A stretch of 64,000 bases of DNA, taken from assembly GCF_040219215.1 (NCBI RefSeq), contig NZ_JAVJSX010000024.1, positions 32,403-96,402 on the forward strand, written 5' to 3'. Below the pieces are notes generated by a model that was not told where the DNA came from, made no database searches, and saw only the letters and a list, made by a program, of their open reading frames with translations. This document shows, in pieces, positions 1-64,000 of this stretch. The position numbers and the translations under genes were made by a program. This DNA is from Thalassobaculum sp. (GTDB taxonomy: Bacteria > Pseudomonadota > Alphaproteobacteria > Thalassobaculales > Thalassobaculaceae). How positions within the stretch are numbered: the stretch's first letter is position 1; the number at the start of each line of letters is the position of its first letter.

Positions 1-285
1 CGCGACGCCCCCTGGTCCGTAGCCCTCGTAGCGAACGTCCTCGTAGTTGCTGTCGTCACCGCCGCCCGAGCCCTTCTTGATGGCACGCTCGATGTTGTCC
101 TTCGGCATGTTCTCCTTGCGCGCGGCAAGGATCGCCGAGCGCAGCGCCGGGTTCGCCGCGGGGTCGTCGCCGGCCTTGGCGGCGATCTGCAACTCGCGGG
201 TCAGGCGCGTGAAGATCTTGGCGCGCTTCTTATCCTGCGCGCCCTTGCGATACATGATGTTCTTGAACTGGGAATGACCAGCCAT
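1..285 (-). CDS. YebC/PmpR family DNA-binding transcriptional regulator, N-terminal part (gene runs off the window start)
   Basis: Minus-strand reading from the ATG at 283-285 gives [76 protein letters not shown]..., the canonical YebC N-terminus. It is absent from the ORF track because there is no stop inside the window. Confidence 0.85.
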
Positions 286-608
286 CTCATACACTCCCGG
301 CCGCGACGCATCGTGCCGCGGGCGCTGCTTTGATACCATATGTAGGGGTCTGGCGCATCATCGCGCAAGGCGATGCGCGCCGCGACCGAACGCCGAATCG
401 GCGCCGACGCGCTTCTACCACGCGGACTCGGCTCCGTCGCGCGGTAATGGTGTTTCGATCGGACGGACCGCGAGGGCATGGCGGAAGCCGACACCGGCAT
501 GCCATCATCCTCGCCACATGGCGGCGCTTCGTCCGTCCGTTTCCCCGCCTCGATCTGCGAATGCAACGACATTGCGGCTCGCGACACCAATGAAGGACGA
601 CCGATTCA

Positions 609-1625
609 ATGCGACATCAGGTGCTGCTGATTGACCCGCTCTATCACATCGGCGGTGAGCGGGCGCTGCGCGAGCAGGTCGACGTCACCCTGCTGGAGAA
701 GCCGACCCGCATGGCGGTTCTGGATGCGGCCAAGGCCGCGCACGGCATCTGCGGACGCTATCCGAATCGGGTCGACGCCGACGTGATCGAGGCCGCCGAG
801 GATCTGCTGGTGATCTGTTCGTCCGGGCGCGGCACCGACGCGATCGACATCGAGGCGGCCACCCGGCGCGGCGTGACCGTGGTGAACAATCCGGGTTTCG
901 GAAAGGTGCCGGTGTCCGAGCACGCGCTGTTCATGATGATGAGCCTGTCGCGCCACGGCGCGGAGCATGATGCGATGACCCGCACCGGACGTGGCTGGCA
1001 GGACCGCCTGGGCGCCGCCAACACCATTCATGACCTGGAAGGGGCGACCCTCGGGCTGGTCGGGTTCGGCCAGATCGGCACCGAGATGGCGCGCAAATGC
1101 GCCGGCGCATTCAGCATGCGTGTGATCGCCTACGACCCCTACGTAGCACCGGAGACCGCGGAAACCCTGGGCGTGACCCTGCTGCCGACGCTCGAAGAGG
1201 TGCTGGCCCAGGCCGACTATGTGTCGGTGCACGCCGAGTTGAACGACGAGACCCACCACATGTTCAATGACGCCGCGTTCGGCGCCATGCAGCCGCACGC
1301 CTGCCTGATCAACACCGCGCGCGGCAAGATCGTCGAGCAGGCAGCCCTGCACCGCGCCCTGACCAGCGGAACGATCCGGGCGGCCGCGCTGGACGTGTTC
1401 GAGGTCGAGCCGGTCGGACCGGACAACCCGCTGTGTGCGTTGGAGAATATCATCCTGTCGCCGCATGTCGGCGGGCTGACCGCTGGCTTCGCCGAAGCCA
1501 GCGCGATGTCGGTGGCCCAACAGATGCTGTCGGTGTTCCGCGGGGAGTACCCGGAGAACATCCGCAACCCCGACGCGTGGGAGCGCACCAAGCAGCGCGC
1601 CATGCGGCTGCTGGCGGGACAATAG
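609..1625 (+). CDS. D-isomer specific 2-hydroxyacid dehydrogenase family (phosphoglycerate dehydrogenase-like)
   Basis: 338 aa. NAD-binding GLVGFGQIGTEMA Rossmann motif and the C-terminal ...NIILSPHVGG catalytic-His region typical of the family. Confidence 0.85.
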   Translation: MRHQVLLIDPLYHIGGERALREQVDVTLLEKPTRMAVLDAAKAAHGICGRYPNRVDADVIEAAEDLLVICSSGRGTDAIDIEAATRRGVTVVNNPGFGKVPVSEHALFMMMSLSRHGAEHDAMTRTGRGWQDRLGAANTIHDLEGATLGLVGFGQIGTEMARKCAGAFSMRVIAYDPYVAPETAETLGVTLLPTLEEVLAQADYVSVHAELNDETHHMFNDAAFGAMQPHACLINTARGKIVEQAALHRALTSGTIRAAALDVFEVEPVGPDNPLCALENIILSPHVGGLTAGFAEASAMSVAQQMLSVFRGEYPENIRNPDAWERTKQRAMRLLAGQ

Positions 1626-1632
1626 GACCGGA

Positions 1633-2445
1633 TTAGGTCGGCATCGCCTGGCTGAGCACGCCGCCGAGGCGGACCGGCTCGACCCGCTCGGCCAGGCCGG
1701 TGGCGTCGTTGGTCACCACGAACACGCCGCACAACGTCGCATCGCCATCGGCCGCTTCCAGCCGCGGCGTCGGCAGCTTGCGGGTGAAGCGGTCGATCGG
1801 AACGTCCTTCTTCATGCCGATGACGCTGTCGTAGTCGCCGCACATGCCGGCGTCGGTCTGGTAGGCGGTGCCGTTCGCCAGCACCATGGTATCGGCGGTC
1901 GGTACGTGGGTGTGGGTTCCGACCACCAGCGACACTCGGCCATCGAAGGCGTGGCCGAACGCCATCTTCTCGCTCGACGCCTCGCCGTGCAGGTCGACCA
2001 TGATGGCGTCGGCGTCCTGGCCCAGGGCCCAGCCGTCGATCGCCTTTTCGACCGCGGCGAACGGGTCGTCCAGCGGATCCATGAACAGCCGGCACATGGC
2101 GTTGATCACCAGCACCCGGTGGCCGCGCCGGCTTTCGAACACGCCCGCCCCGCGGCCCGGTGCGCCCTCCGGATAGTTGATCGGCCGGATCAGTGCCGGA
2201 TCGTCGGCGATGTAGTCGAGGATCTCGCGCTGGTCCCACACGTGATTGCCGGTGGTGATCACATCGACCCCGGCGTCATACAACTCGGCGCAGATCTTGG
2301 CGGTGATCCCGAAGCCGCCGGCCGCATTCTCGCCGTTGCAAACCACGAAATCCGTCGCAAGGTCGCGGATCAGGCCCGGCAGCCGCTCGGTCACGACCGT
2401 GCGGCCGGACCGGCCAACGACATCGCCCAGAAACAGGAGACGCAC
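1633..2445 (-). CDS. YmdB-like metallophosphoesterase (TIGR00282 family)
   Basis: 270 aa. N-terminus MRLLFLGDVVGRSGR... and NGENAAGGFGIT, GNHVWD motifs are characteristic of the family. Confidence 0.85.
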   Translation of the reverse strand: MRLLFLGDVVGRSGRTVVTERLPGLIRDLATDFVVCNGENAAGGFGITAKICAELYDAGVDVITTGNHVWDQREILDYIADDPALIRPINYPEGAPGRGAGVFESRRGHRVLVINAMCRLFMDPLDDPFAAVEKAIDGWALGQDADAIMVDLHGEASSEKMAFGHAFDGRVSLVVGTHTHVPTADTMVLANGTAYQTDAGMCGDYDSVIGMKKDVPIDRFTRKLPTPRLEAADGDATLCGVFVVTNDATGLAERVEPVRLGGVLSQAMPT

Positions 2446-2450
2446 TACCC

Positions 2451-3065
2451 TTACTCCGAGAAATCGAGGTAGCCGCGCTCGGTCACCACGCCGTCCAGGC
2501 GGGCATCCTCCGGTCCGGCCGGCACCGCGGTGACCTCCTGGTCCGCATAGGCGACACCAATTGCCTGGACCGCGAACCGGCCGCGCAGAGCCGCCAGCGT
2601 GCGATCATAGAAGCCGCCTCCATAACCCAGGCGTCGGCCAGCGCGATCGAAAGCCACCATCGGTACCAGCAGGAGCTGCGGTTCGACCACGTCCATGTCC
2701 TCGGACGGATGGAGCGTACCGTACGGACCGTCGTCGAGAGGTTCATCGCTCTCCCAGGCGCGGAACACCAGGGGTTGCCCCGGGGCGGTGACCACCGGCA
2801 ACGCGATTCGACAGCCGCGGGCCGACAGGGCTTCCAGGGTCGAGCGGGGGTCCAACTCGTCGCGCATCGGCCAGTATCCGGCCACCACCGTTCCCGAGCT
2901 CGGCGCAAACGACGCTGCGATCAGCGACGCAACCCGGGATCCGGCATCGGGCACCGCCGCCGCAATCTCGGCCCGCCGCTTCAGCAGCGGCGTGCGCAGA
3001 GCGGTCTTGGCGGCCCGCAACTCGTCCAGGTCGATATAGGCCTCAGCCTCGTCGCAATGAGTCAT
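2451..3065 (-). CDS. 5-formyltetrahydrofolate cyclo-ligase
   Basis: 204 aa. GYWPMRDELDP and GYGGGFYDRTLA motifs. Lies downstream of zapA as in the E. coli zapA-ssrS-ygfA locus. Confidence 0.85.
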   Translation of the reverse strand: MTHCDEAEAYIDLDELRAAKTALRTPLLKRRAEIAAAVPDAGSRVASLIAASFAPSSGTVVAGYWPMRDELDPRSTLEALSARGCRIALPVVTAPGQPLVFRAWESDEPLDDGPYGTLHPSEDMDVVEPQLLLVPMVAFDRAGRRLGYGGGFYDRTLAALRGRFAVQAIGVAYADQEVTAVPAGPEDARLDGVVTERGYLDFSE

Positions 3066-3089
3066 GATCTCCGGAAAGTCGGTGCGCGG

Positions 3090-3265
3090 CGTGGATGTGA
3101 CGGAGCCGCCTCGGCCGTCGGCCAGTGATTACCCTTCTGTGGCCTGCCAAGACAGGTGGGTGCCGCAATGCCGAGACCACGGTCCCGACAGAGGCAGCTC
3201 CCTAGAAGGATGGTATCGCCCCAGGGGTAAATGCGACCTTAACGAACCGCGCAGCCCCGTCAGGT
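3090..3265 (-). ncRNA. ssrS: Putative 6S RNA
   Basis: About 200-nt gap between zapA and the cyclo-ligase with no plausible coding ORF, all on the same strand. This is the conserved zapA-ssrS-ygfA synteny. The gap ends are complementary (minus strand GACGGGGCUGC at 3251-3261 against GCGGCUCCGUC at 3099-3109). Boundaries are approximate and no covariance model was run. Confidence 0.5.
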
Positions 3266-3271
3266 CCCAAT

Positions 3272-3601
3272 CTAGGGACCCTCGAGCCGAACGGCAATAC
3301 GCTCAATGCGTTCGGCGAGCCCGTCCATGGTCAGAGCCAGGTCGTCGAGTTCGCTGGGGCTGAACTCCTCCTCGCCCTCGTCGACCTCGTTGGCGGCGTC
3401 GCGCAGGTCGACCAGTTCGTCGGCAACCAGCAGGCTGGCCATCACCATCAGCCGGGTATCGCCGACCTGGCCGACCTGGGACACCAGATCCTTCACATGG
3501 GCGTCGACCATGTGCGCCAGCTCGCGCAGACGCGGTTCCTGCCCGTCCTCGCAGGCGATCCGGTAAGCCTTGCCGTTGATCTGGATATCGACCTGGGCCA
3601 T
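3272..3601 (-). CDS. zapA: Cell division protein ZapA
   Basis: Internal start of ORF 3272..3709. MAQVDIQINGKAYRIACEDGQEPRLRELAHMVDAHVKDL... is a typical ZapA N-terminus. The upstream part of the ORF is Arg/Ser-rich junk. Confidence 0.85.
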   Translation of the reverse strand: MAQVDIQINGKAYRIACEDGQEPRLRELAHMVDAHVKDLVSQVGQVGDTRLMVMASLLVADELVDLRDAANEVDEGEEEFSPSELDDLALTMDGLAERIERIAVRLEGP

Positions 3602-3605
3602 CGCC

Positions 3606-3830
3606 TCAGTTCTCCAGCACGATTTCGAGCCGACCGATGGTGCTCTGCAAGCGGCTGTCGACCTCCGCCGCGGTCTTCGACAGCGCCGCGTAGTCGCGCT
3701 TGACCGCAAGGAGTTCGGCCTTCAGCGCGGCATCGCCGGCAGAGCCGTTGGCGCCGAGTCCATCGAGTGCCCGCTCCAGACGGGCCACCGCTTTGTCCAG
3801 CCTGTCCCGCGCCGTCGCCAATCGCGACAT
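3606..3830 (-). CDS. DUF4164-like small coiled-coil protein, commonly upstream of zapA in alphaproteobacteria
   Basis: 74-aa internal start of ORF 3606..4193: MSRLATARDRLDKAVARLERALDGL...RLQSTIGRLEIVLEN. Only 4 nt separate it from the zapA start. Confidence 0.65.
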   Translation of the reverse strand: MSRLATARDRLDKAVARLERALDGLGANGSAGDAALKAELLAVKRDYAALSKTAAEVDSRLQSTIGRLEIVLEN

Positions 3831-4056
3831 ATGGAATGCCCCTTTGTAATCGAGATCGCAACGAACCGAGGCCCCGCATTTCAAGGCATAAGCCCGCGAC
3901 CTTGAAGCGCCGCATGATACCGGCGGCAGGTCCCGCCCGTCAACGCAACGTGCAGACGCGACGGCCGCCTTGACGCGCAGCGCCTGCGTCGGCATGTTCC
4001 GCGCCATCAAGGCGCCGGCCGAGTCCGGCCCGCCCTCCGACCCCGCGACAAGCGCC

Positions 4057-6084
4057 ATGACAACTAAGCCCTCGGCCCGCGGAGCCGCTCTCGCCTCCGG
4101 CACCCACAAATCTCTTGCGAACGCGATCCGCGCGCTCGCGATGGACGCCGTGGAGGCTGCCAGCTCCGGCCATCCGGGCATGCCCATGGGCATGGCCGAT
4201 GCGGCCGTGGTGCTGTTTGCCGAGCAACTCCGTTTCGACCCCCGTCGCCCTGACTGGCCCGATCGCGACCGTTTCGTGCTGTCCGCCGGCCACGGTTCGA
4301 TGCTGCTGTACGCCTTGCTGCATCTGACCGGCTATCCGGGGATGACGATCGACGAGTTGAAGCGGTTCCGCCAGATCGGGTCCAAGACCGCCGGTCACCC
4401 CGAATACGGCGCCGCCCCCGGCATCGAAACCACGACCGGTCCGCTCGGGCAGGGTTTCGGCAACGGCGTCGGCATGGCGATCGCGGAGCGGCACCTGAAC
4501 GCCCGCTTCGGCGACGATCTGGTCAACCACCGCACCTGGGTGATCGCAGGCGATGGCTGCCTCATGGAAGGCATCAGCCACGAAGCCGCCTCGCTGGCCG
4601 GGCATCTCGGCCTCGGCCGTCTGAACGTTCTGTGGGACGACAACAGGATCTCGATCGACGGCCCGACCGACCTGACGCTATCGGACGACGTGCCGGCTCG
4701 CTTCGTGTCCTATGACTGGCATGTCGTGTCGGCGGACGGTCACGATCCGCAATCGATCTCGGCGGCACTTGCCGAGGCGGCCGCCGATCCTCGTCCATCG
4801 CTGATCGCCTGCCGGACGACCATCGGCTTCGGCGCACCGACCAAGGGCGGCACCGCCGGGAGCCACGGCGCACCGCTTGGCGCGGCCGAGATTGCGGCCA
4901 CCCGCGAGGCCATCGGCTGGCCGCACGCGCCGTTCGAGATCCCGAGCGACGTCCAGGCTGCAGGTCTTGCGCTGGGCGACCGCGGCGGCGTCGAGAACGA
5001 CGAGTGGCAGGGCCGGCTCGAGGCAGCCGATCCGGCGGTCCGCGCCGAGTTCGAGCGGGTGATGGCCGGTGAACTGCCGGCCGCGTTCTCCGACGCGGTC
5101 CATTCGCTGAAGGCGACCCTCGCCTCCGATCCGCCGAAGCTGGCCAGCCGGGTTGCCTCGCAGCGCGCAATCGAGGCGATCGCGCCAACCCTGCCGGAAC
5201 TCCTCGGCGGGTCCGCCGACCTGTCCGGGTCGAACAACACCAAGGTCAAGTCGCAGGCGATCATGACCCGCGACAACGCCAGCGGCAGCTACCTGCACTA
5301 CGGCGTGCGCGAGCATGCCATGGCCGCCGCCATGAACGGCATGGCGTTGCACGGCGGGGTGATTCCGTACGGCGGCACTTTCCTGGTGTTCACCGACTAC
5401 TGCCGGCCGTCGATCCGCCTGGCCGCCCTGATGGGGATCCGGGTGGTGTACGTGATGACCCACGACTCCATCGGCCTCGGCGAAGACGGCCCGACTCACC
5501 AGCCGGTCGAGCATTTGGCAGCCCTGCGCTGCATCCCCAACCTGCATGTGCACCGGCCGGCCGACGCGGTCGAGACCGCGGAGTGCTGGCAGGTCGCGCT
5601 GGAGCGGGTCGATGGCCCGTCGGTTCTGACGCTGACCCGCCAAGGTCTCCCGCCGGTCCGCACCACCCACTCCGGCGAAAACCGGGTACAGCGCGGCGGC
5701 TATGTGCTGATCGAGGCCGACGGCGCGCGTCAGGTCACGCTGATCGCCACCGGGTCCGAAGTCGACATCGCCCGGAAAGCGCGGGACCTGCTGGCAGCCG
5801 ACGGAATCGGCGCGGCTGTCGTCTCGATGCCGTGCAAGGAGTTGTTCGCGGTCCAGGACACCGCCTACCGGGATCAAGTCCTGGGGAATAGAACGGTTCG
5901 CGTCGCGGTCGAGGCCGGCGTGCGCATGCCGTGGGAAGCCGACATCGGACCGGACGGCGGCTTCGTCGGCATGTCCGATTTCGGTGCGTCCGGTCCCTAT
6001 GAGGAACTGTACAAGCACTTCGGGATTACGCCGGAGGCCGTGGCCGACGAAGCCCGCCGCCGGCTAGCCGCGCGGAAGACCTGA
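4057..6084 (+). CDS. tkt: Transketolase
   Basis: ATG at 4057 gives MTTKPS...[31 protein letters not shown].... TPP-binding [13 protein letters not shown] motif and full-length transketolase architecture. Confidence 0.95.
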
Positions 6085-6092
6085 CCACACGG

Positions 6093-6133
6093 CCGGCGGG
6101 CGCAACCGGTTCCGCCGTCGGGGGTTGCTTTTT
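6093..6133 (+). terminator. Possible intrinsic terminator or attenuating hairpin between tkt and gap
   Basis: GCAACC (6102-6107) pairs with GGTTGC (6123-6128) and is followed by TTTTT (6129-6133). An alternative CGGCGG/CCGCCG stem overlaps it. Confidence 0.35.
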
Positions 6134-6148
6134 GGTTTCGAGGAGAAG

Positions 6149-7165
6149 ATGGCCATGGCGACGAAGATCGCGATTAACGGTTTCGGACGGATCGGGCGGC
6201 TGGTGTTGCGCGCGCTGCACGAGAGCAAGCGCGACGATCTCCAGGTGGTGTCGATCAACGACCTGGGCCCGGTCGAGACCAACGCCCACCTGCTGCGCTA
6301 CGACAGCGTCCACGGCCGGTTCTCGGGCGAGGTGACCACCGGCGAAGACTGGATGGACATCGGCCGCGGCAAGATCAAGGTGACCGCCGAGCGCGACCCG
6401 GCGAAGCTGCCGCATGCCGAGCTCGGCGTCGATATTGCGCTGGAGTGCACCGGGCTGTTCACCGCCCGCGAGAAGGCCGCCCTGCACCTGGAGGCCGGCG
6501 CAAAGCGGGTGCTGATCTCGGCCCCGGCCACCGGCGCCGACCTGACCGTGGTGTACGGCGTGAACCACGACAAGATCGAGAAGGGCCACACGGTCATCTC
6601 GAACGCGTCCTGCACCACCAACTGCCTCGCACCTGTCGCCTTCGTCCTGAACAACGCGATCGGCATCGAACGCGGCTACATGACCACCATCCATTCCTAC
6701 ACCGGCGACCAGCCGACGCTGGACACGATGCACAAGGATCTGCTTCGCGGTCGGGCTGCGGCCATCTCGATGATCCCGACGTCGACCGGCGCCGCCAAGG
6801 CCGTCGGCCTGGTGCTGCCGGAACTGGCCGGAAAGCTGGACGGCACCTCGATCCGGGTCCCGACCCCGAACGTCAGCGTGGTCGACTTCAAGTTCGTGCC
6901 GAAGCGCTCGACCACCGTCGAGGAAGTCAACGCCGCGATCGTCGCCGCCGCCAACAGCAACGCGCTGAAGGGCATCCTCGGCACCAACGAGGCGCCGCTG
7001 GTCTCCAGCGACTTCAACCATGACAGCCACAGCTCGACCCTGGACCTGAAGCAGACCCAGGTCGTCGAAGGCCAGCTGGTGCGCGTGCTGTCCTGGTACG
7101 ACAACGAGTGGGGTTTCTCGAACCGGATGCTCGACACCGCCGCGACCATCGCGCGGACCCTGTAA
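6149..7165 (+). CDS. gap: Type I glyceraldehyde-3-phosphate dehydrogenase
   Basis: MAMATKIAINGFGRIGRLV...SNASCTTNCLAP active-site motif. The start could instead be the ATG at 6155. AGGAGA Shine-Dalgarno sequence just upstream. Confidence 0.95.
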   Translation: MAMATKIAINGFGRIGRLVLRALHESKRDDLQVVSINDLGPVETNAHLLRYDSVHGRFSGEVTTGEDWMDIGRGKIKVTAERDPAKLPHAELGVDIALECTGLFTAREKAALHLEAGAKRVLISAPATGADLTVVYGVNHDKIEKGHTVISNASCTTNCLAPVAFVLNNAIGIERGYMTTIHSYTGDQPTLDTMHKDLLRGRAAAISMIPTSTGAAKAVGLVLPELAGKLDGTSIRVPTPNVSVVDFKFVPKRSTTVEEVNAAIVAAANSNALKGILGTNEAPLVSSDFNHDSHSSTLDLKQTQVVEGQLVRVLSWYDNEWGFSNRMLDTAATIARTL

Positions 7166-7219
7166 GCGTCCATCACACATCCACGTGCAGGCGCCTGCCG
7201 GATCCCAAGGAGACGACGA

Positions 7220-8149
7220 ATGAAGATCACCCAGCGGGTCAAGAAGATCCTGGACTGCTACGAGAGCGACAACCCCGGGACCAAGGGCAACCTAGCCCGC
7301 ATCCTGATGCAGGGCAAGCTGGGGGGAACCGGCAAGGTCGTGATCCTGCCGGTCGACCAGGGCTTCGAGCACGGCCCGGCCCGCAGCTTCGCGCCGAATC
7401 CGGCCGCGTACGACCCGCACTATCACTTCAAGCTGGCGATCGACGCCGGGCTGTCGGCCTATGCCGCACCGCTCGGCATGCTGGAGGCCGGTGCCGACAG
7501 CTTTGCCGGTGCCATCCCGACCATCCTGAAGGTCAACTCCTCGAACAGCCTGTCGCGTGAGAAGGAAGGCCCGTACCAGGCGCTGACGGGCTCGGTCGGT
7601 GATGCTCTGCGGCTCGGCTGCTCAGCGATCGGCTTCACGATCTACCCGGGCTCGGACTCGGCGTTCGAGATGATGGGGCAGATCCGCGAGATGGCCGAGG
7701 AGGCCAAGTCGGTCGGCCTCGCCGTCGTGATCTGGTCGTATCCGCGCGGCGGCAACCTGTCGAAGGTCGGGGAAACCGCGGTCGACATCTGCGCCTACGC
7801 CGCCCACATGGCCGCCCTGATGGGCGCGCACATCATCAAGGTCAAGCCGCCGCAGCCCAACCTTGAGCTGGACGCCGCCAAGAAGGTCTACGAGGCCCAG
7901 AAGATCAAGACCGACACCCTGGCCGACCGCGTCCGCCACGTCATGCAGTCGTCGTTCGCCGGCCGCCGCATCGTGGTGTTCTCGGGCGGCGAGGCCAAGG
8001 ACCTGAACGGCATCCTGGGCGAGATCCGCGAACTCGCCGAGGGCGGCGCCAACGGCTCGATCATCGGCCGCAACACCTTCCAGCGGCCGCGTGACGAGGC
8101 CCTGGCGATGCTCGGCCAGATCATCGACATCTACCGCGGCAAGGCGTGA
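7220..8149 (+). CDS. Class I fructose-bisphosphate aldolase (DhnA/FbaB-type, DeoC/LacD superfamily)
   Basis: 309 aa. MKITQRVKKILDCYESDNPGTKGNLARIL...ILPVDQGFEHGP and the IIKVK Schiff-base lysine region resemble FbaB-type aldolases. Confidence 0.8.
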   Translation: MKITQRVKKILDCYESDNPGTKGNLARILMQGKLGGTGKVVILPVDQGFEHGPARSFAPNPAAYDPHYHFKLAIDAGLSAYAAPLGMLEAGADSFAGAIPTILKVNSSNSLSREKEGPYQALTGSVGDALRLGCSAIGFTIYPGSDSAFEMMGQIREMAEEAKSVGLAVVIWSYPRGGNLSKVGETAVDICAYAAHMAALMGAHIIKVKPPQPNLELDAAKKVYEAQKIKTDTLADRVRHVMQSSFAGRRIVVFSGGEAKDLNGILGEIRELAEGGANGSIIGRNTFQRPRDEALAMLGQIIDIYRGKA

Positions 8150-8838
8150 GCGACCGCAACAACATGGGGCTGGGGACGCCCGATGAACGCGTCCCCACCC
8201 AGCTCTACCTGATCACCCCGCCACGGATCGACGACCTCGACGGCTTCGCCGACCGGTTGGCCGAAGCGCTTGATGCCGGCCCGGTCGCGTGCCTGCAGAT
8301 CCGCCTGAAGGACGTCGACGACGACACGGTCCGGCGGGCCACCGAGCGGCTGCTGCCGGTCGCCCACGAGCGCGGCGTGCCGGTGCTGATGAACGATAGC
8401 GCCAAGCTGGCGCTGGAGACCGGCTGCGACGGCGTCCACGTCGGCCAGGAGGACACCCCCTACGCCGAGGCGCGCCGTCTGCTCGGTGGCCGGGCGATGA
8501 TCGGCGTCACGTGCAAGGCCAGCCGGCATCTGGCGATGGCTGCCGCCGAGGCCGGCGCCGACTACGTCGCGTTCGGCGCGTTTTTCGAGACCGCCACCAA
8601 GCAGTCGGAGACCCGGGCCCCGCTGGAGATCCTGGAGTGGTGGCAGGACATCGCCCTGGTGCCCTGCGTCGCGATCGGCGGCATCACTCCGGACAACTGC
8701 GGCCCGCTGGTCGAGGCCGGCGCCGATTTCCTGGCGGTGGTCGGGGCGGTCTGGAACCGCCCGGATGGGCCGGGAGCCGCGGTCAAGGCCTTCGAGGCGG
8801 CGATAGCCCGCAGCATGGACTCCGCGCGTTCCGCCTGA
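8146..8838 (+). CDS. thiE: Thiamine-phosphate synthase
   Basis: GTG start overlaps the fba stop (GTGA). LYLITPP...LQIRLKD...GVHVGQED...GVTCK...ADYVAFGAFF...AIGGIT motifs are typical of ThiE. Confidence 0.85.
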   Translation: MSDRNNMGLGTPDERVPTQLYLITPPRIDDLDGFADRLAEALDAGPVACLQIRLKDVDDDTVRRATERLLPVAHERGVPVLMNDSAKLALETGCDGVHVGQEDTPYAEARRLLGGRAMIGVTCKASRHLAMAAAEAGADYVAFGAFFETATKQSETRAPLEILEWWQDIALVPCVAIGGITPDNCGPLVEAGADFLAVVGAVWNRPDGPGAAVKAFEAAIARSMDSARSA

Positions 8839-8889
8839 TACAAGCCCGCGCGTCCAAGAACACGTCAAATCAGTCACGGAATTCGGGCC

Positions 8890-9456
8890 ATGAAGATCAA
8901 CGGCAACGCGGTGCGCGTCGGCAACGTCGTCGAGCACCAGAACCGACTCTGGGTCGTCACCAAGACCCAGGCGGTGAAGCCCGGCAAGGGCGGCGCCTTC
9001 AATCAGGTCGAGATGAAGGACATCCGCAGCGGCACCAAGCTGAACGAGCGGTTCCGCGCCGACGCCCAGGTCGAACGGGTCCGACTGGAACAACGCCAGG
9101 CGACCTTCCTGTTCCGCGAAGGCGACATGCTGACCTTCATGGACAGCGAGACCTTTGAGCAGACGGTCGTGAACGCCGAACTGGTCGGCGATCCGGCAGC
9201 GTTCCTGCAGGACGGCATGGTCGTGCAGGTCGAGACCTACGAGGAAGAGCCGCTGTCCGTGGTGTTGCCTGATACCGTGGTGATGGAAGTCGTGGAAGCC
9301 GACGCGGTGGTCAAGGGCCAGACCGCGTCCAGTTCCTACAAGCCGGCCGTGCTTGAGAACGGCGTGCGCGTCATGGTGCCGCCGTTCATCGAGACCGGCA
9401 CCCGGATCGTCGTGAAGCCGGAAGACGCCAGCTACGTCGAGCGCGCCAAGGACTGA
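8890..9456 (+). CDS. efp: Elongation factor P
   Basis: 188 aa. ...[20 protein letters not shown]... is the conserved loop around the modified Lys/Arg position. Confidence 0.95.
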
Positions 9457-9530
9457 CGCGTCCCACCGGACGCACGCTGCCGGAGCCGCGCCAACCGGGC
9501 GCGCCCGACCTTACCCGCGGGAGATCGCCC

Positions 9531-10349
9531 ATGGCCGTCCGCTCGGCCCTGTACAACGTCGTCTTCAAGGCCTGCCAGAAGGCGTCGCGCAGTCTCAAGC
9601 GCGACTTCGGCGAGGACGAGAACCTGCAGGTCTCCAAGAAAGGTCCGGTCGACTTCGTGTCGACCGCCGACCATCAGGCCGAGCGCATCCTGAAGGAGGA
9701 GCTCAGCCGGGCGCGCCCGGATTTCGGGCTGCTGATGGAGGAGTCGGGTACGGTCAAGGCCGCCGATGACCTGGGCCGCCGATGGATCGTCGATCCGCTG
9801 GACGGCACACTGAACTTCCTGCACGGCATTCCGCACTTCGCGATCTCGGTGGCAGCCGAGGAGCGCGGCGAGATCGTGGCTGGCGCCGTCTACCAGCCGC
9901 TCACCGACGAATTCTTCTGGGCCGAGAAGGGCGCGGGTGCATTCCTGAACGACCGCCGCCTACGGGTCTCCGGTCGGCGCAGCCTGCAGGAAGCTGTGTT
10001 CGCCACCGGCATCCCGGTGACCGGGCTCGGCGGCGACCATGACCAGTTCATCGCCTACCAGCGTGCCGTCATGGAGAACACCGCCGGCGTCCGCCGGTTC
10101 GGCGCCGCGGCGCTCGACCTCGCCTGGGTCGCGGCCGGGCGGTTCGACGGCTTCTGGGAGATGAAGCTGAAGCCCTGGGACATAGCGGCCGGCCTGCTGC
10201 TGGTCCGTGAGGCCGGAGGCTATGTCACCGACTATGCCGGCCGCTCCAACGTCCTCGAATCGGGCGATGTGGTGGCAGCAAACGATCAGCTGCACGGCCC
10301 GATGCTGAAACTGCTGAAGAACGCGAAACCGAAGGCCGGCGCGGCCTGA
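9531..10349 (+). CDS. Inositol monophosphatase family protein (SuhB-like)
   Basis: 272 aa. WIVDPLDGTLNFLHGIP and AAALDLAWVAAGRFDGFWE motifs. Confidence 0.9.
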   Translation: MAVRSALYNVVFKACQKASRSLKRDFGEDENLQVSKKGPVDFVSTADHQAERILKEELSRARPDFGLLMEESGTVKAADDLGRRWIVDPLDGTLNFLHGIPHFAISVAAEERGEIVAGAVYQPLTDEFFWAEKGAGAFLNDRRLRVSGRRSLQEAVFATGIPVTGLGGDHDQFIAYQRAVMENTAGVRRFGAAALDLAWVAAGRFDGFWEMKLKPWDIAAGLLLVREAGGYVTDYAGRSNVLESGDVVAANDQLHGPMLKLLKNAKPKAGAA

Positions 10350-10437
10350 GGGCCTGTCCTCCCGGGTACCCCGGCGCTCGGTGTTGTCGAGGCGGGCGCC
10401 TCTGGTATAACCATCCGTCGAACGACGACCGGGAGGG

Positions 10438-11526
10438 ATGATGAGGGGACCATGCGCGCTCGCCGGCATAGCGTTCGGTGCGGCAGTGGCTCTGGCGACT
10501 GGCTTCGCGTCGGCCCAGGTGCCCTATCAAATCGGCGACAACCGGGGCAGCGTCTCGGTTGATCTTGGTGTCATGGAGAGCCTCGGTCCGACTCCGACGG
10601 TTCCGCAGATGCTTCGTCCCGGCACACCGGTCGGCCAGTTCGGTTACGATTCACGTGCGGGCACCCTGGCATCCGTCGACCCGTCTACCGGCATGCGCGC
10701 GCATAGCGGCCGTCTCGGCAGCGCGCCGCCCCCGCTGGGTGTCGACGCGGCACCGGCTCCCGACTGGTTGCGCCGACCCGACGCCCCGCAGTACGCACCC
10801 TTGCCCGACACCCTGCAGAATCGTTCGACCGCCCCGAGTACCCGCGGTCCGGCCCCGACCCTGAAACCGCCCAGCGCCGCCCGCTCGGCGACGCCCGCTC
10901 CGAGCGTGCCGGAGCCGAAGGCCGCACCGCCGCGCACTGCGGCGCCGAGCGTTCCACCGGCGGCCGCGGTGCCCACGCCGACCCCGCCGAAGCCGCCGGC
11001 GCCGGCCGCGTCATCGACCCCCGCTAGCCAGACGCCGCCGCCCGCAAAGGCTCCGGAGGCACCCAAGGCTCCGCCCGTACCGAAGATTCCGTCGACGGCA
11101 TCGGCACCGGTGGCCGCACCATCGCCCGCAAAGACCGAACCACCGAGCCAAGTCGCCGCGGCGACGCCCGGACCGGCTTCTACGCCGCCGGCACCGTCCG
11201 CTCAGGGCACACCCGGCGATGTGGTCCGAGTTCCGTTCAATTCGGGTCAGTCAACGTTGCCGGATGACGCAAAGGATGGGCTCGATTCACTGGCCGGCCG
11301 CCTGCGGAAGGACGAGACGCTGCGGATCCAACTGCTTGCCTACGCTGATGGCGACGAAGACAACGCCAACAAGGCGCGCCGTCTGTCGCTGTCGCGGGCG
11401 TTGGCGGTCCGGGCCTATCTGATCGACAAGCAGGTCCAGAGCACCAGGATGGACGTGCGGGCGCTTGGCAATCGTGCGAAGGATTCCCCCAAGGACCGCG
11501 TAGACGTTGTGCTGGTAAGCCGCTGA
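10438..11526 (+). CDS. OmpA-family protein with a signal peptide and a long Pro/Ala-rich linker
   Basis: N-terminal signal-like MMRGPCALAGIAFGAAVALATGFASAQ, about 200 aa of P/A/S/T low complexity, then a C-terminal OmpA-like domain (...LLAYADGDEDNANKARRLSLSRALAVRAYL...). Confidence 0.8.
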   Translation: MMRGPCALAGIAFGAAVALATGFASAQVPYQIGDNRGSVSVDLGVMESLGPTPTVPQMLRPGTPVGQFGYDSRAGTLASVDPSTGMRAHSGRLGSAPPPLGVDAAPAPDWLRRPDAPQYAPLPDTLQNRSTAPSTRGPAPTLKPPSAARSATPAPSVPEPKAAPPRTAAPSVPPAAAVPTPTPPKPPAPAASSTPASQTPPPAKAPEAPKAPPVPKIPSTASAPVAAPSPAKTEPPSQVAAATPGPASTPPAPSAQGTPGDVVRVPFNSGQSTLPDDAKDGLDSLAGRLRKDETLRIQLLAYADGDEDNANKARRLSLSRALAVRAYLIDKQVQSTRMDVRALGNRAKDSPKDRVDVVLVSR

Positions 11527-11578
11527 ACGACAATCCGCACGTCGGCGTGGCGACCGCCCAATCCATGGAGCGAGGCTG

Positions 11579-12715
11579 GTGACCGACCCGCGCCGATATC
11601 TGATCCGGATGGTTGCCTTCCTGATCGCCGTCGCTGTGGTATGCGGGGTGCTTGGCGGTCCGCTGGCCGGCGCCTTCATGGCCAACCCGGCGCTCAACGG
11701 CGTGATCCTCGGCGTGTTGCTGATCGGGGTGATCTTCATCGCCCAGCAGGTCTTCCGGCTGATGCCGGAAGTTCGGTGGATCGAAGCCCATCGCGCCCAC
11801 GTAGCCGGCACCTCCATCCAGGATCCGCCGAGCCTGCTGGTGCCGGTCGCCACCCTGCTCGGCGACCGTCAGCAGAACAGCCGTCAGAGCCTGTCGGCGC
11901 TGTCGCTGCGCGCGTTGCTCGACAGCATTTCGGTGCGCCTCGAAGAGTCCCGCGATATCGCGCGCTACATCGCCGGCCTGCTGATCTTCCTCGGGCTGCT
12001 CGGCACCTTCTGGGGCCTGCTGCAGACCATCGGCGCCGTCGGCAACGTGATCGGCAGCCTGTCCATCGACGGCGGGGATCTCGGCGAGGTGTTCGCGAAC
12101 CTGAAGATCGGCCTGCAGTCACCTTTGAGCGGAATGGGCACTGCTTTCAGTTCGTCGCTGTTCGGGCTGGCGGGCTCCCTTGTGCTCGGCTTCCTCGACC
12201 TGCAGCTCGGCCAGGCCCAGAACCGGTTCTACAACGAGCTGGAAGAGTGGCTGGCCAGCCTGACGCGGTTCACCACCGGCGGTCTCGGGATGGAGGGCGA
12301 GCATTCCGCCACCGCGTTCCAGCAGGCCCTGATGGAGCAGACGGCGGAGTCCCTGGACAAGCTGCAGCGCATCATGGCGCGCGGCGAAGACGACCGGCGC
12401 AGCGCCAACCACACGCTGCTGTCGCTGGTGGAGCGGCTTGGGGCGTTGTCCGACCGTCTCGACGGCGACCGGGATCTGCTGGAGCGCCTGGTGACGACCC
12501 AGGGCGAGCTTCGCCCGATCCTGTCCAGGCTGGCCGACGTGACCGGCGGAAGCCGGGACGAGATCGCTCGCAGCCACCTGCGCAACATCGAGGCCTACAT
12601 GGCCCGGCTGCTGGAGGACGGCGCGTCCGGCCGGGTCCAGATGACCGAGGAGCTGCGCGGAGAGATCCGGCTGGTCGCCCGCACCATCGCAGCGCTCGGC
12701 GAAGAGGATCGCTGA
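11579..12715 (+). CDS. MotA/TolQ/ExbB proton-channel family protein with an extended cytoplasmic C-terminal helical region
   Basis: GTG start with GGAG upstream. TM helices and the channel signature LLGTFWGLLQTIG...GMGTAFSSSLFGLAGSLVLGF, then about 190 aa of helical extension. Confidence 0.8.
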   Translation: MTDPRRYLIRMVAFLIAVAVVCGVLGGPLAGAFMANPALNGVILGVLLIGVIFIAQQVFRLMPEVRWIEAHRAHVAGTSIQDPPSLLVPVATLLGDRQQNSRQSLSALSLRALLDSISVRLEESRDIARYIAGLLIFLGLLGTFWGLLQTIGAVGNVIGSLSIDGGDLGEVFANLKIGLQSPLSGMGTAFSSSLFGLAGSLVLGFLDLQLGQAQNRFYNELEEWLASLTRFTTGGLGMEGEHSATAFQQALMEQTAESLDKLQRIMARGEDDRRSANHTLLSLVERLGALSDRLDGDRDLLERLVTTQGELRPILSRLADVTGGSRDEIARSHLRNIEAYMARLLEDGASGRVQMTEELRGEIRLVARTIAALGEEDR

Positions 12716-12722
12716 GGCGCGC

Positions 12723-14408
12723 ATGTCGACCTTGGCCCGCCGTCGCCAGCGCGACACCAACATCTGGCCTGGCTTCGTCGACGCCCTGGCCACCCTGCTG
12801 ATGGTGATCATCTTCGTCCTGATGATCTTCGTCGTCGCCCAGTTCTATCTGACCCGCATCCTGTCCGGAAAGGACGAGTCCCTGGCGCGCCTGACCCGTC
12901 AGGTCGCCGAGTTGAGCGAGTTGCTATCGCTGGAACGGGAGACCAGCGCCGAACTGCGGGTCACGGTTGCGCAGCTGTCCTCCGAGCTGCAGATCTCGAT
13001 CACTGCCCGCGAAGAGCTCACCAACCAGGTCACTCAACTGACGGCAGCGCGCGACTCCCTGGAAGGCCGGCTGGCCGAGCTGATGGCGAGCCGGGCGGTC
13101 CTGCAGCAGCGCCTGGACGAGAGCGATGCGGCACGGCGCGGCATCGATGCCAGGCTGTTGCAGGTCCTGCAGGAGCGCGACGCCCTGCTGGGCAAGCTGC
13201 AGGCGATTGAGGAGGACGCCGGCGTCGCCGGTGCGGAGCGTGCCCAATCGGCTGCCGAACTGGAGCAGGCTATCCGGGTAATCGAGGCCAATCGCCAGAC
13301 CATCCAACTGCAGTTGAGGGATCTCGAACGGTTGCGCCGCGACCTGACGGCCCTGCGCGAGGCTCGCCAGACCCTGGAGGACGAGATCGCCGCCCTGGTT
13401 CGGGCGCGCGACGCGCTGCAGGCCAAGGCGGAGGCCAGCGAAGAGGCGCGCCAGGAAGCCGAGCGCAAGGTTGTGTTGCTGGTCGGCGAGATCGGCGAGG
13501 CCGAAACCCGTATCCAGACATTGACCGAGACCAACGAAGCGACCCGGGCCCGGCTCGCCGAGATAACCGAAGCCCTGACGAAAGCCGACAGCCGGGTCAC
13601 CCGGCTTGAGACCGACCTCAGCGAGCAACGCGACGTCACAAAGAAGCTCGAGGCCCGGCTGGCCGAACAGACCGAACGCACCCGGCTCGCGCAGAGTGAA
13701 CTGGAGCAGCGCGACATCAGGCTGGAGGAACTGTTCAGCGAGCAGGAGCGCACCCAGCAGAAATTGACCGAGGAGCAGAAGATCTCCGCTGAATCGAGCC
13801 GGCAGGTCGAGCTTCTCAACGCCCAGATCGCCGCCCTGCGCCAGCAGCTTGCCCGCATCGAGGCCGCGTTGGAGGCAACCGAAACGCAGAACCGGGATCA
13901 GAAGGTCCAGATCCTCGATCTCGGGCGCCGGCTGAACGCCGCCCTGGCCACCAAGGTTCAGGAGCTGGCCCGGTTCCGCAGCGAGTTCTTCGGTCGGCTG
14001 CGCGAGGTTCTGTCGGACCGCGATGACGTCCGTATCGTCGGCGACCGCTTCGTGTTCCAGTCCGAGGTCCTGTTCGCATCCGGATCCGCGCAGATCGGCG
14101 AACCGGGAAAGCTCAAACTCGGGCAGTTCGCCGCAACGCTCCGGGAGATTGCGCCACGCATTCCGAAGAACATCGGGTGGATACTGCAGGTCGAAGGACA
14201 CACCGATACGGTGCCGATTCACAACGAACAGTTCCGCAGCAACTGGGAGCTATCCGCCGCCCGCGCAATCTCGGTGGTTAAGTACTTGGTTGACCAGGGA
14301 ATACCCGCCGAACGCCTGTCCGCCACCGGATACGGTGAGTACCAGCCGATCGACCCCGCCGACCTGGAGCGCAACCGCCGCATCGAGATGAAGCTGACCC
14401 AGCGTTGA
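12723..14408 (+). CDS. MotB-like stator/anchor protein: MotB plug-TM, about 330-aa coiled coil, C-terminal OmpA-type peptidoglycan-binding domain
   Basis: N-terminus ...NIWPGFVDALATLLMVIIFVLMIFVV (MotB-type), a long E/L/R/A/Q heptad-like segment, and a C-terminus ...GHTDTVPIHNEQFRSNWELSAARAISVVKYL...GYGEYQP (OmpA_C-like). Confidence 0.8.
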   Translation: MSTLARRRQRDTNIWPGFVDALATLLMVIIFVLMIFVVAQFYLTRILSGKDESLARLTRQVAELSELLSLERETSAELRVTVAQLSSELQISITAREELTNQVTQLTAARDSLEGRLAELMASRAVLQQRLDESDAARRGIDARLLQVLQERDALLGKLQAIEEDAGVAGAERAQSAAELEQAIRVIEANRQTIQLQLRDLERLRRDLTALREARQTLEDEIAALVRARDALQAKAEASEEARQEAERKVVLLVGEIGEAETRIQTLTETNEATRARLAEITEALTKADSRVTRLETDLSEQRDVTKKLEARLAEQTERTRLAQSELEQRDIRLEELFSEQERTQQKLTEEQKISAESSRQVELLNAQIAALRQQLARIEAALEATETQNRDQKVQILDLGRRLNAALATKVQELARFRSEFFGRLREVLSDRDDVRIVGDRFVFQSEVLFASGSAQIGEPGKLKLGQFAATLREIAPRIPKNIGWILQVEGHTDTVPIHNEQFRSNWELSAARAISVVKYLVDQGIPAERLSATGYGEYQPIDPADLERNRRIEMKLTQR

Positions 14409-14510
14409 TCGGGGTTGCGCCCCCGGTCCGGTTCGGGTATCTACCCGCCTTCCGAACGTTCAAGAACCCGTCGGACGCGCAGCACCGCGCGACGGCTGTG
14501 GAGAGACGCG

Positions 14511-14729
14511 ATGAAGGCCGATATCCATCCCGACTATCACGAGATCAAGATCATCATGACCGACGGGAGCGAGTACACGACCCGGTCGACCTATGGTGAG
14601 CCCGGAGCCGTGATCCGGCTGGAAATCGACCCGAAGTCGCATCCGGCCTGGACCGGCCAGCACCGGATCGTGGACAGCGGCGGGCAGATCTCGCGCTTCA
14701 ACAAGCGCTTCGGCGGCCTGAAGCTCTGA
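14511..14729 (+). CDS. rpmE: 50S ribosomal protein L31
   Basis: [22 protein letters not shown]...[15 protein letters not shown] Shine-Dalgarno sequence 5-10 nt upstream. Confidence 0.95.
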
Positions 14730-14751
14730 TCGACCTTCCAGTCGACTGATC

Positions 14752-14781
14752 AACGGCGGCTCTCGGGCCGCCGTTTTCGTT
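14752..14781 (+). terminator. Rho-independent terminator after rpmE
   Basis: AACGGCGGC-TCTCGG-GCCGCCGTT stem-loop followed by TTCGTTT. Confidence 0.7.
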
Positions 14782-14805
14782 TAGCGTCCTGGACAGTTCA
14801 ATCGA

Positions 14806-15285
14806 TCACTCGGCCGGTGCCACAGCCGCCGACGCCGACGACGAGACGCGCGCGTCCAGCCGTGCAAGACGGGCGTACAGCTTGCGGCTGGCCGCCAGCA
14901 GGGCCCGCAGCCGCTGCGGCAGGTAGGGGTTCGCCTCGCCGCCGAGTTCCAGGCACACCGGCCCGCCATCCAGCCGGTTCCGGGGATCGAGGGCGGCGTC
15001 GTGCGACAACTCGCCTTCCTGGATCGCCCGTTGGACCATCACCCAGGCTAGGCAATGCGACAGCCGGGACGTGACCCGGAACGCCTCGCAACTGGCTTCC
15101 AGCCGGATCATCATGGAACGATACAGCTTCTCGCCGGACAGGCCCTCGCCGCCCGGAACGCCTGCTCCCCGGCGGGTTGCAGCCAGTTCACGTGCCTCCT
15201 CAAGCAGCGCCAGAACCTCGCGATAGGTTCCGTCGAATACCATGACGCTGGGGGCGGGTTCAGTATGGTTAATTTGTTCCGACAT
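14806..15285 (-). CDS. rcdA: DUF1465 family protein (RcdA-like protease adaptor for CtrA degradation)
   Basis: Internal ATG at 15285 gives MSEQINHTEPAPSVMVFDGTYREVLALLEEARE...RVTSRLSHCLAWVMVQRAIQEGELS, which matches the DUF1465/RcdA pattern as recalled. Confidence 0.7.
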   Translation of the reverse strand: MSEQINHTEPAPSVMVFDGTYREVLALLEEARELAATRRGAGVPGGEGLSGEKLYRSMMIRLEASCEAFRVTSRLSHCLAWVMVQRAIQEGELSHDAALDPRNRLDGGPVCLELGGEANPYLPQRLRALLAASRKLYARLARLDARVSSSASAAVAPAE

Positions 15286-15349
15286 CAAAACGAGTATGAA
15301 GCCCGATCCGTACACTGCCAACCCCTCTGGCGTTACGAACGTTCCCCCT

Positions 15350-15378
15350 CTTGACTCGATCCAAGGCCATTCCTACCT
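15350..15378 (+). promoter_or_regulatory. Candidate sigma-32 (RpoH) type heat-shock promoter for hsp20
   Basis: CTTGAC (15350-15355), a 16-nt spacer, then CCTACCT (15372-15378). This resembles the alphaproteobacterial RpoH consensus CTTG-N16/17-CYTATNT. It lies about 110 nt upstream of the hsp20 ATG. Confidence 0.35.
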
Positions 15379-15486
15379 CAATCGGCATCGGAGGCGCCGG
15401 ATGCCGGGCCCCGACAAAACCGTGGTCTGGCCGAACAGGCAGGCCGCATTTTGATGAACCCATATCGCTTCTGAGGAGGATGTGGC

Positions 15487-15960
15487 ATGCGTACCACTCT
15501 GGATTTCACCCCTGCTTTCCGTTCCACCGTCGGCTTCGACCGGATGGCTCGCCTCTTGGACCACGCCATGCGGGCGACCGAGGCGTCCAACGCACCGACG
15601 TTCCCGCCCTACAACATCGAAAAGCTCGGCGACGACGAGTACCGGGTGACCATGGCGGTCGCCGGCTTCGGTGAGAGCGATCTCGAGATCACCGCCGAGA
15701 ATGGCCAGCTGGTCGTGTCCGGCAAGATCGAGAAGCCCGAGGACGAGGGTCGCAACTACCTGCACCGTGGCATTGCCACGCGCAGTTTCGAGCGCCGCTT
15801 CGATCTCGCCGACCACATTCGCGTGGACGGCGCCACGATCGAGAACGGCCTGTTGCACATCGCCCTGGTTCGCGAGGTGCCCGAGGCCATGAAGCCGCGC
15901 AAGATCGCGATTTCCAGCGGTCCGGCGCCGAAGGCGATTGAAGGCAAAAAGGCGGCCTGA
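15487..15960 (+). CDS. Hsp20/IbpA family small heat-shock protein
   Basis: 157 aa. [22 protein letters not shown]...[22 protein letters not shown]...NGLLHIAL is an alpha-crystallin domain. GAGGAGGA Shine-Dalgarno sequence upstream. Confidence 0.9.
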
Positions 15961-15982
15961 CGCCGACCGAACGGACTGACCC

Positions 15983-16013
15983 GGGGCCGGCTCCACTGGA
16001 GTCGGCCCTTTTC
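15983..16013. terminator. Terminator hairpin between convergent hsp20 and the thioesterase gene
   Basis: GGGGCCGGCTCC-ACT-GGAGTCGGCCC (one mismatch) followed by TTTTCGT on the plus strand. Confidence 0.6.
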
Positions 16014-16022
16014 GTATCGGCT

Positions 16023-16463
16023 TCAGGTGACCTGGATCGCTTCCATCGCGCGCCGCGCCGGTTCGGGAATCGGCACCGGGCGGTTGGTCGACCGCTCCAC
16101 ATAGACATGAACGAAGCGACCGAAGGCGCACACCGCTTCGTCGCCCCGCTTGAAGACACCGACCTCGTACGTCACCGAAGACGACCCGATGCGCGCCACC
16201 CGGACCCCCACCTCGACAACATCCGGAAACGCCAGCGATCGGCGGTACGAGCACCCGGTCTCCACGACCAGGCCGACGACCGTGCCGTCCCGGAAGTCCA
16301 GACAGCCCGCCTCGATCAGGTACTGATTCACCGCGGTATCGAAGTACGAATAGTACTGGACGTTGTTCACGTGGCCGTAGACGTCGTTGTCCATCCAGCG
16401 CGTGTGGATCATCTGGAAGTGCCGGTAGTCCGCCCGCGACGGGTCCGGTGCCCGCTCGCTCAC
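16023..16463 (-). CDS. Acyl-CoA thioesterase (4HBT/YbgC-like hotdog fold)
   Basis: GTG start at 16463 overlaps the upstream stop (GTGA). ...[40 protein letters not shown]... is a typical 4HBT N-terminal motif. Confidence 0.8.
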
Positions 16464-17263
16464 CGCCCGATCCCCGTCAGGAAGTCGCGCATGGCATCGA
16501 GCGTCTCGTCCGGCCGTTCGATCGACATCATGTGGCCGGTTCGCGGCAGTGTGACCGTTCGCCCGTTCCGCAGAGCCTGCACCAGAGGCGCCGCCTGTCG
16601 AGCCGGCGTCATGCGGTCGTCGTCGCCGGCGATGACAAGCGTCGGGCACGCCACCCGCGCCGCCGCCGCCAGCGCCCCGGCATAGCCATTGGACGCACGC
16701 AGGTCGCTGCCCAGCGGCCCCGCCAGCCCGCGCTCCAGCACCCGGAGCCCGGCACCGGACACCCAGCTTCCCGGTGCCCGGTTGCCACCGATCTGCATCG
16801 GCCGCCCGAACCCCCAGCCGATCATGGTCTCGACCGCCCGGTGGTTGCCGGCATCCGCCGCTGACTGCAGGTCCGGATGCACCGCCATGGTCGGGACCAC
16901 TCCCAGCATCAGCAGGGCCAGGGCGTCGCCACCGCTGCCGGCCGCCGCCTCGAGCGCCGCAAGCGCGCCCATCGAATGGCCGACGAACGCGGCCCGGCCA
17001 GCGCCAACCGCCTGCACCGCGCGCCGCACCCAGGCTCCCATGTCCTCGACCGTCGCCAGCGCCGGTCCGGCACTGCCGCCGTGGCCGGGCAGATCCAGCG
17101 CCAGCACCGACCAGCCGTGATGGGCGAAGTACCGGGTTTGCATCGCCCAGACCGTGTGATCCATGCCGGCTCCGTGCACGCACACCAGTGCCGGCTTCGC
17201 CGGATCGAACGGACGGCCGCCGGTCGCGGCGAAGACGTCCTTGTCATCGACAACGAACCGCAT
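16460..17263 (-). CDS. Alpha/beta hydrolase
   Basis: Internal ATG of ORF 16460..17713. [39 protein letters not shown]...[12 protein letters not shown] contains the nucleophile elbow GHSMG. Confidence 0.8.
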
Positions 17264-17267
17264 GGCC

Positions 17268-18578
17268 TTAACCCGCCTTGACGGCGCGAACCGCCGCCCG
17301 CAGCGCCTGCTTGAGGTCGTCGATGAGGTCCTTGGAATCCTCCAGGCCGACGGACAGCCGTACCAGATCCTCCGACAAACCCGCAGCCTCCATGGTCGCC
17401 GCATCCATCTGCTGGTGGGTGGTGCTGGCCGGATGGATGACCAGCGACTTGGCGTCACCGACATTGGCAAGGTGCGACCACAGCTGCAGCCGCTCGATGA
17501 AGGCGCGTCCCGCCTCGCGACCGCCCTTGATCCCGAACGCCACCATCGACCCGGCCCCCTTCGGCAGCAGGGTCGCGGCCAGCGCCTTGTCGGGATGGCT
17601 GTCCAGTTCCGGATAGGCGACCCATGACACCTCGTCAGCGGCGGCCAGATACGCCACCACGGCCCGGGCGTTGGCGACGTGTCGATCCATCCGCAGCGGC
17701 AGGGTCTCAACACCCTGCAGGATGTGGAAGGCGTTGGCCGGGCTCATGCAGGCGCCGAAGTCGCGCAGACCTTCGGAGCGGGCGCGCATCAGGAACGCCT
17801 GCGGGCCGAACTCCTCTGCGAAGTCGAGGCCGTGGTATCCGGCATAGGGTTCGGTCAGGGTCGGGAACTTGCCGGAAGCCTCCCAGTCGAAGGTGCCGCC
17901 ATCGACCAGCACCCCGCCGATCGCCACGCCGTGCCCGCCAAGCCATTTGGTCGCCGAATGCAGGACGAGATCGGCGCCGTGATCGATCGGCCGGCACAGG
18001 TGCGGCGTGGCGAACGTGCTGTCGACCAGCAGCGGCACACCCGCGTCATGCGCGATCTTGGCCAAGGCCGCGATGTCCATGACCTCCAGGCCGGGGTTGC
18101 CGATGGTTTCGCCGTACACCAACCGGGTCTCCGGTCGAATCGCCTTGCGGAATCCGTCGTGGTCGCGCGGGTGGACCTTGGTGGTCTCGATTCCGAAACG
18201 CGGCAGGGTGTGGCTGAACAGGTTGTGACTGCCGCCATACAACGCCGAGGACGCCACGATGTGGCCGCCCTGGCCCATCAGCGTCGAGATCGCCAGGAAC
18301 AACGCCGCATGCCCGCTGGCGGTCGCAATCGCACCGACCCCACCCTCAAGGGCCGCCACCCGCTCCTCTAGCACGGCGGTCGTCGGGTTGGAGATCCGCG
18401 AGTAGATGTGCCCGGCCCGCTCCAGGTTGAACAGCGAGGCCGCGTGATCGACATCGCGGAACACATAGGAGGTGGTCTGGTAGATCGGCACCGCCCGCGC
18501 GCCGGTCGCCGGATCCGGCTGCTGTCCGGCGTGCAGACTCAGCGTGTCGAAGCCGAAGACGTTGCCGTCCGTGCTCAT
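17268..18578 (-). CDS. metY: O-acetylhomoserine aminocarboxypropyltransferase / sulfhydrylase (PLP-dependent)
   Basis: ATG at 18578 gives MSTDGNVFGFDTLSLHAGQQPDPATGARAVPIYQTTSYVF...SATKWLGGHG (PLP-lysine motif). Confidence 0.9.
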   Translation of the reverse strand: MSTDGNVFGFDTLSLHAGQQPDPATGARAVPIYQTTSYVFRDVDHAASLFNLERAGHIYSRISNPTTAVLEERVAALEGGVGAIATASGHAALFLAISTLMGQGGHIVASSALYGGSHNLFSHTLPRFGIETTKVHPRDHDGFRKAIRPETRLVYGETIGNPGLEVMDIAALAKIAHDAGVPLLVDSTFATPHLCRPIDHGADLVLHSATKWLGGHGVAIGGVLVDGGTFDWEASGKFPTLTEPYAGYHGLDFAEEFGPQAFLMRARSEGLRDFGACMSPANAFHILQGVETLPLRMDRHVANARAVVAYLAAADEVSWVAYPELDSHPDKALAATLLPKGAGSMVAFGIKGGREAGRAFIERLQLWSHLANVGDAKSLVIHPASTTHQQMDAATMEAAGLSEDLVRLSVGLEDSKDLIDDLKQALRAAVRAVKAG

Positions 18579-18875
18579 GGTCGCTGCTCCTTGGTGGCTG
18601 TTGATGTCCGCCGGGCGGATGGCCGGCAGTCTATCGAAGCGGCCGGTGTTTCGTCTCCGCGAAACCGCCATTCCCCGACACGGTTACGGGGCCGCGTGTT
18701 CCGCGGCCCCGTCCGGGCTTTCGCCGTGAGCTCCCTGCTCAACTTGCTTGCGCCGACGCTAGCGAGGACCCCCGCGGCGGTCAAGCCGCTGCATCGCCCG
18801 CGACGCGACGAGGGGCAATACTGTCAAAGCGGGAAGAATGTCCAGGGCAAACACCACCGTACATTCCCGCAGTTG

Positions 18876-19058
18876 TCATCGCTTGAACAATGAGTCCGCC
18901 ACCGAGGCGACGCCCTTCTTCTGGGCGATCGCGGTACGCGCCCGGACGATCTCTGCCTCCATCGCGGCAATGTAGGCCTCCAGGTCCTCGAAGCTCCAGT
19001 TCGACAGGTCCTTGAGCTTCTTCGACTGGTTGCGCGGTTCCAGATCCTCGAGATCCAT
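18876..19058 (-). CDS. DUF1192 domain-containing small protein
   Basis: 60-aa internal start: MDLEDLEPRNQSKKLKDLSNWSFEDLEAYIAAMEAEIVRARTAIAQKKGVASVADSLFKR. The pattern ...LS.L..ELE.RIA.L.AEI.R is typical of DUF1192. Confidence 0.7.
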   Translation of the reverse strand: MDLEDLEPRNQSKKLKDLSNWSFEDLEAYIAAMEAEIVRARTAIAQKKGVASVADSLFKR

Positions 19059-19167
19059 GACGCTTCTCCCACTTCTTCGTCTGCCTCGCCGCTGCGGGCC
19101 TGACCGAAGCGGCGCAGCTATGGTAGATCGACTTGCCACCTTCAATCATCACCAGTGAGCACAGATC

Positions 19168-20202
19168 ATGACACGTCCCGACACCATGCGTGCCGTCACC
19201 GCGACCGACGACGCCGTCACCATGGTCAGCCGGCCGGTTCCCAAGCCGGGCCGGGACGAAGTCCTGATCCGTGTGGTCGCCGCCGGGGTCAACCGCGCCG
19301 ACCTGGCGCAGCGCCAGGGCCGGCACGCGCCGCCACCGGGCGCTTCCGACGTTCTGGGCCTGGAAGTCTCGGGAATCGTCGAGGCGGTCGGCCCCGGGGA
19401 TCCGCTCGACCTCGATCCGGAGTCCCGGATTCCCGCACCACAGCCAGGCGACCGGGTCTGCGCCCTGCTTGCCGGCGGCGGCTACGCGGACTATGCGATC
19501 GCTCCCCGGCAATGCGTTCTGCCGGTGCCCGGGGATATGGACATGGTGGAAGCGGCGGCCTTGCCGGAGGCCGCATTCACCGTCTGGGACAACATGGTCA
19601 CCCGAGGCGGGCTGGACGTCCCCAAGGCAATCCTGGTGCATGCCGGCGCCAGCGGAATCGGCACCCTGGCCCTGCAGCTGGCCCGCACCCTCGACTGCCG
19701 GATCTTTGCGACGGCGGGAACCGAGGCAAAGCGCGCCGCCTGCGTGTCGCTTGGAGCCGAACGGGCGTTCGACTACCGCACCGAGGATTGGGCCGGCGAG
19801 ATCAACGCCCAGTGCGGTGGCGCCGACATCGTCCTGGATCTGGTGGGCGCCTCGCACCTGGCGAAGAACATCGAAGTCCTTGCTCCGGAAGGCCGGCTGG
19901 TCACCATCGGCTTCGTCGGCGGAGCGTCCGCGGAGCTGGACATGCGAGCCGTCGCCCGCAAGCGCCTGACCTTGACCGGATCGCTGCTTCGGGGACGCAA
20001 CGCCGTGCAGAAGGCGGCCATTGCCGAGCCGGTCTACGCCGAGCTGTGGCCGAAGATCGCGCGCCGGGATATCGAGCCGATCATCCACACCACCTTCGCC
20101 CTGGAAGACGTCGATCAGGCCCACGCCCTGCTGGCCGGAGACACCGTCATCGGCAAGCTGGTTCTGGAAGTGGACCACGCCCTGTGCGCCGCCGACGCCT
20201 GA
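19168..20202 (+). CDS. NAD(P)H:quinone oxidoreductase (zinc-independent MDR family, Qor-like)
   Basis: 344 aa. ...EVLIRVVAAGVNRADLAQRQGRHAPPPGASDVLGLEVSG...ILVHAGASGIGT.... The start may instead be the ATG at 19186. Confidence 0.85.
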   Translation: MTRPDTMRAVTATDDAVTMVSRPVPKPGRDEVLIRVVAAGVNRADLAQRQGRHAPPPGASDVLGLEVSGIVEAVGPGDPLDLDPESRIPAPQPGDRVCALLAGGGYADYAIAPRQCVLPVPGDMDMVEAAALPEAAFTVWDNMVTRGGLDVPKAILVHAGASGIGTLALQLARTLDCRIFATAGTEAKRAACVSLGAERAFDYRTEDWAGEINAQCGGADIVLDLVGASHLAKNIEVLAPEGRLVTIGFVGGASAELDMRAVARKRLTLTGSLLRGRNAVQKAAIAEPVYAELWPKIARRDIEPIIHTTFALEDVDQAHALLAGDTVIGKLVLEVDHALCAADA

Positions 20203-20242
20203 GCGCCCAAGCCACATAAACCTTTGCCGGGCGGCATGGAAA

Positions 20243-20256
20243 TCCCTATATAGGGA
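20243..20256. promoter_or_regulatory. Perfect 14-bp palindrome TCCCTATATAGGGA upstream of the DUF1013/trcR-like gene
   Basis: Read directly at 20243-20256, 77 nt upstream of the ATG at 20333. It is the only AT-rich element in this intergenic region. Its role is unknown. Confidence 0.25.
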
Positions 20257-20332
20257 CGCGAATCCCGACACCTACACTTGGACTGCAACCGGGCGTCGAC
20301 GTTGGTGACGCCGCGGTCGAGGAGAGAACACG

Positions 20333-20899
20333 ATGGCGCAACCGCACATGCCGAAGGCCACTGCCGTGTGGTTGATCGACAATACCGCGCTGACTTTCGA
20401 GCAGGTCGCCGCGTTCTGCGGTCTCCACCCCCTGGAGGTCCAGGCGATCGCCGACGGTGAAGTGTCTGCCGGCATCCAGGGTTTTGATCCGGTACTGGCC
20501 AACCAGCTGACGCGCGCCGAGATCGCGCGGTGCGAGGCTGACCCGAAAGCCCGCCTGCATATGGCGACCAGCGACCTGCCGAAGCCGATCGATAAGACCA
20601 AGGGTCCGAAATACATCCCTATCGCCAAGCGCGGCGACAAGCCGGACGCGATCGCCTGGCTGGTGAAGCACCATCAGGAACTGAAGGACGCGCAGATCGC
20701 GCGCCTGATCGGCACCACCAAGGACACCATCAACAAGATCCGTGAGCGCACCCACTGGAACAGCCCGAACATCCAGCCGCGCCACCCGGTGTTCCTCGGC
20801 CTGTGCAGCCAGCGCGACCTGGATGCCGCCATCGAGAAGGCCGGCGGCACCAAGGTACCGCCGGAGGAACAGCTCGAGTCGATCAGCGAACTGCCGTAA
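20333..20899 (+). CDS. DUF1013 family protein (cell-cycle transcriptional regulator TrcR-like)
   Basis: 188 aa. MPKATAVWLIDNTALTFEQVAAFCGLHPLEVQAIADGEV...TKDTINKIRERTHWN matches the conserved alphaproteobacterial DUF1013 pattern. Confidence 0.8.
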   Translation: MAQPHMPKATAVWLIDNTALTFEQVAAFCGLHPLEVQAIADGEVSAGIQGFDPVLANQLTRAEIARCEADPKARLHMATSDLPKPIDKTKGPKYIPIAKRGDKPDAIAWLVKHHQELKDAQIARLIGTTKDTINKIRERTHWNSPNIQPRHPVFLGLCSQRDLDAAIEKAGGTKVPPEEQLESISELP

Positions 20900-20908
20900 G
20901 CGTCCGGT

Positions 20909-21334
20909 TCAGCCCGGCGCATCCCCGGTTGCCAGCGTCATTGCGATGGCAAACAGCAGCATGCCGATTCCGACCGCGGCGATCGGCAGCACGGCCTGGA
21001 TCATCGCCTGCTTGCCGCTGATCCGGCTCCGGTCGGCGTGAAACTCCTCAGCTTCCCAGTCCTTGAAGGATTGCCCGGTAACCGCCGGCGGCTCGCTGCC
21101 GCGCCATGGTCGCGTGTCTTGCAACCGGATTCGGCGCAGGACGTACGGTAGAGCCAGCGTTGCGAGGACGAACCCGCTGACGATGGCCAGCAGGTAGGCC
21201 GTCAGGCCACCATCGCCGAGAAAGCCCCAACTCGCGGTAATCATCAAAATCGCAAAGGCCGCCATCGTCCGGTAGACGGCCGGGTGGAAGTGATCCTGGC
21301 CATGACGGCCGGAATACGGTGCCGTCGTTGCCAT
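20909..21334 (-). CDS. Hypothetical membrane protein
   Basis: 141 aa with three hydrophobic segments (AAFAILMITASWGFL, LTAYLLAIVSGFVLATLALPYVL, AVLPIAAVGIGMLLFAIAMTLA). No family recognised. Confidence 0.55.
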   Translation of the reverse strand: MATTAPYSGRHGQDHFHPAVYRTMAAFAILMITASWGFLGDGGLTAYLLAIVSGFVLATLALPYVLRRIRLQDTRPWRGSEPPAVTGQSFKDWEAEEFHADRSRISGKQAMIQAVLPIAAVGIGMLLFAIAMTLATGDAPG

Positions 21335-21458
21335 GTATCCTCCTCAGGCGCCACGCGCCTTGGCCATGGCCGTTCCCCGATTCCTGCAATTTACGTCGTG
21401 GCGATCGCAGCAACCGCCATGCGGCTGAACGCCGCACGGCGGAACACCGCCGGAGGCG

Positions 21459-22181
21459 TCACCCCGATGCGGCGGCGGCCGTCAGCTCCGACAGGCTCTG
21501 CTTCTGCCGTCCCTGCCCGTCGAAATTCGACGGGTCGAGCCAGCGCGTGAACGCCGTCTTCAACGCCGGCCACTCGGTATCGAGGATCGAGAACCACGCG
21601 GTGTCGCGGTTGCGGTTCTTGTACAGGGTCGCCTGCCGGAACAGCCCCTCGTACTGGAAGCCGAGCCGCTTGGCCGCGGCGCGCGACGGCGCGTTCAGGC
21701 TGTCGCACTTCCATTCGTAGCGGCGGTAGCCGAGTTCGTCGAACACCCGGGCCATCATCAGGTACATGGTCTCGGTCGCCATCACCGTGCGTTGCAGGGC
21801 CGGCGACATGGTGATGTGCCCGACCTCGATCACCCCGACGGCCGGTTCGATCCGCAGGTAACTGGCGTATCCAAGCGCGCGGCCGGTCGCCTGCTCGACC
21901 ACCGCGTAGAACAGCGGGTCCTCGCTAGCCTCGCACTTGGCCAGCCAGGCGTCGAAGCCGGCCCGGTCGCCGTCGAACGGACCGATCGCGAGATAGGTCC
22001 ACATGCTGCCGTCATCGGCCGACACCGCCTCGAACATCGTCTCGGCATGGTCGGCGACCCGTAACGGCTCCAGCCGAACGCTGCGCCCGACCATCGCGGA
22101 GCGGGCCGGCCGGGCGCACGGCTTCCAGTCCGGTACGGCAAAACCGATCGGCTGGCCGTGATCGTTGGTGCGGGCAGTCAT
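21459..22181 (-). CDS. GNAT family N-acetyltransferase (RimJ/RimL-like)
   Basis: ATG at 22181 with GGAG upstream. ...VRLEPLRVADHAETMFEAV...GVIEVGHITMSPALQRTVMATE...LGYRRYEWKCDSLNAPSRAAAKRLGF.... Confidence 0.8.
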   Translation of the reverse strand: MTARTNDHGQPIGFAVPDWKPCARPARSAMVGRSVRLEPLRVADHAETMFEAVSADDGSMWTYLAIGPFDGDRAGFDAWLAKCEASEDPLFYAVVEQATGRALGYASYLRIEPAVGVIEVGHITMSPALQRTVMATETMYLMMARVFDELGYRRYEWKCDSLNAPSRAAAKRLGFQYEGLFRQATLYKNRNRDTAWFSILDTEWPALKTAFTRWLDPSNFDGQGRQKQSLSELTAAAASG

Positions 22182-22274
22182 GGGAGGCTCCGTCGACGGG
22201 TATTTGGACTCTCCGGATGCCACAACAGAGGCCATCCGATTAGAGCCAACCGCGGAACGGCCAATGGACCAAGC

Positions 22275-22580
22275 TCAGCTTCGGATCCGCTCGCGTACCT
22301 GCCGCAGGACGTCGACCCGGTCCAGGATCGCGTACAGGGCCTTGTAGCCAACATACAGCTGGAAGAACAAGCCAACGACCGGAAGCAGCGTCAGGAGCGC
22401 CCACAGCCACGGGCGACCGCCCAGCCGGCGGGCAAGAAAGTAGTTTCCGACGGCAAACGCCACCGACCAGACCACCCACCAGGCAAACGGCAGATAGGGG
22501 CCGACGGTCAGCATGAACGGCACCAGATCGGGAAAGTACTGCTGCCACCAAGCCGTTGGCATTCCGGTTCGCATGGTCAC
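22275..22580 (-). CDS. Hypothetical small membrane protein
   Basis: 101 aa with Trp-rich TM helices (PYLPFAWWVVWSVAFAVGNYFLA; WLWALLTLLPVVGLFFQLYVGY). Start uncertain. Confidence 0.5.
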   Translation of the reverse strand: MTMRTGMPTAWWQQYFPDLVPFMLTVGPYLPFAWWVVWSVAFAVGNYFLARRLGGRPWLWALLTLLPVVGLFFQLYVGYKALYAILDRVDVLRQVRERIRS

Positions 22581-22796
22581 AGCCTCCGCGCATGTGCATG
22601 GCGCGCAGTGTTCACCCGACCGCCGGCACTTGTCACGCCGGATTGTCCATCCTCTTCATGCCATGCGTGTGTACCGTCGGTGCAGCTGCGGCACGAGATT
22701 TGGACGCATGGATCGCACGCCGACCGGCCGTATACGCCGGCCAATCGCCAGCCCTAGGTTGGTCACCGTCAGCAGCACACATCGGGAAACGCATCG

Positions 22797-23258
22797 ATGA
22801 CCAGCAAACCGATCATCCGGGATGTCCGGAAGGCCGATTTCGAGCAGTGGCAGGCCCTGTGGGCCGGGTACAACGCCTTCTACAAGCGCACCGGCCCCAC
22901 AGCGGTCTCCGATGAGGTCACGCGAACCACCTGGGCGCGTTTCTTCGACGCGTACGAGCCGATGCACGCCATGGTCGCCGAGCATGACGGCCGCCTGCTT
23001 GGCCTCGTGCACTACATCTACCACCGCAACACCACGATGCTCGGCCCGGCCTGCTACCTGCAGGACCTGTTCACGGCACCGGACGCCCGCGGCCACGGGG
23101 TCGGCCGCGCCCTGATCGAAGCGGTGTACGACCGCGCCGCCGCGGCCGGCTCGCCCCGGGTCTACTGGAACACCCAGGAGAACAACGACACCGCCCGAAA
23201 GCTCTACGACCAGGTGGCCGACCTGACGGACTTCCTGCTGTACCGGAAGACAATTTAA
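22797..23258 (+). CDS. GNAT family N-acetyltransferase
   Basis: 153 aa. ...LQDLFTAPDARGHGVGRALIEAVYDRAAAAG is acetyl-CoA binding motif A. Confidence 0.85.
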   Translation: MTSKPIIRDVRKADFEQWQALWAGYNAFYKRTGPTAVSDEVTRTTWARFFDAYEPMHAMVAEHDGRLLGLVHYIYHRNTTMLGPACYLQDLFTAPDARGHGVGRALIEAVYDRAAAAGSPRVYWNTQENNDTARKLYDQVADLTDFLLYRKTI

Positions 23259-24330
23259 GAGCGGGACCCAGATGAATCCGGTCTTGGTCCAGCGTTCAAC
23301 AAACGCCGATTAACCGCAACGGTCCTTTTGGGGTTGTCATTTGCTGATGTAGCGTCGACACGGCACGACATGCTCGGACAGTTTGGGATTGGCCAGACAG
23401 AAACTGACTATGTGATAATCACAGTTCAGACAGTTATTTCTGCTCCCCCGAAACGCAGGTCGACTTTATCGGCCCGCTCCGAAGCGTGCATTAGAACGGG
23501 ATCTCGTCGTCAAGAGACGCCGGCTCTTGTGGCGAGGGCAATGGTTCGTGAGTACGAGGCGGCATCAGTTGCCGGACTTCATGGTTTTCGATCATTCGAC
23601 TCGCCGCGTCTCGATCTTGCTCTTCTTTAGCTTGGCCAACTGTCTCTTCAATCTTGTTAACCAGCTCACGAACTGCACTTGCGGCTCCACCGACATCTGC
23701 AATGGCACCTGCGACTGCAAGTGTGACCACGCCCACCGCAATGAATGTTAAATTGCGGGAATCAAGATCACTCTCGAATTTGTCAACTTGCCTGATGAGT
23801 TTATCGATTCGAGCTGGCGGCAAATTGAGTTTACGAACTTCTTCACGAAGATGAATTGTGAGCGTCCGAAGTCGATCGCGTGTCGCTCCTTCTAAAAATA
23901 TCGCTGTTCGGAGTTTGCGATCTGCTCCTTCCAACATAAGTTGCATCGTATAAAAGCTGAGGTCAGACACAAAATCATCAAAAGCGTGATCGTTCCAATT
24001 GCTTCGACGAGGCATTTCGATGTTGGAAATAGGTACAATATTCAAATATTTTGCCGCAGAAACCACTGAAGTCATATAACGCAGTCGAGCATCTTGAACA
24101 ACACCCCACTCTTCTTCATTACTGATTTGCTCATAGTACCGTTTTCGACAAATTTGCTCTATCTGGACAAATCGCTCCCGTGGATTCTCCGGTAGATCTT
24201 CTATTTCTTCCTGTGTGATAAGCAAATCCATAGAAATGCCTCCGCCAAGCGATCCGCTGAAATTACCACACAGTAGGTCTTTGAAAACCTTTTACCACCA
24301 AAACGGAGTGCCGGTGGTGGTATGCTGCCC
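23259..24330. other. AT-richer single-gene islet between two GC-rich core genes
   Basis: Composition shifts abruptly after the GNAT stop (23258) and returns at the SDR stop (24331). Codons of the enclosed gene mostly end in A/T, unlike its neighbours. No tRNA, integrase or clear direct repeats were seen. Confidence 0.6.
23491..24231 (-). CDS. Orphan hypothetical protein: helical N-domain, glycine-zipper-like hydrophobic segment, Pro-rich linker and an SSB-like C-terminal tip (LDDEIPF)
   Basis: 246-aa uninterrupted ORF in the AT-rich islet. It ends ...MPPRTHEPLPSPQEPASLDDEIPF*. Hydrophobic segment LTFIAVGVVTLAVAGAIADVGGAASAV spans residues 161-187. No family recognised. Confidence 0.75.
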   Translation of the reverse strand: MDLLITQEEIEDLPENPRERFVQIEQICRKRYYEQISNEEEWGVVQDARLRYMTSVVSAAKYLNIVPISNIEMPRRSNWNDHAFDDFVSDLSFYTMQLMLEGADRKLRTAIFLEGATRDRLRTLTIHLREEVRKLNLPPARIDKLIRQVDKFESDLDSRNLTFIAVGVVTLAVAGAIADVGGAASAVRELVNKIEETVGQAKEEQDRDAASRMIENHEVRQLMPPRTHEPLPSPQEPASLDDEIPF

Positions 24331-25116
24331 CTACTCCTTCGGCATCACCTGGCTGAGCGCCAGCCTGCCGCCGTCGGGGTAGATGGTCTGGCCGGTGAAG
24401 TAGGCGCTGTCGTCGGTGGCGAGGAACAGCGCCGCGCCGGCGATCTCCGACGGTTCGGCCGGGCGGCCGAGCGGGGTGCGGCTGCGGACCCGGTCCATCG
24501 CCTCCGGGTCGGTCAGCATCGCCGAACGGAACAGGTCGGTCGCCACGCTGCCGGGACCGATGGCGTTGACCCGAATGCCGTGGCGCGCCAGTTCCACCGC
24601 CATGGTCTTGGTCAACTGGTTCACCCCGCCCTTCGACGCGTTATAGGCGGCCAGGCCCAGCGGCACGATCACCGCGTTGACCGAGGCGGTGTTCACGATG
24701 ATGCCGCGGATCCCGCGGTCGACCATCCGCCGGGCCGCCTCCTGGCCGGTGTAGAACACCCCCTTCAGGTTGACCGCGATCACCCGGTCGAAGGTGGCGT
24801 CGTCCAATTCCAGGAACGGCGTGTTGTGGATGATGCCGGCGTTCGCCACCACCACGTCGAGCGAACCATAGGCCTCGATCGCTCGATCCATCAGGGACGC
24901 CACCTGCTGGCGGCTGGTGACATCGCAGGCGACGAACCGCGCCTCGTTGCCGGCCGCGCGGATCCGGCCGACGGTCTCGTCGCCGGCCAGCGGGTCCATG
25001 TCGGCGGCCACCACCTTGGCCCCCTCGGCGGCGAACCGCTCGGCAATGGCGGCACCGATTCCCCGTGCGGCCCCGGTAACGACGGCGACCTTGCCCTGCA
25101 GGCGCATGCTCTTCAT
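24331..25116 (-). CDS. SDR family oxidoreductase
   Basis: ATG at 25116 overlaps the upstream stop (ATGA). MKSMRLQGKVAVVTGAARGIGAAIA...NAGI...YNASKGG (TGxxxGxG, NAG and YxxxK motifs). Confidence 0.9.
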   Translation of the reverse strand: MKSMRLQGKVAVVTGAARGIGAAIAERFAAEGAKVVAADMDPLAGDETVGRIRAAGNEARFVACDVTSRQQVASLMDRAIEAYGSLDVVVANAGIIHNTPFLELDDATFDRVIAVNLKGVFYTGQEAARRMVDRGIRGIIVNTASVNAVIVPLGLAAYNASKGGVNQLTKTMAVELARHGIRVNAIGPGSVATDLFRSAMLTDPEAMDRVRSRTPLGRPAEPSEIAGAALFLATDDSAYFTGQTIYPDGGRLALSQVMPKE

Positions 25117-27011
25117 CCCTTCTGCGGATAGCCGACGGTCTGCAGCGACTGGGCGATCTCGCCCAGGATCGCCGGGTCGTCGATGGTTGCCGGGGCGGCC
25201 ACGTCCTGGCCGTCGGCGATCTTCTGCATGGTGCGGCGCAGGATCTTGCCCGAGCGGGTCTTCGGCAGGCGCTGGACCACCGTCGCCACCTTGAACGCGG
25301 CGACCGGACCGATACGCTCGCGCACCATCGTCACCACCTCGGCCACGATCTGCTCGTGCGGCTTGTTGACCCCGTCCTTCAGCACCAGGAAGCCGAGCGG
25401 CACCTGGCCCTTGAGCGCGTCGGCCACCCCGATCACCGCGCATTCCGCGACGTCCGGGTGGTTGGCCAGCACCTCCTCCATCCCGCCGGTCGACAGCCGG
25501 TGTCCGGCGACGTTGATGATGTCGTCGGTGCGGGTCATGACGTGCAGGTAGCCGTCGTCGTCGATCACCCCGGCATCGCCGGTCTGGTAGAAACCGGGAT
25601 ACTCGGTCATGTAGCTGGTCACGAACCGGTCGTCGTTGTTCCACAAGGTCGACAGGGCGCCCGGCGGCAGCGGCAGCTTGATCGAGATGGCGCCGATCTC
25701 GTTGGGCTTCACCGCCGAACCGTCGGGTGCCAGCACCTGGACGTCCCAGCCCGGCACCGGATGGGTCGGCGAGCCCGGCTTGTACGGCAGTTCCTCGATG
25801 CCCAGGCAGTTGGAGACGATCGGCCAGCCGGTCTCGGTCTGCCACCAGTGGTCGACGGTCGGAACCTTCAACTTGTCCTGGCACCACTTCAGGGTGTCGG
25901 GATCGCAGCGCTCGCCGGCCAGGAACTGGGCCTTGAAGTTCGACATGTCGTACTTGGCCAGCAGCTTGCCGTCCGGATCCTCCTTCTTGATGGCGCGGAT
26001 CGCGGTCGGCGCGGTGAACATCACCTTGACCTTGTGGTCGGCGATCACCCGCCAGAACGCACCTGCATCCGGCGTACCGACCGGCTTGCCCTCGTACAGC
26101 ACGGTGGTGCAGCCATGGAACAGCGGCGCGTAGACGATGTAGGAATGACCGACCACCCAGCCGACGTCGGACGCCGCCCAGTACACGTCGCCGGGGTCGA
26201 CGTCGTAGATGTTCTTCATCGACCACTTCAGCGCGACCAGGTGGCCGCCGGTCGGTCGCACCACGCCCTTCGGCTGACCGGTGGTGCCGGAGGTGTACAG
26301 GATGTAGGCCGGATCGGTCGCCTTGACCGGCACGCAGCCGGCAGGCGGGGCAGCAGCTTCCGCGTCCTCCCACAGCACATCGCGGCCCGGCGCAAGCTCG
26401 GCTTCGACCTGCGGGCGCTGCTTGATCACGCAATGCTGCGGCTTGTGGGCCGCCAGTTCGATCGCCCGGTCGAGCAGCGGCTTGTAGGCCAGCACCCGCT
26501 GGCCCTCGACTCCGCAGGACGCCGACACGATGACCTTCGGCGTGGCATCGTCGATCCGGGTCGCCAGTTCCTTGGCGGCAAACCCGCCGAACACCACGGA
26601 ATGCACGGCACCGATCCGCACGGTCGCCAGCATCGCCACCAGCGCCTCGGGAATCATCGGCATGTACAGGATCACCCGGTCGCCGTAACCGACGCCGAGC
26701 CCGCGCAGGGCGCCGGCGAACCGGGCGATCCGCTCCTGCATCTCGCGGTAGGTGTAGGTGGCGACCGTGCCGGTGACCGGGCTGTCGTGGATCAGCGCCG
26801 GCTGCTCGCCACGCCCCGCCTCCACATGGCGGTCGATCGCGTTGTAGCAGGTGTTGGTCTCGCCGCCGACGAACCAGCGCGAGAACGGCGGACGGGAGTC
26901 GTCGACGACCTGGTCCCAACGTCTGGTCCAGGCCACGTCCTCCGCGGCCTCGGCCCAGAACGCCGTCGGATCCGCCATAGAGCGGCGGTAGACCTCGTGG
27001 AAACGGCCCAT
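25113..27011 (-). CDS. prpE: Propionate--CoA ligase / acetyl-CoA synthetase family
   Basis: 632 aa. ...PAYILYTSGTTGQPKGVV... AMP-binding motif, ...YYQTGD..., and a length and N-terminus (FWAEAAEDVAW...) typical of PrpE/Acs. Substrate assignment is tentative. Confidence 0.8.
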   Translation of the reverse strand: MGRFHEVYRRSMADPTAFWAEAAEDVAWTRRWDQVVDDSRPPFSRWFVGGETNTCYNAIDRHVEAGRGEQPALIHDSPVTGTVATYTYREMQERIARFAGALRGLGVGYGDRVILYMPMIPEALVAMLATVRIGAVHSVVFGGFAAKELATRIDDATPKVIVSASCGVEGQRVLAYKPLLDRAIELAAHKPQHCVIKQRPQVEAELAPGRDVLWEDAEAAAPPAGCVPVKATDPAYILYTSGTTGQPKGVVRPTGGHLVALKWSMKNIYDVDPGDVYWAASDVGWVVGHSYIVYAPLFHGCTTVLYEGKPVGTPDAGAFWRVIADHKVKVMFTAPTAIRAIKKEDPDGKLLAKYDMSNFKAQFLAGERCDPDTLKWCQDKLKVPTVDHWWQTETGWPIVSNCLGIEELPYKPGSPTHPVPGWDVQVLAPDGSAVKPNEIGAISIKLPLPPGALSTLWNNDDRFVTSYMTEYPGFYQTGDAGVIDDDGYLHVMTRTDDIINVAGHRLSTGGMEEVLANHPDVAECAVIGVADALKGQVPLGFLVLKDGVNKPHEQIVAEVVTMVRERIGPVAAFKVATVVQRLPKTRSGKILRRTMQKIADGQDVAAPATIDDPAILGEIAQSLQTVGYPQKG

Positions 27012-27654
27012 GTTTCCTCCCCTGTTCTCGTCGCGGCCTTAACACGACCACGATCCTCATTGGTCCGATCCTGATGGAGTCCGGGCCAGATGTCAGCAGG
27101 GTGGCGAGCCGGCAAGAGTGCCGATCACATCCGGATCGGCTTGCCGAGGTCGATGCGGTTCCTGTTCATGAAGGGTCAGATCCGCCTTCCGGTCGTCGGT
27201 CGGAGCGCTTGTCACGTTGGGGGTGGCGCAGCGGCTATATACATGGAGCGTGCCCGCGGCGCCCTCAAGGGAGCCGAAGGCAAACGTCTGACCTATCGAC
27301 GGACTGGTCTCGGGGCATAACAGCAGCGGGCGAATCACAGATCAAAAGTTAAAAAAAACTGGTCGAGTCGCTCTTACGCTGGGACCACCATCGCGAGCAG
27401 CGACGCAAGCGATAGTGGCTCTGCGCCTTCGTGTGAGGAAGATTTAGATTAAATGCTTGACGACAGTACGGCAAATCCGCCGAATCGTAAGATTGACCAA
27501 AGCGGACACCGGGGCCTGCCAGCCCCGGGCCGCCGGTTCCTAAACGGTCGGCCGTCCGGGAACATGCTCTTGAGAAGCGACAGTGACTTTCTATTGAGTC
27601 GCAAGCAAAGTCAATTGGACGGCCCAGTTTCAAGCCCATGAAAGGGTTAGTCAC

Positions 27655-27924
27655 ATGGCAGTCTATTTAATCACCTACGACCTGAATAACGAGACCGTGC
27701 GCCCGAAGATCGTCAAGGACATTAAGGCGTATGACAACTGGGCGTGCCTGTCCGAATCGTCATATGCCGTTGTCTCCGACGGGACGCCCGAAGCCGTCTA
27801 CAACTACCTGTCCAAGCATCTCGACGGTGACGACACTCTCTATGTGATCAGCCTTCGGCGACCGTATTCCGGGCAAGGCTCGAAGGCTGTGAACGACTGG
27901 CTCGACACCAACCTTCAGTGGTGA
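27655..27924 (+). CDS. Orphan Cas2-like small protein (ferredoxin-fold pattern), function unknown
   Basis: 89 aa, MAVYLITYDLNNETVRPKIVKDIKAYDNWACLSESSYAVVSDGTPEAVYNYLSKHLDGDDTLYVISL.... The beta-alpha-beta-beta-alpha-beta pattern and the N-terminal YxxxYD(I/L/V) strand with Asp9 resemble Cas2. G/C-ending codons support coding. Confidence 0.6.
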   Translation: MAVYLITYDLNNETVRPKIVKDIKAYDNWACLSESSYAVVSDGTPEAVYNYLSKHLDGDDTLYVISLRRPYSGQGSKAVNDWLDTNLQW

Positions 27925-28082
27925 ACCGCACCGAAGCCTGCGCCGTCAATCGGCGCCTCACCTCGGCAACCTGACCCGACGTGTCGGGCTGGAGCACAAG
28001 GCGATCATCCTCAAGCGCAACGCGCATTGTGGCGGTCCCGGATGAGATCGCTAAGCCTCGGTCAGCGCAAGCTGGCCGAGGT

Positions 28083-28229
28083 CTACTTTTCGCGACGCTC
28101 CTGGACCTTCGGAGGATGCTTTGGTTCTTCGTCCTTATGCGGCTTCAGCGTGGTCCGCAACAGGTTTCTGCCCACCTTCTTGAACCGAGGATCGTCCTCG
28201 GCCCGCTTGTCGTCCTTGGAGTCAGTCAT
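28083..28229 (-). CDS. Hypothetical 48-aa highly charged peptide
   Basis: MTDSKDDKRAEDDPRFKKVGRNLLRTTLKPHKDEEPKHPPKVQERREK. Strong G/C third-position bias, whereas the same-region plus-frame extension is Ser/Arg junk. Its ATG (28229-28227) overlaps the HEPN-like ATG (28228-28230) within CATG. Confidence 0.4.
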   Translation of the reverse strand: MTDSKDDKRAEDDPRFKKVGRNLLRTTLKPHKDEEPKHPPKVQERREK

Positions 28230-28761
28230 GAACGGGCGAATCCCCGGTGACGTTGTTGAAGCTCTATGCGGCGCTGTCGGCCATGTGGTCGTAAACTGGG
28301 CGTTTGTTGAGGTCGCAGTGGATACATGCATTGCGACGATCTACCAAAACGCCGGGGGCAAACACATAGAACGAGAGATCCCAAGCGCTATCGGTCGCAA
28401 GGTCAAATTTCTTCGTCGGTGCATCAAGCAGATCGGCGCGCTGTCACTATATCGCACGGAAGGCGACCAACTGCTCAATAGAGTGAACGCTGTGAAGGAC
28501 ACGCGGCACATGCTCGTGCACGGATGCGTCACCGGCTACGAGCGAGAAAATCACGCATTCACGTTTGCCAAGATGGACACCATCAACAACCGGACCCGGC
28601 ACAAACTCAATCCATCAAAGTTTACCGCACAGCAGATTCTCGATGACGGAACCGAGTGTCAGACCTTGGCCCGCGACCTGACTCGCTTCAGCCAACGCCT
28701 GTTCGAGGCTTTCCCTAGTGAGGATGAATTGAACAACGGCCCTAGCACCATCGGAGGCTAG
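28228..28761 (+). CDS. Hypothetical protein with a HEPN-like R-x4-H motif (candidate HEPN ribonuclease)
   Basis: 177 aa from the ATG at 28228 (GGAG at 28218-28221). It is predicted helical with ...LLNRVNAVKDTRHMLVHGCV..., where R93-x4-H98-G matches the HEPN signature R[NHD]xxxH(G). The upstream 67 codons of ORF 28027..28761 look non-coding. Confidence 0.6.
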   Translation: MNGRIPGDVVEALCGAVGHVVVNWAFVEVAVDTCIATIYQNAGGKHIEREIPSAIGRKVKFLRRCIKQIGALSLYRTEGDQLLNRVNAVKDTRHMLVHGCVTGYERENHAFTFAKMDTINNRTRHKLNPSKFTAQQILDDGTECQTLARDLTRFSQRLFEAFPSEDELNNGPSTIGG

Positions 28762-28928
28762 TGCGTCGCTCAATTTCCATTGTTCAGGGTCGACGCAACG
28801 TCCCGTTCAAGTGTTGCTAGTACACGGATTTGTCGGTCTAACCGAATCTTGAAAACTCTCTTTGTTCATTACAGAGATTCCGATGGCGCGAAATCAAGCG
28901 CCCTCTGGCGCTGCTTCACGCCAACGCC

Positions 28929-29123
28929 CTAGTCATGGCGACAAAAGAACCCCTTAACGGAATCGCGACGGTACATCAGCGTCGGGATCGAGATCTCGTC
29001 AGTCTCTTCTTTTGCATCAGGTTCAAAATTGCTTTGACTGATTTGCGCCGCGCTCGCCGGGACCGGGCCGCCGGTCAGCAGGAAGGGTGCGAAAGCCAGG
29101 AACGAGAGAGGTTTCTTCAGCAT
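28929..29123 (-). CDS. Possible small secreted protein
   Basis: 64 aa from the internal ATG: MLKKPLSFLAFAPFLLTGGPVPASA|AQISQSNFEPDAKEETDE.... Signal-peptide-like N-terminus with an ASA cleavage motif. Weak support otherwise. Confidence 0.35.
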   Translation of the reverse strand: MLKKPLSFLAFAPFLLTGGPVPASAAQISQSNFEPDAKEETDEISIPTLMYRRDSVKGFFCRHD

Positions 29124-29544
29124 GGGAGCGCTCCTCGATTTGAACCGTCGCAGCATGCGCTGCGCGCACGTGTCACTCTTCAGATGGCGCTCTTTTTATC
29201 GGTAATTTCGAAACATTTTCTTTCCAATCAATATTAAAAATTTGTAAAATTGGCTTATTGCAAGTTTAGAGTGTCGCTCTTCAAATCGACCGCGTAGTCG
29301 AGACACAGAATTGATGGCCGATTTCGGTCGCGTCGGTTGATGGTGCGAAAGCCGGATCGACACGCTTCGCCAGATGCCCGGTCGACCACCGGCACGGCCG
29401 CCGGTCAGATGATCGTGCGCAACGCGACGCCGCCGCTCTGATATGCGGAAAGCCACTTCAAGGCAGTCCTGGTCTGGCCCTCGTATCGGCCCCGGGTGAT
29501 GGTGCGCGGGTGGTTTCTCCGCCCTTAACGGTGAAGCGACAGCC

Positions 29545-30366
29545 TCACACCAGCGCGAATACCCGGGCCGGTCCGCCGGAGCCGCCGCGATGTTTCGGCG
29601 CCCCGACGACCAGGGTCGCACCCTTGGCCGGCACCTTGTCCAGGTTGGCGATGCACTCGACACCCCAGCGGTTGCTCGGCAGCCAAGCGTAGTGCGTCGC
29701 AAAGTCCCCGGACTGCCCGAAGTCGAGCGACAGCGTGTCGACCGCCATGCCGACCGCCGAGCTTTCCTCCATCAGCATCTTGGTGGCCTCGGGGTGGAAG
29801 CCCGGGAAGTGCATCTTCTTGTCGGCGCCGACGTTGCGGAACTTGTCGGTGGCAGCATGCTTGTCCCAGCCAGAGTTCATGGCGACGCAGCACTTGTCCG
29901 GCAGCGGGCCGTTCGAGGCGATCCAGGCCTTGATGTCCTCCGGCGTCACCTGGGCGTCGGGGTCGGCGGATGCCTTGGCCCGGATGTCGACCACCGCGAG
30001 CGGCACCACGAGGTTCGCCACCGGGATCTCGGCGACGCTCTGGCCGTCCTTCGAGAAGTGCAGCGGCGCGTCGACATGGGTTCCGGTGTGCTCGTTCACC
30101 GTGATGACGCTGAGGTTGAAGCCGTTCTTGTCGAAGCTGAACTTCTCTTCGGTCGCGAACTGCGATTCACCGAAATAGGTCGGAAACGCCGGATGCAGCT
30201 CATGGGTCATGTCCTCGACCTGGCCCGTCCCGGCAGCCAGGGCGGGCGACGCCCCCGCGGCGGTCCCGACGGCCGCGGCGGCAGCTCCGGCCGCAGTGAC
30301 CTTGAAGATGTCGCGCCGGCTGAGCATGCGGCGCTTGACGGATTCGACGACACAGTGATGGCACAT
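29545..30366 (-). CDS. Cyclase family protein (kynurenine formamidase-like, PF04199-type) with a twin-arginine signal
   Basis: ...MLSRRDIFKVTAAGAAAAAVGTAAGASPALA (Tat motif SRRDIFK). HTGTHVDAPLHF metal-binding motif of putative cyclases. The start is probably the ATG at 30327. Confidence 0.85.
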   Translation of the reverse strand: MCHHCVVESVKRRMLSRRDIFKVTAAGAAAAAVGTAAGASPALAAGTGQVEDMTHELHPAFPTYFGESQFATEEKFSFDKNGFNLSVITVNEHTGTHVDAPLHFSKDGQSVAEIPVANLVVPLAVVDIRAKASADPDAQVTPEDIKAWIASNGPLPDKCCVAMNSGWDKHAATDKFRNVGADKKMHFPGFHPEATKMLMEESSAVGMAVDTLSLDFGQSGDFATHYAWLPSNRWGVECIANLDKVPAKGATLVVGAPKHRGGSGGPARVFALV

Positions 30367-30535
30367 GACTCGACCCCCCCGCTCGATCGGCCGGTCCCGG
30401 ATCGGCCGGCTCGCCTGCCCCTAGGGTGCAGCCACGCGGACGGAAACTCCAGTGTTACGGGATACGATCGCCGGATTGCCCTTGCCCGACCTCGACGCTA
30501 CGGTCTGCGACATCCGCTGCAACGCCCGGGCGACG

Positions 30536-32155
30536 ATGAACCAGTACGACACCGACCTCGACAAATCGCCGGCCAACTACGTGCCGCTGACGCCGCTGTC
30601 GTTTCTCGACCGCACGGCCGCGGTGTTCCCGAGCCGGCTGGCGGTCGTGCACGGCAAGCGTCGCTACACCTGGGCGGAAGCCGCGGCGCGCTGCCGCCGG
30701 CTCGGCTCGGCGCTGACCAGGCGGGGGATCGGCAAGGGCGACACTGTCGCCGCCATGCTGCCCAATACCCCGGAGGCGTTCGAGGCGGCGCACGGCGTGC
30801 CGATGACCGGCGCCGTGCTGAACATGCTGAACACCCGGCTCGACGCCGAGGCGCTCGCCTTCATGCTCGACCACGGCGAAGCCAGCATCCTGCTCACCGA
30901 CACCGAGTTCGCGCCGACGATCGAAGCGGCGCTCGCCCGGACCACGCGCAAGCTCACCGTCATCGACGTCGATGACTCCGAGGGTCCCGGCGGCAAGAGG
31001 CTCGGCGAGACCGACTACGAGAGCTTCCTTGCCAGCGGCGACCCGGAATATCGCGGTATACGCCCGGCCGACGAATGGGACGCAATCGCCCTGAACTACA
31101 CCAGCGGCACCACGGGCGATCCCAAGGGCGTGGTCTACCACCATCGCGGGGCCTACCTGAACGCGTTGGGCAACGTCCTGACCTGGGGCATGAAGATGCA
31201 CCCGGTCTACCTGTGGACCCTGCCGATGTTCCACTGCAATGGCTGGTGCTTCCCCTGGACCATCACCGCCCAGGCCGGAACCCATGTCTGCCTGCGCAAG
31301 GTCGAGGCCAAGGCGATCTACGACACCTTCGCCGACGAGGGGGTGACCCATCTGTGCGGCGCGCCGATCGTCATGTCGATGCTGCTGAACGCAGCCGATG
31401 AGATCCGGCGGGAGTTCCCGCAGAAGGTCCAGATGATGACCGCGGCGTCGGCCCCGCCGGCCGCCGTCCTGGAAGGCATGGAACGGCTCGGCATCGAGGT
31501 CACCCATGTCTACGGCCTGACCGAAGTCTACGGTCCCGCGGTGGTCTGTGCCTGGCACGAGGAGTGGAGCGGCCGGCCGATCGAGGAACAGGCCGATCTG
31601 AAATCCCGCCAGGGCGTACGCTACCCGGTGCTGGAAGGCCTGATGGTGGCAAACCCGGACACCATGGAGCCGGTGCCGGCCGACGCCACGACCATGGGCG
31701 AGGTATTCCTGCGCGGCAACATCGTCATGAAGGGCTACCTGAAGAACCCCACCGCGACTGACAAGGCATTCAAGGACGGCTGGTTCCACTCCGGAGACCT
31801 CGGCGTCATGCACCCGGACGGCTATGTCGAGCTGAAGGACCGGTCCAAGGACATCATCATCTCCGGCGGCGAGAACATCTCCACCATCGAGGTCGAAGGC
31901 GTGCTGTACCGCCATCCGGCGATCCTGGACGCCGCGGTGGTGGCCAAGCCGGACGAGAAATGGGGCGAGACGCCCTGTGCGTTCGTCACGCTGCGCCCCG
32001 GCAAGACGGCAACCGCCGAGGAGGTGATCGCCTTCTGCCGAAAGCACCTCGCCGGATTCAAATGCCCCAAGACCGTGGTGTTCGGGGAATTGCCGAAGAC
32101 TTCGACCGGCAAGGTTCAGAAATTCGTGCTGCGCGAACTGGCGAAGGACGCATAG
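30536..32155 (+). CDS. Acyl-CoA synthetase (AMP-dependent, medium-chain type)
   Basis: ATG at 30536 gives MNQYDTDLDKSPANYVPLTPLSFLDRTAAVFP.... LNYTSGTTGDPKGVV AMP motif. C-terminus ...GKVQKFVLRE. Confidence 0.9.
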   Translation: MNQYDTDLDKSPANYVPLTPLSFLDRTAAVFPSRLAVVHGKRRYTWAEAAARCRRLGSALTRRGIGKGDTVAAMLPNTPEAFEAAHGVPMTGAVLNMLNTRLDAEALAFMLDHGEASILLTDTEFAPTIEAALARTTRKLTVIDVDDSEGPGGKRLGETDYESFLASGDPEYRGIRPADEWDAIALNYTSGTTGDPKGVVYHHRGAYLNALGNVLTWGMKMHPVYLWTLPMFHCNGWCFPWTITAQAGTHVCLRKVEAKAIYDTFADEGVTHLCGAPIVMSMLLNAADEIRREFPQKVQMMTAASAPPAAVLEGMERLGIEVTHVYGLTEVYGPAVVCAWHEEWSGRPIEEQADLKSRQGVRYPVLEGLMVANPDTMEPVPADATTMGEVFLRGNIVMKGYLKNPTATDKAFKDGWFHSGDLGVMHPDGYVELKDRSKDIIISGGENISTIEVEGVLYRHPAILDAAVVAKPDEKWGETPCAFVTLRPGKTATAEEVIAFCRKHLAGFKCPKTVVFGELPKTSTGKVQKFVLRELAKDA

Positions 32156-32157
32156 CA

Positions 32158-32188
32158 AAGCCCGCCTTCCGAGCCGAAAGGCGGGCTT
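32158..32188. terminator. Bidirectional terminator hairpin between convergent genes
   Basis: Perfect 11-bp stem AAGCCCGCCTT / AAGGCGGGCTT with a 9-nt loop. On the minus strand it is followed by TTTGCT. Confidence 0.6.
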
Positions 32189-32241
32189 CGGTGCCGACCC
32201 GGATCAGGGCCGGCGGTAATAAATGGGTGGAAGTTTCTCGA

Positions 32242-32409
32242 CTAGACGCGCTCCAGACGCATGATCTCGTCCTTGATGGCAAGCTTCTGACGTTTCAGGT
32301 CGTGCACGGTGACATCGTCGGGATGGGGGCGGCCCTCTTCGCGTTCGAGCTTGGCCTCCAGGGTTGCATGACGGCTACGCAGGCTATCAATCCGATCGGT
32401 GGTGGTCAT
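32242..32409 (-). CDS. DUF465 (YdcH-like) small protein
   Basis: Not in the ORF track because it is under 60 aa. AGGAGG Shine-Dalgarno sequence then ATG at 32409: MTTTDRIDSLRSRHATLEAKLEREEGRPHPDDVTVHDLKRQKLAIKDEIMRLERV*. Classic DUF465 pattern (H..L...I..E...P..D...I..LKK.KL.LKDEI). Confidence 0.75.
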   Translation of the reverse strand: MTTTDRIDSLRSRHATLEAKLEREEGRPHPDDVTVHDLKRQKLAIKDEIMRLERV

Positions 32410-32547
32410 ACGCACCTCCTTTCATCTATGCCGGGCCAGGATAGGCTCCGACTCCATACGCTACGCCTGTAGACCTGAGGGTGCAAAGCCCACCCGGCAA
32501 GGCCTTGAACGGTCGACAGAATGTCGCAGGCCCGCGCGAGGGGTGAT

Positions 32548-33906
32548 TCATCGGAAAACGGCTTCGACCGCCGCCGACACCGACAGCAGGGCATCGTCGC
32601 CCATGGTCTCGCCCATGAGCATGAGGCCGACCGGCGCCGAGCCCGGTTCGTGCACCGGCACCGTCGTAGCGCACCGGTCGAGGAAGTTGCCGACCGAACA
32701 GTTGCGCAGCATCAGGATGTTGTTCTTGGCGAACGCCTCGTCGCTGGCCTCCAACTCGGCGATCGGCGGAGCGATTCGCGCCGTGGTGGGCATAAGAACC
32801 GCATCGAACGGCGCGGTAACGGCATTGCAGGCCGCTTGAATTTCGGCCCGGCGCCGCACCAGCGTGATGTAGTCGACGGCCGACTGCTCCCCAGCGCGTC
32901 GGATCCGGACGACGACGCGCGGGTCGAACAGATCGGGCGCGCGGATCACGTGCCGGCTGTGCATCTCGTAGCACTCTACCGCCGCGAAACCGCCCTTGGC
33001 ATTGGCTTCGGAGATTTCCAGCAACTCCTTGAAGGGGATCTCGGTAACCACGGCTCCCGCCTCTGACAGCTTCGACAGCGCTGCCTCGAAGCACTGGGCC
33101 GTCGTGCCGTCGAGGTCCTCCAATACAAGGCTCTGCGGAACCGCGAAGCGCAATCCGGCGACCGAACGGCGGCCGATCGTTCGCACCGGTTCCCCGGCCA
33201 TCACGTGGTGGACCCGCGCGGCGCAGGCGATCGTCGGCGCCAGCGGGCCGATCGAGTCGAGCGTGGTCGACAGCGCGCACGCACCGGCCGTCGGCACCCG
33301 GCGCTGGGTCGGCTTGAAGCCGGCAAGCCCGCACAAACCGCTCGGGATCCGCACCGAGCCGCCGGTGTCGGAACCGATTCCGACTGTCGCCATGCCATCG
33401 GCCACGCTGACCGCCGCTCCGGATGACGATCCGCCGGGAATCCGCCGTGTATCGCGGTCCCAGGGGTTGGCCGGCGTGCCGTTGTGCGGGTTGATGCCGA
33501 TCCCCGAGAACGCGAACTCCGTCATGTTGGTCCGGCCGACCAGCACGGCCCCGGCTGCCCGCAACCGGGCGACGACCGGGGCGTCGGCCTCGGCCGGCGG
33601 TTCGTCGGCCATGACCTTGGACCCTGCGGTCGTCACATGGCCGCGAACGTCGAACAGGTCCTTGATCGAGATCGGCAGGCCTTCCAGGGGTCGCGGCGCC
33701 ACCCCGGCCCGGCGCAACCGATCGCTCGCCTCGGCCTCGGCCCGCGCGGTATCGGTCATCTGGTGGACGAACACCCTGGCCCCCTCGCCGGCCGGGTCGG
33801 CAGCGCGTTCCAGCGCGGTTTCCAGCAGGGCAGTCGCGCTGGTGCGGCCGACCTCCAGGTCGGTCAGCAGGGTCGCGATCGGGGTCAGTGGCGCAAAGCT
33901 CATCAC
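32548..33906 (-). CDS. Amidase (amidase-signature family)
   Basis: 452 aa. ...GLPISIKDLFDV...GGSSSGAAVSVADGMATVGIGSDTGGSVRIPS is the AS signature with the Ser-cisSer-Lys triad context. Confidence 0.9.
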   Translation of the reverse strand: MMSFAPLTPIATLLTDLEVGRTSATALLETALERAADPAGEGARVFVHQMTDTARAEAEASDRLRRAGVAPRPLEGLPISIKDLFDVRGHVTTAGSKVMADEPPAEADAPVVARLRAAGAVLVGRTNMTEFAFSGIGINPHNGTPANPWDRDTRRIPGGSSSGAAVSVADGMATVGIGSDTGGSVRIPSGLCGLAGFKPTQRRVPTAGACALSTTLDSIGPLAPTIACAARVHHVMAGEPVRTIGRRSVAGLRFAVPQSLVLEDLDGTTAQCFEAALSKLSEAGAVVTEIPFKELLEISEANAKGGFAAVECYEMHSRHVIRAPDLFDPRVVVRIRRAGEQSAVDYITLVRRRAEIQAACNAVTAPFDAVLMPTTARIAPPIAELEASDEAFAKNNILMLRNCSVGNFLDRCATTVPVHEPGSAPVGLMLMGETMGDDALLSVSAAVEAVFR

Positions 33907-34571
33907 AGGACTACCGGCAAGGTTTCGATGGAATAGGTGTGTTCAACCGCCGCCCCGGTATCCGGGTCCGCCAGCCGCATGGAGAAGCGGTCGGCATGGC
34001 GCAAGCCGCCGACCACCGGGACGGTGCCGCACAGCATTACCGTCCCCGGTTTCAGGCCGCCGTAACCGTCGATCAATTCGGCCAGCGGCCGGATCATCGC
34101 GAGAGTCCCAGACTGGTAGACGACTTCCTGTCCGTCGATCAGGGCACGGCTCTCAATGGTCAGGCGGTCCATCCAAGATCCGAGCTTTACCGGCCAGGCC
34201 GTCGTCGCCAGGACCTTTGGGCACATCTGCTTGGAGACCGGAATCGAGTAGCTCTCGACCTTGCGATCGGTGTGGTCTGAGCCGACCGTCAGCAGCAAGC
34301 CGTTCTCGGTCGCGATCAGGACCGGTTCCACCTCGCCCGAACTGTCGCCGCCGAGCACCTGAACCGAGGTGCGCTGCAGCACCTGCTCGACCGCGACCCG
34401 GTAGTACAGCGGGACGGTGCTTGGTCCTGGAACCCCGATCGCCGCCAGTTCCTCGATGTGATGGTCGAGCGCCGCCTTGTCGCGCCCGGTCCATCCCGCC
34501 ACGACGCAGTTCTCGACGGCAACCGTTGCCGGCCCGTCGGGCGTGGTGAAGTTCAACAGCCGCATGGTCAT
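33903..34571 (-). CDS. DUF2848 domain-containing protein
   Basis: ATG at 34571 with a GGAGAA Shine-Dalgarno sequence. MTMRLLNFTTPDGPATVAVENCVVAGWTGRDKAALDHHIEELAAIGVPGPSTVP... matches DUF2848 as recalled. Its stop overlaps the amidase start. Confidence 0.7.
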   Translation of the reverse strand: MTMRLLNFTTPDGPATVAVENCVVAGWTGRDKAALDHHIEELAAIGVPGPSTVPLYYRVAVEQVLQRTSVQVLGGDSSGEVEPVLIATENGLLLTVGSDHTDRKVESYSIPVSKQMCPKVLATTAWPVKLGSWMDRLTIESRALIDGQEVVYQSGTLAMIRPLAELIDGYGGLKPGTVMLCGTVPVVGGLRHADRFSMRLADPDTGAAVEHTYSIETLPVVL

Positions 34572-34707
34572 ATCGGTTCTCCCCGGTGCTCCGGACGATA
34601 GCGCCGCCTCCTCGCCCAAGGGAAGCCCGCGCGGCATCGCACGACCAGAGATTATTCAACGCCGACGAACGCTTGCCAGTCGCTGCAGCGCAGCATTACT
34701 CTGCACC

Positions 34708-35646
34708 ATGCCGCTCGGCACCCCGCCGCCAACCCCACCGGCCACCACCGGAACTCGCGATACAATCACCGCCTTCCTGTTCATGGGAGTGGCGATCACA
34801 GTGCTGCCGTTCATGAACGTGGCCGCCAAATTCCTGTCGACCGACTATCCGACCACGCAGATCCTGTGGGCGCGCTACACCGGGCACCTGGTGTTCATGC
34901 TGCTGATGTTCATGCCGCGCCACGGACTGAGCCTGCTGCGCGCCACCCGGCCGGGCGTGCACATCGTGCGGTCCCTGCTGATGTTCGTCTCCACGGTATG
35001 CTTTTTCACCGCGCTGCGCTGGATCCCGGTGCCGACCGCCAGCGCGATCAACTTCACCTCGCCGCTGATCGTGACGGCGCTGGCCGCACCGTTCCTGGGC
35101 GAGGCGGTAGGAGCTCGTCGCTGGGCGGCGGTAGCGGTCGGGTTCGCCGGGGCGATGATCATCATCCGGCCCGGTGATGGCGAGACGCACTGGGCCATGC
35201 TGCTGATCCTGGGAACCGCGTTCTCCTATGCCGTCTACCAGATCGTCACCCGCAAGACGTCGGCGGCCGACACACCCGAGACCTCGATCACCTACATTGC
35301 GATCGTCGGTGCCGTGCTGTCGTCAATTGCCGTGCCGTTCGAATGGGTGACGCCGCATTCGCTGATGGATGCCGGGCTGTTCTGCCTGCTGGGCATGATC
35401 GGCGGAGTCGGGCACTACTTCGTCATCCGCGCGTTCCAGCTCGGCGAAGCCTCGTTCCTGGCTCCGCTCAACTACGGCCAGTTGCTGATGGTGACGGTGC
35501 TGAGCTGGCTGGTGTTCGGCACGTTCCCGGATTTCTGGACCCTGGTGGGGTCGACCGTGATCGTCGGCAGCGGGCTGTACATCACCTACCGCGAAAGCCG
35601 GCGCCGGGTTGCCGTGACCCGCGATCAGCCGGCACCCGGCGACTGA
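34708..35646 (+). CDS. DMT family transporter (EamA-like)
   Basis: Internal ATG at 34708. About 10 TM helices with duplicated EamA-type repeats (...ILWARYTGHLVFMLLMF..., ...GHYFVIRAFQLGEASFLAPLNYGQLL...). Confidence 0.85.
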   Translation: MPLGTPPPTPPATTGTRDTITAFLFMGVAITVLPFMNVAAKFLSTDYPTTQILWARYTGHLVFMLLMFMPRHGLSLLRATRPGVHIVRSLLMFVSTVCFFTALRWIPVPTASAINFTSPLIVTALAAPFLGEAVGARRWAAVAVGFAGAMIIIRPGDGETHWAMLLILGTAFSYAVYQIVTRKTSAADTPETSITYIAIVGAVLSSIAVPFEWVTPHSLMDAGLFCLLGMIGGVGHYFVIRAFQLGEASFLAPLNYGQLLMVTVLSWLVFGTFPDFWTLVGSTVIVGSGLYITYRESRRRVAVTRDQPAPGD

Positions 35647-37457
35647 GCGGCCCAACCGGCGAGATCGGTGGCGACCCGCTGCAGCATCGGCTCCCACGGC
35701 TCCGGCTGGTTCTTGCGGTACGGCCGGACGGTCGGGAACCCGGGCAGGCGGTCGGTACCGAACTCCAGGAACATCGGCGTGTTGTACAGCAGCCAGACCG
35801 GCGTACCGACCGCGGCACCGACCCAGCCAAGGGTGCTCGACGGACAGACCACGGCGTCGAGTGCGGCGACTAGTGCGGTCACGCCATCCAGGTCCGCCGT
35901 CGTATCCAGGCCCGGAATTACGTTCACCGGCGCGTCGGTGGCGCGAAGCTCCGGCTCCCAGTCGCTGCCGTACTGCAGGCACACGAACTGGACCCCGGGC
36001 ACCCGCAGCAACGGCTCAAACGGCGCCAGCCCCGGATAGTGGGCGTTGCGGGTTTCGGTCAACCGCATGCTGCGCCACGAAAGACCGATCTTCAGTCCCG
36101 ACCCGAGTTGGTCGAGGGCTTCGCGCATCCGGGCAACCCGTACCGGATCGGGGGTCAGCCACGGCGTTCCCGCCGCGTCGAGCGACGCCACCGTGGGCCG
36201 GAACCAGCGCATCATCGCGCCAGCCTCGATCATCCGGTTCGGCATCAGTTCGCGGGGAATCCAGTCATAGCGCTGAATCGGCCTGATCCGGGTTCCGCCA
36301 CGCTCGTACGCATGAACGAACACTTCGGGAAACGACCGCCGGAACAGATCGACCAGCCGGGGATCGCACTCCAGGACCACGCGACCGGCCGCCCGGATCG
36401 CGTCCGGGATGCAGGATGCGAACAGCAACTCGTCGCCGACACCCTGGTCGGCCGTGACGAGCAGGGTCTTGCCCTCCAGCGAACCGCCGTCCCAGCGCGG
36501 CGGCGCTCCAATTCTTTTGACAGCGTCAGGCTTGCGCCACATCGCGTCGTGGTCGACCCAGCCGCGCTCCAGGTCGCCGGTGGCGAGCCGGTGCATGCCG
36601 AGCCGCAGTCGGAGATGCGGGTTTGCCGGGTCGAGTTCCACCGCCCGCTGCGACGCTTGGACCGCCGCCAACGCATCCCCGGCCACATACGCGGTCTCGG
36701 CCCGTCCGGCCCAGGCAGGTCCGTGCCTTGGCCGAATCTCCAGAGCGTGGCGAAAGCACCGCTCGGCCTGAACCACCTGCATCCGGCCCATCAGCAGGAA
36801 GCCCAGATCGCTCCATGCCTCCGGCAGGGCAGGATCGAGGAGCGTCGCCTGGACCAGATAACCCTTGGCCTCGCCATAGCGGTCACTCTCGACCAGGCAT
36901 GATCCGACGTTCAGCCTGCGCGCCGCCATGAGCGGCTGAACCGTCAATGCCCGACGGTGTGCCGCCATGGCCCGGTCAAGGTGGCCTGTCGCTCGCTCCA
37001 TCGCGCCAAGACTTGCCAATCCCTCATCGTGGGATGGCACCAGCAGGCACGCCCGCCGAAGCGACCGCCGTGCTTCCTGCTCTCGCGAAGACCACGGCAG
37101 CGAACCGCCCAGATTGGCGAGCGCGTCGGCATTCACCGGGTCCAACTGCAGCGCGGCACGGAAGCTCGCAACGGCTTTGGCATCCATGCCGAGCGCCCTG
37201 AAGACCATGCCGTGATTGTTGCGGTACGCGGGCGCGCTCGGATTCAGCCGGATCGCCTGCGACATGAACGCATCGGCCTTGAGATGATCGCCAAGCTGGT
37301 GCAGGACGAGGCCCAGCAGGTGCAGCCCATCGGGATGCTTCGGATTGGCCTGCAGCACCTGACCGTAGATCGCCGCCGCCTCGCGCAGCTTGCCGGCACG
37401 GTGCAGCGCCAGTCCGGACTCCAGCGACAGCCCGCCGAACCGCATCCGGCTAGCCAT
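35625..37457 (-). CDS. TPR-repeat protein with a C-terminal GT-B/heptosyltransferase-like domain (FlmG-like putative flagellin glycosyltransferase), paralog 1
   Basis: N-terminal half is TPR repeats (...GLALHRAGKLREAAAIYGQVLQANPKHPDGLHLLGLV...). C-terminal half ...GKTLLVTADQGVGDELLFASCIP...GLDTTADLDGVTALVAALDAVVCPSSTLGWVGAAVGTP.... Start candidates are 37472 (GTG), 37457 and 37445. Confidence 0.7.
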   Translation of the reverse strand: MASRMRFGGLSLESGLALHRAGKLREAAAIYGQVLQANPKHPDGLHLLGLVLHQLGDHLKADAFMSQAIRLNPSAPAYRNNHGMVFRALGMDAKAVASFRAALQLDPVNADALANLGGSLPWSSREQEARRSLRRACLLVPSHDEGLASLGAMERATGHLDRAMAAHRRALTVQPLMAARRLNVGSCLVESDRYGEAKGYLVQATLLDPALPEAWSDLGFLLMGRMQVVQAERCFRHALEIRPRHGPAWAGRAETAYVAGDALAAVQASQRAVELDPANPHLRLRLGMHRLATGDLERGWVDHDAMWRKPDAVKRIGAPPRWDGGSLEGKTLLVTADQGVGDELLFASCIPDAIRAAGRVVLECDPRLVDLFRRSFPEVFVHAYERGGTRIRPIQRYDWIPRELMPNRMIEAGAMMRWFRPTVASLDAAGTPWLTPDPVRVARMREALDQLGSGLKIGLSWRSMRLTETRNAHYPGLAPFEPLLRVPGVQFVCLQYGSDWEPELRATDAPVNVIPGLDTTADLDGVTALVAALDAVVCPSSTLGWVGAAVGTPVWLLYNTPMFLEFGTDRLPGFPTVRPYRKNQPEPWEPMLQRVATDLAGWAAQSPGAG

Positions 37458-38523
37458 CGAGGCCCGGCACACCGCCGTCGATCATGTCGGCCGCCAGCGG
37501 CTCCCCACGCTTCAGGTCGCGCACGGCCCGGCGCCCCAGCACGCTCTCGAGCCACTTGGGCGCCAAGCCCATGGCCGGCCGGATCGACCGCACCGCAGCC
37601 TCGGTCAGCACCTCGCCTGCCTTGACGTCGGCCACGACGTACAGCGAGCGACGAAACCTCAGCACGGTCATCTCCGACTCCTGCGGGCCATAGGCCGGCT
37701 GACCGATCGCCGCCTTGGCGATTCGGGCATCGAGCACCAGCCGCGCCAGTTCCATCGGCTCCAGCGAAAACGCGCTGTCCACGCCCCCGTCGGCGCGCGC
37801 CAGCGTGACATGCTTTTCGATCAGCGCCGCGCCCATGCCGACCGCCAGGGTGGCAATCGTGGTGTCCATGGTATGGTCCGACAAGCCGACGACGGTGCCC
37901 AGCCGTCGCTCCAGGTCCCGGATGGTCGACAGGTTCGTCTCGTCCGCCGGAGCCGGATAGGCGCTGACGCAGTGCAGGACCGCAATCTCGACGGCACCGG
38001 CATCGCGCGCGGCCGCGACCGCCTCCTCGGTCTCCTCGAACGTCGCCATGCCTGTTGAGATGATCATCGGCTTGCCGGTCCGGGCAACCCGGCGGATCAA
38101 CGGCAGGTCGACGATCTCCGGCGACGCGATCTTGTAGGCAGGGGCATCCAACGATTCGAGCAGCTCGACCGCTGTCGAGTCGAACGGCGCCGAGAACACC
38201 GTGATCCCGATCTCGCGAGCCCGCTCGAAGATCGGCGCGTGCCAGTCCCAGGGGGTGTGCGCCTCGTCATAGAGCTCGAACAGGCGCCGGCCGTCCCACA
38301 ACCCGCCGCGTACCAGGAACTCGGGCCCATCATGGTCGATCGTGATGGTGTCGGCCCGATACGTCTGCAGCTTGACGGCGTCGGCACCGGCCTCCTTGGC
38401 GACCTCGAGGATGCGAAACGCGCGCTCGATGTCACCGTTGTGATTGCCCGACATCTCCGCCACCACATAGGGCGGATGCTCGGCGCCGATTTTCCGTCCG
38501 GCGATGGTTATAGTGGGTGCCAT
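37450..38523 (-). CDS. pseI: Pseudaminic acid synthase (NeuB family with C-terminal SAF domain)
   Basis: ATG at 38523 gives MAPTITIAGRKIGAEHPPYVVAEMSGNHNGDIERAF...AVKLQTY...YKIASPE...LHCVSAYPAP...GLSDHT.... Pse versus Leg/Neu specificity is inferred from the neighbouring pseG/pseH-type genes. Confidence 0.8.
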   Translation of the reverse strand: MAPTITIAGRKIGAEHPPYVVAEMSGNHNGDIERAFRILEVAKEAGADAVKLQTYRADTITIDHDGPEFLVRGGLWDGRRLFELYDEAHTPWDWHAPIFERAREIGITVFSAPFDSTAVELLESLDAPAYKIASPEIVDLPLIRRVARTGKPMIISTGMATFEETEEAVAAARDAGAVEIAVLHCVSAYPAPADETNLSTIRDLERRLGTVVGLSDHTMDTTIATLAVGMGAALIEKHVTLARADGGVDSAFSLEPMELARLVLDARIAKAAIGQPAYGPQESEMTVLRFRRSLYVVADVKAGEVLTEAAVRSIRPAMGLAPKWLESVLGRRAVRDLKRGEPLAADMIDGGVPGLDG

Positions 38524-38536
38524 GATCGTTCCCGGC

Positions 38537-39631
38537 ATGGGTCGCGCGATGGATGAAGGTAACACCGGCTCCGGAACCGGCGAAGCGCCAAGGCTGCCTC
38601 CGCTGAACGGTGCACGCCTGACGGTCCGGGCCGACGCCAGCCCGGCCATCGGTACCGGACACGTGATGCGCGGCCTTGCCCTGGCGCTGGGATGGCTGCG
38701 CGCCGGTGGCACTGCCCGACTGGTCAGCCACCGGTTGCCGGACGGGCTGCGGCGGCGGGCCGAAGCCGGAGGGATCGCGGTGCTTCCTCTGCCGGATCCA
38801 AGGGAGACAGGTTGCCTCGACGGCAGCGATCTCATAGCGGTCGACGGCTGGACTTTTGACGAAGAGCTTCTGGCGACCATGGCTGCGAACCGTGCGCCGT
38901 TGCTGGTGGTCGACGACACAGCCAGCCGGCCGCGAATTCCTGGCGCGTTCGTCGTGAACCACAACGTCTACGCCGAGACCGCGGACTACGCGGGACGGAC
39001 CGACGCCACCGTACTGGCCGGGCCACGCTATGCCCTGCTGCGGCCAGAGTTCAGCCGCCCGGTGCCGGCGCGCACGCACCCGCCGGTCGTACGCCGCCTG
39101 CTGCTGCTGCTGGGCGGCGCCGATCCCGCTGGTGTCTCGATGACGGTTCTGGCCGCCGCCCGACAGGCCCAGGCAGCGGAATCGGGACTGGCCAAAGTCC
39201 GGCTGGTGGTCGGCGCCGCGAACCCGGCGCTTGCTCGCCTGCAGTCCGAGGTCGGCAAAGCACCGGGAATCGAGGTACTGCACGACGTCCAGGACATGGT
39301 CAGCCTGATGGATGACACCGACATGGTGGTATCCGCCAGCGGATCGACGGTACTGGAACTCGCCAGCCGCGGCGTGCCAATGCTGCTGGGAGCGCTGGTG
39401 CCGGAAGAGATCGCCCCGGCTCGCCGGATGGACGCGCAGGGCGCCGCGCAGATGCTCGGACCGTTCGCCGACCTCGACGTTGACCCTCTGGTTGCATCCA
39501 TCCTCGGCTTGGCGCGCGATCCGGCACGCCGCGCAGCGATGTCCCAGATCGCTGGATCACTGGTCGATGGGCACGGCGTGGCCCGCGTCATTGCCGCGGT
39601 AGCGCCATCGGTTCTGGCGCTTCGGCCCTAG
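38537..39631 (+). CDS. pseG: UDP-2,4-diacetamido-2,4,6-trideoxy-beta-L-altropyranose hydrolase (PseG-like)
   Basis: ...RLTVRADASPAIGTGHVMRGLALALGW... is the typical PseG N-terminal motif, with a GT-B fold-like C-terminal half. Start candidates are 38504, 38537 and 38549. Confidence 0.7.
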   Translation: MGRAMDEGNTGSGTGEAPRLPPLNGARLTVRADASPAIGTGHVMRGLALALGWLRAGGTARLVSHRLPDGLRRRAEAGGIAVLPLPDPRETGCLDGSDLIAVDGWTFDEELLATMAANRAPLLVVDDTASRPRIPGAFVVNHNVYAETADYAGRTDATVLAGPRYALLRPEFSRPVPARTHPPVVRRLLLLLGGADPAGVSMTVLAAARQAQAAESGLAKVRLVVGAANPALARLQSEVGKAPGIEVLHDVQDMVSLMDDTDMVVSASGSTVLELASRGVPMLLGALVPEEIAPARRMDAQGAAQMLGPFADLDVDPLVASILGLARDPARRAAMSQIAGSLVDGHGVARVIAAVAPSVLALRP

Positions 39632-39644
39632 CCTGCTGCGTCGG

Positions 39645-41474
39645 TCAGACGCGGCTCGACACCCGGTCCGACCACGCCCCGAGCTCCCGCGCGACCTGCG
39701 CTGTCATCGGCTGCCAGGGATCCGTCTGACGCTTGCTGAACGGCCGGATGGTCGGAAAGCCCGGCAGCCGCTTCAGCCCGAACTCCAGGAACACCGGCTC
39801 GTTCGACAGCAGCCAGACGGGAGCCCCGACCCCGGCGCCGATCCAGCCGATGGTGCTGGACGGACAGATCACGCCATCAAGGCTTGCGGCAAGTGCCGCC
39901 ACGCCCTCGATGTCCGCCGTGGTGTCGAGCCCGGGCACGACCGAGATCGGCGCCTCACTGGCACGCAGCTCGTCCTGCCAGCCGGTGCCGTATTGCAGAC
40001 AGACAAATGTGACGCCCGGCACCGCCAGGACCGGCGCAAGCGCCGCCAGCCCCGGATAGTGCACGTTGCGGGCTTCGGTCTGCCGCATGCTCCGCCAGGA
40101 AATGCCGATCTTCAGTCCCGGCCCAAGATCCGAGACGGCGGCGCGCATTGCCGCTGCCCGCACCGGGTCAGGCACCAGCCACGGGCCGCCGGCGGCGTCG
40201 CAGGCCTCGACCGAACCCCGGAACCAGCGCATCAACCCGCCTTCCTCGATCATGAGGTCCGGCGACAGGTCGGGCGGAATCCAGTCGTAGCTCTGGGTCG
40301 GCCGGGACCGGGTTCCACCCCGCACGTAGCGATGGACGAACACCCCGGGAAAGGACCGCCTGAACAAGGATTCAAGCCGCGGATCGCACTCCAGCACCAT
40401 GCGGTCAGCCGCCCGCACGGCGTCCGGGATGCAGCTTGAGAACAGCAGTTCGTCGCCGATACCCTGATCGGCCGCCACCAGCAATATCTTGCCGTCCAGT
40501 GCGTCGCCGGTCCACCGCGGCGGCGCCCCGATGCGCTGGACCGCGTTGGGCTTGCGCCACATCGCGTCATGGTCGGCCCATCCGCCCGCGAGATCGCCTG
40601 CGGCCAGCCGGTGAATGCCGCGCCTGAACTGCAGCTGCGGATTGCCGGGCTCCACCTCGACTGCTTGGTTCGCATGGCCGACCGCCGCATCGACATCCCC
40701 CTCGATTGCCGCAACCTCGGCTCGTCCAGCCCAGGCCGCCCCATAGGACGGACGAATCGCTGTCGCACACCGGAAGTTCCGATCCGCAGATGCGGTCTGC
40801 ACCTGCGTCAGAAGCAGGTAGCCAAGGTCGTTCCAAGCGCCCGCCAGCCCAGGGTCGAGCATCGCCGCGCGGATTAGATGCCTTCGCGCCGCGTCAAGTC
40901 GCTCGGCTTCCAACAGCGCCGACCCGGCTTGCAACCGCCACGCCGCGTTCAGAGGCTGCGCGGCCAGTGCCCTGCCCTGAGCGGCGATCGACCGTTCGAG
41001 TTGGCCGGCCATCCGCTCCAGCGCGCCGAGACTGGCCCAGCCTTCACCATGCGCCGGTTCCAGCAGGCAGGCCCAGCGCAGGTGGTGCCGGGCGTCGCGT
41101 TCGTGGCTCGACCACGGCAGGGCACTGCCGAGATTGGCCCGTGCATCGGCATAGAGCGGGTTCCACCGCAACGCCTCGCGGAAGTTCGCCAACGCGCGCT
41201 CATGCTGGCCGAGCGCCCGCAGGATCGTGCCGAAATTGTTGCGATACCCGGGAACCTTCGGATCAAGTCGGACCGCGGCGAACATCAGCGGTTCCGCGGC
41301 GGCATGGTCGCCCAACTGGTGCAGCGCAAGCGCCAGCCAATGCAGTGCAGCCGGCTGATGCTTATCGGCACGGAGCACCTGCGCGTAGACCGCCATCGCC
41401 TCGTGCAGCCGTCCGGCACGATGCAGCGCCAGTCCGGCCTCAACCGATGCGACACTCGATTCCGGTTCAGTCAT
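39645..41474 (-). CDS. TPR-repeat protein with a C-terminal GT-B/heptosyltransferase-like domain (FlmG-like), paralog 2
   Basis: 609 aa, colinear with paralog 1 and clearly similar along its full length (for example GKILLVAADQGIGDELLFSSCIP...GLDTTADIEGVAALAASLDGVICPSSTIGWIGAGVGAP). Confidence 0.7.
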   Translation of the reverse strand: MTEPESSVASVEAGLALHRAGRLHEAMAVYAQVLRADKHQPAALHWLALALHQLGDHAAAEPLMFAAVRLDPKVPGYRNNFGTILRALGQHERALANFREALRWNPLYADARANLGSALPWSSHERDARHHLRWACLLEPAHGEGWASLGALERMAGQLERSIAAQGRALAAQPLNAAWRLQAGSALLEAERLDAARRHLIRAAMLDPGLAGAWNDLGYLLLTQVQTASADRNFRCATAIRPSYGAAWAGRAEVAAIEGDVDAAVGHANQAVEVEPGNPQLQFRRGIHRLAAGDLAGGWADHDAMWRKPNAVQRIGAPPRWTGDALDGKILLVAADQGIGDELLFSSCIPDAVRAADRMVLECDPRLESLFRRSFPGVFVHRYVRGGTRSRPTQSYDWIPPDLSPDLMIEEGGLMRWFRGSVEACDAAGGPWLVPDPVRAAAMRAAVSDLGPGLKIGISWRSMRQTEARNVHYPGLAALAPVLAVPGVTFVCLQYGTGWQDELRASEAPISVVPGLDTTADIEGVAALAASLDGVICPSSTIGWIGAGVGAPVWLLSNEPVFLEFGLKRLPGFPTIRPFSKRQTDPWQPMTAQVARELGAWSDRVSSRV

Positions 41475-41937
41475 CGTCGATCAGCCGATAGACCAGCAGG
41501 CCGCGATCCTCGCCGGCGAGATGGAAACCGCAACGCTCGAACAGGCGGCGGCTCGCCATGTTCTCCACGCGTACCGCCGCCCGGACCACAGCATCCGGCC
41601 AGACGGCCCTGATCTCCAGGATGGCCGCACGGATCATGCCGCCGCTCTCTCCCCGACCGCGCATCGTCGGCGCCACAGTGATCGACAACTCCACCTCGGC
41701 CAACGCGGTGCGAACGGCCGAGACCGTACCGATCTTCTGGCCGCCGCGTTCGACGATCCAAAGCAGTCGATTCGCATCGTTCAACACCCCGTTGAGCCAG
41801 GATTCGTGAGAGGCCCGAGGGACCTCCGCGGTGTTGCGGGAGTTCGCCCGGGTATCGGGATCGTTGCGCCAAGCCAACAGGTCGGCCGAGTCGTCCCGGC
41901 ACGCCCGGCGCAGCGTGATCGTTGGCCTGTCCATCAT
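41467..41937 (-). CDS. pseH: GNAT N-acetyltransferase (PseH-like)
   Basis: 156 aa. ...LRRACRDDSADLLAWRNDPDTRANS...VAPTMRGRGESGGMI...ASRRLFERCGF.... Context is the pse cluster. Its stop overlaps the paralog-2 start by 8 nt. Confidence 0.65.
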   Translation of the reverse strand: MMDRPTITLRRACRDDSADLLAWRNDPDTRANSRNTAEVPRASHESWLNGVLNDANRLLWIVERGGQKIGTVSAVRTALAEVELSITVAPTMRGRGESGGMIRAAILEIRAVWPDAVVRAAVRVENMASRRLFERCGFHLAGEDRGLLVYRLIDDD

Positions 41938-42001
41938 GGCCGCAGCTTAGCGGCTTGCAGCCGGCGCCGCGACGATCCCATGCTACAAGCGAGTATCCCG
42001 C

Positions 42002-42793
42002 TTGGCAGGAGTGGTGGAACCGCCCGTGACCGTTGCCGCCGTGATCCAGGCCCGCATGACCTCGACCCGCCTGCCCGGCAAGGTGCTGCTGCCCGCCGCA
42101 GGACGAGAGATGCTGGCGCACCAGATCGACCGGGTCCGCCGCGCGCACTCGATCGACACGATCTGCATCGCGACTACGACCAATGCCACTGATGACGCGG
42201 TCTCCGAATTGGCCACTCGCGATGGAGTGGCAGTGTTTCGCGGCTCCGAACACGACGTGCTCGGCCGCTTCGTCGCGGCCGCTGAGCATGTCGGCGCCGA
42301 CACCGTGGTTAGGCTGACCGGCGACTGTCCGCTGACCGATCCGGCGTTGATCGACGCCGTGATGGCGGTATTCCGCTCCGCCGACCCGGCGGTCGACTAC
42401 GCCACCAACAGCGTGCCGCGCACCTGGCCGATCGGGCTCGACGTCGAGGTCGCCTCGATGGTGGCGCTCCGCCTTGCCGATCGCGAGACGGACGACCCCT
42501 ACGACCGCGAGCACGTCACCCCGTTCCTGTACCGCCAGCCCAAGCGGTTCCGGATCGGCCGTCATCTGGCACCGAGGGATCTGTCGGGCTACCGCTGGAC
42601 GCTGGACGAACGAGCGGACTACGACCTGCTGGTCCGGATCCTGGAGGCGCTGCTGCCGACCAAACCGGCGTTCGGCTGGCGTGACGTGATCGCGCTGCTG
42701 GACGAGCATCCTGACTGGCGGGAACTCAATGCCGGCGTCGGACAGAAGCAGCGACGCTATGAACAGCCGATTGCGGGAGACGCTGATGACTGA
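42002..42793 (+). CDS. pseF: Cytidylyltransferase (SpsF/PseF-like, CMP-sugar forming)
   Basis: ...AAVIQARMTSTRLPGKVLLPAAGREMLAHQIDRV... is typical of the SpsF/acylneuraminate cytidylyltransferase family. Start uncertain (TTG 42002, or GTG at 42011, 42014 or 42026). Confidence 0.7.
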   Translation: MAGVVEPPVTVAAVIQARMTSTRLPGKVLLPAAGREMLAHQIDRVRRAHSIDTICIATTTNATDDAVSELATRDGVAVFRGSEHDVLGRFVAAAEHVGADTVVRLTGDCPLTDPALIDAVMAVFRSADPAVDYATNSVPRTWPIGLDVEVASMVALRLADRETDDPYDREHVTPFLYRQPKRFRIGRHLAPRDLSGYRWTLDERADYDLLVRILEALLPTKPAFGWRDVIALLDEHPDWRELNAGVGQKQRRYEQPIAGDADD

Positions 42794-43412
42794 AGCCTGG
42801 AAGACCGAACAGGAGGCGTTCTGGAGCGGAACGTTCGGCAACGACTACGCCGACCGCAATCGCGGCGAGATGCTGGTTGCCGGGCGCAGCCACATGCTGT
42901 CGAACGCCCTGCGCCGGGCCGGGCCGGTCGCTTCCGCGATCGAGTTCGGGCCGAACATCGGCCTGAACCTGCTGGCGCTGCGCCGGCTGCTGCCGGCAAT
43001 CGAGCTTGCCGCCATCGAGATCAACGCCAAGGCGGTCGAGTCCCTGAAGCAGATCGATGGCTTAGCGGTCCATCACGGCTCGATCCTGGAGCGGCACGCC
43101 ACCCGGGCCTACGACCTCGCCTTCTGCTCCGGCGTCCTGATCCACATCAACCCCGACGCCCTGCCGGCCGTCTACGACAACCTGTACGCGGCCTCCGGGC
43201 GGCTGATCCTGATGGCCGAGTACTACAACCCGGCGCCGGTCGCGATCCCCTACCGCGGCCACAGCGACCGGCTGTTCAAGCGCGACTTCGCCGGTGAAAT
43301 TCTCGACCGTTTTCCGGATCTTCGCCTGGTCGACTACGGCTTCCAGTACCACCGCGATCCGAACTTCCCAGCCGACGACCTGACCTGGTTCCTGCTGGAA
43401 AAGCACGGCTGA
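42786..43412 (+). CDS. Pseudaminic acid biosynthesis-associated methylase (TIGR03587-like)
   Basis: The ATG at 42786 lies 5 nt before the pseF stop codon, giving an 8-nt overlap. MTEAWKTEQEAFWSGTFGNDYADRN...IEFGPNIGLNLLAL...FCSGVLIHINPD... is a class I SAM methyltransferase motif in a pse context. Confidence 0.7.
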   Translation: MTEAWKTEQEAFWSGTFGNDYADRNRGEMLVAGRSHMLSNALRRAGPVASAIEFGPNIGLNLLALRRLLPAIELAAIEINAKAVESLKQIDGLAVHHGSILERHATRAYDLAFCSGVLIHINPDALPAVYDNLYAASGRLILMAEYYNPAPVAIPYRGHSDRLFKRDFAGEILDRFPDLRLVDYGFQYHRDPNFPADDLTWFLLEKHG

Positions 43413-43918
43413 TGGCTTTCTCGCCCACGGCCGGACCCGATCCGGATTTCGACCCCGCCAATCACGCCATGACCCCGCAACGCTGGTTCGAGGACTTCAC
43501 CGTCGGCGAGCGCTATGTTCTGCCGAGCCGCACCATCACCGAAGCGAACTTCGCGGCGTTCCAGGCGGTGTCCGGCGACAACCACCCGATCCACTACGAC
43601 GCCGAGTTCTGCCGGGTGCGCGGCCTGCCGGGCCTGCTGGCGCATGGCCTGCAGGTGCTGTGCTTCACCGCGGCCGGCGCCGGACGGTTCCCGCACGAGG
43701 TCTCCGACTCGCTGATCGGCTTCCTGGAGCAGTCGTCGAAATTCCTTCGCCCGGTGATCGCCGGCGACACCCTGTATCCAGCCCTTCAGATCGCCGAACT
43801 GATCGCGCAGCGTACGACCGGCGTGCTGGTCATGGGCACCACCATCCACAACCAGAAGCGCGAACTGGTGCTGAGCGGCGAGCACCGCTACCTGATCCGC
43901 AAGCGCCCCACCGCGTAA
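43412..43918 (+). CDS. MaoC family dehydratase (hotdog fold)
   Basis: ...FEDFTVGERYVLPSRTITEANFAAFQAVSGDNHPIHYDAEF.... The start may instead be the ATG at 43469. Confidence 0.8.
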   Translation: MAFSPTAGPDPDFDPANHAMTPQRWFEDFTVGERYVLPSRTITEANFAAFQAVSGDNHPIHYDAEFCRVRGLPGLLAHGLQVLCFTAAGAGRFPHEVSDSLIGFLEQSSKFLRPVIAGDTLYPALQIAELIAQRTTGVLVMGTTIHNQKRELVLSGEHRYLIRKRPTA

Positions 43919-43937
43919 CGGCGCGAGCGCTGTCCGG

Positions 43938-45305
43938 TCAGATGATCTCGAAGTAGCGCTGCATCTCCCAGTCGGTGACCGCCCGCCGGAACTCACGCTC
44001 CTCCCACTCGCGGGTGGCGGCGAAATGCTCGACGAACGCATCGCCGAACAGCGCCCGGCCGGCCTTCGACTTCTTCATCCGCTGGGCTGCGTCCCACAAG
44101 GTGCGCGGCAGCGCCAGCTTGGCCGGGAACGTCTTGTCGTAGGCGTTGCCGACCACGCCGGGGCCGGGCTCGATCTTGTTCTCGATGCCCCACAGGCCGG
44201 AGCCAAGGGCGGCGGCCATCGCCAGGTACGGATTGGAATCGGCGCTGCCGACCCGGTACTCGACCCGCTGGGCCGACGGCGACCCGGTGATCGCCCGCAG
44301 CGCGGTGGTGCGGTTGTCGGCCCCCCAGGTCGCATCGGTCGGCGCCCAGAAGCCGGGAATCAGCCGGGTGTAGGCGTTCACAGTCGATGCGGTCATCGCC
44401 AGCAGTTCCGGCATCAGCGCCTGCTGCCCCCCGATGAACCAGCGCATGGTGTCGGACAGGGTGTCCGGAGCCTTGGCGTCGTGGAACACCGGCTTGCCCT
44501 TCTTATCGGTCAGCGACAGGTGGATGTGGCCGGACTGACCGGGAACGTTCATCGACCACTTGGCCATGAACGTCGCCATCAGTTCGTGGCGCTGGAAGAA
44601 CACCTTGGCGAAGGTCTTGAACAGGGCGGCCCGGTCGGCAGCTTCCAGCGCATCCGATACCTGGATGGCAGCCTCCAGCACGCCGGGTCCGGTCTCGGTG
44701 TGCAGGCCCTCGATCGGGATGCCCATCTGCTCCATGGTCTCGATGAACATCAGGTGCAGATCGGCGTGCACCGACGAACGCAGGGCCGAATAGCCGAAGA
44801 ACCCGGGAGTCAACGGCTTCAAGTTCTTGTAGTTCTTGGCGCGGATCGACTCCGGAGTCTCGTCGAACAGGAAGAACTCGTACTCGCAGGCCGCCTTGAC
44901 GCCGAAGCCCATGCCGGCGGCCTTGTCGATCATCCGTCGCAGGGCCGCGCGCGGGCAGACATGCTCCCACTTGCCAGCGAACTCGGACAGAACGAACAGC
45001 ATGTCCGGTTCGAACGGGACGTCGCGGCAGGTGTCGGGCAGCAGCCGCAACTCGGCATCGGGATAGCCAGTGTGCCAGCCGGTGACCTGGACGTTGTCGT
45101 AGAGTTGGTCGTTGGAGTCCCAGCCCAGCACCACGTCGCAGAAGCCGTAACCCTTCTTCAGCGCGCCTTCGAACTTGTCACGGCCCATCCATTTGCCGCG
45201 CAGGATGCCGTCGATGTCGAACACCCCGACCTTGACGTGCGACAGCCGCCGCTCATCCACCAGCGCCATCGCCTGCTCGACGGTTTTGACCTCGCTCGGC
45301 TCCAT
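43938..45305 (-). CDS. Glutamine synthetase family protein (gamma-glutamyl-amine ligase type)
   Basis: 455 aa. ...VKVGVFDIDGILRGKWM..., ...YEFFLFDE..., ...GQSGHIHLSL... and ...NRTTALR... are GS catalytic-domain motifs. Confidence 0.85.
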   Translation of the reverse strand: MEPSEVKTVEQAMALVDERRLSHVKVGVFDIDGILRGKWMGRDKFEGALKKGYGFCDVVLGWDSNDQLYDNVQVTGWHTGYPDAELRLLPDTCRDVPFEPDMLFVLSEFAGKWEHVCPRAALRRMIDKAAGMGFGVKAACEYEFFLFDETPESIRAKNYKNLKPLTPGFFGYSALRSSVHADLHLMFIETMEQMGIPIEGLHTETGPGVLEAAIQVSDALEAADRAALFKTFAKVFFQRHELMATFMAKWSMNVPGQSGHIHLSLTDKKGKPVFHDAKAPDTLSDTMRWFIGGQQALMPELLAMTASTVNAYTRLIPGFWAPTDATWGADNRTTALRAITGSPSAQRVEYRVGSADSNPYLAMAAALGSGLWGIENKIEPGPGVVGNAYDKTFPAKLALPRTLWDAAQRMKKSKAGRALFGDAFVEHFAATREWEEREFRRAVTDWEMQRYFEII

Positions 45306-45431
45306 GCGTCACAGTCTCCCGGTTGCTCACCGGCGCCCCCGCGCCGACCCAGAACTCTTACGACAATCGGGATGCCTTCGAAAGCGTCCACGCACGCCGG
45401 CCCTCACAGGAAGTCGGCCAGGGAGAGAACG

Positions 45432-46079
45432 ATGACCGACCTTACCGAGCGCCTCGCAGCCTGCTACGCCAGCGCCGTACACGACGTGCTGCGCGCCAAG
45501 GGATACGGCAACCAGGTGCTGCCAACCTCGATCCGCGCGCTCGACCCGAGCCGACGGCTCGCCGGCGAGATCCACACGATCTCCGGCCACGTCGACCAGA
45601 CCCTGTCGCGCCACGAGACGCTGCTGCGCTGGAGCCAGGTGCTGTCACGGGTGCCACGCGGGAAGGTCCTGGTGTGCCAGCCGAATACCAAGGCGATCGC
45701 GCTGATGGGCGAGTTGTCGGCGCAGGCGCTGCGGGTCAAGGAGACCCGCGGGTACGTCGTCGACGGTCATTGCCGCGACACGGATTTCATCCTGGATATG
45801 GGGTTCCCGGTATTCTGCGAGGCCAACACCCCGGCCGACATCGTGGAGCGCTGGACCTACGACCAGCTGGGCGAACCGATCACCATTGGCACCGTCACCA
45901 TCCGCTCAGGCGACTGGCTGCTCGGCGATCGCGATGGGGTCATCATCATCCCGAAGGAAATCGCCGAGGAAGCGGTCACCGAGACCGAAGCGGTGATGAG
46001 CACCGAGGGCGAGATGCGCCGGGCCATCATGGATGGCATGGACGCCGAGCAGGCATACCTGAAGTTCGGGAAGTTCTGA
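45432..46079 (+). CDS. RraA family protein (4-hydroxy-4-methyl-2-oxoglutarate aldolase / oxaloacetate decarboxylase-like)
   Basis: ATG at 45432 inside the long shadow ORF 44025..46079. ...ALMGELSAQALRVKETRGYVVDGHCRDTD...GDWLLGDRDGVIIIP... is typical of RraA/DlpA proteins. Confidence 0.8.
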   Translation: MTDLTERLAACYASAVHDVLRAKGYGNQVLPTSIRALDPSRRLAGEIHTISGHVDQTLSRHETLLRWSQVLSRVPRGKVLVCQPNTKAIALMGELSAQALRVKETRGYVVDGHCRDTDFILDMGFPVFCEANTPADIVERWTYDQLGEPITIGTVTIRSGDWLLGDRDGVIIIPKEIAEEAVTETEAVMSTEGEMRRAIMDGMDAEQAYLKFGKF

Positions 46080-46111
46080 CCAGCGTCAACGCAGGAGTCG
46101 TCTGAAGGACC

Positions 46112-46690
46112 CTACAACCAAGGCTCCACCGGCGGATCGACCCGTGGCCTCGGCTCGATCAGGGTGTCCACATGGCCGCCGGGGACGCCGGCCCCGATGT
46201 CGATGAACTGGCGTTCGTGCAGGACGTACCGGACCAGCCGGCCCAGGCTGGCAGGGTGATGCATCGCGTCGCCGACGATCACGTCCGCGAACATCACCAT
46301 CGGGCCTCCCGTCTCGCTGAACCTGAACGGCAGCCCCACCGCCTCGATCAGCGTTGAAAGCCCGGATTCGAAAGTGTTGCTCATGACCACCCGCATCCCG
46401 CACGGGTGCTGATAGGGGGTCAGGAGTCCCCGATAGGCTTCGTCACGGCGTTCGGGGGTCACGAAGCCCAGGTAGTCCTCACCGGTCGGATCCTTGCCGT
46501 AACGCTGGGCCACCTTGGTGCCGACCAGCCGAAGCCGGGAAATCCCAGACTCGCGCAGGTCATGCATCTCCAGATACGGGAGCAGGCTCGGCACGGCGGC
46601 CGGATCGAACGACGCACGGATCGGAATCAAGTCCACGTGCGGCAGCGTCCACCAGTGCTCGAGCCACCGTCTGCTGACCAGCGACATCAT
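46112..46690 (-). CDS. PAS domain-containing protein (DUF1457-like)
   Basis: Internal ATG at 46690: MMSLVSRRWLEHWWTLPHVDLIPIRASFDPAAVPSLLPYLEMHDL...LRLVGTKVAQRYGKDPTGEDYL.... Similar organisation to the partial gene at the window end. Confidence 0.6.
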   Translation of the reverse strand: MMSLVSRRWLEHWWTLPHVDLIPIRASFDPAAVPSLLPYLEMHDLRESGISRLRLVGTKVAQRYGKDPTGEDYLGFVTPERRDEAYRGLLTPYQHPCGMRVVMSNTFESGLSTLIEAVGLPFRFSETGGPMVMFADVIVGDAMHHPASLGRLVRYVLHERQFIDIGAGVPGGHVDTLIEPRPRVDPPVEPWL

Positions 46691-46926
46691 GCCGAGTTCT
46701 GGGAGAGCCGGACGTCCGTTCAACACGCTCACCGGTGGCCGATTGCAGGCGCGCCCCACAATTCGCCTGATCCGTGTCACCCTAGTTCGCGGCCAGATCA
46801 ACGTCCACTGCGTTCGAGGCGTGGAGCGATCCAGACATCGGCCGCGGCGGCGATCGCAACAGCCCGCCCAAAACGACGACGCCCGCCTTGCGGCGGGCGT
46901 CAAACTCTCATCGTTCCGGAGCCGGA

Positions 46927-47223
46927 TCAGGCAGCGGCAGAGCGCGCCTGAACCTTCTCGATCCGCTTCTTCAGCCGACGGGCTTCCTGTGACAGGTCCG
47001 CGGCTTTCGCCTTGGCCAGGAACGCATCCAGGCCACCGTTGTGCTCAACCGTGCGGATCGCGCTGGTCGACAGCTTCAGACGTACCATCTGGCCGAGAAC
47101 GTCGGACAGCAGCGCCGTCTCCTGGATGTTCGGCAGGAAACGCCGGCGGGTCTTGTTGTTGGCGTGGCTGACGTTGTTGCCGGTCAGCACGCCCTTGCCG
47201 GTAAGTTCGCAACGTCGCGCCAT
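46927..47223 (-). CDS. rpmB: 50S ribosomal protein L28
   Basis: [34 protein letters not shown].... Confidence 0.95.
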
Positions 47224-47442
47224 GGATCGCTCCTTCGTCTCGGCCCGGGGCCGAGCGCCTCCGGAAACCACAAAAACAGGGGCGCCGCCTGACAAAGGGC
47301 GGCGCGGAGCCGGCGATATACGCGAGGCCGCGGTGGGCGTCAAGCGCGTGACGGCGCTCGCAACACCGTAAAACGGCAATTGCCCCGGCGGCCAGCACCC
47401 CTCTATCGTCCCGAGCCAACCCATCCGATTGGAGCCAGGCCC

Positions 47443-47922
47443 GTGGCCCTGAAACCAAGCGCCCAGCGCGTCCAGGATCTGCTCACCAAACGCGGCCTTG
47501 CGCTGATGGTGGTGGAGATGCCCGACTCAACACGCACCTCTGAGGAAGCCGCAGCGGCGTGCGGCTGTACGGTCGCCCAGATCGGCAAGTCGATGGTGTT
47601 CCAGGCCAAGGACAGCGGGCAGCCGGTGCTGGTGGTGGCAAGCGGTCCGAACCGGGTCGACGAGAAGAAGGTCGCAGCCGCCCTCGGCGAGAAGATCCGC
47701 CGGGCCGATGCCGACTTCGTGCGCGAAGCCACCGGCTTCGCCATCGGCGGCGTCGCGCCGGTCGGCCATACGATCGATCCGGTCGTCTACCTTGACGCCG
47801 ATCTCATGGCGCTGGAGCGGATCTGGTGCGCCGCCGGGACGCCGAACGCCGTATTCGAGCTGACGCCCGACATCCTGCGCTCCCTGACCGGCGGCACCGT
47901 ATTGGATGTCCGCAAGGACTGA
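47443..47922 (+). CDS. YbaK/EbsC family aminoacyl-tRNA deacylase-like protein
   Basis: GTG at 47443 with GGAG 9 nt upstream. ...[20 protein letters not shown]...[11 protein letters not shown]...[12 protein letters not shown].... Confidence 0.75.
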
Positions 47923-48435
47923 TCAACCCGTGTTCTCGTAGGCCATCGGCGGCAGTTGGGGTCCGACCCGCACGCTCGGCCCGGCCATCACCATCTTCGA
48001 CTTCACCGGCGAAGACAGGACGATCGACGTGGTCGTCTCGCCATAGGTGCGCAACTGAGCGATGACATGCTCAAGATGCACCATCGAGGACACGATCACC
48101 TTGATCATGAAGCTGTCCTGGCCGGTCACGTGATGGCACTCCTGAACCTCGGCCAGGGTATGCGCCACGGTTGCGATCCGGCCGTGATGTTCGCCGGTGA
48201 CCTTCAGGTGGATGAACGCGGTCGTCGGGTAGCCAAGCTTCGAGGGTTCGACCAGGCAGCGATAGCCGGTGATGACCCCGGCGTCCTCCATCCGGCGCAC
48301 CCGTTCGGCCACGGCCGGCGACGACAGGCCAACCCGCCGGCCCAACTCGCTGAACGAGAGGCGCGCATCCTCCTGCAGGACACGAAGGAGCTGCCAGCCG
48401 ACTTTGTCGAGCTGACCATCCAGTTCACCCGCCAT
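47923..48435 (-). CDS. Lrp/AsnC family transcriptional regulator
   Basis: ...LDKVGWQLLRVLQEDARLSFSELGRRVGLSSPAVAERVRRMEDAGVITGY... is the HTH plus RAM domain. AT-rich upstream region at 48436-48500. Confidence 0.9.
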   Translation of the reverse strand: MAGELDGQLDKVGWQLLRVLQEDARLSFSELGRRVGLSSPAVAERVRRMEDAGVITGYRCLVEPSKLGYPTTAFIHLKVTGEHHGRIATVAHTLAEVQECHHVTGQDSFMIKVIVSSMVHLEHVIAQLRTYGETTTSIVLSSPVKSKMVMAGPSVRVGPQLPPMAYENTG

Positions 48436-48522
48436 GCTTAAAAACCTTTTGTTTCAAAAGCCTAGATATTGTATTGGATTTTCGGGCACGGCACAAGCAA
48501 GCGACCAGAGGCGGTCCTTCGG

Positions 48523-49395
48523 CTACCACGCCAGTCGCGCCGAGACCCACCGCGGCTGTGGCCCCGGGGTCGCCAGAAAGGTCGCAACGCCAGCCTCCGA
48601 AAGCTGACCACCGTCCAACAGTTCCTCGTGATGGACGCCGTCGGCCAGCAGCAGCGAGTCGATGCCGGCTGCCACCGCACCCGCCACGTCGGTTGCCCGA
48701 TTGTCGCCGACCACCAGGACCCGATCCGCCGCCACGCCAAGCGTCGCGATTGACCGTTCGAACACCGGAGCGTGCGGTTTGCCGTGGTAGTGGACCCGCC
48801 CGCCCAGCGCCTCGTACCGGTCGGCGAGGGCGCCGGCGTGGATCTTCAGGACCCCTCGATCCACCACGACCCGGTCCGGGTTGGCGCACACCATGACCAG
48901 TCGGCGCGCGGCACCCCGGCGCAGGGCGTTTTCGTAGAGACTGACCGTGTCGGTCTCGCCCTCGGGCCCGGCGTTCAGGATCCAGTCCGCCGCATCCAGG
49001 TCGTCGGTCGGCTGAAATCCGGTGCCGGGCAGGATGTCCGGTACCCGGCTCGGTGCAAAGCCGAAGGCCAGAGGCCCGAGTCCGGCGTGGAACGCATCTG
49101 GACGGTCTCTCAGATAACGGTGGCTCTCTCCACCCGACGTGATGATCTCGCGGTACAGGTCGTCGTTGATGCCGATTCGCCGCAGGCGATCGGCCACCAC
49201 CGATGGTCGCCGAGGCGAGTTCGACAGCACCACGACCGCCTTGCCGGCCTGTGCCAGCAGGCGCAGAACATCCAGCGCAGCGGGGAAAACATCGCCGCCA
49301 TCATACAGCGTGCCCCAGACGTCGAACACATAGCCGTCATACCGGTCGGCGATGGCCGCCAGACCGTCGATCCTCTCGTACATCCCCGTCCTCAC
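48523..49395 (-). CDS. HAD-superfamily class IIA hydrolase (TIGR01459-like)
   Basis: ...YDGYVFDVWGTLYDGG...VVVLSNSPR...VVGDNRATDVAGA.... Confidence 0.85.
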   Translation of the reverse strand: MRTGMYERIDGLAAIADRYDGYVFDVWGTLYDGGDVFPAALDVLRLLAQAGKAVVVLSNSPRRPSVVADRLRRIGINDDLYREIITSGGESHRYLRDRPDAFHAGLGPLAFGFAPSRVPDILPGTGFQPTDDLDAADWILNAGPEGETDTVSLYENALRRGAARRLVMVCANPDRVVVDRGVLKIHAGALADRYEALGGRVHYHGKPHAPVFERSIATLGVAADRVLVVGDNRATDVAGAVAAGIDSLLLADGVHHEELLDGGQLSEAGVATFLATPGPQPRWVSARLAW

Positions 49396-49401
49396 GGTTG
49401 A

Positions 49402-50682
49402 TCAGCCGGTACCGGCCAGCGGCCGAGGCTCCCCGAACAGATAGCCCTGGCCGAAATCCACCCGCAACTCCAGAAGGTCGAGCAGCATGTCCTCGCTCTC
49501 GATCTTCTCCACGATCAGGTCCATGGCGTTGCGGTCCAGCGCGCCCTTGAGCGCCCGCATGTCCAGGATCGGATCGTCGCCGCGCGCCAGTTCGTGCAGC
49601 ATGTGCGCCCCGACCTTGATGTAGCGGAAGCCCTGGGACGCCAGGTCCGGGAGGTCGAGGTCCATGTCGGTCACCTGGTCCAGCGAGAACCGGTAGCCGA
49701 AGCCGCGCAGCCGCTGCAGGTTGACCCGGGTCAGGTAGTCGCCGGCATCGATGCTGGCCTGGTCGAACTCGAAGATCAGTGTTTCGGCGAGTTGCTTGTT
49801 CTCCGCCATGAAACCGATGAAGTCCTGGAAGAAATCGGCGTCCGTCAGGGAAGCGCTGGAGATGTTGCAGAAGAACCCGACATCCGGCTGGTCGCGCCGC
49901 GCCCGGCGGACGATCTGCACGCACCGCACCAGTAGCAGGTTGTCGATCGCCGCCATAAGGCCGGCACGCTCCGCCACCGGAATGTACTGCTCTGGCAGGA
50001 TCACGCCGCCACCGTCGGTGACGATGCGGGAGTAGCATTCATAGAACCGGCGCCGGCGCTGCGGCAGGGTCACCACCGGCTGGATATAGAGTTCGACCTT
50101 CTCCTCGCGCAGCCCCCGCTCGATCGCCTCCAGCAGTTGCGCTTCCCCCAGGACGATGGTTGGAGCCGTCGACCGCTTGATCTCGGCGGATCCGGACCCC
50201 GCTCCGGCCTTGCCATCCGGTGCCGCCAGCGCCTTCCCGGTGACCGCGGCTTCCTTCTTCTCCGACAACTGCTTGAGCAGGCCACCCAGGACCTTGAGCT
50301 CCGACGACAGCTTGTCGGCGTCGGGCATGTCGTCGAAGCGCAGGTGCAGCGTTTCCAGGTCGGCGCGCGTGGCCTCTGCCTCGATCCGCAGTTCCTCGAT
50401 GTCATGGGTCAGTTCGCGAACCCGCCGTTCCAGTACCCGGGTCCGGCGTTTCAGCCAAACCACCAGATGGACCACGCCGCCGACCACCGCGATGGCCATC
50501 CCGACCGGCAGGGCCGGCGCCAGCGCCAGATACTCGGCTCCAGCACCACCCGCGGCGGCGAGGGCCAAGTACAGAGCGGCAATCAGGACGTGGCCCAGTA
50601 TGGCGATGCTCCTATCCGTCGGCGAGCCGGTCGGCGTCGAGTCCGACCGCGTCCTCGATCCGCGCCAAGCCGTCCGCCGCAA
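49402..50682 (-). CDS. Membrane-anchored coiled-coil protein with a degenerate EAL domain
   Basis: N-terminal TM helices, a coiled coil, then an EAL-type domain (...VELYIQPVV...FYECYSRI...IPVAERAGL...FCNISS...IFEFDQ...FSLDQV...VEKIES...GQGYLFG). No in-frame ATG, GTG or TTG start was seen downstream of 50682 until M62 at about 50500, so the call keeps 50682, which overlaps pyrD by 71 nt. Confidence 0.75.
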   Translation of the reverse strand: MRRTAWRGSRTRSDSTPTGSPTDRSIAILGHVLIAALYLALAAAGGAGAEYLALAPALPVGMAIAVVGGVVHLVVWLKRRTRVLERRVRELTHDIEELRIEAEATRADLETLHLRFDDMPDADKLSSELKVLGGLLKQLSEKKEAAVTGKALAAPDGKAGAGSGSAEIKRSTAPTIVLGEAQLLEAIERGLREEKVELYIQPVVTLPQRRRRFYECYSRIVTDGGGVILPEQYIPVAERAGLMAAIDNLLLVRCVQIVRRARRDQPDVGFFCNISSASLTDADFFQDFIGFMAENKQLAETLIFEFDQASIDAGDYLTRVNLQRLRGFGYRFSLDQVTDMDLDLPDLASQGFRYIKVGAHMLHELARGDDPILDMRALKGALDRNAMDLIVEKIESEDMLLDLLELRVDFGQGYLFGEPRPLAGTG

Positions 50683-51685
50683 GCAATGCCGCTAGATCGT
50701 CGCGGATGCGCCGGAACAGCCCCGGACCGTTATACACCAGTGCTGTGTAGAGCTGCACCAGCCGGGCACCGGCGCGGATCTTGGCATACGCCGTCGCTCC
50801 ATCCTCTATGCCGCCGACACCGACCAGCGGCAGCCGGCCAGCGGCCGCACGGTAGGCATGGGCAAGGACCCGGGTGGAGGGTGAGAACAGGGGCCGGCCG
50901 CTCAACCCGCCGGCCTCGCGCTGCGCCCGGCTTCGCAGCGAATCGGGCCGGGCGATCGTGGTGTTCGAGACGATCAGGCCATCGACCCGGCATTCGATCG
51001 CGGTCTCGACGATTGCCTGGAGCTGCCCTTCAGCGAGGTCCGGAGCGATCTTCAACAACACCGGCGGCAGCGCCTCGCTGCACACTTCGGCCCGTACCTG
51101 CAACGCCGCCGTCAGCAGGCGACCAAGCGGCCCCTCGCCCTGCAGGTCGCGCAGTCCCGGGGTATTCGGCGAGGAGACGTTGATCGTCACATAGTCGGCG
51201 AGCGGCGCCAGCCGACGCATCCCCAGGACATAGTCGTCGACCGGATCGGGGGTGTCCTTGTTGGCGCCGATGTTGATGCCGACAATGCCGCTCCGCCGGT
51301 CACGATCAACCAGCCGCGCTCTCGCCACTTCCAGACCGGCGTTGTTGAAGCCGTTGCGGTTGATCACCGCCCGGTCGTCAGGCAGGCGAAACAGCCTCGG
51401 CCTGGGGTTTCCGGCCTGCGGCCGCGGCGTGACGGTCCCGACCTCGACCGCTCCGACGCCGAGCCGCTGCAGGCCGCGCCAGCACTCCGCGGATTTGTCG
51501 AAGCCAGCGGCCATGCAGACGGGGTGCGCGAAATCCAGTTTCCAGATCCGCTGGCGCAGCGCCGACGGCGCCTGCGAACGGTCGACGGGTCCAAGCCCGG
51601 CACCGAGCGTGCGGACGGTGATGCGATGCGCGGTTTCCGGATCGAGGCACCGCATCGCCGGCATGGCGAGGTCAAACAGGCTCAT
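50612..51685 (-). CDS. pyrD: Dihydroorotate dehydrogenase (quinone), class 2
   Basis: ATG at 51685 gives MSLFDLAMPAMRCLDPETAHRITV...GFDK...GAVEVGTVTP...NRNGFNN...GINIGANK...VSSPNTPGLR.... Confidence 0.95.
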   Translation of the reverse strand: MSLFDLAMPAMRCLDPETAHRITVRTLGAGLGPVDRSQAPSALRQRIWKLDFAHPVCMAAGFDKSAECWRGLQRLGVGAVEVGTVTPRPQAGNPRPRLFRLPDDRAVINRNGFNNAGLEVARARLVDRDRRSGIVGINIGANKDTPDPVDDYVLGMRRLAPLADYVTINVSSPNTPGLRDLQGEGPLGRLLTAALQVRAEVCSEALPPVLLKIAPDLAEGQLQAIVETAIECRVDGLIVSNTTIARPDSLRSRAQREAGGLSGRPLFSPSTRVLAHAYRAAAGRLPLVGVGGIEDGATAYAKIRAGARLVQLYTALVYNGPGLFRRIRDDLAALLAADGLARIEDAVGLDADRLADG

Positions 51686-51868
51686 GGCGCCGGACGGTAA
51701 TCGCGGGTGCCGCAGGCGGCAAGCGCTGGAGTACATCCGCGATCACTTCACGAGCGATCTTCATTGAACGCAACAATGCATTCATTGATAAATCCATTAG
51801 AACAAGCTATGGAAACGCACCGCGCGGACAACGCCGCGCCCAGGTTCGAACGAAAGGCAGGGTGTGGC

Positions 51869-52972
51869 ATGCGAAAGACATTCAAGATCGCGGTGTTCGG
51901 CGGTGACGGGATCGGTCCGGAGATCATGGCACCCACCGTCAGGCTGCTGCAGGGCATTGCCCGCGAGTCCGAGACTCTGGCCTTTCAGTTCCACGAGGTT
52001 GCCGCCGGTGCCGCGCACTACCGCGCCACCGGCGAGTCGCTGCCGGAAGCGTCGCTGGATACCGCGCGCAAGTCCGATGCGATCCTGCTGTCCGCCATGG
52101 GGCTGCCGGAGGTGCGCTATCCCGACGGCACCGAGATCTCACCGCAGATCGAACTGCGGATGAAGCTCGGCCTGTACGCCGGGGTACGCCCGGTGTTCGT
52201 GCAGCCCGGCCAGGACGTGCCGCTCAAGTCGCGCCGGGTAACCGACATCGACTTCGTGATCATCCGCGAATCGACGGAAGGGTTGTTCGCCTCGCACGGC
52301 AAGGGCGTGGTCGAAGACGACCGAGAGGCCCGAGAGACCCTGGTCATCACCCGGGCGATCTCGGAGAAACTGTTCGACTTCGCATTCAAACTGGCCCGCC
52401 AACGCCAGCAGTCCGGGCGCGGCCAGGGCCTGGTGCACTGCGTCGACAAGGCGAACGTGTTCCAGGCCTTCGCGTTCTTCCGCAAGATCTTCTTCGAGCG
52501 TGCCCAGGCGTATCCCGAGATCAAGGCGGAGACCGCCTATGTCGACGCCACGGCGCTGTGGATGGTCCAGAAGCCCTGGATGTTCGATGTCCTGGTGACC
52601 GAGAACATGTTCGGCGACATCCTGTCCGACCTGGGCGCCGGTTTGATGGGAAGCCTGGGACTGGCCCCGTCGGCGGATATCGGCGACCATCACGCGGTGT
52701 TCCAGCCCTGCCACGGCAGCGCACCGGACATCGCCGGCAAGGGCATCGCCAACCCGATGGCAATGATCCTGTCAGCGGCGATGATGCTGGAGTGGCTCGG
52801 CCATGAACACGGCAACACGGAGGCGATCGCCATGGGCGATGCGTTGCGCACCGCCGTATCGGATGTCCTGGTCGAGGGCCGCACACTGACGGCCGACCTC
52901 GGCGGATCGGCGCGTACCGACATGGTCGCCGGCGCGGTTGCCGCCGCCTACAAGATGCGGGTACCCGCATGA
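51869..52972 (+). CDS. Isocitrate/isopropylmalate dehydrogenase family protein (tartrate or 3-isopropylmalate dehydrogenase-like)
   Basis: ATG at 51869 gives MRKTFKIAVFGGDGIGPEIM...IIRESTEGLF...NMFGDILSDLGAGLMGSLGLAPSA...PCHGSAPDIAGKGIANP.... Confidence 0.85.
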   Translation: MRKTFKIAVFGGDGIGPEIMAPTVRLLQGIARESETLAFQFHEVAAGAAHYRATGESLPEASLDTARKSDAILLSAMGLPEVRYPDGTEISPQIELRMKLGLYAGVRPVFVQPGQDVPLKSRRVTDIDFVIIRESTEGLFASHGKGVVEDDREARETLVITRAISEKLFDFAFKLARQRQQSGRGQGLVHCVDKANVFQAFAFFRKIFFERAQAYPEIKAETAYVDATALWMVQKPWMFDVLVTENMFGDILSDLGAGLMGSLGLAPSADIGDHHAVFQPCHGSAPDIAGKGIANPMAMILSAAMMLEWLGHEHGNTEAIAMGDALRTAVSDVLVEGRTLTADLGGSARTDMVAGAVAAAYKMRVPA

Positions 52973-54036
52973 CCGACACGGACGCCCCGTTGAAGGCCGT
53001 CACCGTCGGCGCGGGCTACTTCGCCGGCTTTCACGTCGACGGTTGGCTGCGAAACCCTGACGTCACGTTCGCCGGGCTGGCCGACGTCGACCGGGACAAG
53101 GCTTCGGACATGCTGGAGGCCCGGGCCGGTCCCGACCACGGGGTCACCGTGGATTCCGACGCTACCCGGCTGTTCGACGAGATCGGGCCCGACATCATCG
53201 ACATCGCCACCCCGCCGCCGGCGCATTTTGCGCTGATCAAGAAGGCGCTGGAAACCGGGGCGCGGGCGATCATCTGCCAGAAGCCGTTCTGCACCTCGCT
53301 GGAGGAAGCACGTCAAGCGGTGCGCCTGATCGAACGGCACGGCGGACTGGTCGTGGTGCACGAGAACTTCCGATTCCAGCCGTGGTACCGGGCCATCCGA
53401 CAGGAGTTGTCCAATGGCCGGGTCGGCGAACTGTATCAGGTCTCCTTCCGGATGCGGCCCGGCGACGGGCGTGGCCCCGACGCCTATCTGTCGCGCCAGC
53501 CCTACTTCCAGAAGATGGAGCGGTTCCTGATCCACGAGACCGCGGTGCACTGGATCGACACCTTCCGGTATCTGATGGGCGAACCGGACTCGGTGTTCGC
53601 CGACCTGCGCCGGCTCAATCCGGTGATCGCCGGCGAGGATGCCGGGTTCCTGCTGTTCCGCTACCGGGACGGGCGGCGGGCGGTGTTCGACGGCAACCGC
53701 CTGACCGACCATGTCGCCGACAACACGCGGTTCACCATGGGAGAGTGTCTGATCGAAGGGTCGGACGGACAGATCGCGCTCGACGGCTTCGGCGACCTGA
53801 CTTTTCGCAGCACCGGCAGTCATGAGTGGCAGCCGATCGGCGGCGGCTTTTCCCAGGCCGGGTTCGGCGGCGACAGTGTGTTCGCGTTGCAGAAGCACGT
53901 CAGCGACCACCTGCTGACCGGCAGCCCGATCGAGAACGACGCGGCGAGCTACCTGCGCAATATCGAGATCGAGTATGCGCTGTATGACTCCGCCGCGGCC
54001 GGACGCGTCGTCGATCTTGGAGCGAAGAATCCATGA
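52969..54036 (+). CDS. Gfo/Idh/MocA family oxidoreductase
   Basis: 355 aa. ...VTVGAGYFAGFH... Rossmann N-terminus and ...IICQKPF... motif. ATGA overlap with the preceding gene. Confidence 0.8.
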   Translation: MTDTDAPLKAVTVGAGYFAGFHVDGWLRNPDVTFAGLADVDRDKASDMLEARAGPDHGVTVDSDATRLFDEIGPDIIDIATPPPAHFALIKKALETGARAIICQKPFCTSLEEARQAVRLIERHGGLVVVHENFRFQPWYRAIRQELSNGRVGELYQVSFRMRPGDGRGPDAYLSRQPYFQKMERFLIHETAVHWIDTFRYLMGEPDSVFADLRRLNPVIAGEDAGFLLFRYRDGRRAVFDGNRLTDHVADNTRFTMGECLIEGSDGQIALDGFGDLTFRSTGSHEWQPIGGGFSQAGFGGDSVFALQKHVSDHLLTGSPIENDAASYLRNIEIEYALYDSAAAGRVVDLGAKNP

Positions 54037-54731
54037 CCGCGGCGATGCAGGACCCTTCCGCTCCGGAGGCGAGGCCGCTGTCTCAGACCCAGCGCGCCAT
54101 CGCACTGCTGCGCGAGATGATCATTTCCAACAAGCTGCCGCCCGGCTCGAACCATCTGGAGAGCGAACTGGCGGTCATGCTCGGGATGTCGCGCACGCCG
54201 ATCCGTGAAGCGGCAATCATGCTGGAAGCCCAGGGGCTGGTGGAGGTCAAGCCGCGCCACGGCATCCGGGTCCTACCGATCGCGCCGGCCGACATGGAGG
54301 AAATCTACTCGATCCTCACCGAGTTGGAATCGCTCGCCGCATACAACCTGGCAAACTCCCAGCCGGGCGACGCGGCGTTGGCGGAACTGCGGCAGCACAT
54401 CGACGAGATGGACGCGGCGTTGGCGGCCGACGACCGTCACCGCTGGGCACGGGCTGACGACGCGTTCCACCGGTCGCTGATCAGGCTTGCCGGCAACCGA
54501 CGGCTTGAGACGGTGGTCACCACTTACTCGGACCAAGTGCACCGGGCCCGCCTGCTCACCCTGTTCATGCGCCCGGCGCCGAGCGCTTCGAACAACGACC
54601 ACCGCCGGCTGGTCGATGCGATCGCCGCCGGGGAAGCCGAGGCTGCGCAGGCGATCCACCGCGCCCATCGGATCGACGCCAAGAATATGATGCTGAAGCT
54701 AATCGCCGCACACGGCTTCAGCGCGGTCTAG
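54033..54731 (+). CDS. GntR family transcriptional regulator (FadR/FCD subfamily)
   Basis: ...ESELAVMLGMSRTPIREAAIMLEAQGLVEVKPRHGIRV... winged HTH plus a helical FCD domain. Confidence 0.85.
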   Translation: MTAAMQDPSAPEARPLSQTQRAIALLREMIISNKLPPGSNHLESELAVMLGMSRTPIREAAIMLEAQGLVEVKPRHGIRVLPIAPADMEEIYSILTELESLAAYNLANSQPGDAALAELRQHIDEMDAALAADDRHRWARADDAFHRSLIRLAGNRRLETVVTTYSDQVHRARLLTLFMRPAPSASNNDHRRLVDAIAAGEAEAAQAIHRAHRIDAKNMMLKLIAAHGFSAV

Positions 54732-56182
54732 TCGCGGAACTCCGGCCCGGCCCGCACCGTGCCCCAGAAACCATCCGGCGTGTCGAGCATCGAGCGGAAA
54801 CCTGTACGCTCCAGCATCAGTTCGGTCTCGCGTTGCGCCTCGTCCAGCACCGCGCCCTCATCGACGCGGGTGGGCTTGCGATCCTCGAGCACGACCTCGC
54901 CATCGACGATCACGGTGTGCACGTCGTTGCCGTTGGCGAAGTAGACCAGCCGGAACACCGGCATGTTGAACGGATAGAGGTGGGGGCGCCGCAGGTCGAC
55001 CAGCACCACGTCGGCCTTCTTGCCAACCTCCAGCGATCCGATCTCCGCGTCCAGCCCGAGCGCCCGCGCCGCGTCGATCGTGACCATCTCCAGGGTCTTG
55101 CCGGGCGGCAGCCAGCTCGGATCCCGATGAAAGGTCCGGTGGTAGTGCATGCACTGCTGCATGTGGCGGAACAGGTCCCCGGAACGGTCGGGTGCCGTGG
55201 CGTCGGAGCCGATGCAAACCGTGACGCCGGCCTCCATCAGTTCGGTCACCGGACAGCGCGCCAGGATCGCCGCCACCGCGCTCGGGTTGTGGACGATCCG
55301 GGTGTCGGTCTCGGCGCAGATCGCAACCTCCTCCCCGGTCAGCCCGGTGGCGTGCGACAGCAGCGCATCGGGTCCGAGTAGTCCGAGGGCGTGGGCGAAT
55401 TTCACGCTGCCGGTCGTGTGGCCATCCTGGGTGAACACCAGCCCCCGGTCGCGCGACAGGGTGCGCATCGCCACCGCCTGCGCCTTGGCCTCTCCGAGCA
55501 TCTCGGCTCCCAACTCGGCGACGTGCTCGTCGCGCAGGGTCGGGGTGATCAGCGCGATGCGGATCCGTCCGCCGTGGGTGTCGTGCCAGTCGTCGATCAG
55601 GGTGCGGCATGTCGCCAGCTGGTCAGCAAACGTCACCATGCGATCCTGACTGGACCCACCCTGCCAGCGGGCATAGCGGCGCGGGTGCGGCGGGCGGGTG
55701 GAGCCGACGGCAACCACCGAGCGGGTGCCGACCTCGACCACCCCGGCGCAGTGCGCGGCCCCATAGGCCGGCTCGTCGGTGCGCATAATCGTGTCGCCGC
55801 CGCCGAGCAGGGACACACCGGTCGTCACTCCGAACTTCAGGCGCTCCAGGGCGGCCAGCTTGGCCTCCGCGTGCCAGAACGCCTCGGTCGAGGCCACGGT
55901 GTAGACCGTCTCGCAGGCCTGGTACCACAGCGCGCCGTTGCCGCCGCCCATGGTCTTGATCAGGCCGTGCCCGGCGTGGGCATGCCCGTCCACCAGTCCG
56001 GGCATCACCGCCTTGCCGCGCGCATCGATCACCTTCGGAGCGGAATGCCGGGTGGTAACCTCTGCGGTCGACCCGACGGCGACGATCCGATCCTTCTCGA
56101 TCGCCACAGCGCCGTCCTCGATCACCCGTCGTTGCCCGTCGATCGTGACGACGATGCCGTTGACGATGAGCGTGTCGGCCAT
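54728..56182 (-). CDS. Amidohydrolase family protein (chlorohydrolase / aminodeaminase-like)
   Basis: 484 aa. ...VMPGLVDGHAHAGHG... is the HxH metal motif. ...CIGSDATAPD... is the C-terminal Asp motif. Confidence 0.85.
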   Translation of the reverse strand: MADTLIVNGIVVTIDGQRRVIEDGAVAIEKDRIVAVGSTAEVTTRHSAPKVIDARGKAVMPGLVDGHAHAGHGLIKTMGGGNGALWYQACETVYTVASTEAFWHAEAKLAALERLKFGVTTGVSLLGGGDTIMRTDEPAYGAAHCAGVVEVGTRSVVAVGSTRPPHPRRYARWQGGSSQDRMVTFADQLATCRTLIDDWHDTHGGRIRIALITPTLRDEHVAELGAEMLGEAKAQAVAMRTLSRDRGLVFTQDGHTTGSVKFAHALGLLGPDALLSHATGLTGEEVAICAETDTRIVHNPSAVAAILARCPVTELMEAGVTVCIGSDATAPDRSGDLFRHMQQCMHYHRTFHRDPSWLPPGKTLEMVTIDAARALGLDAEIGSLEVGKKADVVLVDLRRPHLYPFNMPVFRLVYFANGNDVHTVIVDGEVVLEDRKPTRVDEGAVLDEAQRETELMLERTGFRSMLDTPDGFWGTVRAGPEFRD

Positions 56183-56276
56183 GGTGGATCTCCGGAACAG
56201 GAAGGGGCGGGCGTGTCGGCAGCAGCCTCCTACCGGCAGCGGCCGAACTCAACCCGCAAGATTCGCAAGCGATTGG

Positions 56277-57674
56277 CTATCCGGCTGAACCACGAAACCA
56301 GGCACCGCCACTGATCGCCACCGCCATCGTGGCTCCATAGACGACAAGGCCAAGGGCAACCGCCGCGAACAGCCAATCGATCGAACCGGTCAGGCGCAAC
56401 GCCAACCAGCCGCCGCCCATCGCGACGAGCAAGCGCAGGAACCCGCTGCACAGCGGCCACAGCAGGCGTCCCGCCCCTTGCGAGGCGAAGTACAACGCTA
56501 GGCCGAGACCGAAGAAGCCGTAGGACGGCCCGACGATCCGCAGATAGGCGCTCCCGGCCTCGATCATTGCCGGTTCCGCACTGAACAGCGCCAGCCAGGC
56601 CTGCGGCCAGATCGCGGCAGCCAGACCGATCGTTTCGGTCAGCGCGAACGCCAAGCCCCCGCCGATCACCGCGATGCGCAGCGCCCGCTCCTGGTTTCCG
56701 GCACCGATGTTCGTGCCGACCAGCGCCACCAGCGGGGCGCCGAGACCGAAGACCAGGGGTACCAGCAGGTACTCCAGCCGGACGGCCGTGCCGAACCCGG
56801 CGATGGCATCGGTGCCGGCGGCACTGGCGACCAACCCGGTCACCACCGCGACCGTCACGTTGGTCTGCAGCGAGGTAATCGACCCCACCGCTCCGATTCG
56901 CAGGATGTCGCGGAGCGGCAGCCAGCGCAGCCGAACCCATCGGAACCGTGCAAGATTGCGGCCGGCCAGGATATACCAGCCGAGCACCGCCGTGCCGGCG
57001 GCGTAGTACAGCACCAGCGCCGCGCCGCCGCCCGCGATGCCCATCGCCGGAATCGGCCCCAGTCCGAAGATCAGCACCGGCGACAGCGGCACCAGCAGCA
57101 CGACCCCGCCGCAGATCACCAGGGCCGGCACCAGCATGTTGCCGGTGCCGCGGATCACGCTTGCCAACCCGTTCATCACCCACAGCAAGGCGTTGCCACC
57201 GAACACCACGGCGGAATAGATCACCGCCGCCTCAAGCGCTGCGCCTTCGCCGCCGAGCAGGCCGTACAAGGATCGGCCGTACAGCAGCATCAACCCCGAG
57301 ACTGCGAGGCCGAGCACCACGTTGATCGCGATTGCGTGCAGGACCAGCGCGTCGGCCTCATCGCGCCGGTCGCCACCCAGGGCGCGGGCGATCGCCGAGG
57401 AGATGCCGCCGCCCATCGCACCGGCCGAGATCATCTGGGTGAGCATCAGCACCGGGAACACCAGCGCCATGCCGGCCAGCGCGTCGGTGCCGAGATGCGA
57501 CACCCACCAGGTCTCGATCAGCCCGGTCGACGCCTGAGCCACCATGATCAGGACGTTCGGCCACGCCATGCGCAGCAGCATCGGCACGATCGGATCGTTC
57601 AGCATCCGCTGGGTGCGCGCGTTCATCCGCGATGCCGGCACCGTCACTGGCGGCATCTTTGCGTCGACGTTCAT
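56277..57674 (-). CDS. MATE family efflux transporter
   Basis: ATG at 57674 overlaps the HxlR stop (ATGA). 12 TM helices. ...LLRMAWPNVLIMVAQASTGLIETWWVSHLGTDALAGMALVFP... is typical of NorM/DinF-type MATE proteins. Confidence 0.9.
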   Translation of the reverse strand: MNVDAKMPPVTVPASRMNARTQRMLNDPIVPMLLRMAWPNVLIMVAQASTGLIETWWVSHLGTDALAGMALVFPVLMLTQMISAGAMGGGISSAIARALGGDRRDEADALVLHAIAINVVLGLAVSGLMLLYGRSLYGLLGGEGAALEAAVIYSAVVFGGNALLWVMNGLASVIRGTGNMLVPALVICGGVVLLVPLSPVLIFGLGPIPAMGIAGGGAALVLYYAAGTAVLGWYILAGRNLARFRWVRLRWLPLRDILRIGAVGSITSLQTNVTVAVVTGLVASAAGTDAIAGFGTAVRLEYLLVPLVFGLGAPLVALVGTNIGAGNQERALRIAVIGGGLAFALTETIGLAAAIWPQAWLALFSAEPAMIEAGSAYLRIVGPSYGFFGLGLALYFASQGAGRLLWPLCSGFLRLLVAMGGGWLALRLTGSIDWLFAAVALGLVVYGATMAVAISGGAWFRGSAG

Positions 57675-58201
57675 GAGGGCGCCTTCACGGAGTCGGCCGC
57701 CTTCGGATCGCGCCCGTCGTAGCGGCGGCGGACCCGATGATCGGCCGCCGGACCGGGGGCCGAGCGGAACACCGGATCGCTGAGCGGCAGCCCGCTGACC
57801 CGATCCACCAGCACCGGATCGGCAGTCTCGCCGGTTTCGCGGTTGACGATCAGCACACTGGCACCTTCCGGGGCGAAGTGGCGGTTGCCCCAGGCCAGCA
57901 TCGCCTGCAGCACCGGCCGGAACTCCCGTCCGCACTCGGTCGGCACATACTCGTCGCGCGGTGGCCGCTCGCTGTAGCGCCGCCGCTCCAGGAGGCCGGT
58001 TTCCACAAGGGAATTCAGCCGCCGGGTCAGCATGTTCGGCGCGATCCCCAGGCTCTTCTGGAACTCGTCGAACCGGGTCAATCCGTGGAGCGCGTCCCGC
58101 ATGATCAGGATGCTCCACCACTCGCCCACCCGCTCAAGGCTGCGGGCGATCGGACACGGCAAGTTGCCAAAGCTTTTCCGCTGCATGAGCGGACCGTGCA
58201 T
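57671..58201 (-). CDS. HxlR family transcriptional regulator
   Basis: ...CPIARSLERVGEWWSILIMRDALHGLTRFDEFQKSLGIAPNMLTRRLNSLVETGLLERRRY... is the HxlR wHTH. The start may instead be the ATG at 58186. Confidence 0.85.
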   Translation of the reverse strand: MHGPLMQRKSFGNLPCPIARSLERVGEWWSILIMRDALHGLTRFDEFQKSLGIAPNMLTRRLNSLVETGLLERRRYSERPPRDEYVPTECGREFRPVLQAMLAWGNRHFAPEGASVLIVNRETGETADPVLVDRVSGLPLSDPVFRSAPGPAADHRVRRRYDGRDPKAADSVKAPS

Positions 58202-58438
58202 CAGTTACTATCATGATGCAAGTTAGAATTCTTTGCCGGTTCGACGGACTAAATACGCCATGGGGCCATCGGCCGTGGAGCGTCCGCCTGCCGGCCTGGA
58301 AACAGCACTGCCCACGCGACGACGCCGCCCGCCATCGCACGACAAGATGGAGCAAAATTCTCTGCGGTTCGGATCGAAGGATGGATTCCCAGGACGACCT
58401 ATAGGCCGTCGAATGCAGGCACGACCTAACTCGGCTCT

Positions 58439-59128
58439 TTACTCAGCCGCCTCGCGCCGCAGCAGCAGCCTTTGCTCGACCTTGGCCAGATGCCGGCGCA
58501 TCGCGCGGGTCGCCTCCTCGACGTCGCGCTCCTCAATAGCAGCGACGATCGCTTCGTGGTCCCCGAAGCTATGGTGGTCGGCTGGCGGTTGAGCAGGCTG
58601 GTCCCGCAGGCGACCCCAGACAACGGTGCGTCGGATCGCGTTGAGCGAGTCGAACAGAGACAGCAGAACGACGTTCCGCGCAGCCTCGGCCACCGCACGG
58701 TGCAGGCGGTTGTCCCAGTTCTCGTACTGTCGCCAGGACTCCGCCCGGCGCGCGCCGGACAGGCAGCGGTGCATCTCGTCGATATCCTCGGTGGTGGCCT
58801 GCAGCGCCGCCTCGCCCGTCAACAGCGGCTCGATCAGCAGGCGGGCACGCATCACCTCTGACGGATTGGTTTGACCCGCGACGGCGGCAATGGTCGAAAG
58901 CTCCTCGACCGGGCGGGTACCGATGAACGTACCCTTGCCGACGTGGCGCCAGAGATCGCCGGCCGATTCCAGTGTCGCCAGCGCCTTGCGCAACTCGCCG
59001 CGCGGAACCCCCAGCAGATCGCAGAGCTCCCGCTCTGGAGGCAGCCTGGAGTTATCCGGCAGATGGCGTTGCGCCAAATAGGCCTTGAGCTGCGTCAGGG
59101 CGCTCTGTCCGCCATCCATTCCGATCAC
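58439..59128 (-). CDS. GntR family transcriptional regulator (FadR/FCD subfamily)
   Basis: ...PPERELCDLLGVPRGELRKALATLESAGDLWRHVGKGTFI... plus a helical FCD domain. Divergent from the ABC transporter operon. Confidence 0.85.
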   Translation of the reverse strand: MIGMDGGQSALTQLKAYLAQRHLPDNSRLPPERELCDLLGVPRGELRKALATLESAGDLWRHVGKGTFIGTRPVEELSTIAAVAGQTNPSEVMRARLLIEPLLTGEAALQATTEDIDEMHRCLSGARRAESWRQYENWDNRLHRAVAEAARNVVLLSLFDSLNAIRRTVVWGRLRDQPAQPPADHHSFGDHEAIVAAIEERDVEEATRAMRRHLAKVEQRLLLRREAAE

Positions 59129-59202
59129 CCAGCCCCGAAATCAGAGTCCACGCCTTGATGCCACCCATTACTCTGGCCACTCCTCGACCGTCAAGAATCC
59201 TG

Positions 59203-59230
59203 ATTGGTCAAATTCATTTGCTTAACCAAT
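59203..59230. promoter_or_regulatory. Candidate GntR operator in the divergent promoter region
   Basis: Inverted repeat ATTGGTCA (59203-59210) and TTAACCAAT (59222-59230). The arms contain the GT...AC core typical of FadR-subfamily GntR operators. It lies between the GntR start (59128) and the transporter start (59318). Confidence 0.35.
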
Positions 59231-59317
59231 TTGAAAATGGTTACGCTCGAACCAAGGCTGCGGAATCGGCAGATACACGCCTAACGAGCAACCACGCGGC
59301 CGTGGGAGGAAGCAGCG

Positions 59318-60313
59318 ATGAACATGATGGTCAGCAGAACAATGCGTGGTCTGGCACTCGCTGCGGGCGTCACCGCGATGCTGGCTACGGCCGGTCCTGC
59401 CGCCGCCGCAGGCAAAGTGCGTGTCGCCCTCGGCGACGTACTCTCGGTGGAGACGCTGGCCGTCGCGATTGCGCTGGAACGAGCCAAGGACCGCGGCGTC
59501 GACTACGAGATGACCGCCTTCGCCAAGGAGGAACTGGCGATTCAGTCGATCGTCAACGGCCAGATGGACATCGGGATCGGCACGCCATACTCGGTCATCC
59601 AGAAGTCCAAGGTGCCGCTGAAGATTGTCTTTCAGATGTCGCGACTGGTGTTCTTTCCGGTCGTCAGCAACAAGTACCCGGACTGGAAGTCACTGAACGG
59701 ACAGCCTTTTACCTTCCACGCCCGCGGCACCGGAACCGAGGCCATCGGCAACATCATCGCGAAGCGGGAAGGCATCCAGTTTGGCGATCGCAGCTACGTC
59801 CCGGGGTCGGAGAACCGGATCATCGCCATGATGAACGGCCAGATCGACGCAACCATCGTCGACCTCGCCAACAAGAACCTGCTGATGTCCAAGGCGTCCG
59901 ACCGGTTCCACGTGCTGCCCGGCCTCGACGATCCGGCCAGCGACGAGCTGATCTTCGCGAGTGCCGGCTGGCTGAAGGACAACCAGCAGGCCGCCGACAT
60001 CATCGTAGAGGAACTGCTGCGACTGTGGCGGGACATGAAGTCCAATCCCGCCATTGTCGAAGAGGAACGCGCCAAGCGCGGCCTGCTCAGCGACCAGCCG
60101 AAGGAGATCCTTGCCGAGGTTGTCCCGTTCTACACTGAAGGAGCCAAGGAAGGCCTGTTCGATCCGAAAGGCGGCGGCGCCAAGGCGGCCAAGGCCGACT
60201 TCGACTTCTACACCGAGGCTGGCCAGATGCAGGGACCGGCATCGAGCCTGAAGGTCGGGGACTACTGGGACCTGGGTCCTCTGGAAAGAGCGGCGAAGAA
60301 GCTTGGCGGGTGA
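59318..60313 (+). CDS. ABC transporter substrate-binding protein (NMT1/THI5 / NitT-TauT-like)
   Basis: Signal peptide MNMMVSRTMRGLALAAGVTAMLATAGPAAAA, then a periplasmic binding-protein fold. Context is permease-ATPase-permease. Confidence 0.8.
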   Translation: MNMMVSRTMRGLALAAGVTAMLATAGPAAAAGKVRVALGDVLSVETLAVAIALERAKDRGVDYEMTAFAKEELAIQSIVNGQMDIGIGTPYSVIQKSKVPLKIVFQMSRLVFFPVVSNKYPDWKSLNGQPFTFHARGTGTEAIGNIIAKREGIQFGDRSYVPGSENRIIAMMNGQIDATIVDLANKNLLMSKASDRFHVLPGLDDPASDELIFASAGWLKDNQQAADIIVEELLRLWRDMKSNPAIVEEERAKRGLLSDQPKEILAEVVPFYTEGAKEGLFDPKGGGAKAAKADFDFYTEAGQMQGPASSLKVGDYWDLGPLERAAKKLGG

Positions 60314-61155
60314 CCGGACCGCACACCTCCGGCCCGGCGACTTCACCCACCGCCGGGCCTCCTTTGCTTCTCCGACAACGGGCCCCGATCATCGTGAACG
60401 CGATCCTTACCCACGCCATTAGCCTCCGGCTGCTCTCGGTGATCGTCGTCTGTGGCGCCTGGGAGTACGGCGGGCGGGTGCCGATCAGCCCGGCGTTTCC
60501 GACCTTCGGGGAAACCATGGCCGCCCTGGGCGGTCTGCTGGCCGACGGATCGTTGCAGCAGGCGTTCCTGATCACCCTGCAACCGCTCGCCCTCGGCCTG
60601 TTGATCTCCGTGGTCGTCGGGATCGCGCTGGGTGTCACCATGGGGTTGAGCCAGCCCGCCGAGTGGCTCGGCTCGCCGCTGTTCATCATCGCCCAGTCGG
60701 CCCCCCTGGCGGCGCTGATCCCGATCCTGACCTTCGCCTACGGCATCGGCCTGACCTCGAAGGTTCTGACGGTGTGCATCATGGCAATGCCGGTGATCGT
60801 ACTGAACTCGCTGAACGCGGTACGCCACACCCCAGCCAACCTGCTGGAGATGTGCCACGCCTTCCTCGGCAACCGAGCCCAGGTGATCTGGAAGATCATT
60901 CTGCCGGCTGCTGCACCGGTGATCTTTGCCGGGCTGCGCCTCGGCTGCGCCGCCGGCTTTATCGGCGTCATCCTGGCCGAGCTGCTGATCACCCCGACCG
61001 GGATCGGCGACATCATCACCTACAACCAATCGATCGCGGACTACCCGAAGATGTACGCCGCGATCTTCTCGATCATCGTGTTCTCGGTGCTGTTCATCGA
61101 ACTGGTCGAACGGATGGAGATCACCTTGTTCCGACCGGAGAAACGCGCCGTATGA
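60310..61155 (+). CDS. ABC transporter permease (BPD_transp_1 type)
   Basis: Multiple TM helices and the EAA-like loop ...LLEMCHAFLGNRAQVIWKIILPAAAPVIFAGLRLG.... The start may lie further downstream, at about 60396. Confidence 0.8.
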   Translation: MTGPHTSGPATSPTAGPPLLLRQRAPIIVNAILTHAISLRLLSVIVVCGAWEYGGRVPISPAFPTFGETMAALGGLLADGSLQQAFLITLQPLALGLLISVVVGIALGVTMGLSQPAEWLGSPLFIIAQSAPLAALIPILTFAYGIGLTSKVLTVCIMAMPVIVLNSLNAVRHTPANLLEMCHAFLGNRAQVIWKIILPAAAPVIFAGLRLGCAAGFIGVILAELLITPTGIGDIITYNQSIADYPKMYAAIFSIIVFSVLFIELVERMEITLFRPEKRAV

Positions 61156-61952
61156 CCGCCGTCGCCAAACCAACCTTCGCCGCCCAGCCGGCGCCTCCCA
61201 CCGCCGTCCGGATTCGAGAGGTCACCAAGATCTATCCCGGCGGGGTCGAGGCACTCTCCGGAATCGATCTGGACATCCCGGAGGGGCGCCTGACGACCCT
61301 GCTCGGGCCATCGGGTTGCGGCAAGACCACGCTGCTGAAGATCATCGCCGGCCTGCTGCCGGCCACCAGCGGAACCGTGGAGGTGGACGGTGCGCTGGTC
61401 ACCGGACCCGGCCCGGAGCGGGCCTTCGTATTCCAGGATTTCGCGCTGATGCCGTGGGCCACGGTGATGCGCAACGTCGCCTTCGGTCTCGAACTGCGCG
61501 GCGTTGCCAAGTCCGAGCGCGAGGCGGTGGCGGAGAAGTACATCGCCGCGGTCGGCCTGAAGGGCTTCGAGACCGCCTACCCGCACGCCCTGTCCGGCGG
61601 CATGCGCCAGAGGGTCGGGCTGGCCAGGGCGCTGGCCGTGGACGCCAAGGTCCTCCTCATGGACGAACCGTTCTCGGCTGTCGACGAGCAAACCCGTCGC
61701 AAGTTCCAGGAGGACATGCTGGATCTGGTGGCTCGCGAGCGGAAGACCTTCGTGTTCGTCACCCACTCGATCGAGGAGGCGGTCTACCTCTCGGACCGTA
61801 TCGTTCTGCTGGCGCGTCGGCCGAGCCGGGTAACCACGATCGTGGAACCGGACATTCCTCGCGGCGCCGACGCGGACAGCATCCGCCGCGACCCGGTCTA
61901 TCTCGACACGGTCGAGGAGATCTGGCGAGGCCTGAAGCAGTACCTGGATTGA
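61152..61952 (+). CDS. ABC transporter ATP-binding protein
   Basis: Walker A GPSGCGKTT, signature LSGGMRQRVGLARA, Walker B VLLMDEPFSAVD. ATGA overlap with the permease stop. Confidence 0.9.
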   Translation: MTAVAKPTFAAQPAPPTAVRIREVTKIYPGGVEALSGIDLDIPEGRLTTLLGPSGCGKTTLLKIIAGLLPATSGTVEVDGALVTGPGPERAFVFQDFALMPWATVMRNVAFGLELRGVAKSEREAVAEKYIAAVGLKGFETAYPHALSGGMRQRVGLARALAVDAKVLLMDEPFSAVDEQTRRKFQEDMLDLVARERKTFVFVTHSIEEAVYLSDRIVLLARRPSRVTTIVEPDIPRGADADSIRRDPVYLDTVEEIWRGLKQYLD

Positions 61953-61959
61953 GGAAGAG

Positions 61960-62715
61960 ATGATCATCGCCGGCTACCGCATCCCGCTGTTCGCCTCGCT
62001 GCTGGTCTGGGGGTTGATCTGGGAGCTGTTCGGCCAGTTGGGTGCGACCCTGGTGGTTCCGCCGCTGTCCGCCGTTCTGGATCGCATGGTCGAGATCGTC
62101 CCGACCAAGGTGTTTGCCAGCGCGTTGTGGATCACCGGCAAGGCGTTCTTTGCAGGCGTGCTGATCGCCGTGCTGGTGGGAGTGCCGCTCGGCGTGTGCA
62201 TGGGACGCTCGGTGATCATGGACCGGCTGCTGCTGCCCTGGGTGAACCTGTTCCTTTCGGCACCGCTGACCGCGCTGGTCCCGGTGATCATGGTGCTGTT
62301 CGGGTTCGGGCAGACCACCATCATTCTCACGGTGGTGCTGTTCGCCATCTGGATCATCGTGCTCGATGCCCGCGCCGGAGTACGGGCGATCTCGCCGTCG
62401 CTGGTGGAAATGGCACACAGCTTTGGTGCGACGCGATGGCAGGCGTTCCGGCACATCTACATGTGGGCGGCACTGCCGGAGATCCTGTCGGGGGTTCGCC
62501 TCGGCATGATCCGCGCGGTCAAGGGAGTGGTGATCGGCCAGCTTCTGGTGTCGATCGTCGGATTTGGGCGGCTGTTCGAATTGTACTCGTCGCGGTTCCT
62601 GATGGAGCATTTCTGGGCGCTGCTGTTCGTCCTCTTCGCCTTTGCCTTTGCGATCAACGAAGGCCTCGCGTGGCTTGAGCGCAAGGTCGAGTACTACGCC
62701 GCGTCGCGCGGCTGA
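61960..62715 (+). CDS. ABC transporter permease (second membrane subunit)
   Basis: 251 aa. Six TM helices and the EAA-like loop ...LVEMAHSFGATRWQAFRHIYMWAALPEILSGVRLG.... Confidence 0.85.
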   Translation: MIIAGYRIPLFASLLVWGLIWELFGQLGATLVVPPLSAVLDRMVEIVPTKVFASALWITGKAFFAGVLIAVLVGVPLGVCMGRSVIMDRLLLPWVNLFLSAPLTALVPVIMVLFGFGQTTIILTVVLFAIWIIVLDARAGVRAISPSLVEMAHSFGATRWQAFRHIYMWAALPEILSGVRLGMIRAVKGVVIGQLLVSIVGFGRLFELYSSRFLMEHFWALLFVLFAFAFAINEGLAWLERKVEYYAASRG

Positions 62716-62739
62716 TCCCCCACCTGGAGACAACCGTCC

Positions 62740-63426
62740 ATGACCACCGTTTTTCCCGCCGCCGCGCCCGCGACCCTTGCCGTTCGAGGCAGTGGCGTCG
62801 TCTTTCCGGTGCACCGCATCTACTGCGTCGGCCGCAACTACGCAGCCCACACCATCGAGATGGGCGGCGACCCGGATCGCGAGGATCCCTTCTTCTTCCA
62901 GAAGAACCCCGACAACCTGGTGCTTGGTGGTGCCGACTTCCCCTATCCGCCGAAGTCGAGCGACGTGCACCACGAAATCGAAATGGTGGTGGCGCTGCAC
63001 AAGGGCGGCAGCGACATTCCGCTGAAGGCGGCCATGGACTGCGTCTACGGCTACGCCGTCGGTTTGGACATGACACGGCGCGATCTGCAGGGTGCCTGCA
63101 AGCAGGCCGGCCGGCCGTGGGAGATCGGCAAGGCGTTCGAACACTCCGCTCCGTGCAGCGACCTGGCCCCCGCCTCCGAGATCGGCCATCCGGCAAACGG
63201 CGCGATCTGGTTGAAGGTCAACGGCGAAACCCGACAGACCGGTGACCTGAACCAGATGATCTGGAAGGTGCCGGAAATGATCTCCTATCTGTCGGGCCTG
63301 TTCGAACTGCGGCCTGGCGACCTCATCATGTCCGGCACCCCGTCCGGGGTCGGACCGGTGCAGCGCGGCGATGTTCTGCACGGGCATGTCGACGGTGTCG
63401 GTGACCTGCATACAAAAGTAGTCTGA
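62740..63426 (+). CDS. Fumarylacetoacetate hydrolase family protein
   Basis: ...RIYCVGRNYAAHTIEMGGDP...HHEIEMVVAL...GYAVGLDMTRRDLQ...PGDLIMSGTPSGVG.... Confidence 0.85.
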   Translation: MTTVFPAAAPATLAVRGSGVVFPVHRIYCVGRNYAAHTIEMGGDPDREDPFFFQKNPDNLVLGGADFPYPPKSSDVHHEIEMVVALHKGGSDIPLKAAMDCVYGYAVGLDMTRRDLQGACKQAGRPWEIGKAFEHSAPCSDLAPASEIGHPANGAIWLKVNGETRQTGDLNQMIWKVPEMISYLSGLFELRPGDLIMSGTPSGVGPVQRGDVLHGHVDGVGDLHTKVV

Positions 63427-63586
63427 CCCGGCTGACGTCAGTTCACCGTTGTTTTTGACACCGTCGGGGACCGGCAGAGCCCACCGGTTAAGGATGCGTT
63501 AAGCTCAATCGGTCAGGTTGGCGCGAACACCGTGCGTTCGACGCGGCGAACCAATTCATGTGCGCGCCGCAGCGAGGGTGCTTGGA

Positions 63587-64000
63587 ATGGCTGTCTGGTC
63601 CTGGACCGCTGAGTATCTGTCGATGGACGGGTTGACCAACCCGGACTTCCGGGCGTTAGCCGACCACTGGAAGGCGACGAGCCGGGCGATCGACGGCGAA
63701 GTTCCGGAAGCGGACTCGATCGACATTCACGCATTCGAGACGATCTTCCCGCATCTGGCACTGGTCGACGCCGCCGACATCAAGCACCCCAAATACATCG
63801 CCGTCGGATCGGCATTGGTGAAGCTGCTGGGCTCAGACCCGACCAACAAGCCGTTGGAACGAGTCTACCGGGCCGACGTGTTCCAGGAGATCCAGAAATG
63901 CTTCGAACGGTCGATCACCGAGAAGCGCCCGCTGATGTTCCGCCGCGAATTCCAGCTGATGGGCCGCAGCCTCGGATATGATCGCCTGGTCCTGCCCCTG
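63587..64000 (+). CDS. PAS domain-containing protein (DUF1457-like), N-terminal part; continues beyond the window end
   Basis: The open frame from the ATG at 63587 to the window end gives MAVWSWTAEYLSMDGLTNPDFRALADHWKATSRAIDGEVPEADSIDIHAFETIFPHLALVDAADIKHPKYIAVGSALVKLLGSDPTNKPLERVY...LGYDRLVLPL. Confidence 0.6.
   Translation, partial: MAVWSWTAEYLSMDGLTNPDFRALADHWKATSRAIDGEVPEADSIDIHAFETIFPHLALVDAADIKHPKYIAVGSALVKLLGSDPTNKPLERVYRADVFQEIQKCFERSITEKRPLMFRREFQLMGRSLGYDRLVLPL

What the first reader, a model, noticed from the sequence alone, without database searches (positions are those of the whole stretch)
23494..23565. Orphan protein ends with an exact mimic of the SSB C-terminal tail (…PSPQEPASLDDEIPF)
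The last residues are L-D-D-E-I-P-F followed directly by the stop. They are preceded by a Pro/Gln/Glu-rich, probably disordered stretch (MPPRTHEPLPSPQEPAS). Bacterial SSB proteins end with a disordered linker plus the acidic tip D-D-(D/E)-I-P-F, which is the docking site for about 15-20 genome-maintenance proteins (ExoI, RecQ, PriA, RecO, Pol III chi, UDG and others).

A non-SSB protein carrying this tip at its extreme C-terminus could recruit, sequester or sense SSB-interacting proteins from the host or a phage. The tail codons are G/C-ending (GAC GAC GAG ATC CCG TTC), unlike the AT-rich body. That is compatible with the tail having been copied from, or adapted to, a high-GC ssb gene. I know of no described system built this way.
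Basis: partly seen in the sequence, partly recalled or inferred. Interest (0 to 1): 0.75.

Follow-up and report, generated by a model that had tools for sequence, protein, structure and literature searches.

The report
Non-SSB protein family with SSB tail
A horizontally acquired gene encodes a member of a large, unnamed family of helical proteins that are not DNA-binding SSBs, yet nearly all end in the exact docking peptide (…DLDDEIPF) that bacterial SSB uses to recruit repair and replication enzymes; the genes often sit beside anti-phage defence genes.

Summary
ORF 23491-24231 (-) encodes 246 aa ending SLDDEIPF-stop. It lies in a 1.07-kb low-GC island (GC3 0.40 against 0.90 in the neighbours).

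The protein is not an orphan. An exhaustive search found 465 cluster representatives. Of 230 full-length relatives, 207 end in PF and 190 match [DEN][DE][DE][IVL]PF. In a 131-sequence alignment (27% mean identity) the only invariant columns are the terminal Pro-Phe.

LDDEIPF is the SSB C-terminal heptad of Rhodobacter sphaeroides and of 5,795 of 18,841 alphaproteobacterial assemblies.

The body is acidic and all-helical, with a confident AlphaFold2 model (pLDDT 94) and no OB fold. It matches nothing in Pfam, NCBIfam, PADLOC, PHROGs, PDB or BFVD.

Relatives occur on small plasmids, in integrase islands, and next to Shedu, OLD/GajA-like, GajB-like, TIR, AbiJ-like, HNH and Type IIG restriction-modification plus PLD genes. 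None was found in sequenced phages.

Best reading: a mobile conflict-system protein that displays an SSB-tip mimic to engage SSB-tip-binding proteins, as decoy or competitor. Function is unproven.

The idea that the tail was copied from a high-GC ssb gene is not supported across the family, and the transmembrane-helix reading is doubtful.

The parts
23491..24231 (-). Complete CDS, 246 aa plus TAA stop. Member of a new family of SSB-tipped helical proteins.
   Evidence: Homologues.
23494..23517 (-). C-terminal tip S-L-D-D-E-I-P-F (residues 239-246). Its last seven residues are identical to the alphaproteobacterial SSB-C7 LDDEIPF.
   Evidence: Direct translation. P245 and F246 are the only invariant columns in 131 sequences. 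Family frequencies over the last eight positions: D50 L55 D88 D92 E76/D23 I92 P100 F100 %. The SSB-C7 identity comes from PMC13490951.
23518..23595 (-). Pro-rich linker, residues 213-238. It contains the conserved L-x-P-P-R motif (LMPPR, residues 222-226, at 23554-23568).
   Evidence: P225 is conserved in at least 90% of 131 sequences. A [PGA]P[RKH] motif lies a median of 23 residues from the C-terminus in 163 of 207 members. The deep AlphaFold2 model gives pLDDT 80-91 here.
23596..23682 (-). Long charged helix, residues 184-212, with the conserved VGxAKEEQ motif.
   Evidence: AlphaFold2 secondary structure H184-212. Conserved G199 and K202.
23689..23745 (-). Hydrophobic helix, residues 163-181 (FIAVGVVTLAVAGAIADVG). 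It looks transmembrane-like in this subfamily only.
   Evidence: The Kyte-Doolittle 19-residue mean is 2.12 here and 1.6-2.2 in the 18 close homologues. Only 35% of 207 family members reach 1.6; the family median is 1.36.
23752..24231 (-). N-terminal all-helical acidic body, residues 1-160. It carries the N-terminal motif ITxxExxxLPxxPxxxF (P14 and F21 nearly invariant).
   Evidence: AlphaFold2 model m1ee78c668464: pLDDT 94, pTM 0.81. No structural match in PDB or BFVD. Residues 1-160 have pI 5.2 and net charge -5. Conserved columns.
24239..24243 (-). Shine-Dalgarno sequence GGAGG, 7 nt upstream of the ATG.
   Evidence: Sequence read directly.
24262..24270 (-). TGTGGTAAT, a possible extended -10 promoter element. 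The motif CTACyGTGTGGTA is shared with the upstream region of homologue locus L001.
   Evidence: This is inference only; the consensus promoter scan did not call it.
23260..24330 (.). Low-GC single-gene island (43-53% GC within 63-73% flanks), lying between a GNAT acetyltransferase gene and a short-chain dehydrogenase (SDR) gene.
   Evidence: Composition profile. GC3 is 0.40 against 0.90 for the neighbours.

Best explanation
The gene is horizontally acquired cargo. It encodes a member of a large, uncurated, apparently alphaproteobacterial family of acidic, all-helical proteins of about 245 aa with a novel fold.

The family's defining and most conserved feature is a C-terminal copy of the SSB acidic tip, D-L-D-D-(E/D)-I-P-F-COOH. 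I propose that the protein works by molecular mimicry. The tip inserts into the same pocket that SSB-interacting proteins use to dock on SSB: a basic ridge plus a hydrophobic pocket that reads the terminal Pro-Phe carboxylate. The helical body supplies the second function.

The genes sit in defence islands, integrase islands and small plasmids, have no fixed partner gene, and were not found in phage genomes. The most likely role is therefore in conflict with invading DNA. The protein would act as a decoy or competitor that captures proteins that must dock on the host SSB tip. Candidates are phage single-strand-annealing recombinases of the RecT/Redbeta type, or replication and repair factors that invaders exploit. 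It would either neutralise them or report their presence.

Shown: the tip and its conservation, the lack of an OB fold, the foreign composition, and the neighbourhoods.

Inferred: binding to SSB partners, the direction of the conflict (defence rather than counter-defence), and any downstream effect.
For: - The tip is real and lies at the extreme C-terminus.
- The family has 465 representatives. Of 230 full-length members, 207 end in PF and 190 match [DEN][DE][DE][IVL]PF.
- The terminal PF are the only invariant columns among 131 sequences at 27% mean identity.
- LDDEIPF is the SSB-C7 of R. sphaeroides and of 5,795 of 18,841 alphaproteobacterial assemblies. Host-specific recombinase compatibility depends on this peptide (PMC13490951).
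- Real Rhizobiaceae SSBs end GGNFSRD[LM]DDDIPF. Many family members end xFSADLDDEIPF.
- A profile search of PDB sequences aligns the family's tail only to the tail of an SSB, 7f2n (E = 4, not significant because the stretch is short).
- The protein is not an SSB. It has no Pfam, NCBIfam, PADLOC or PHROG family, and the model is all-helical.
- Foreign origin. In the window, GC3 is 0.40 against 0.90 for the neighbours. In 16 of 17 homologue loci the gene's GC is below that of its flanks; L001 is level, 0.58 against 0.59.
- Neighbourhoods:
  - Shedu SduA plus HNH (L010).
  - OLD/GajA-like ATPase-TOPRIM (L012).
  - GajB-like UvrD helicase (L014).
  - Type IIG restriction-modification plus PLD on three Methylobacteriaceae plasmids, near CRISPR I-E, TIR and Abi genes (L016-L018).
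  - An overlapping AbiJ_NTD4/PDC-S32 gene (L023).
  - A TIR_2 gene 11 nt downstream (L025).
  - An integrase, HNH and resolvase island (L027).
  - Sources for these.
- No match in 50,697 phage records with three divergent queries, and none in IMG/VR.
Against: - No binding or phenotype data exist.
- The protein has no recognisable effector or enzymatic domain, so a signalling or killing step is pure conjecture.
- There is no conserved partner gene. About a third of the loci are solitary among metabolic genes (the window), so the defence-island association is anecdotal (about 8 of 16 independent loci) rather than statistically scored.
- Several copies ride on small plasmids next to resolvase, partition and toxin-antitoxin genes. 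One lies in a phage-like region with RusA. These fit a function that serves the mobile element just as well.
- AlphaFold2 places the C-terminal region with fairly high confidence. This could mean the tail is docked in cis and not freely available.
- In the one host where I could compare, the tips are not identical: Ensifer SSB ends DMDDDIPF and the Ensifer family member ends VEDEDIPF.
- A constitutively exposed SSB tip should tax the host's own genome maintenance.
Confidence: 0.45

Rival explanations
1. A factor that serves the mobile element, i.e. anti-host or counter-defence. Plasmids, islands and prophages carry the gene to titrate host SSB-interacting enzymes (ExoI, RecJ, RecQ, UDG, PriA, RecO) away from SSB-coated DNA. 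This would protect or establish incoming single-stranded or replicating element DNA, or blunt defence systems that depend on those enzymes.
For: - Copies lie on four small or large plasmids next to resolvase, ParA, toxin-antitoxin and relaxase genes.
- One copy lies in a RusA-containing phage-like region, and one in an integrase island.
- The gene has a foreign GC signature in nearly every locus examined.
- The protein has no effector domain, which suits a pure competitor.
- Phage OB-fold SSB-like proteins with host-type tips are already suspected of interfering with ExoI (bioRxiv 10.64898/2026.04.29.721553).
Against: - The family was not found in 50,697 sequenced phage genomes with three queries, nor in IMG/VR.
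- Many copies are embedded among bona fide defence genes, which is where defence genes cluster rather than counter-defence genes.
- On the plasmids it is not placed in an obvious leading region.
Confidence: 0.25
2. The tip is used in cis or for a private partner. The C-terminal peptide packs onto the protein's own helical body, as an autoinhibitory latch or a structural element, or binds a dedicated partner unrelated to SSB. On this reading the likeness to SSB-Ct is convergent.
For: - The deep-alignment AlphaFold2 model gives the C-terminal 35 residues pLDDT 67-91, where a free tail would score below 50.
- The upstream L-x-P-P-R motif and R160 are nearly invariant and could form an intramolecular site.
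- SSB's own tip is known to fold back on its OB domain (established knowledge).
Against: - The match to real SSB tips runs to 7-12 residues, including the lineage-typical D-L-D-D-E and xFSxD. That is hard to reach by convergence for an unrelated pocket.
- A cis latch and trans mimicry are not exclusive.
- I had no coordinates with which to verify any contact.
Confidence: 0.13
3. A membrane-inserting abortive-infection effector. The hydrophobic helix (residues 163-181) is a latent or real membrane segment. Engagement of the tip by an invader protein would release it, and it would depolarise the cell.
For: - The Kyte-Doolittle 19-residue hydropathy is 2.12 in the window protein and 1.6-2.2 in all 18 close homologues, always about 65 residues from the C-terminus.
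- Small-residue (G/A) patterning is visible in the alignment.
Against: - Only 35% of 207 family members reach the 1.6 threshold (median 1.36). Some members have charged residues throughout the segment, for example P0183.
- AlphaFold2 builds one compact domain (pTM 0.81) in which the N- and C-terminal parts pack together. This is incompatible with a membrane-spanning topology at rest.
- There is no signal peptide.
Confidence: 0.1
4. An unconventional, non-OB-fold single-stranded-DNA-binding protein that recruits the normal SSB partners. It would be a functional analogue of SSB encoded by mobile elements.
For: - It has an SSB-type tip preceded by a Pro-rich segment.
- Mobile elements commonly encode their own SSBs (established knowledge).
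Against: - The body is acidic: median pI 5.7 and net charge -5 across 207 members, and pI 5.2 for residues 1-160 here.
- It has no OB fold and no match to any nucleic-acid-binding family or structure.
Confidence: 0.05
5. Chance occurrence, or a non-coding ORF.
For: None survived testing.
Against: - The ORF is full length with a Shine-Dalgarno sequence.
- It has hundreds of homologues aligned end to end.
- The structure prediction is confident.
- The tip is conserved in 90% of full-length members.
Confidence: 0.01

Closest known systems
[quoted passage not shown]
   Same: - The last 7-8 residues are the same peptide. LDDEIPF is the alphaproteobacterial SSB-C7.
- Rhizobiaceae SSBs end D[LM]DDDIPF.
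- The peptide sits at the extreme C-terminus after a Pro-containing segment.
- The terminal Pro-Phe is invariant, as in SSB.
   Different: - No OB fold and no PF00436 match.
- The body is acidic and all-helical, with a novel fold.
- The linker is short (about 25-30 residues) and is predicted to be ordered rather than a long Gly/Gln-rich disordered linker.
- The gene is accessory and horizontally mobile, not essential.
SSB paralogues encoded by phages and plasmids that carry host-like tips (for example the phage protein Bas52_0087, SSB-like with FDDDIPF, which triggers DRT10; conjugative-plasmid SSBs)
   Same: A mobile-element-borne protein that presents the host SSB tip and is thought to interface with host SSB partners such as ExoI/SbcB.
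   Different: - Those proteins have OB folds and bind ssDNA; this family has neither feature.
- This family was not found in phage genomes.
Synthetic SSB-Ct mimetics (SSB-Ct peptides, fragment and small-molecule inhibitors of SSB-partner interactions)
   Same: They share the proposed mode of action: occupying the SSB-Ct pocket of ExoI, RecO, DnaG, PriA and others in competition with SSB (PMC10143822 and PMC5872125, listed).
   Different: Those are laboratory reagents. This would be a natural, genetically encoded mimic attached to a conserved folded domain.
Decoy or guard-type bacterial immune sensors (systems that detect invaders by the invaders' attack on a host hub; examples recalled from the defence literature and not tested here)
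   Same: The logic is the same: a bait resembling a host hub is displayed, and the gene lies in defence islands.
   Different: No effector domain, no partner gene and no demonstrated phage phenotype. This is an analogy only, not a membership claim.
The acidic C-terminal tail of phage T7 gp2.5, which ends in Phe (established knowledge)
   Same: An acidic tail with a terminal aromatic residue serves as a docking element for replication proteins.
   Different: gp2.5 is an OB-fold ssDNA-binding protein. Its tail sequence and its partners are specific to T7.

Membership tests
Bacterial SSB (PF00436) | N-terminal OB-fold ssDNA-binding and tetramerisation domain | tested here: not met
   No Pfam hit at E<=10 for the window protein. 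None of 131 members hits PF00436. The AlphaFold2 model is all alpha-helical apart from two 3-residue bridges. The genuine SSBs retrieved as controls all carry PF00436.
Bacterial SSB (PF00436) | Acidic tip D-D-(D/E)-I-P-F at the extreme C-terminus | tested here: met
   The protein ends SLDDEIPF-stop. 190 of 230 relatives match [DEN][DE][DE][IVL]PF. The tip is identical to the SSB-C7 LDDEIPF.
Bacterial SSB (PF00436) | Long intrinsically disordered Gly/Gln/Pro-rich linker between the core and the tip | tested here: inconclusive
   About 26 residues are Pro-rich. The shallow-alignment model scores them below pLDDT 50, but the deep-alignment model scores them 80-91. Real SSB linkers retrieved here are 50-70 residues long and Gly-rich.
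Bacterial SSB (PF00436) | Binds single-stranded DNA | not testable with these tools
   Only indirect evidence is available: the body is acidic (pI 5.2-5.7, net charge -5), which argues against DNA binding.
Known anti-phage defence protein families (PADLOC-DB v2.0.0) | Sequence match to a catalogued defence or candidate-defence protein model | tested here: not met
   No PADLOC family at E<=10. The neighbours of relatives do match: SduA at 3e-99, REase_MTase_IIG at E reported as 0 (1243 bits), GajA/AriA/Old, GajB, and PDC-S32.
Known anti-phage defence protein families (PADLOC-DB v2.0.0) | Recurrent location in defence islands | tested here: inconclusive
   About 8 of 16 independent loci have a recognised defence-type gene adjacent or within two genes. 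About 5 loci are solitary among metabolic genes, including the window. No genome-wide enrichment statistic was computed.
Phage protein families (PHROGs v4) and sequenced phage genomes | Homologue present in phage genomes | tested here: not met
   Only insignificant PHROG hits (E>=0.057). tblastn with three divergent members found nothing in 50,697 phage records. No relative was found in IMG/VR.
Single-pass or tail-anchored membrane proteins | A hydrophobic segment of transmembrane length and hydropathy that is conserved across the family | tested here: inconclusive
   Met in the window's subfamily (Kyte-Doolittle 19-residue mean 1.6-2.2). Not met in the wider family (35% reach 1.6). The compact AlphaFold2 model argues against a spanning topology.
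The new family itself (SSB-tipped helical proteins, about 245 aa) | End-to-end homology, comprising the N-terminal ITxxExxxLPxxPxxxF motif, conserved F87/L145/R160, the VGxAK helix, the L-x-P-P-R motif and the terminal DDEIPF | tested here: met
   The window protein aligns over residues 1-246 with relatives at E values down to 1e-154. It carries every conserved column.

The most novel reading that the evidence does not exclude
The family is a new kind of bacterial immune or conflict protein: a 'hub-tip decoy'. It displays a copy of the SSB C-terminal tip, the docking peptide of the central genome-maintenance hub. In this way it would trap or detect invader proteins that must dock on host SSB, such as phage recombinases of the RecT/Redbeta type and phage replication factors. 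The tip may be latched in cis until it is engaged. It would be the first natural protein-encoded SSB-Ct mimic, and the first defence logic based on imitating the SSB interactome hub.
Probability: 0.25. Interest if true: 0.9.

Novelty: categorically new. Interest (0 to 1): 0.72.

Why it matters
The SSB C-terminal tip is the docking site for about 15-20 replication, repair and recombination enzymes. It is also the determinant of host range for phage recombineering proteins, and it is an antibacterial drug target.

A widespread natural protein family that carries this peptide on a scaffold that is not an SSB would matter in several ways:
- It would reveal that bacteria or their mobile elements manipulate the SSB interactome by mimicry.
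- It would give a ready-made genetic tool to perturb SSB-partner interactions in Alphaproteobacteria.
- It could define a new single-gene conflict system.
- It would provide a natural template for SSB-Ct-mimetic inhibitors.

The family also represents a confident new fold with no annotation in any curated library searched here. Naming it would annotate hundreds of proteins now called hypothetical.

Tried and rejected
**Family and structure libraries (all negative)**
- Pfam, PADLOC, PHROGs and NCBIfam gave nothing on the window protein. Pfam also gave nothing on all 131 aligned members.
- Foldseek of two AlphaFold2 models against PDB and BFVD gave no hit with E<0.1.
- A PDB sequence-profile search gave only noise plus a non-significant SSB-tail alignment.
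- The longer members carry no extra Pfam domain and show no domain fusion.

**Searches for related loci**
- A genome-contig scan found only 2 loci and a metagenome scan only 4. The pattern method needs conserved 7-10-mers, and it failed outright on the broad alignments.
- IMG/VR gave no relative.

**Host ssb and host identity**
- No ssb gene is in the window.
- The window's own genome is not in the exact-match index, so the host SSB tail could not be read.
- As a substitute I retrieved 120 Rhizobiaceae SSBs and used the ETfinder paper. That paper's supplements are not held.

**Ideas tested and dropped**
- 'Tail codons copied from a high-GC ssb gene': rejected as a family-wide feature.
- Transmembrane helix: downgraded after the family-wide hydropathy survey.
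- SOS regulation: there is one perfect GAAC-N7-GAAC box upstream of L019 only. The one-mismatch hits are at chance level, and the window has none.
- Flanking repeats as insertion scars: only a weak 14-nt, 86% direct repeat (23408-23421 and 24211-24224), which is probably chance.
- A conserved partner gene: an all-against-all BLAST of the unannotated neighbours found no shared family.

**Literature**
- Six literature searches found no description of a non-SSB protein with an SSB tip.
Full report
**1. What is in the sequence**

On the minus strand, 23491-24231 is a 246-codon ORF. It has a GGAGG ribosome-binding site 7 nt upstream of the ATG. A six-frame scan shows it is the only ORF in the 64-kb window ending in an acidic-IPF tip, and the window holds no ssb gene.

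The gene fills a 1.07-kb low-GC island, 23260-24330, at 43-53% GC within flanks of 63-73%. Its GC3 is 0.40, against 0.90 and 0.92 for the flanking GNAT and acyl-CoA synthetase genes. It was therefore acquired horizontally as a single gene. A TrcR homologue at 20333-20899 (Pfam PF06242, E = 6e-64) marks the host as an alphaproteobacterium.

**2. It is not an orphan, and the tip is not chance**

A word-indexed search found 18 homologues at 30-99% identity, all ending in the tip. An exhaustive phmmer search of 1.84 billion cluster representatives found 465 with E<=1e-3 and 183 with E<=1e-10. Most are 235-260 aa long and align end to end. A profile search added further members, including proteins from Mesorhizobium isolates.

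Of 230 retrieved members of at least 200 aa, 207 end in Pro-Phe and 190 match [DEN][DE][DE][IVL]PF. The commonest tips are DDEIPF (131 members) and DDDIPF (26). Most of the exceptions look like fragments. In a 131-sequence alignment with 27% mean column identity, the only invariant columns are P245 and F246. Among the 207 members that end in PF, the last eight positions read D50 L55 D88 D92 E76/D23 I92 P100 F100 %. The tip is thus the most strongly selected feature of the family and is ancestral to it.

**3. It is the SSB tip of this lineage**

The ETfinder paper (PMC13490951) reports LDDEIPF as the SSB C-terminal heptad of Rhodobacter sphaeroides and of 5,795 of 18,841 alphaproteobacterial assemblies. 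It reports DLDDEIPF in 4,352 assemblies. It also shows that this peptide governs the compatibility of phage RecT/RecE recombinases with the host.

As a control I retrieved 120 genuine Rhizobiaceae SSBs. All carry PF00436, and 119 of the 120 end GGNFSRD[LM]DDDIPF or a close variant. Many family members end xFSADLDDEIPF, GGFDKSLDDEIPF or PAFEPGGMDDDIPF. The resemblance therefore often extends to 11-12 residues. A profile search of PDB sequences aligns the family's C-terminus only to the tail of an SSB, 7f2n (E = 4, not significant because the stretch is short).

All nine carriers that have a taxonomic name are Alphaproteobacteria: Asticcacaulis, Mesorhizobium (two), Methylobacterium (two), Methylorubrum, Methylosinus, Ensifer and an uncultured alphaproteobacterium.

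**4. It is not an SSB**

- No Pfam, NCBIfam, PADLOC or significant PHROG family matches the window protein or its relatives.
- With the 131-sequence alignment, AlphaFold2 gives a very confident all-helical model: pLDDT 94, pTM 0.81, helices at 17-36, 42-62, 81-108, 116-133, 139-156, 163-177 and 184-212.
- The model has no Foldseek match with E<0.1 in PDB or BFVD.
- The body is acidic. Median pI is 5.7 and net charge -5 over 207 members; residues 1-160 of the window protein have pI 5.2. This argues against DNA binding.
- The longer members carry no extra domain.

**5. Anatomy beyond the tip**

- An N-terminal motif, ITxxExxxLPxxPxxxF, has P14 and F21 nearly invariant. F87, L145 and R160 are also nearly invariant.
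- A hydrophobic helix (residues 163-181) looks transmembrane-like in the window's subfamily, with a Kyte-Doolittle 19-residue mean of 1.6-2.2. Across the whole family only 35% of members reach 1.6. I therefore regard it as a core helix rather than a membrane span.
- A charged helix carries the VGxAKEEQ motif.
- An L-x-P-P-R motif lies about 23 residues from the end, with P225 nearly invariant.
- With the deep alignment, the C-terminal 35 residues score pLDDT 80, 91, 80 and 67 in successive blocks. With the shallow alignment they scored below 50. The so-called linker may therefore be docked on the body, and the tip may be partly latched in cis. I could not inspect coordinates, so this is inference.

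**6. Genomic contexts**

There is no constant partner gene; an all-against-all BLAST of the unannotated neighbours found nothing shared. The settings are nonetheless telling.

| Locus | Source | Neighbouring genes |
|---|---|---|
| L010 | Mesorhizobium | Shedu SduA (E = 3e-99) and an HNH protein |
| L012 | Mesorhizobium | OLD/GajA/AriA-like ATPase-TOPRIM gene 250 bp upstream, same strand |
| L014 | metagenome | GajB-like UvrD helicase |
| L016, L017, L018 | three Methylobacteriaceae plasmids | Family gene directly upstream of a Type IIG restriction-methyltransferase (1243 bits) and a PLD-family protein; CRISPR I-E, TIR and Abi genes nearby |
| L023 | Ensifer megaplasmid | Overlapping upstream AbiJ_NTD4/PDC-S32 gene |
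| L025 | metagenome | TIR_2 gene 11 nt downstream |
| L002 | MAG | Weak ThsB-like TIR |
| L027 | metagenome | 7.6-kb low-GC island with a tyrosine integrase, an HNH protein and a resolvase |
| L024 | 22-kb Methylosinus plasmid | Resolvase and a RelE/ParE pair |
| L001 | metagenome | RusA-containing, phage-like region |

About five loci, including the window, are solitary among metabolic genes. In 16 of 17 homologue loci the gene is poorer in GC than its flanks; L001 is level, 0.58 against 0.59. No member was found in 50,697 phage genomes with three divergent queries or in IMG/VR.

**7.

The six tail codons of the window copy all use the G/C-ending synonym, while the body prefers A/T-ending ones. 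For example, GAC is used 3 times against GAT 13 times. The probability from the body's usage is about 5e-4. In 17 homologous loci, however, tail GC3 averages about 0.52 against about 0.60 for the body. The tip is also ancestral. The tail was therefore not recently copied from a high-GC ssb gene. A local gene-conversion patch in this one copy cannot be excluded without the host's ssb sequence.

**8. How it most likely works**

Shown:
- A mobile accessory protein with a conserved novel helical body.
- An SSB-type tip that is invariant and typical of the lineage.
- Frequent residence in defence islands and on plasmids.

Established knowledge:
- An accessible C-terminal D-D-(D/E)-I-P-F binds the SSB-Ct pockets of ExoI, RecQ, PriA, RecO, chi, DnaG, RecG, RadD and others.
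- It also binds phage annealing proteins.
- The peptide still works when transplanted to other scaffolds or used as a free peptide (papers listed).

Inference: the family engages SSB-tip-binding proteins by mimicry. I favour a conflict role as decoy or competitor against invader proteins that need the host SSB tip, at a confidence of 0.45 for the whole statement. The main rival (0.25) is an anti-host role serving the mobile element, in which host SSB partners are titrated. Lesser rivals are a cis latch or private partner (0.13), a membrane effector (0.10) and a non-OB SSB analogue (0.05). Chance is excluded.

**9. Comparison with what is known**

The protein fails the defining test for SSB membership because it has no OB fold. 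It belongs to no catalogued defence, phage or curated family.

The closest known things are:
- SSB itself, which shares the tip only.
- OB-fold SSB paralogues of phages and plasmids that carry host-like tips, for example the DRT10 trigger Bas52_0087.
- Synthetic SSB-Ct mimetics.

Six literature searches found no natural non-SSB protein described with this tip. The library holds open-access papers only, so a description in a subscription journal cannot be excluded.

**10. Verdict**

I rate the family categorically new as a kind of protein, and its interest as high (0.72) because it makes natural manipulation of the SSB interactome directly testable.

Noticed in passing
window 27100-29450 (ORFs 27655-27924 + and 28027-28761 +): A second low-GC island (51-58% GC). 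It holds an 89-aa ORF that matches phrog_1090 (unknown function, E = 1e-16) and weakly matches Cas2 models (PADLOC E = 3.5e-4). It also holds a 244-aa ORF with no family. No CRISPR array or cas1 was looked for.
   Followed up: partly
window 23411-23423, and 23408-23421 with 24211-24224: A perfect palindrome, TGTGAT-A-ATCACA, lies in the 230-nt untranslated stretch downstream of the gene. A 14-nt direct repeat at 86% identity (CTATGTGATAATCA and CTGTGTGATAAGCA) brackets most of the gene; its second copy lies inside codons 3-7. It could be an operator or an insertion scar, or chance.
   Followed up: partly
L018 7986-8746 (Methylorubrum extorquens CM4 plasmid pCMU01): This copy has a frameshift about 20 codons before the end. 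The annotated protein ends …RLRVARQPANTT, while DLDDDIPF-stop is still readable in another frame. The adjacent Type IIG restriction-modification and PLD genes are intact. This is either recent loss of the tip or a sequencing error.
   Followed up: partly
L016 8986-13772, L017 8986-13773, L018 7986-12771: A conserved three-gene, same-strand cassette: the SSB-tipped protein, then a 937-aa Type IIG restriction-methyltransferase, then a 347-aa PLD-family protein. It occurs on three Methylobacteriaceae plasmids with different flanks, and IS5 elements flank it on pCMU01. It may be a functional unit in that subfamily.
   Followed up: partly
L019, 67 nt upstream of the gene start at 8001: A perfect alphaproteobacterial LexA-type box, GAACACCTTGCGAAC (GAAC-N7-GAAC). 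One-mismatch versions occur upstream in L002 and L020. None occurs in the window or in the other loci scanned. This is about the chance level overall, so SOS control is not established.
   Followed up: partly
L002 9374-9913, L010 9903-10445, L012 13529-14176, L019 6253-6873: A RibD_C (PF01872) gene lies within 0.1-5 kb of the family gene in four unrelated loci. This could mark a recurrent integration hotspot, or simply reflect how common that family is in Hyphomicrobiales.
   Followed up: no
P0008 residues 185-243 against phrog_4477, phrog_2544 and phrog_18154: The tail region weakly matches the extreme C-termini of two phage protein families of unknown function (393 and 362 positions) as well as a phage SSB family (E = 0.1-0.5). 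Other phage families not annotated as SSBs may also carry SSB-like tips.
   Followed up: no
L027 1200-8800: Here the family gene sits in a 7.6-kb low-GC island with a DUF6538 tyrosine integrase, an HNH protein and a resolvase. Two co-directional ORFs of no known family follow it at gaps of 7 nt and -8 nt. One is 332 aa; the other is 206 aa with several hydrophobic segments.
   Followed up: partly
window 20333-20899 (+): A full-length TrcR cell-cycle transcriptional regulator homologue (PF06242, E = 6e-64). It places the window in the Alphaproteobacteria.
   Followed up: yes
window 24294-24321 (-): An inverted repeat, ACCACCA…TGGTGGT, lies directly after the SDR stop codon (24331-24333) and marks the upstream edge of the low-GC island. 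No T-run follows it, so it is at best a weak terminator.
   Followed up: no

Follow-up and report, generated by a model that had tools for sequence, protein, structure and literature searches.

The small foreign module in the window, i.e. the whole 64-kb stretch of DNA that was analysed, is what remains of an IS1595-family transposon, and a Cas2-like gene is its passenger. The 89-aa product of this gene belongs to phrog_1090, a large, already catalogued and uncharacterised phage/mobile-element family, and is probably a member of the Cas2/VapD superfamily that is unrelated to CRISPR and acts in conflicts involving mobile elements. An earlier note on this DNA had described it as a stand-alone, orphan Cas2-like protein: the gene is indeed solitary and lies in foreign DNA, but as a member of a stand-alone family it was not orphaned from a CRISPR system. 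In Hoeflea and Mesorhizobium this gene is found in intact IS1595 elements with inverted repeats (IRs) and 8-bp target duplications (TSDs).

A decayed IS1595 element in a low-GC island

The base composition confirmed the foreign module claimed in the earlier note as a low-GC island at ~27.2–29.4 kb (Table 1), the GC3 of host genes being 0.75–0.93. The Cas2-like gene had been taken for the first gene of this module; it is preceded by the relic of a transposase gene, corresponding to residues 280–304 of the transposase of a related locus, L001 (23/25 identical, tblastn). The relic was also matched by a transposase HMM (2.1e-5), and the L001 transposase carries the Pfam domains Zn_ribbon_IS1595 and DDE_Tnp_IS1595. 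DNA homology between the window and L001 sets in abruptly at position 27241 and covers 990 nt at 82% identity. In comparisons with four further related loci (L017, L056, L058 and L028), the only parts of the island to align at the DNA level were the Cas2-like gene and the transposase tail. The window contains no pair of terminal IRs, only an internal IRL-like stretch, and since no right IR was found the right-hand extent of the relic is uncertain. With its transposase and recognisable ends gone, the IS1595 element of the window is thus a relic.

Table 1. Features of the foreign island and its flanks (positions in the window).
Feature	Position	Strand	Remarks
Host flank, acyl/acetyl-CoA synthetase-like gene	25113–27011	-	
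Low-GC foreign island	~27200–29400		GC 0.45–0.60 vs ~0.67 in flanks
IS1595-family transposase relic	27243–27320	+	Last 25 codons and stop; remainder of gene and left inverted repeat gone
Non-coding spacer upstream of Cas2-like gene	27321–27654	+	Conserved in L001; IRL-like stretch at 27444–27466
Cas2-like gene	27655–27924	+	89 aa, ATG start; phrog_1090 family; solitary Cas2-superfamily member
12-bp GC-rich hairpin	28055–28082		Between the convergent Cas2-like gene and 48-aa ORF; sequence conserved in L001
Small ORF	28083–28229	-	48 aa, highly charged; motif L-x-x-x-L-x-T-(P/L)-K-P-H-K
177-aa helical protein (“HEPN-like” of the earlier note)	28228–28761	+	Invariant R-x4-H motif
Host flank, cyclase-like gene	29545–30366	-	

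The Cas2-like gene is real, maintained and under purifying selection. Its coordinates, start and sequence agree in full with those first reported, its product exactly matches a record named “hypothetical protein [Thalassobaculum sp.]”, and comparison with the 80%-identical homologue of L001 gave a dN/dS of 0.17 at a dS of 0.70. The transposase having been lost except for 25 codons, and the recognisable ends with it, the cargo is therefore stranded, yet still maintained. The 334-nt non-coding spacer upstream of the gene is 81% identical to that of L001, compared with 46% of synonymous sites differing in the adjacent gene, and presumably holds its promoter and 5′ UTR. This spacer has an RNA fold z of -2.8 and matched no Rfam family, and the alignment of the upstream spacers of nine elements revealed no shared motif beyond the window/L001 pair. 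Downstream, the GC-rich hairpin is likely a bidirectional terminator.

The absence of a CRISPR array and of other cas genes from the 64 kb, also reported in the earlier note, was borne out by repeat search, Rfam and PADLOC. No repeat-spacer array was found in the window, the sole candidate being one 2-copy chance repeat, and neither a CRISPR RNA family (Rfam) nor a cas profile among the 60 predicted proteins (PADLOC) was detected there. The related sequences, 59 in number and ~550 kb in total, also yielded no array; a CRISPR-like repeat chain in one of them (L053) proved to be a coding tandem repeat inside a PIN_8 gene. As a separate observation, MotA/MotB-like proteins matched Zorya models.

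Cas2-like fold and membership of phrog_1090

The AF2 model of the 89-aa protein (pLDDT 88.1, pTM 0.78) comprises strands at residues 2–9, 29–33, 36–41 and 61–67, helices at 13–24 and 45–53, and a C-terminal helix at 77–86. Every element of the ferredoxin fold proposed from the sequence was recovered in this model, and the C-terminal helix comes in addition to that list. In Foldseek searches, Cas2 structures represented 14 of the first 21 matches, all with a probability of 1.00, upholding the proposed Cas2-type fold. The best full-length structural match was BPSL1038 (7vxr_B, TM 0.76/0.78 over 89 columns). No VapD structure was found among the best 50 matches, and the search of viral folds in BFVD gave no match at E ≤ 1e-3.

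Similarity at the sequence level is fainter. PADLOC Cas2 models matched the protein at E-values of 3.5e-4 (Cas2_II) to 1e-3, and Pfam PF09827 matched it nearly full length (residues 3–68, E 0.033), with a score of 14.8 bits that lies under the gathering threshold of 23.8 bits; the same Pfam family was matched by 35 of 123 relatives at E ≤ 0.01 (best 3.3e-7). A profile built from these 123 members reached PDB Cas2 sequences at non-significant E-values only (0.12–1.2) and did not retrieve BPSL1038 (7vxr) at E ≤ 10, while nanobody matches in the profile searches of PDB sequences were discarded as false positives.

Asp9, to which the catalytic/metal-binding position of Cas2 had been assigned, does align with the Tyr-Asp of the solved Cas2 proteins 3exc and 4es1, and position 9 is an aspartate in 80% of the 123 family members. 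S35 (84%) and Y37 (93%) are also conserved, and the conservation of D9 and S35/Y37 fits the Asp and Ser-turn geometry of BPSL1038 and of Cas2-DNA complexes. In the remaining ~20% of members D9 is substituted by E, N, Q, S, T or Y, so that what the family conserves may be something other than catalysis. The family also has a signature of its own, Y37, G73, W82 and L83 each being >90% conserved across Proteobacteria, Bacillota, Bacteroidota and Planctomycetota.

The protein was compared with three known groups. With CRISPR Cas2 (PF09827) it shares the ferredoxin-like fold and the Tyr-Asp at the end of β1, but it has helix 77–86 where Cas2 has the Cas1-binding β5 strand or tail. The C-terminal strand of Cas2 mediates the formation of the Cas1-Cas2 complex (PMC10491678); as this strand is absent, one would not expect the 89-aa protein to assemble an adaptation complex, and none of the loci examined had a phrog_1090 gene next to cas1 or an array. 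BPSL1038 from Burkholderia pseudomallei (PDB 7VXR/7VXT) is a stand-alone nuclease described as part of a “Cas2/VapD nuclease sub-family” characterised by divalent-ion-independent dsDNA endonuclease activity, and was reported from seven genera, mostly Burkholderia (Shaibullah et al. 2023, PMC10491678). Both proteins are ~88–89 aa long, solitary, net acidic (by direct residue count for the protein studied here) and found in a genome or region devoid of CRISPR, and in both β1 ends in an Asp and a Ser-Ser-x turn lies between β2 and β3 (D11...SST in BPSL1038, D9...SSY here). In contrast, they are only 11–12% identical in the structural alignment, the D11(X20)SST spacing of BPSL1038 is replaced by 25 residues from D9 to S35-S36-Y37 with a Tyr for the Thr, and phrog_1090 members come from several phyla and reside on mobile elements. 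Finally, the VapD-type fold has extra helices in the β1-α1 and α2-β4 loops (PMC10491678), unlike the AF2 model of the 89-aa protein, which has none there.

Residues 1–87 of the protein matched positions 1–88 (of 90) of the phrog_1090 profile with an E-value of 1.2e-16, and all 123 relatives tested matched the same profile. The gene is no rarity: an exhaustive HMMER search retrieved at least 1,684 cluster representatives (50% identity) at E ≤ 1e-3, almost all of 85–95 aa, overturning the extreme rarity suggested by a word-index search that had returned 7 relatives. Members were found in temperate phages, small plasmids (including ColE1-type) and insertion sequences, and some phage copies carry the annotation “CRISPR-associated endonuclease Cas2”. 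In two temperate phages the Cas2-like gene has the orientation of the repressor and integrase. The loci were gathered with a 7-sequence alignment, and their counts are consequently biased to proteins starting MA[VT]Y[LI][IV]TYD. Neighbours include TIR_2/ThsB, PIN_8, AAA_21/AriA, AbiLi, BstA, DUF3800 and DUF1828; this defence-like neighbourhood could reflect common residence in variable islands rather than common function. No conserved, antitoxin-like adjacent partner was detected across 44 distinct loci, and in phages the gene stands alone. Among neighbouring Pfam families the IS1595 transposase is the most frequent, present at 5 of the 33 loci with enough flanking sequence; carriage by this insertion sequence is thus one habitat among several.

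Intact relatives and their exchangeable cargo

The transposase is intact in six related loci (L001, L017, L028, L036, L056 and L058), and terminal IRs together with an 8-bp TSD were identified in four of them (L017, L028, L056 and L058). Two of these complete elements enclose the Cas2-like gene, L017 from Hoeflea (locus positions 8699–11201, 2,503 bp, TSD ATTATTTT) and L028 (3,521 bp, TSD TTTGGTCT), and in another locus (L037) the right IR directly follows it. The intact relatives share with IS1595-family insertion sequences carrying passengers the Zn-ribbon and DDE_Tnp_IS1595 transposase, the IRs and the 8-bp duplications, from which the window copy departs in having no intact transposase and no recognisable ends. 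L017 and L056 can be aligned throughout save for a slot between the transposase and the small ORF, a slot occupied by a tRNA in L058, showing that the Cas2-like gene sits in a swappable position. The cargo of this lineage includes the Cas2-like gene, the small ORF, the R-x4-H protein, DUF1828, DUF3800 or a suppressor tRNA, a set for which no description was found in the literature searched; nor was any paper linking Cas2 to IS1595 cargo found there.

The small ORF and the 177-aa protein represent an independent second cargo module of the same lineage. These two divergent genes have starts that overlap in CATG. The small-ORF HMM matched the window, L001, L017, L013, L015, L056 and L058, its dN/dS relative to L001 is 0.43, and it is the recurrent partner of a variable mid-size cargo protein (177-aa, DUF1828 or DUF3800). 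The 177-aa protein had been called HEPN-like in the earlier note, a name that was not confirmed: the R-x4-6-H motif of HEPN proteins is present, R93 and H98 being invariant in all 5 members aligned (the 24%-identical protein of L017 among them), and profile support was not found. Neither Pfam, NCBIfam nor PADLOC gave a match for the protein, its 29 relatives contained no Pfam domain, and the PDB sequence search returned nothing significant. The AF2 model (pLDDT 82) is mainly helical with a 3-strand insert, and its Foldseek matches were not significant (best E 0.2; AbiV HEPN match with a probability of 0.08 and TM 0.15–0.17).

The pairing of this protein with the Cas2-like gene, also pointed out in the earlier note, recurs in the intact element L017 and does not amount to an obligate system. 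L017 carries a remote homologue of the 177-aa protein (hhalign probability 97%, E 6.6e-11; also jackhmmer), and this 24%-identical relative overturned a first impression from tblastn searches with close homologues that the two genes never co-occur. Conversely, the 177-aa gene occurs without the Cas2-like gene in the intact elements L056 and L058, and only the window and L017 have a 177-aa relative among the 44 distinct Cas2-like loci. Each gene being found without the other, the two are separable cargo modules and not an obligate two-gene system.

Possible functions and implications

By analogy with Cas2 and BPSL1038, the 89-aa protein would homodimerise through its β-sheet, uniting the Asp9 residues and Ser35-Ser36 turns of its two subunits in an acidic pocket that may bind, and would probably cut, nucleic acid. 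It would most likely serve the mobile element against the host or competing elements, given that family members repeatedly turn up beside abortive-infection-type genes on phages, small plasmids and insertion sequences; exclusion, defence and addiction are candidate roles. One specific version of addiction, in which a VapD-like toxin and its antitoxin (the adjacent small ORF or another neighbour) stabilise the mobile element, appears unlikely. Cas2 is a member of the VapD interferase family, a role in fostering addiction has been proposed for Cas2 homologues that stand alone on mobile elements (PMC3506569, PMC6452270), the gene resides on small plasmids and insertion sequences, and a small charged ORF adjoins it in the window, L001 and L017. 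This ORF, however, follows the 177-aa, DUF1828 or DUF3800 protein and is present without the Cas2-like gene in L056, L058, L013 and L015, whereas phages and most loci have no conserved partner of the Cas2-like gene. VapD is moreover missing from the best 50 structural matches, and the structurally closest protein, BPSL1038, is reported to be non-toxic to nematodes and weakly cytotoxic (PMC10491678). The protein could alternatively be an anti-CRISPR decoy, i.e. a Cas2 mimic that keeps the dimerisation core without the Cas1-binding strand and poisons host Cas2 dimers or Cas1-Cas2 assembly, sparing phages, plasmids and insertion sequences from spacer acquisition. Its carriers are exactly the elements that CRISPR adaptation targets, the repressor/integrase-like orientation in two temperate phages suggests expression in the lysogen, and a helix replaces the Cas1-binding C-terminal strand; nevertheless, this scenario is entirely inferential, CRISPR-Cas genes are near no copy seen, and a signature proper to the family (Y37, G73, W82, L83) maintained across four phyla runs contrary to the mimicry of highly divergent host Cas2 proteins, making it a very improbable one.

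More improbable still is an accessory role in IS1595 transposition, for instance as a dimer that bends or bridges DNA, in the manner of Cas2 within the Cas1-Cas2 integrase. The gene reads in the same direction as the transposase and is enclosed within the IRs of L017 and L028, it adjoins the transposase in L001 and L017, and Makarova et al. (PMC3506569) likened Cas2-like genes next to DNA-cleaving enzymes to Cas1-Cas2. Yet L056 and L058 have the same IRs and transposase and intact TSDs without the gene, the slot of L058 holding a tRNA instead, 28 of the 33 loci are devoid of an IS1595 transposase, and the gene is also found in phages and ColE1-type plasmids. As for a true orphan cas2, left behind by the degeneration of a CRISPR-Cas adaptation module, the weak similarity to Cas2 profiles and the Cas2 label on some phage copies are countered by the lack of an array and of cas genes in the window and of arrays in the 59 related sequences, by a large family of uniform length with its own profile, by a C-terminus unlike that of CRISPR Cas2 and by the IS-derived flanks of the gene; this reading has almost no probability left and is effectively already refuted.

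The favoured reading, a Cas2/VapD-superfamily passenger of a decayed IS1595 element, is of interest and has precedents among the passengers of mobile DNA. Cas2/VapD homologues that stand alone on mobile elements or in integron cassettes were already noted in 2012–2013 (Makarova et al. 2012, PMC3506569; Anantharaman et al. 2013, PMC3710099), and in those cases, too, a Cas2-like gene that has no antitoxin lies next to an enzyme that mobilises DNA, on a selfish element. They differ in being resolvase- or relaxase-linked or integron cassettes, whereas the element described here is an IS1595 DDE transposon and the protein a phrog_1090 member. The ancestor of the CRISPR adaptation module has been envisaged as a transposon that carried a Cas2 homologue (PMC6452270). 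In a bolder and quite unlikely version, phrog_1090 would be a Cas2-derived weapon of mobile elements, either a dominant-negative mimic blocking spacer acquisition or a one-protein exclusion nuclease, spread between chromosomes and phages by an IS1595 plug-in slot (Cas2-like, suppressor tRNA or empty) beside the small-ORF/R-x4-H module; if true, it would provide a natural example of such a transposon.

More generally, should the family act in element-host conflict, whether by exclusion, by addiction or by interfering with CRISPR adaptation, it would help to show how Cas2-like proteins circulated on mobile DNA, which is relevant to the proposal that the Cas1-Cas2 module arose from a mobile element. 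The intact 2.5–3.5 kb IS1595 elements with defined ends offer a concrete, testable setting for the phrog_1090 branch. The apparent “orphan Cas2” is a member of a large, uncharacterised and CRISPR-independent branch of Cas2/VapD proteins on phages, plasmids and transposons, and phrog_1090 genes should not be labelled “CRISPR-associated Cas2”, as they are in some phage records.

A maintained Cas2-like gene independent of CRISPR loci

The 89-aa protein, identical to a hypothetical protein already on record from a 924-kb Thalassobaculum sp. contig, is encoded in a low-GC island (~27.2-29.4 kb, GC 0.45-0.60 versus ~0.67 elsewhere; see table). Comparison with its closest relative, the metagenomic locus L001 (80% aa identity), gave a dN/dS of 0.17 (dS 0.70), showing that the gene is maintained under purifying selection. 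No repeat-spacer array was detected in the 64-kb window, no cas profile was found among its 60 predicted proteins scanned with PADLOC, and 6S RNA (RF00013) was the sole Rfam family above threshold. Likewise, no CRISPR-like array occurred in 59 related sequences (~550 kb). The Cas2-like gene is independent of CRISPR loci. The single repeat chain encountered among these sequences proved to be a tandem repeat within the coding sequence of a PIN_8 gene on a plasmid.

Window features discussed in the text
Feature	Position	Strand	Description
6S RNA (RF00013)	3099-3260	-	62 bits, E 6.5e-10
246-aa ORF	23491-24231	-	GC3 0.40 vs 0.75-0.93 in host genes
76-aa ORF	27090-27320		
Transposase relic	27243-27320		last 25 codons only, 23/25 identical to L001
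Spacer	27321-27654		334 nt, non-coding, upstream of Cas2-like gene
IRL-like stretch	27444-27466		inside spacer
Cas2-like ORF	27655-27924	+	ATG start, 89 aa, MAVYLITYDL...
GC-rich hairpin	28055-28082		downstream of Cas2-like gene
Small ORF	28083-28229	-	48 aa, charged, convergent with Cas2-like gene
177-aa gene	28228-28761	+	ATG overlaps that of small ORF in CATG
75-aa ORF	28929-29156	-	signal-peptide-like N-terminus
AT-rich stretch	~29190-29260		site of the only sigma-70-like match

By sequence, the Cas2 signal is weak but consistent. Pfam PF09827 aligned with residues 3-68 at E 0.033 (14.8 bits, cut-off 23.8), the PADLOC models Cas2_II, Cas2 and Cas2d at E 3.5e-4 to 1e-3, and, when 123 family members were scanned one by one, PF09827 was the sole recurrent Pfam family, matched by 35 of them at E<=0.01 (best 3.3e-7). 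The AF2 model (built on seven relatives; pLDDT 88.1, pTM 0.78) is confident; its elements (E2-9, H13-24, E29-33, E36-41, H45-53, E61-67) coincide with every ferredoxin-type element named in an earlier note on this DNA, and it includes an extra C-terminal helix (H77-86) unmentioned there. Structurally, the Cas2 signal is clear: Foldseek searches against the PDB were topped by Cas2 proteins (ranks 1, 2 and 4-14, probability 1.00; 1zpw, 3exc, 5h1o, 2i0x, 4es1-3, 2ivy, 7f84, 4qr0, 7mid/7mi4). Since the ORF, its predicted elements and the CRISPR-free window all check out, the earlier observation of a stand-alone Cas2-like gene in foreign DNA is confirmed, and its structural call on a real gene was correct.

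Rank 3, and the best full-length match (TM 0.76/0.78, 89 columns, 12% identity), was BPSL1038 of Burkholderia pseudomallei (7vxr_B), the nearest characterised relative. Described in 2023 as a stand-alone member of a 'Cas2/VapD nuclease sub-family', and coming from a bacterium that has no CRISPR, BPSL1038 has dsDNA endonuclease activity that does not require divalent ions and an acidic pocket formed by D11 and the S32-S33-T34 turn between beta2 and beta3 (PMC10491678). The modelled window protein has the same topology, extra C-terminal helix included, with D9 terminating beta1 and E34-S35-S36-Y37 located where beta2 turns into beta3. Across 123 relatives, position 9 is D in 80%, and S35 (84%), Y37 (93%), D60 (87%), G73 (92%), W82 (97%) and L83 (92%) are conserved. 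The family is nevertheless distinct in sequence, as the 123-member profile did not retrieve 7vxr at E<=10 and reached PDB Cas2 sequences only at E 0.12-1.2.

Cargo of an IS1595-family insertion sequence

In an all-against-all comparison of neighbouring ORFs, the 76-aa ORF upstream of the Cas2-like gene clustered with full-length IS1595-family transposases, which lie directly upstream of the Cas2-like gene in L001 and in the Hoeflea MAG (L017) and Mesorhizobium sp. AaZ16 (L028) loci. The DNA flanking the gene on either side is common to the window and L001 (27241-28218 versus L001 3929-4917, 82% identical over 990 nt). The Hoeflea element (2,503 bp) is bounded by 24-nt inverted repeats CCTAATTATATACTTGACGTACCA with the 8-bp duplication ATTATTTT, and the Mesorhizobium element (3,521 bp) by perfect 25-nt repeats GGCGATTATATATTTGACAAACCCA with flanks TTTGGTCT; each encloses the Cas2-like gene together with a transposase (Zn_ribbon_IS1595 + DDE_Tnp_IS1595), and the gene is therefore shown to be cargo of a mobile IS1595-family unit. 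L001 has a left end matching these elements. No terminal repeat pair was found in the window, so the copy there is an immobile relic. The IS1595 transposase is the most frequent Pfam family among neighbours of the Cas2-like gene; it, or its relic, occurs in 5 of 33 distinct loci having at least 1.5 kb upstream. In locus L036 it stands 1.5 kb upstream, and in L037 an IS1595-type right repeat follows ~140 nt past the Cas2-like gene.

The earlier note had paired the Cas2-like gene with a downstream 'HEPN-like' gene, encoding the 177-aa protein. This pairing recurs in the intact Hoeflea element, where a relative of the 177-aa protein with 24% identity to it (hhalign probability 97%, E 6.6e-11; jackhmmer seeded with just the window protein agrees) occupies the same position and again overlaps the start of the small ORF; among close homologues, however, the two genes were never seen together. 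The partnership is real but facultative. Two further members of the 177-aa family lie in intact IS1595 elements with the L017-type inverted repeat and 8-bp duplications (Chelativorans salis, L056, AATTTAGT; phage-like contig, L058, GGCCCGGT), which contain transposase, small ORF and 177-aa-family gene but no Cas2-like gene. The 'HEPN-like' label rests on R93...H98, invariant in five aligned members including the L017 protein. For the AF2 model (pLDDT 82, long helices and a three-strand insert), Foldseek returned no significant structural neighbour (AbiV HEPN at probability 0.08 only), and the family profile matched no PDB sequence. The 177-aa protein itself matched nothing in Pfam, NCBIfam or PADLOC, and the family, grown to 29 mostly Rhizobiales members by profile search, contains no Pfam domain.

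Counterparts of the small ORF with the motif L-x-x-x-L-x-T-P-P-K-P were retrieved by HMM in six other loci (L001, L013, L015, L017, L056, L058), so that, as judged by these matches, it is a real protein. Its start codon and that of the divergent mid-size cargo gene overlap in the window (28227-28230) and in L017 (10471-10474), both as CATG, and also at L056 5001-5007 and L036 5585-5616, which places the promoter and ribosome-binding site of each gene inside the coding sequence of the other. This arrangement is unusual and is kept across elements at only ~24% protein identity.

The Hoeflea and Chelativorans elements align along the transposase, small ORF, 177-aa gene and both ends, and not in the slot between transposase and small ORF. 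This slot contains the Cas2-like gene in Hoeflea, 425 nt of unrelated DNA lacking any convincing ORF in Chelativorans, and in L058 a 90-nt predicted suppressor tRNA (4731-4820, minus strand, anticodon tta, reading UAA; ARAGORN). The small ORF has other mid-size partners, namely DUF1828 (L001), DUF3800 (L036) and an unannotated 320-aa protein (L028). Given these slot contents and partners, the lineage is best described as having two cargo positions, a swappable slot sometimes filled by a Cas2-like gene and a module of small ORF plus variable protein.

Three cargo-carrying elements lie directly beside phage terminase genes (L036 6712-8566, L056 5979-7743, L058 2208-3309), which suggests that this IS lineage frequently resides in prophages; that of L058 (3391-5818) is inserted between the terminase and NusG/HNH genes. 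The spacer upstream of the window gene differs by 19% from L001, less than the synonymous sites of the Cas2-like gene (46%), and its folding is better than that of each of 100 shuffled versions (z -2.8). No Rfam family matches the spacer, and its conservation does not extend to more distant elements.

Family habitat and candidate function

The window protein falls within phrog_1090 (E 1.2e-16, full length), a phage protein family of unknown function to which 123 of 123 tested members also belong; fold and family membership are shown. A word-index search yielded just seven relatives; an exhaustive search of 1.84 billion cluster representatives recovered 1,684 with E<=1e-3, of which 296 reached E<=1e-10; almost all are 85-95 aa long. 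Carriage on mobile elements is shown by 41 plasmid records (tblastn against annotated collections), including 4.8-5.1 kb ColE1-type plasmids of Klebsiella, Enterobacter and Citrobacter, a Rahnella plasmid, Acinetobacter megaplasmids and Photobacterium and Isosphaeraceae replicons, and by temperate phages (Bacillus phi4B1, Staphylococcus StB20-like and phiSP44-1), some copies being annotated 'CRISPR-associated endonuclease Cas2'. Two phages were inspected, and in each the gene is solitary within the lysogeny-control region, on the strand of repressor and integrase and opposite the early lytic genes. The 16 genomic and 19 metagenomic loci come from Alpha- and Gammaproteobacteria, Bacteroidales, Bacillota and Actinomycetota.

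Outside IS1595 elements, the gene adjoins a changing set of defence-type genes, and no partner is common to more than a few loci. A possible three-gene unit in Pseudomonas (L011 800-2095, L018 9746-11041, L019 9746-11071) begins with an 81-aa protein containing the internal repeat A-x-A-L-A-x-S-x-L-S-Q-S, followed 10 bp downstream by the Cas2-like gene and, after a further 25 bp, by a TIR_2/ThsB-like 249-aa protein. On Rahnella plasmid pHW114B (L053 3053-5929), the Cas2-like gene (3806-4078) runs into the start of a PIN_8 gene whose annotation is split in two (4051-4527, 4484-5929) and whose C-terminal part contains a 96-nt coding tandem repeat; the 220-aa protein upstream has faint Abi_2 and RiboL-PSP-HEPN matches. 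An AAA_21/AriA-like ATPase accompanies the gene on small enterobacterial plasmids, and other PADLOC-named neighbours include AbiLi, BstA, PD-T4-2, NsnA and methyltransferases.

From Cas2 and BPSL1038 structures, the protein would form a homodimer through its beta-sheet, D9 and S35/S36 would build a composite acidic pocket, and nucleic acid would be bound or cleaved; its habitat points to a putative role in conflicts of the carrying element with the host or rival elements. Since ~20% of members lack the Asp, what the family has in common may be binding and not catalysis.

Solitary Cas2/VapD-superfamily proteins on mobile elements are already known, and this is one more. Makarova et al. 2012 (PMC3506569) described Cas2 homologues without antitoxins on selfish elements, beside resolvases or relaxases, and proposed an addiction role; a VapD-like toxin nonetheless seems an unlikely identity here. 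We consider an anti-adaptation decoy somewhat less probable still, and the missing Cas1-binding strand argues against a role in the adaptation complex itself. That the protein is an accessory factor of transposition, despite its place beside IS1595 transposases, is improbable, and a decayed CRISPR remnant is effectively excluded. Compared with these readings, a protein that binds or cleaves nucleic acid and serves its element in conflicts with the host or rival elements would be preferred. Should the family turn out to disturb CRISPR adaptation, or to work as a one-gene exclusion system, its importance would rise substantially.

Cas2-like proteins were also mentioned in integron cassettes (Anantharaman et al. 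2013, PMC3710099), and the discovery of a transposon (casposon) that carries a Cas2 homologue was anticipated by Koonin and Makarova (2019, PMC6452270). A literature search confined to sources outside subscription journals returned no paper tying Cas2-like genes to IS1595 cargo and none using terms like orphan, solo or stand-alone Cas2. What is added here is context: stranded IS1595 cargo, a swappable slot and membership in the large, uncharacterised phrog_1090 family.

Other features of the window

The remainder of the low-GC island (28762-29400), with its 75-aa ORF and AT-rich stretch, shares no homology with the loci compared and contains no right inverted repeat. At a distance of 3.4 kb from the Cas2-like gene lies a second foreign islet, the 246-aa ORF, for which Pfam, NCBIfam and PADLOC gave no match. 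One or two of the 60 predicted window proteins match PADLOC ZorA/ZorB (MotA/ExbB/TolQ, MotB) models at E 1e-7 to 1e-20; their source was not among ten candidate window ORFs tested, and they probably represent stator or Tol-type housekeeping proteins, not Zorya.
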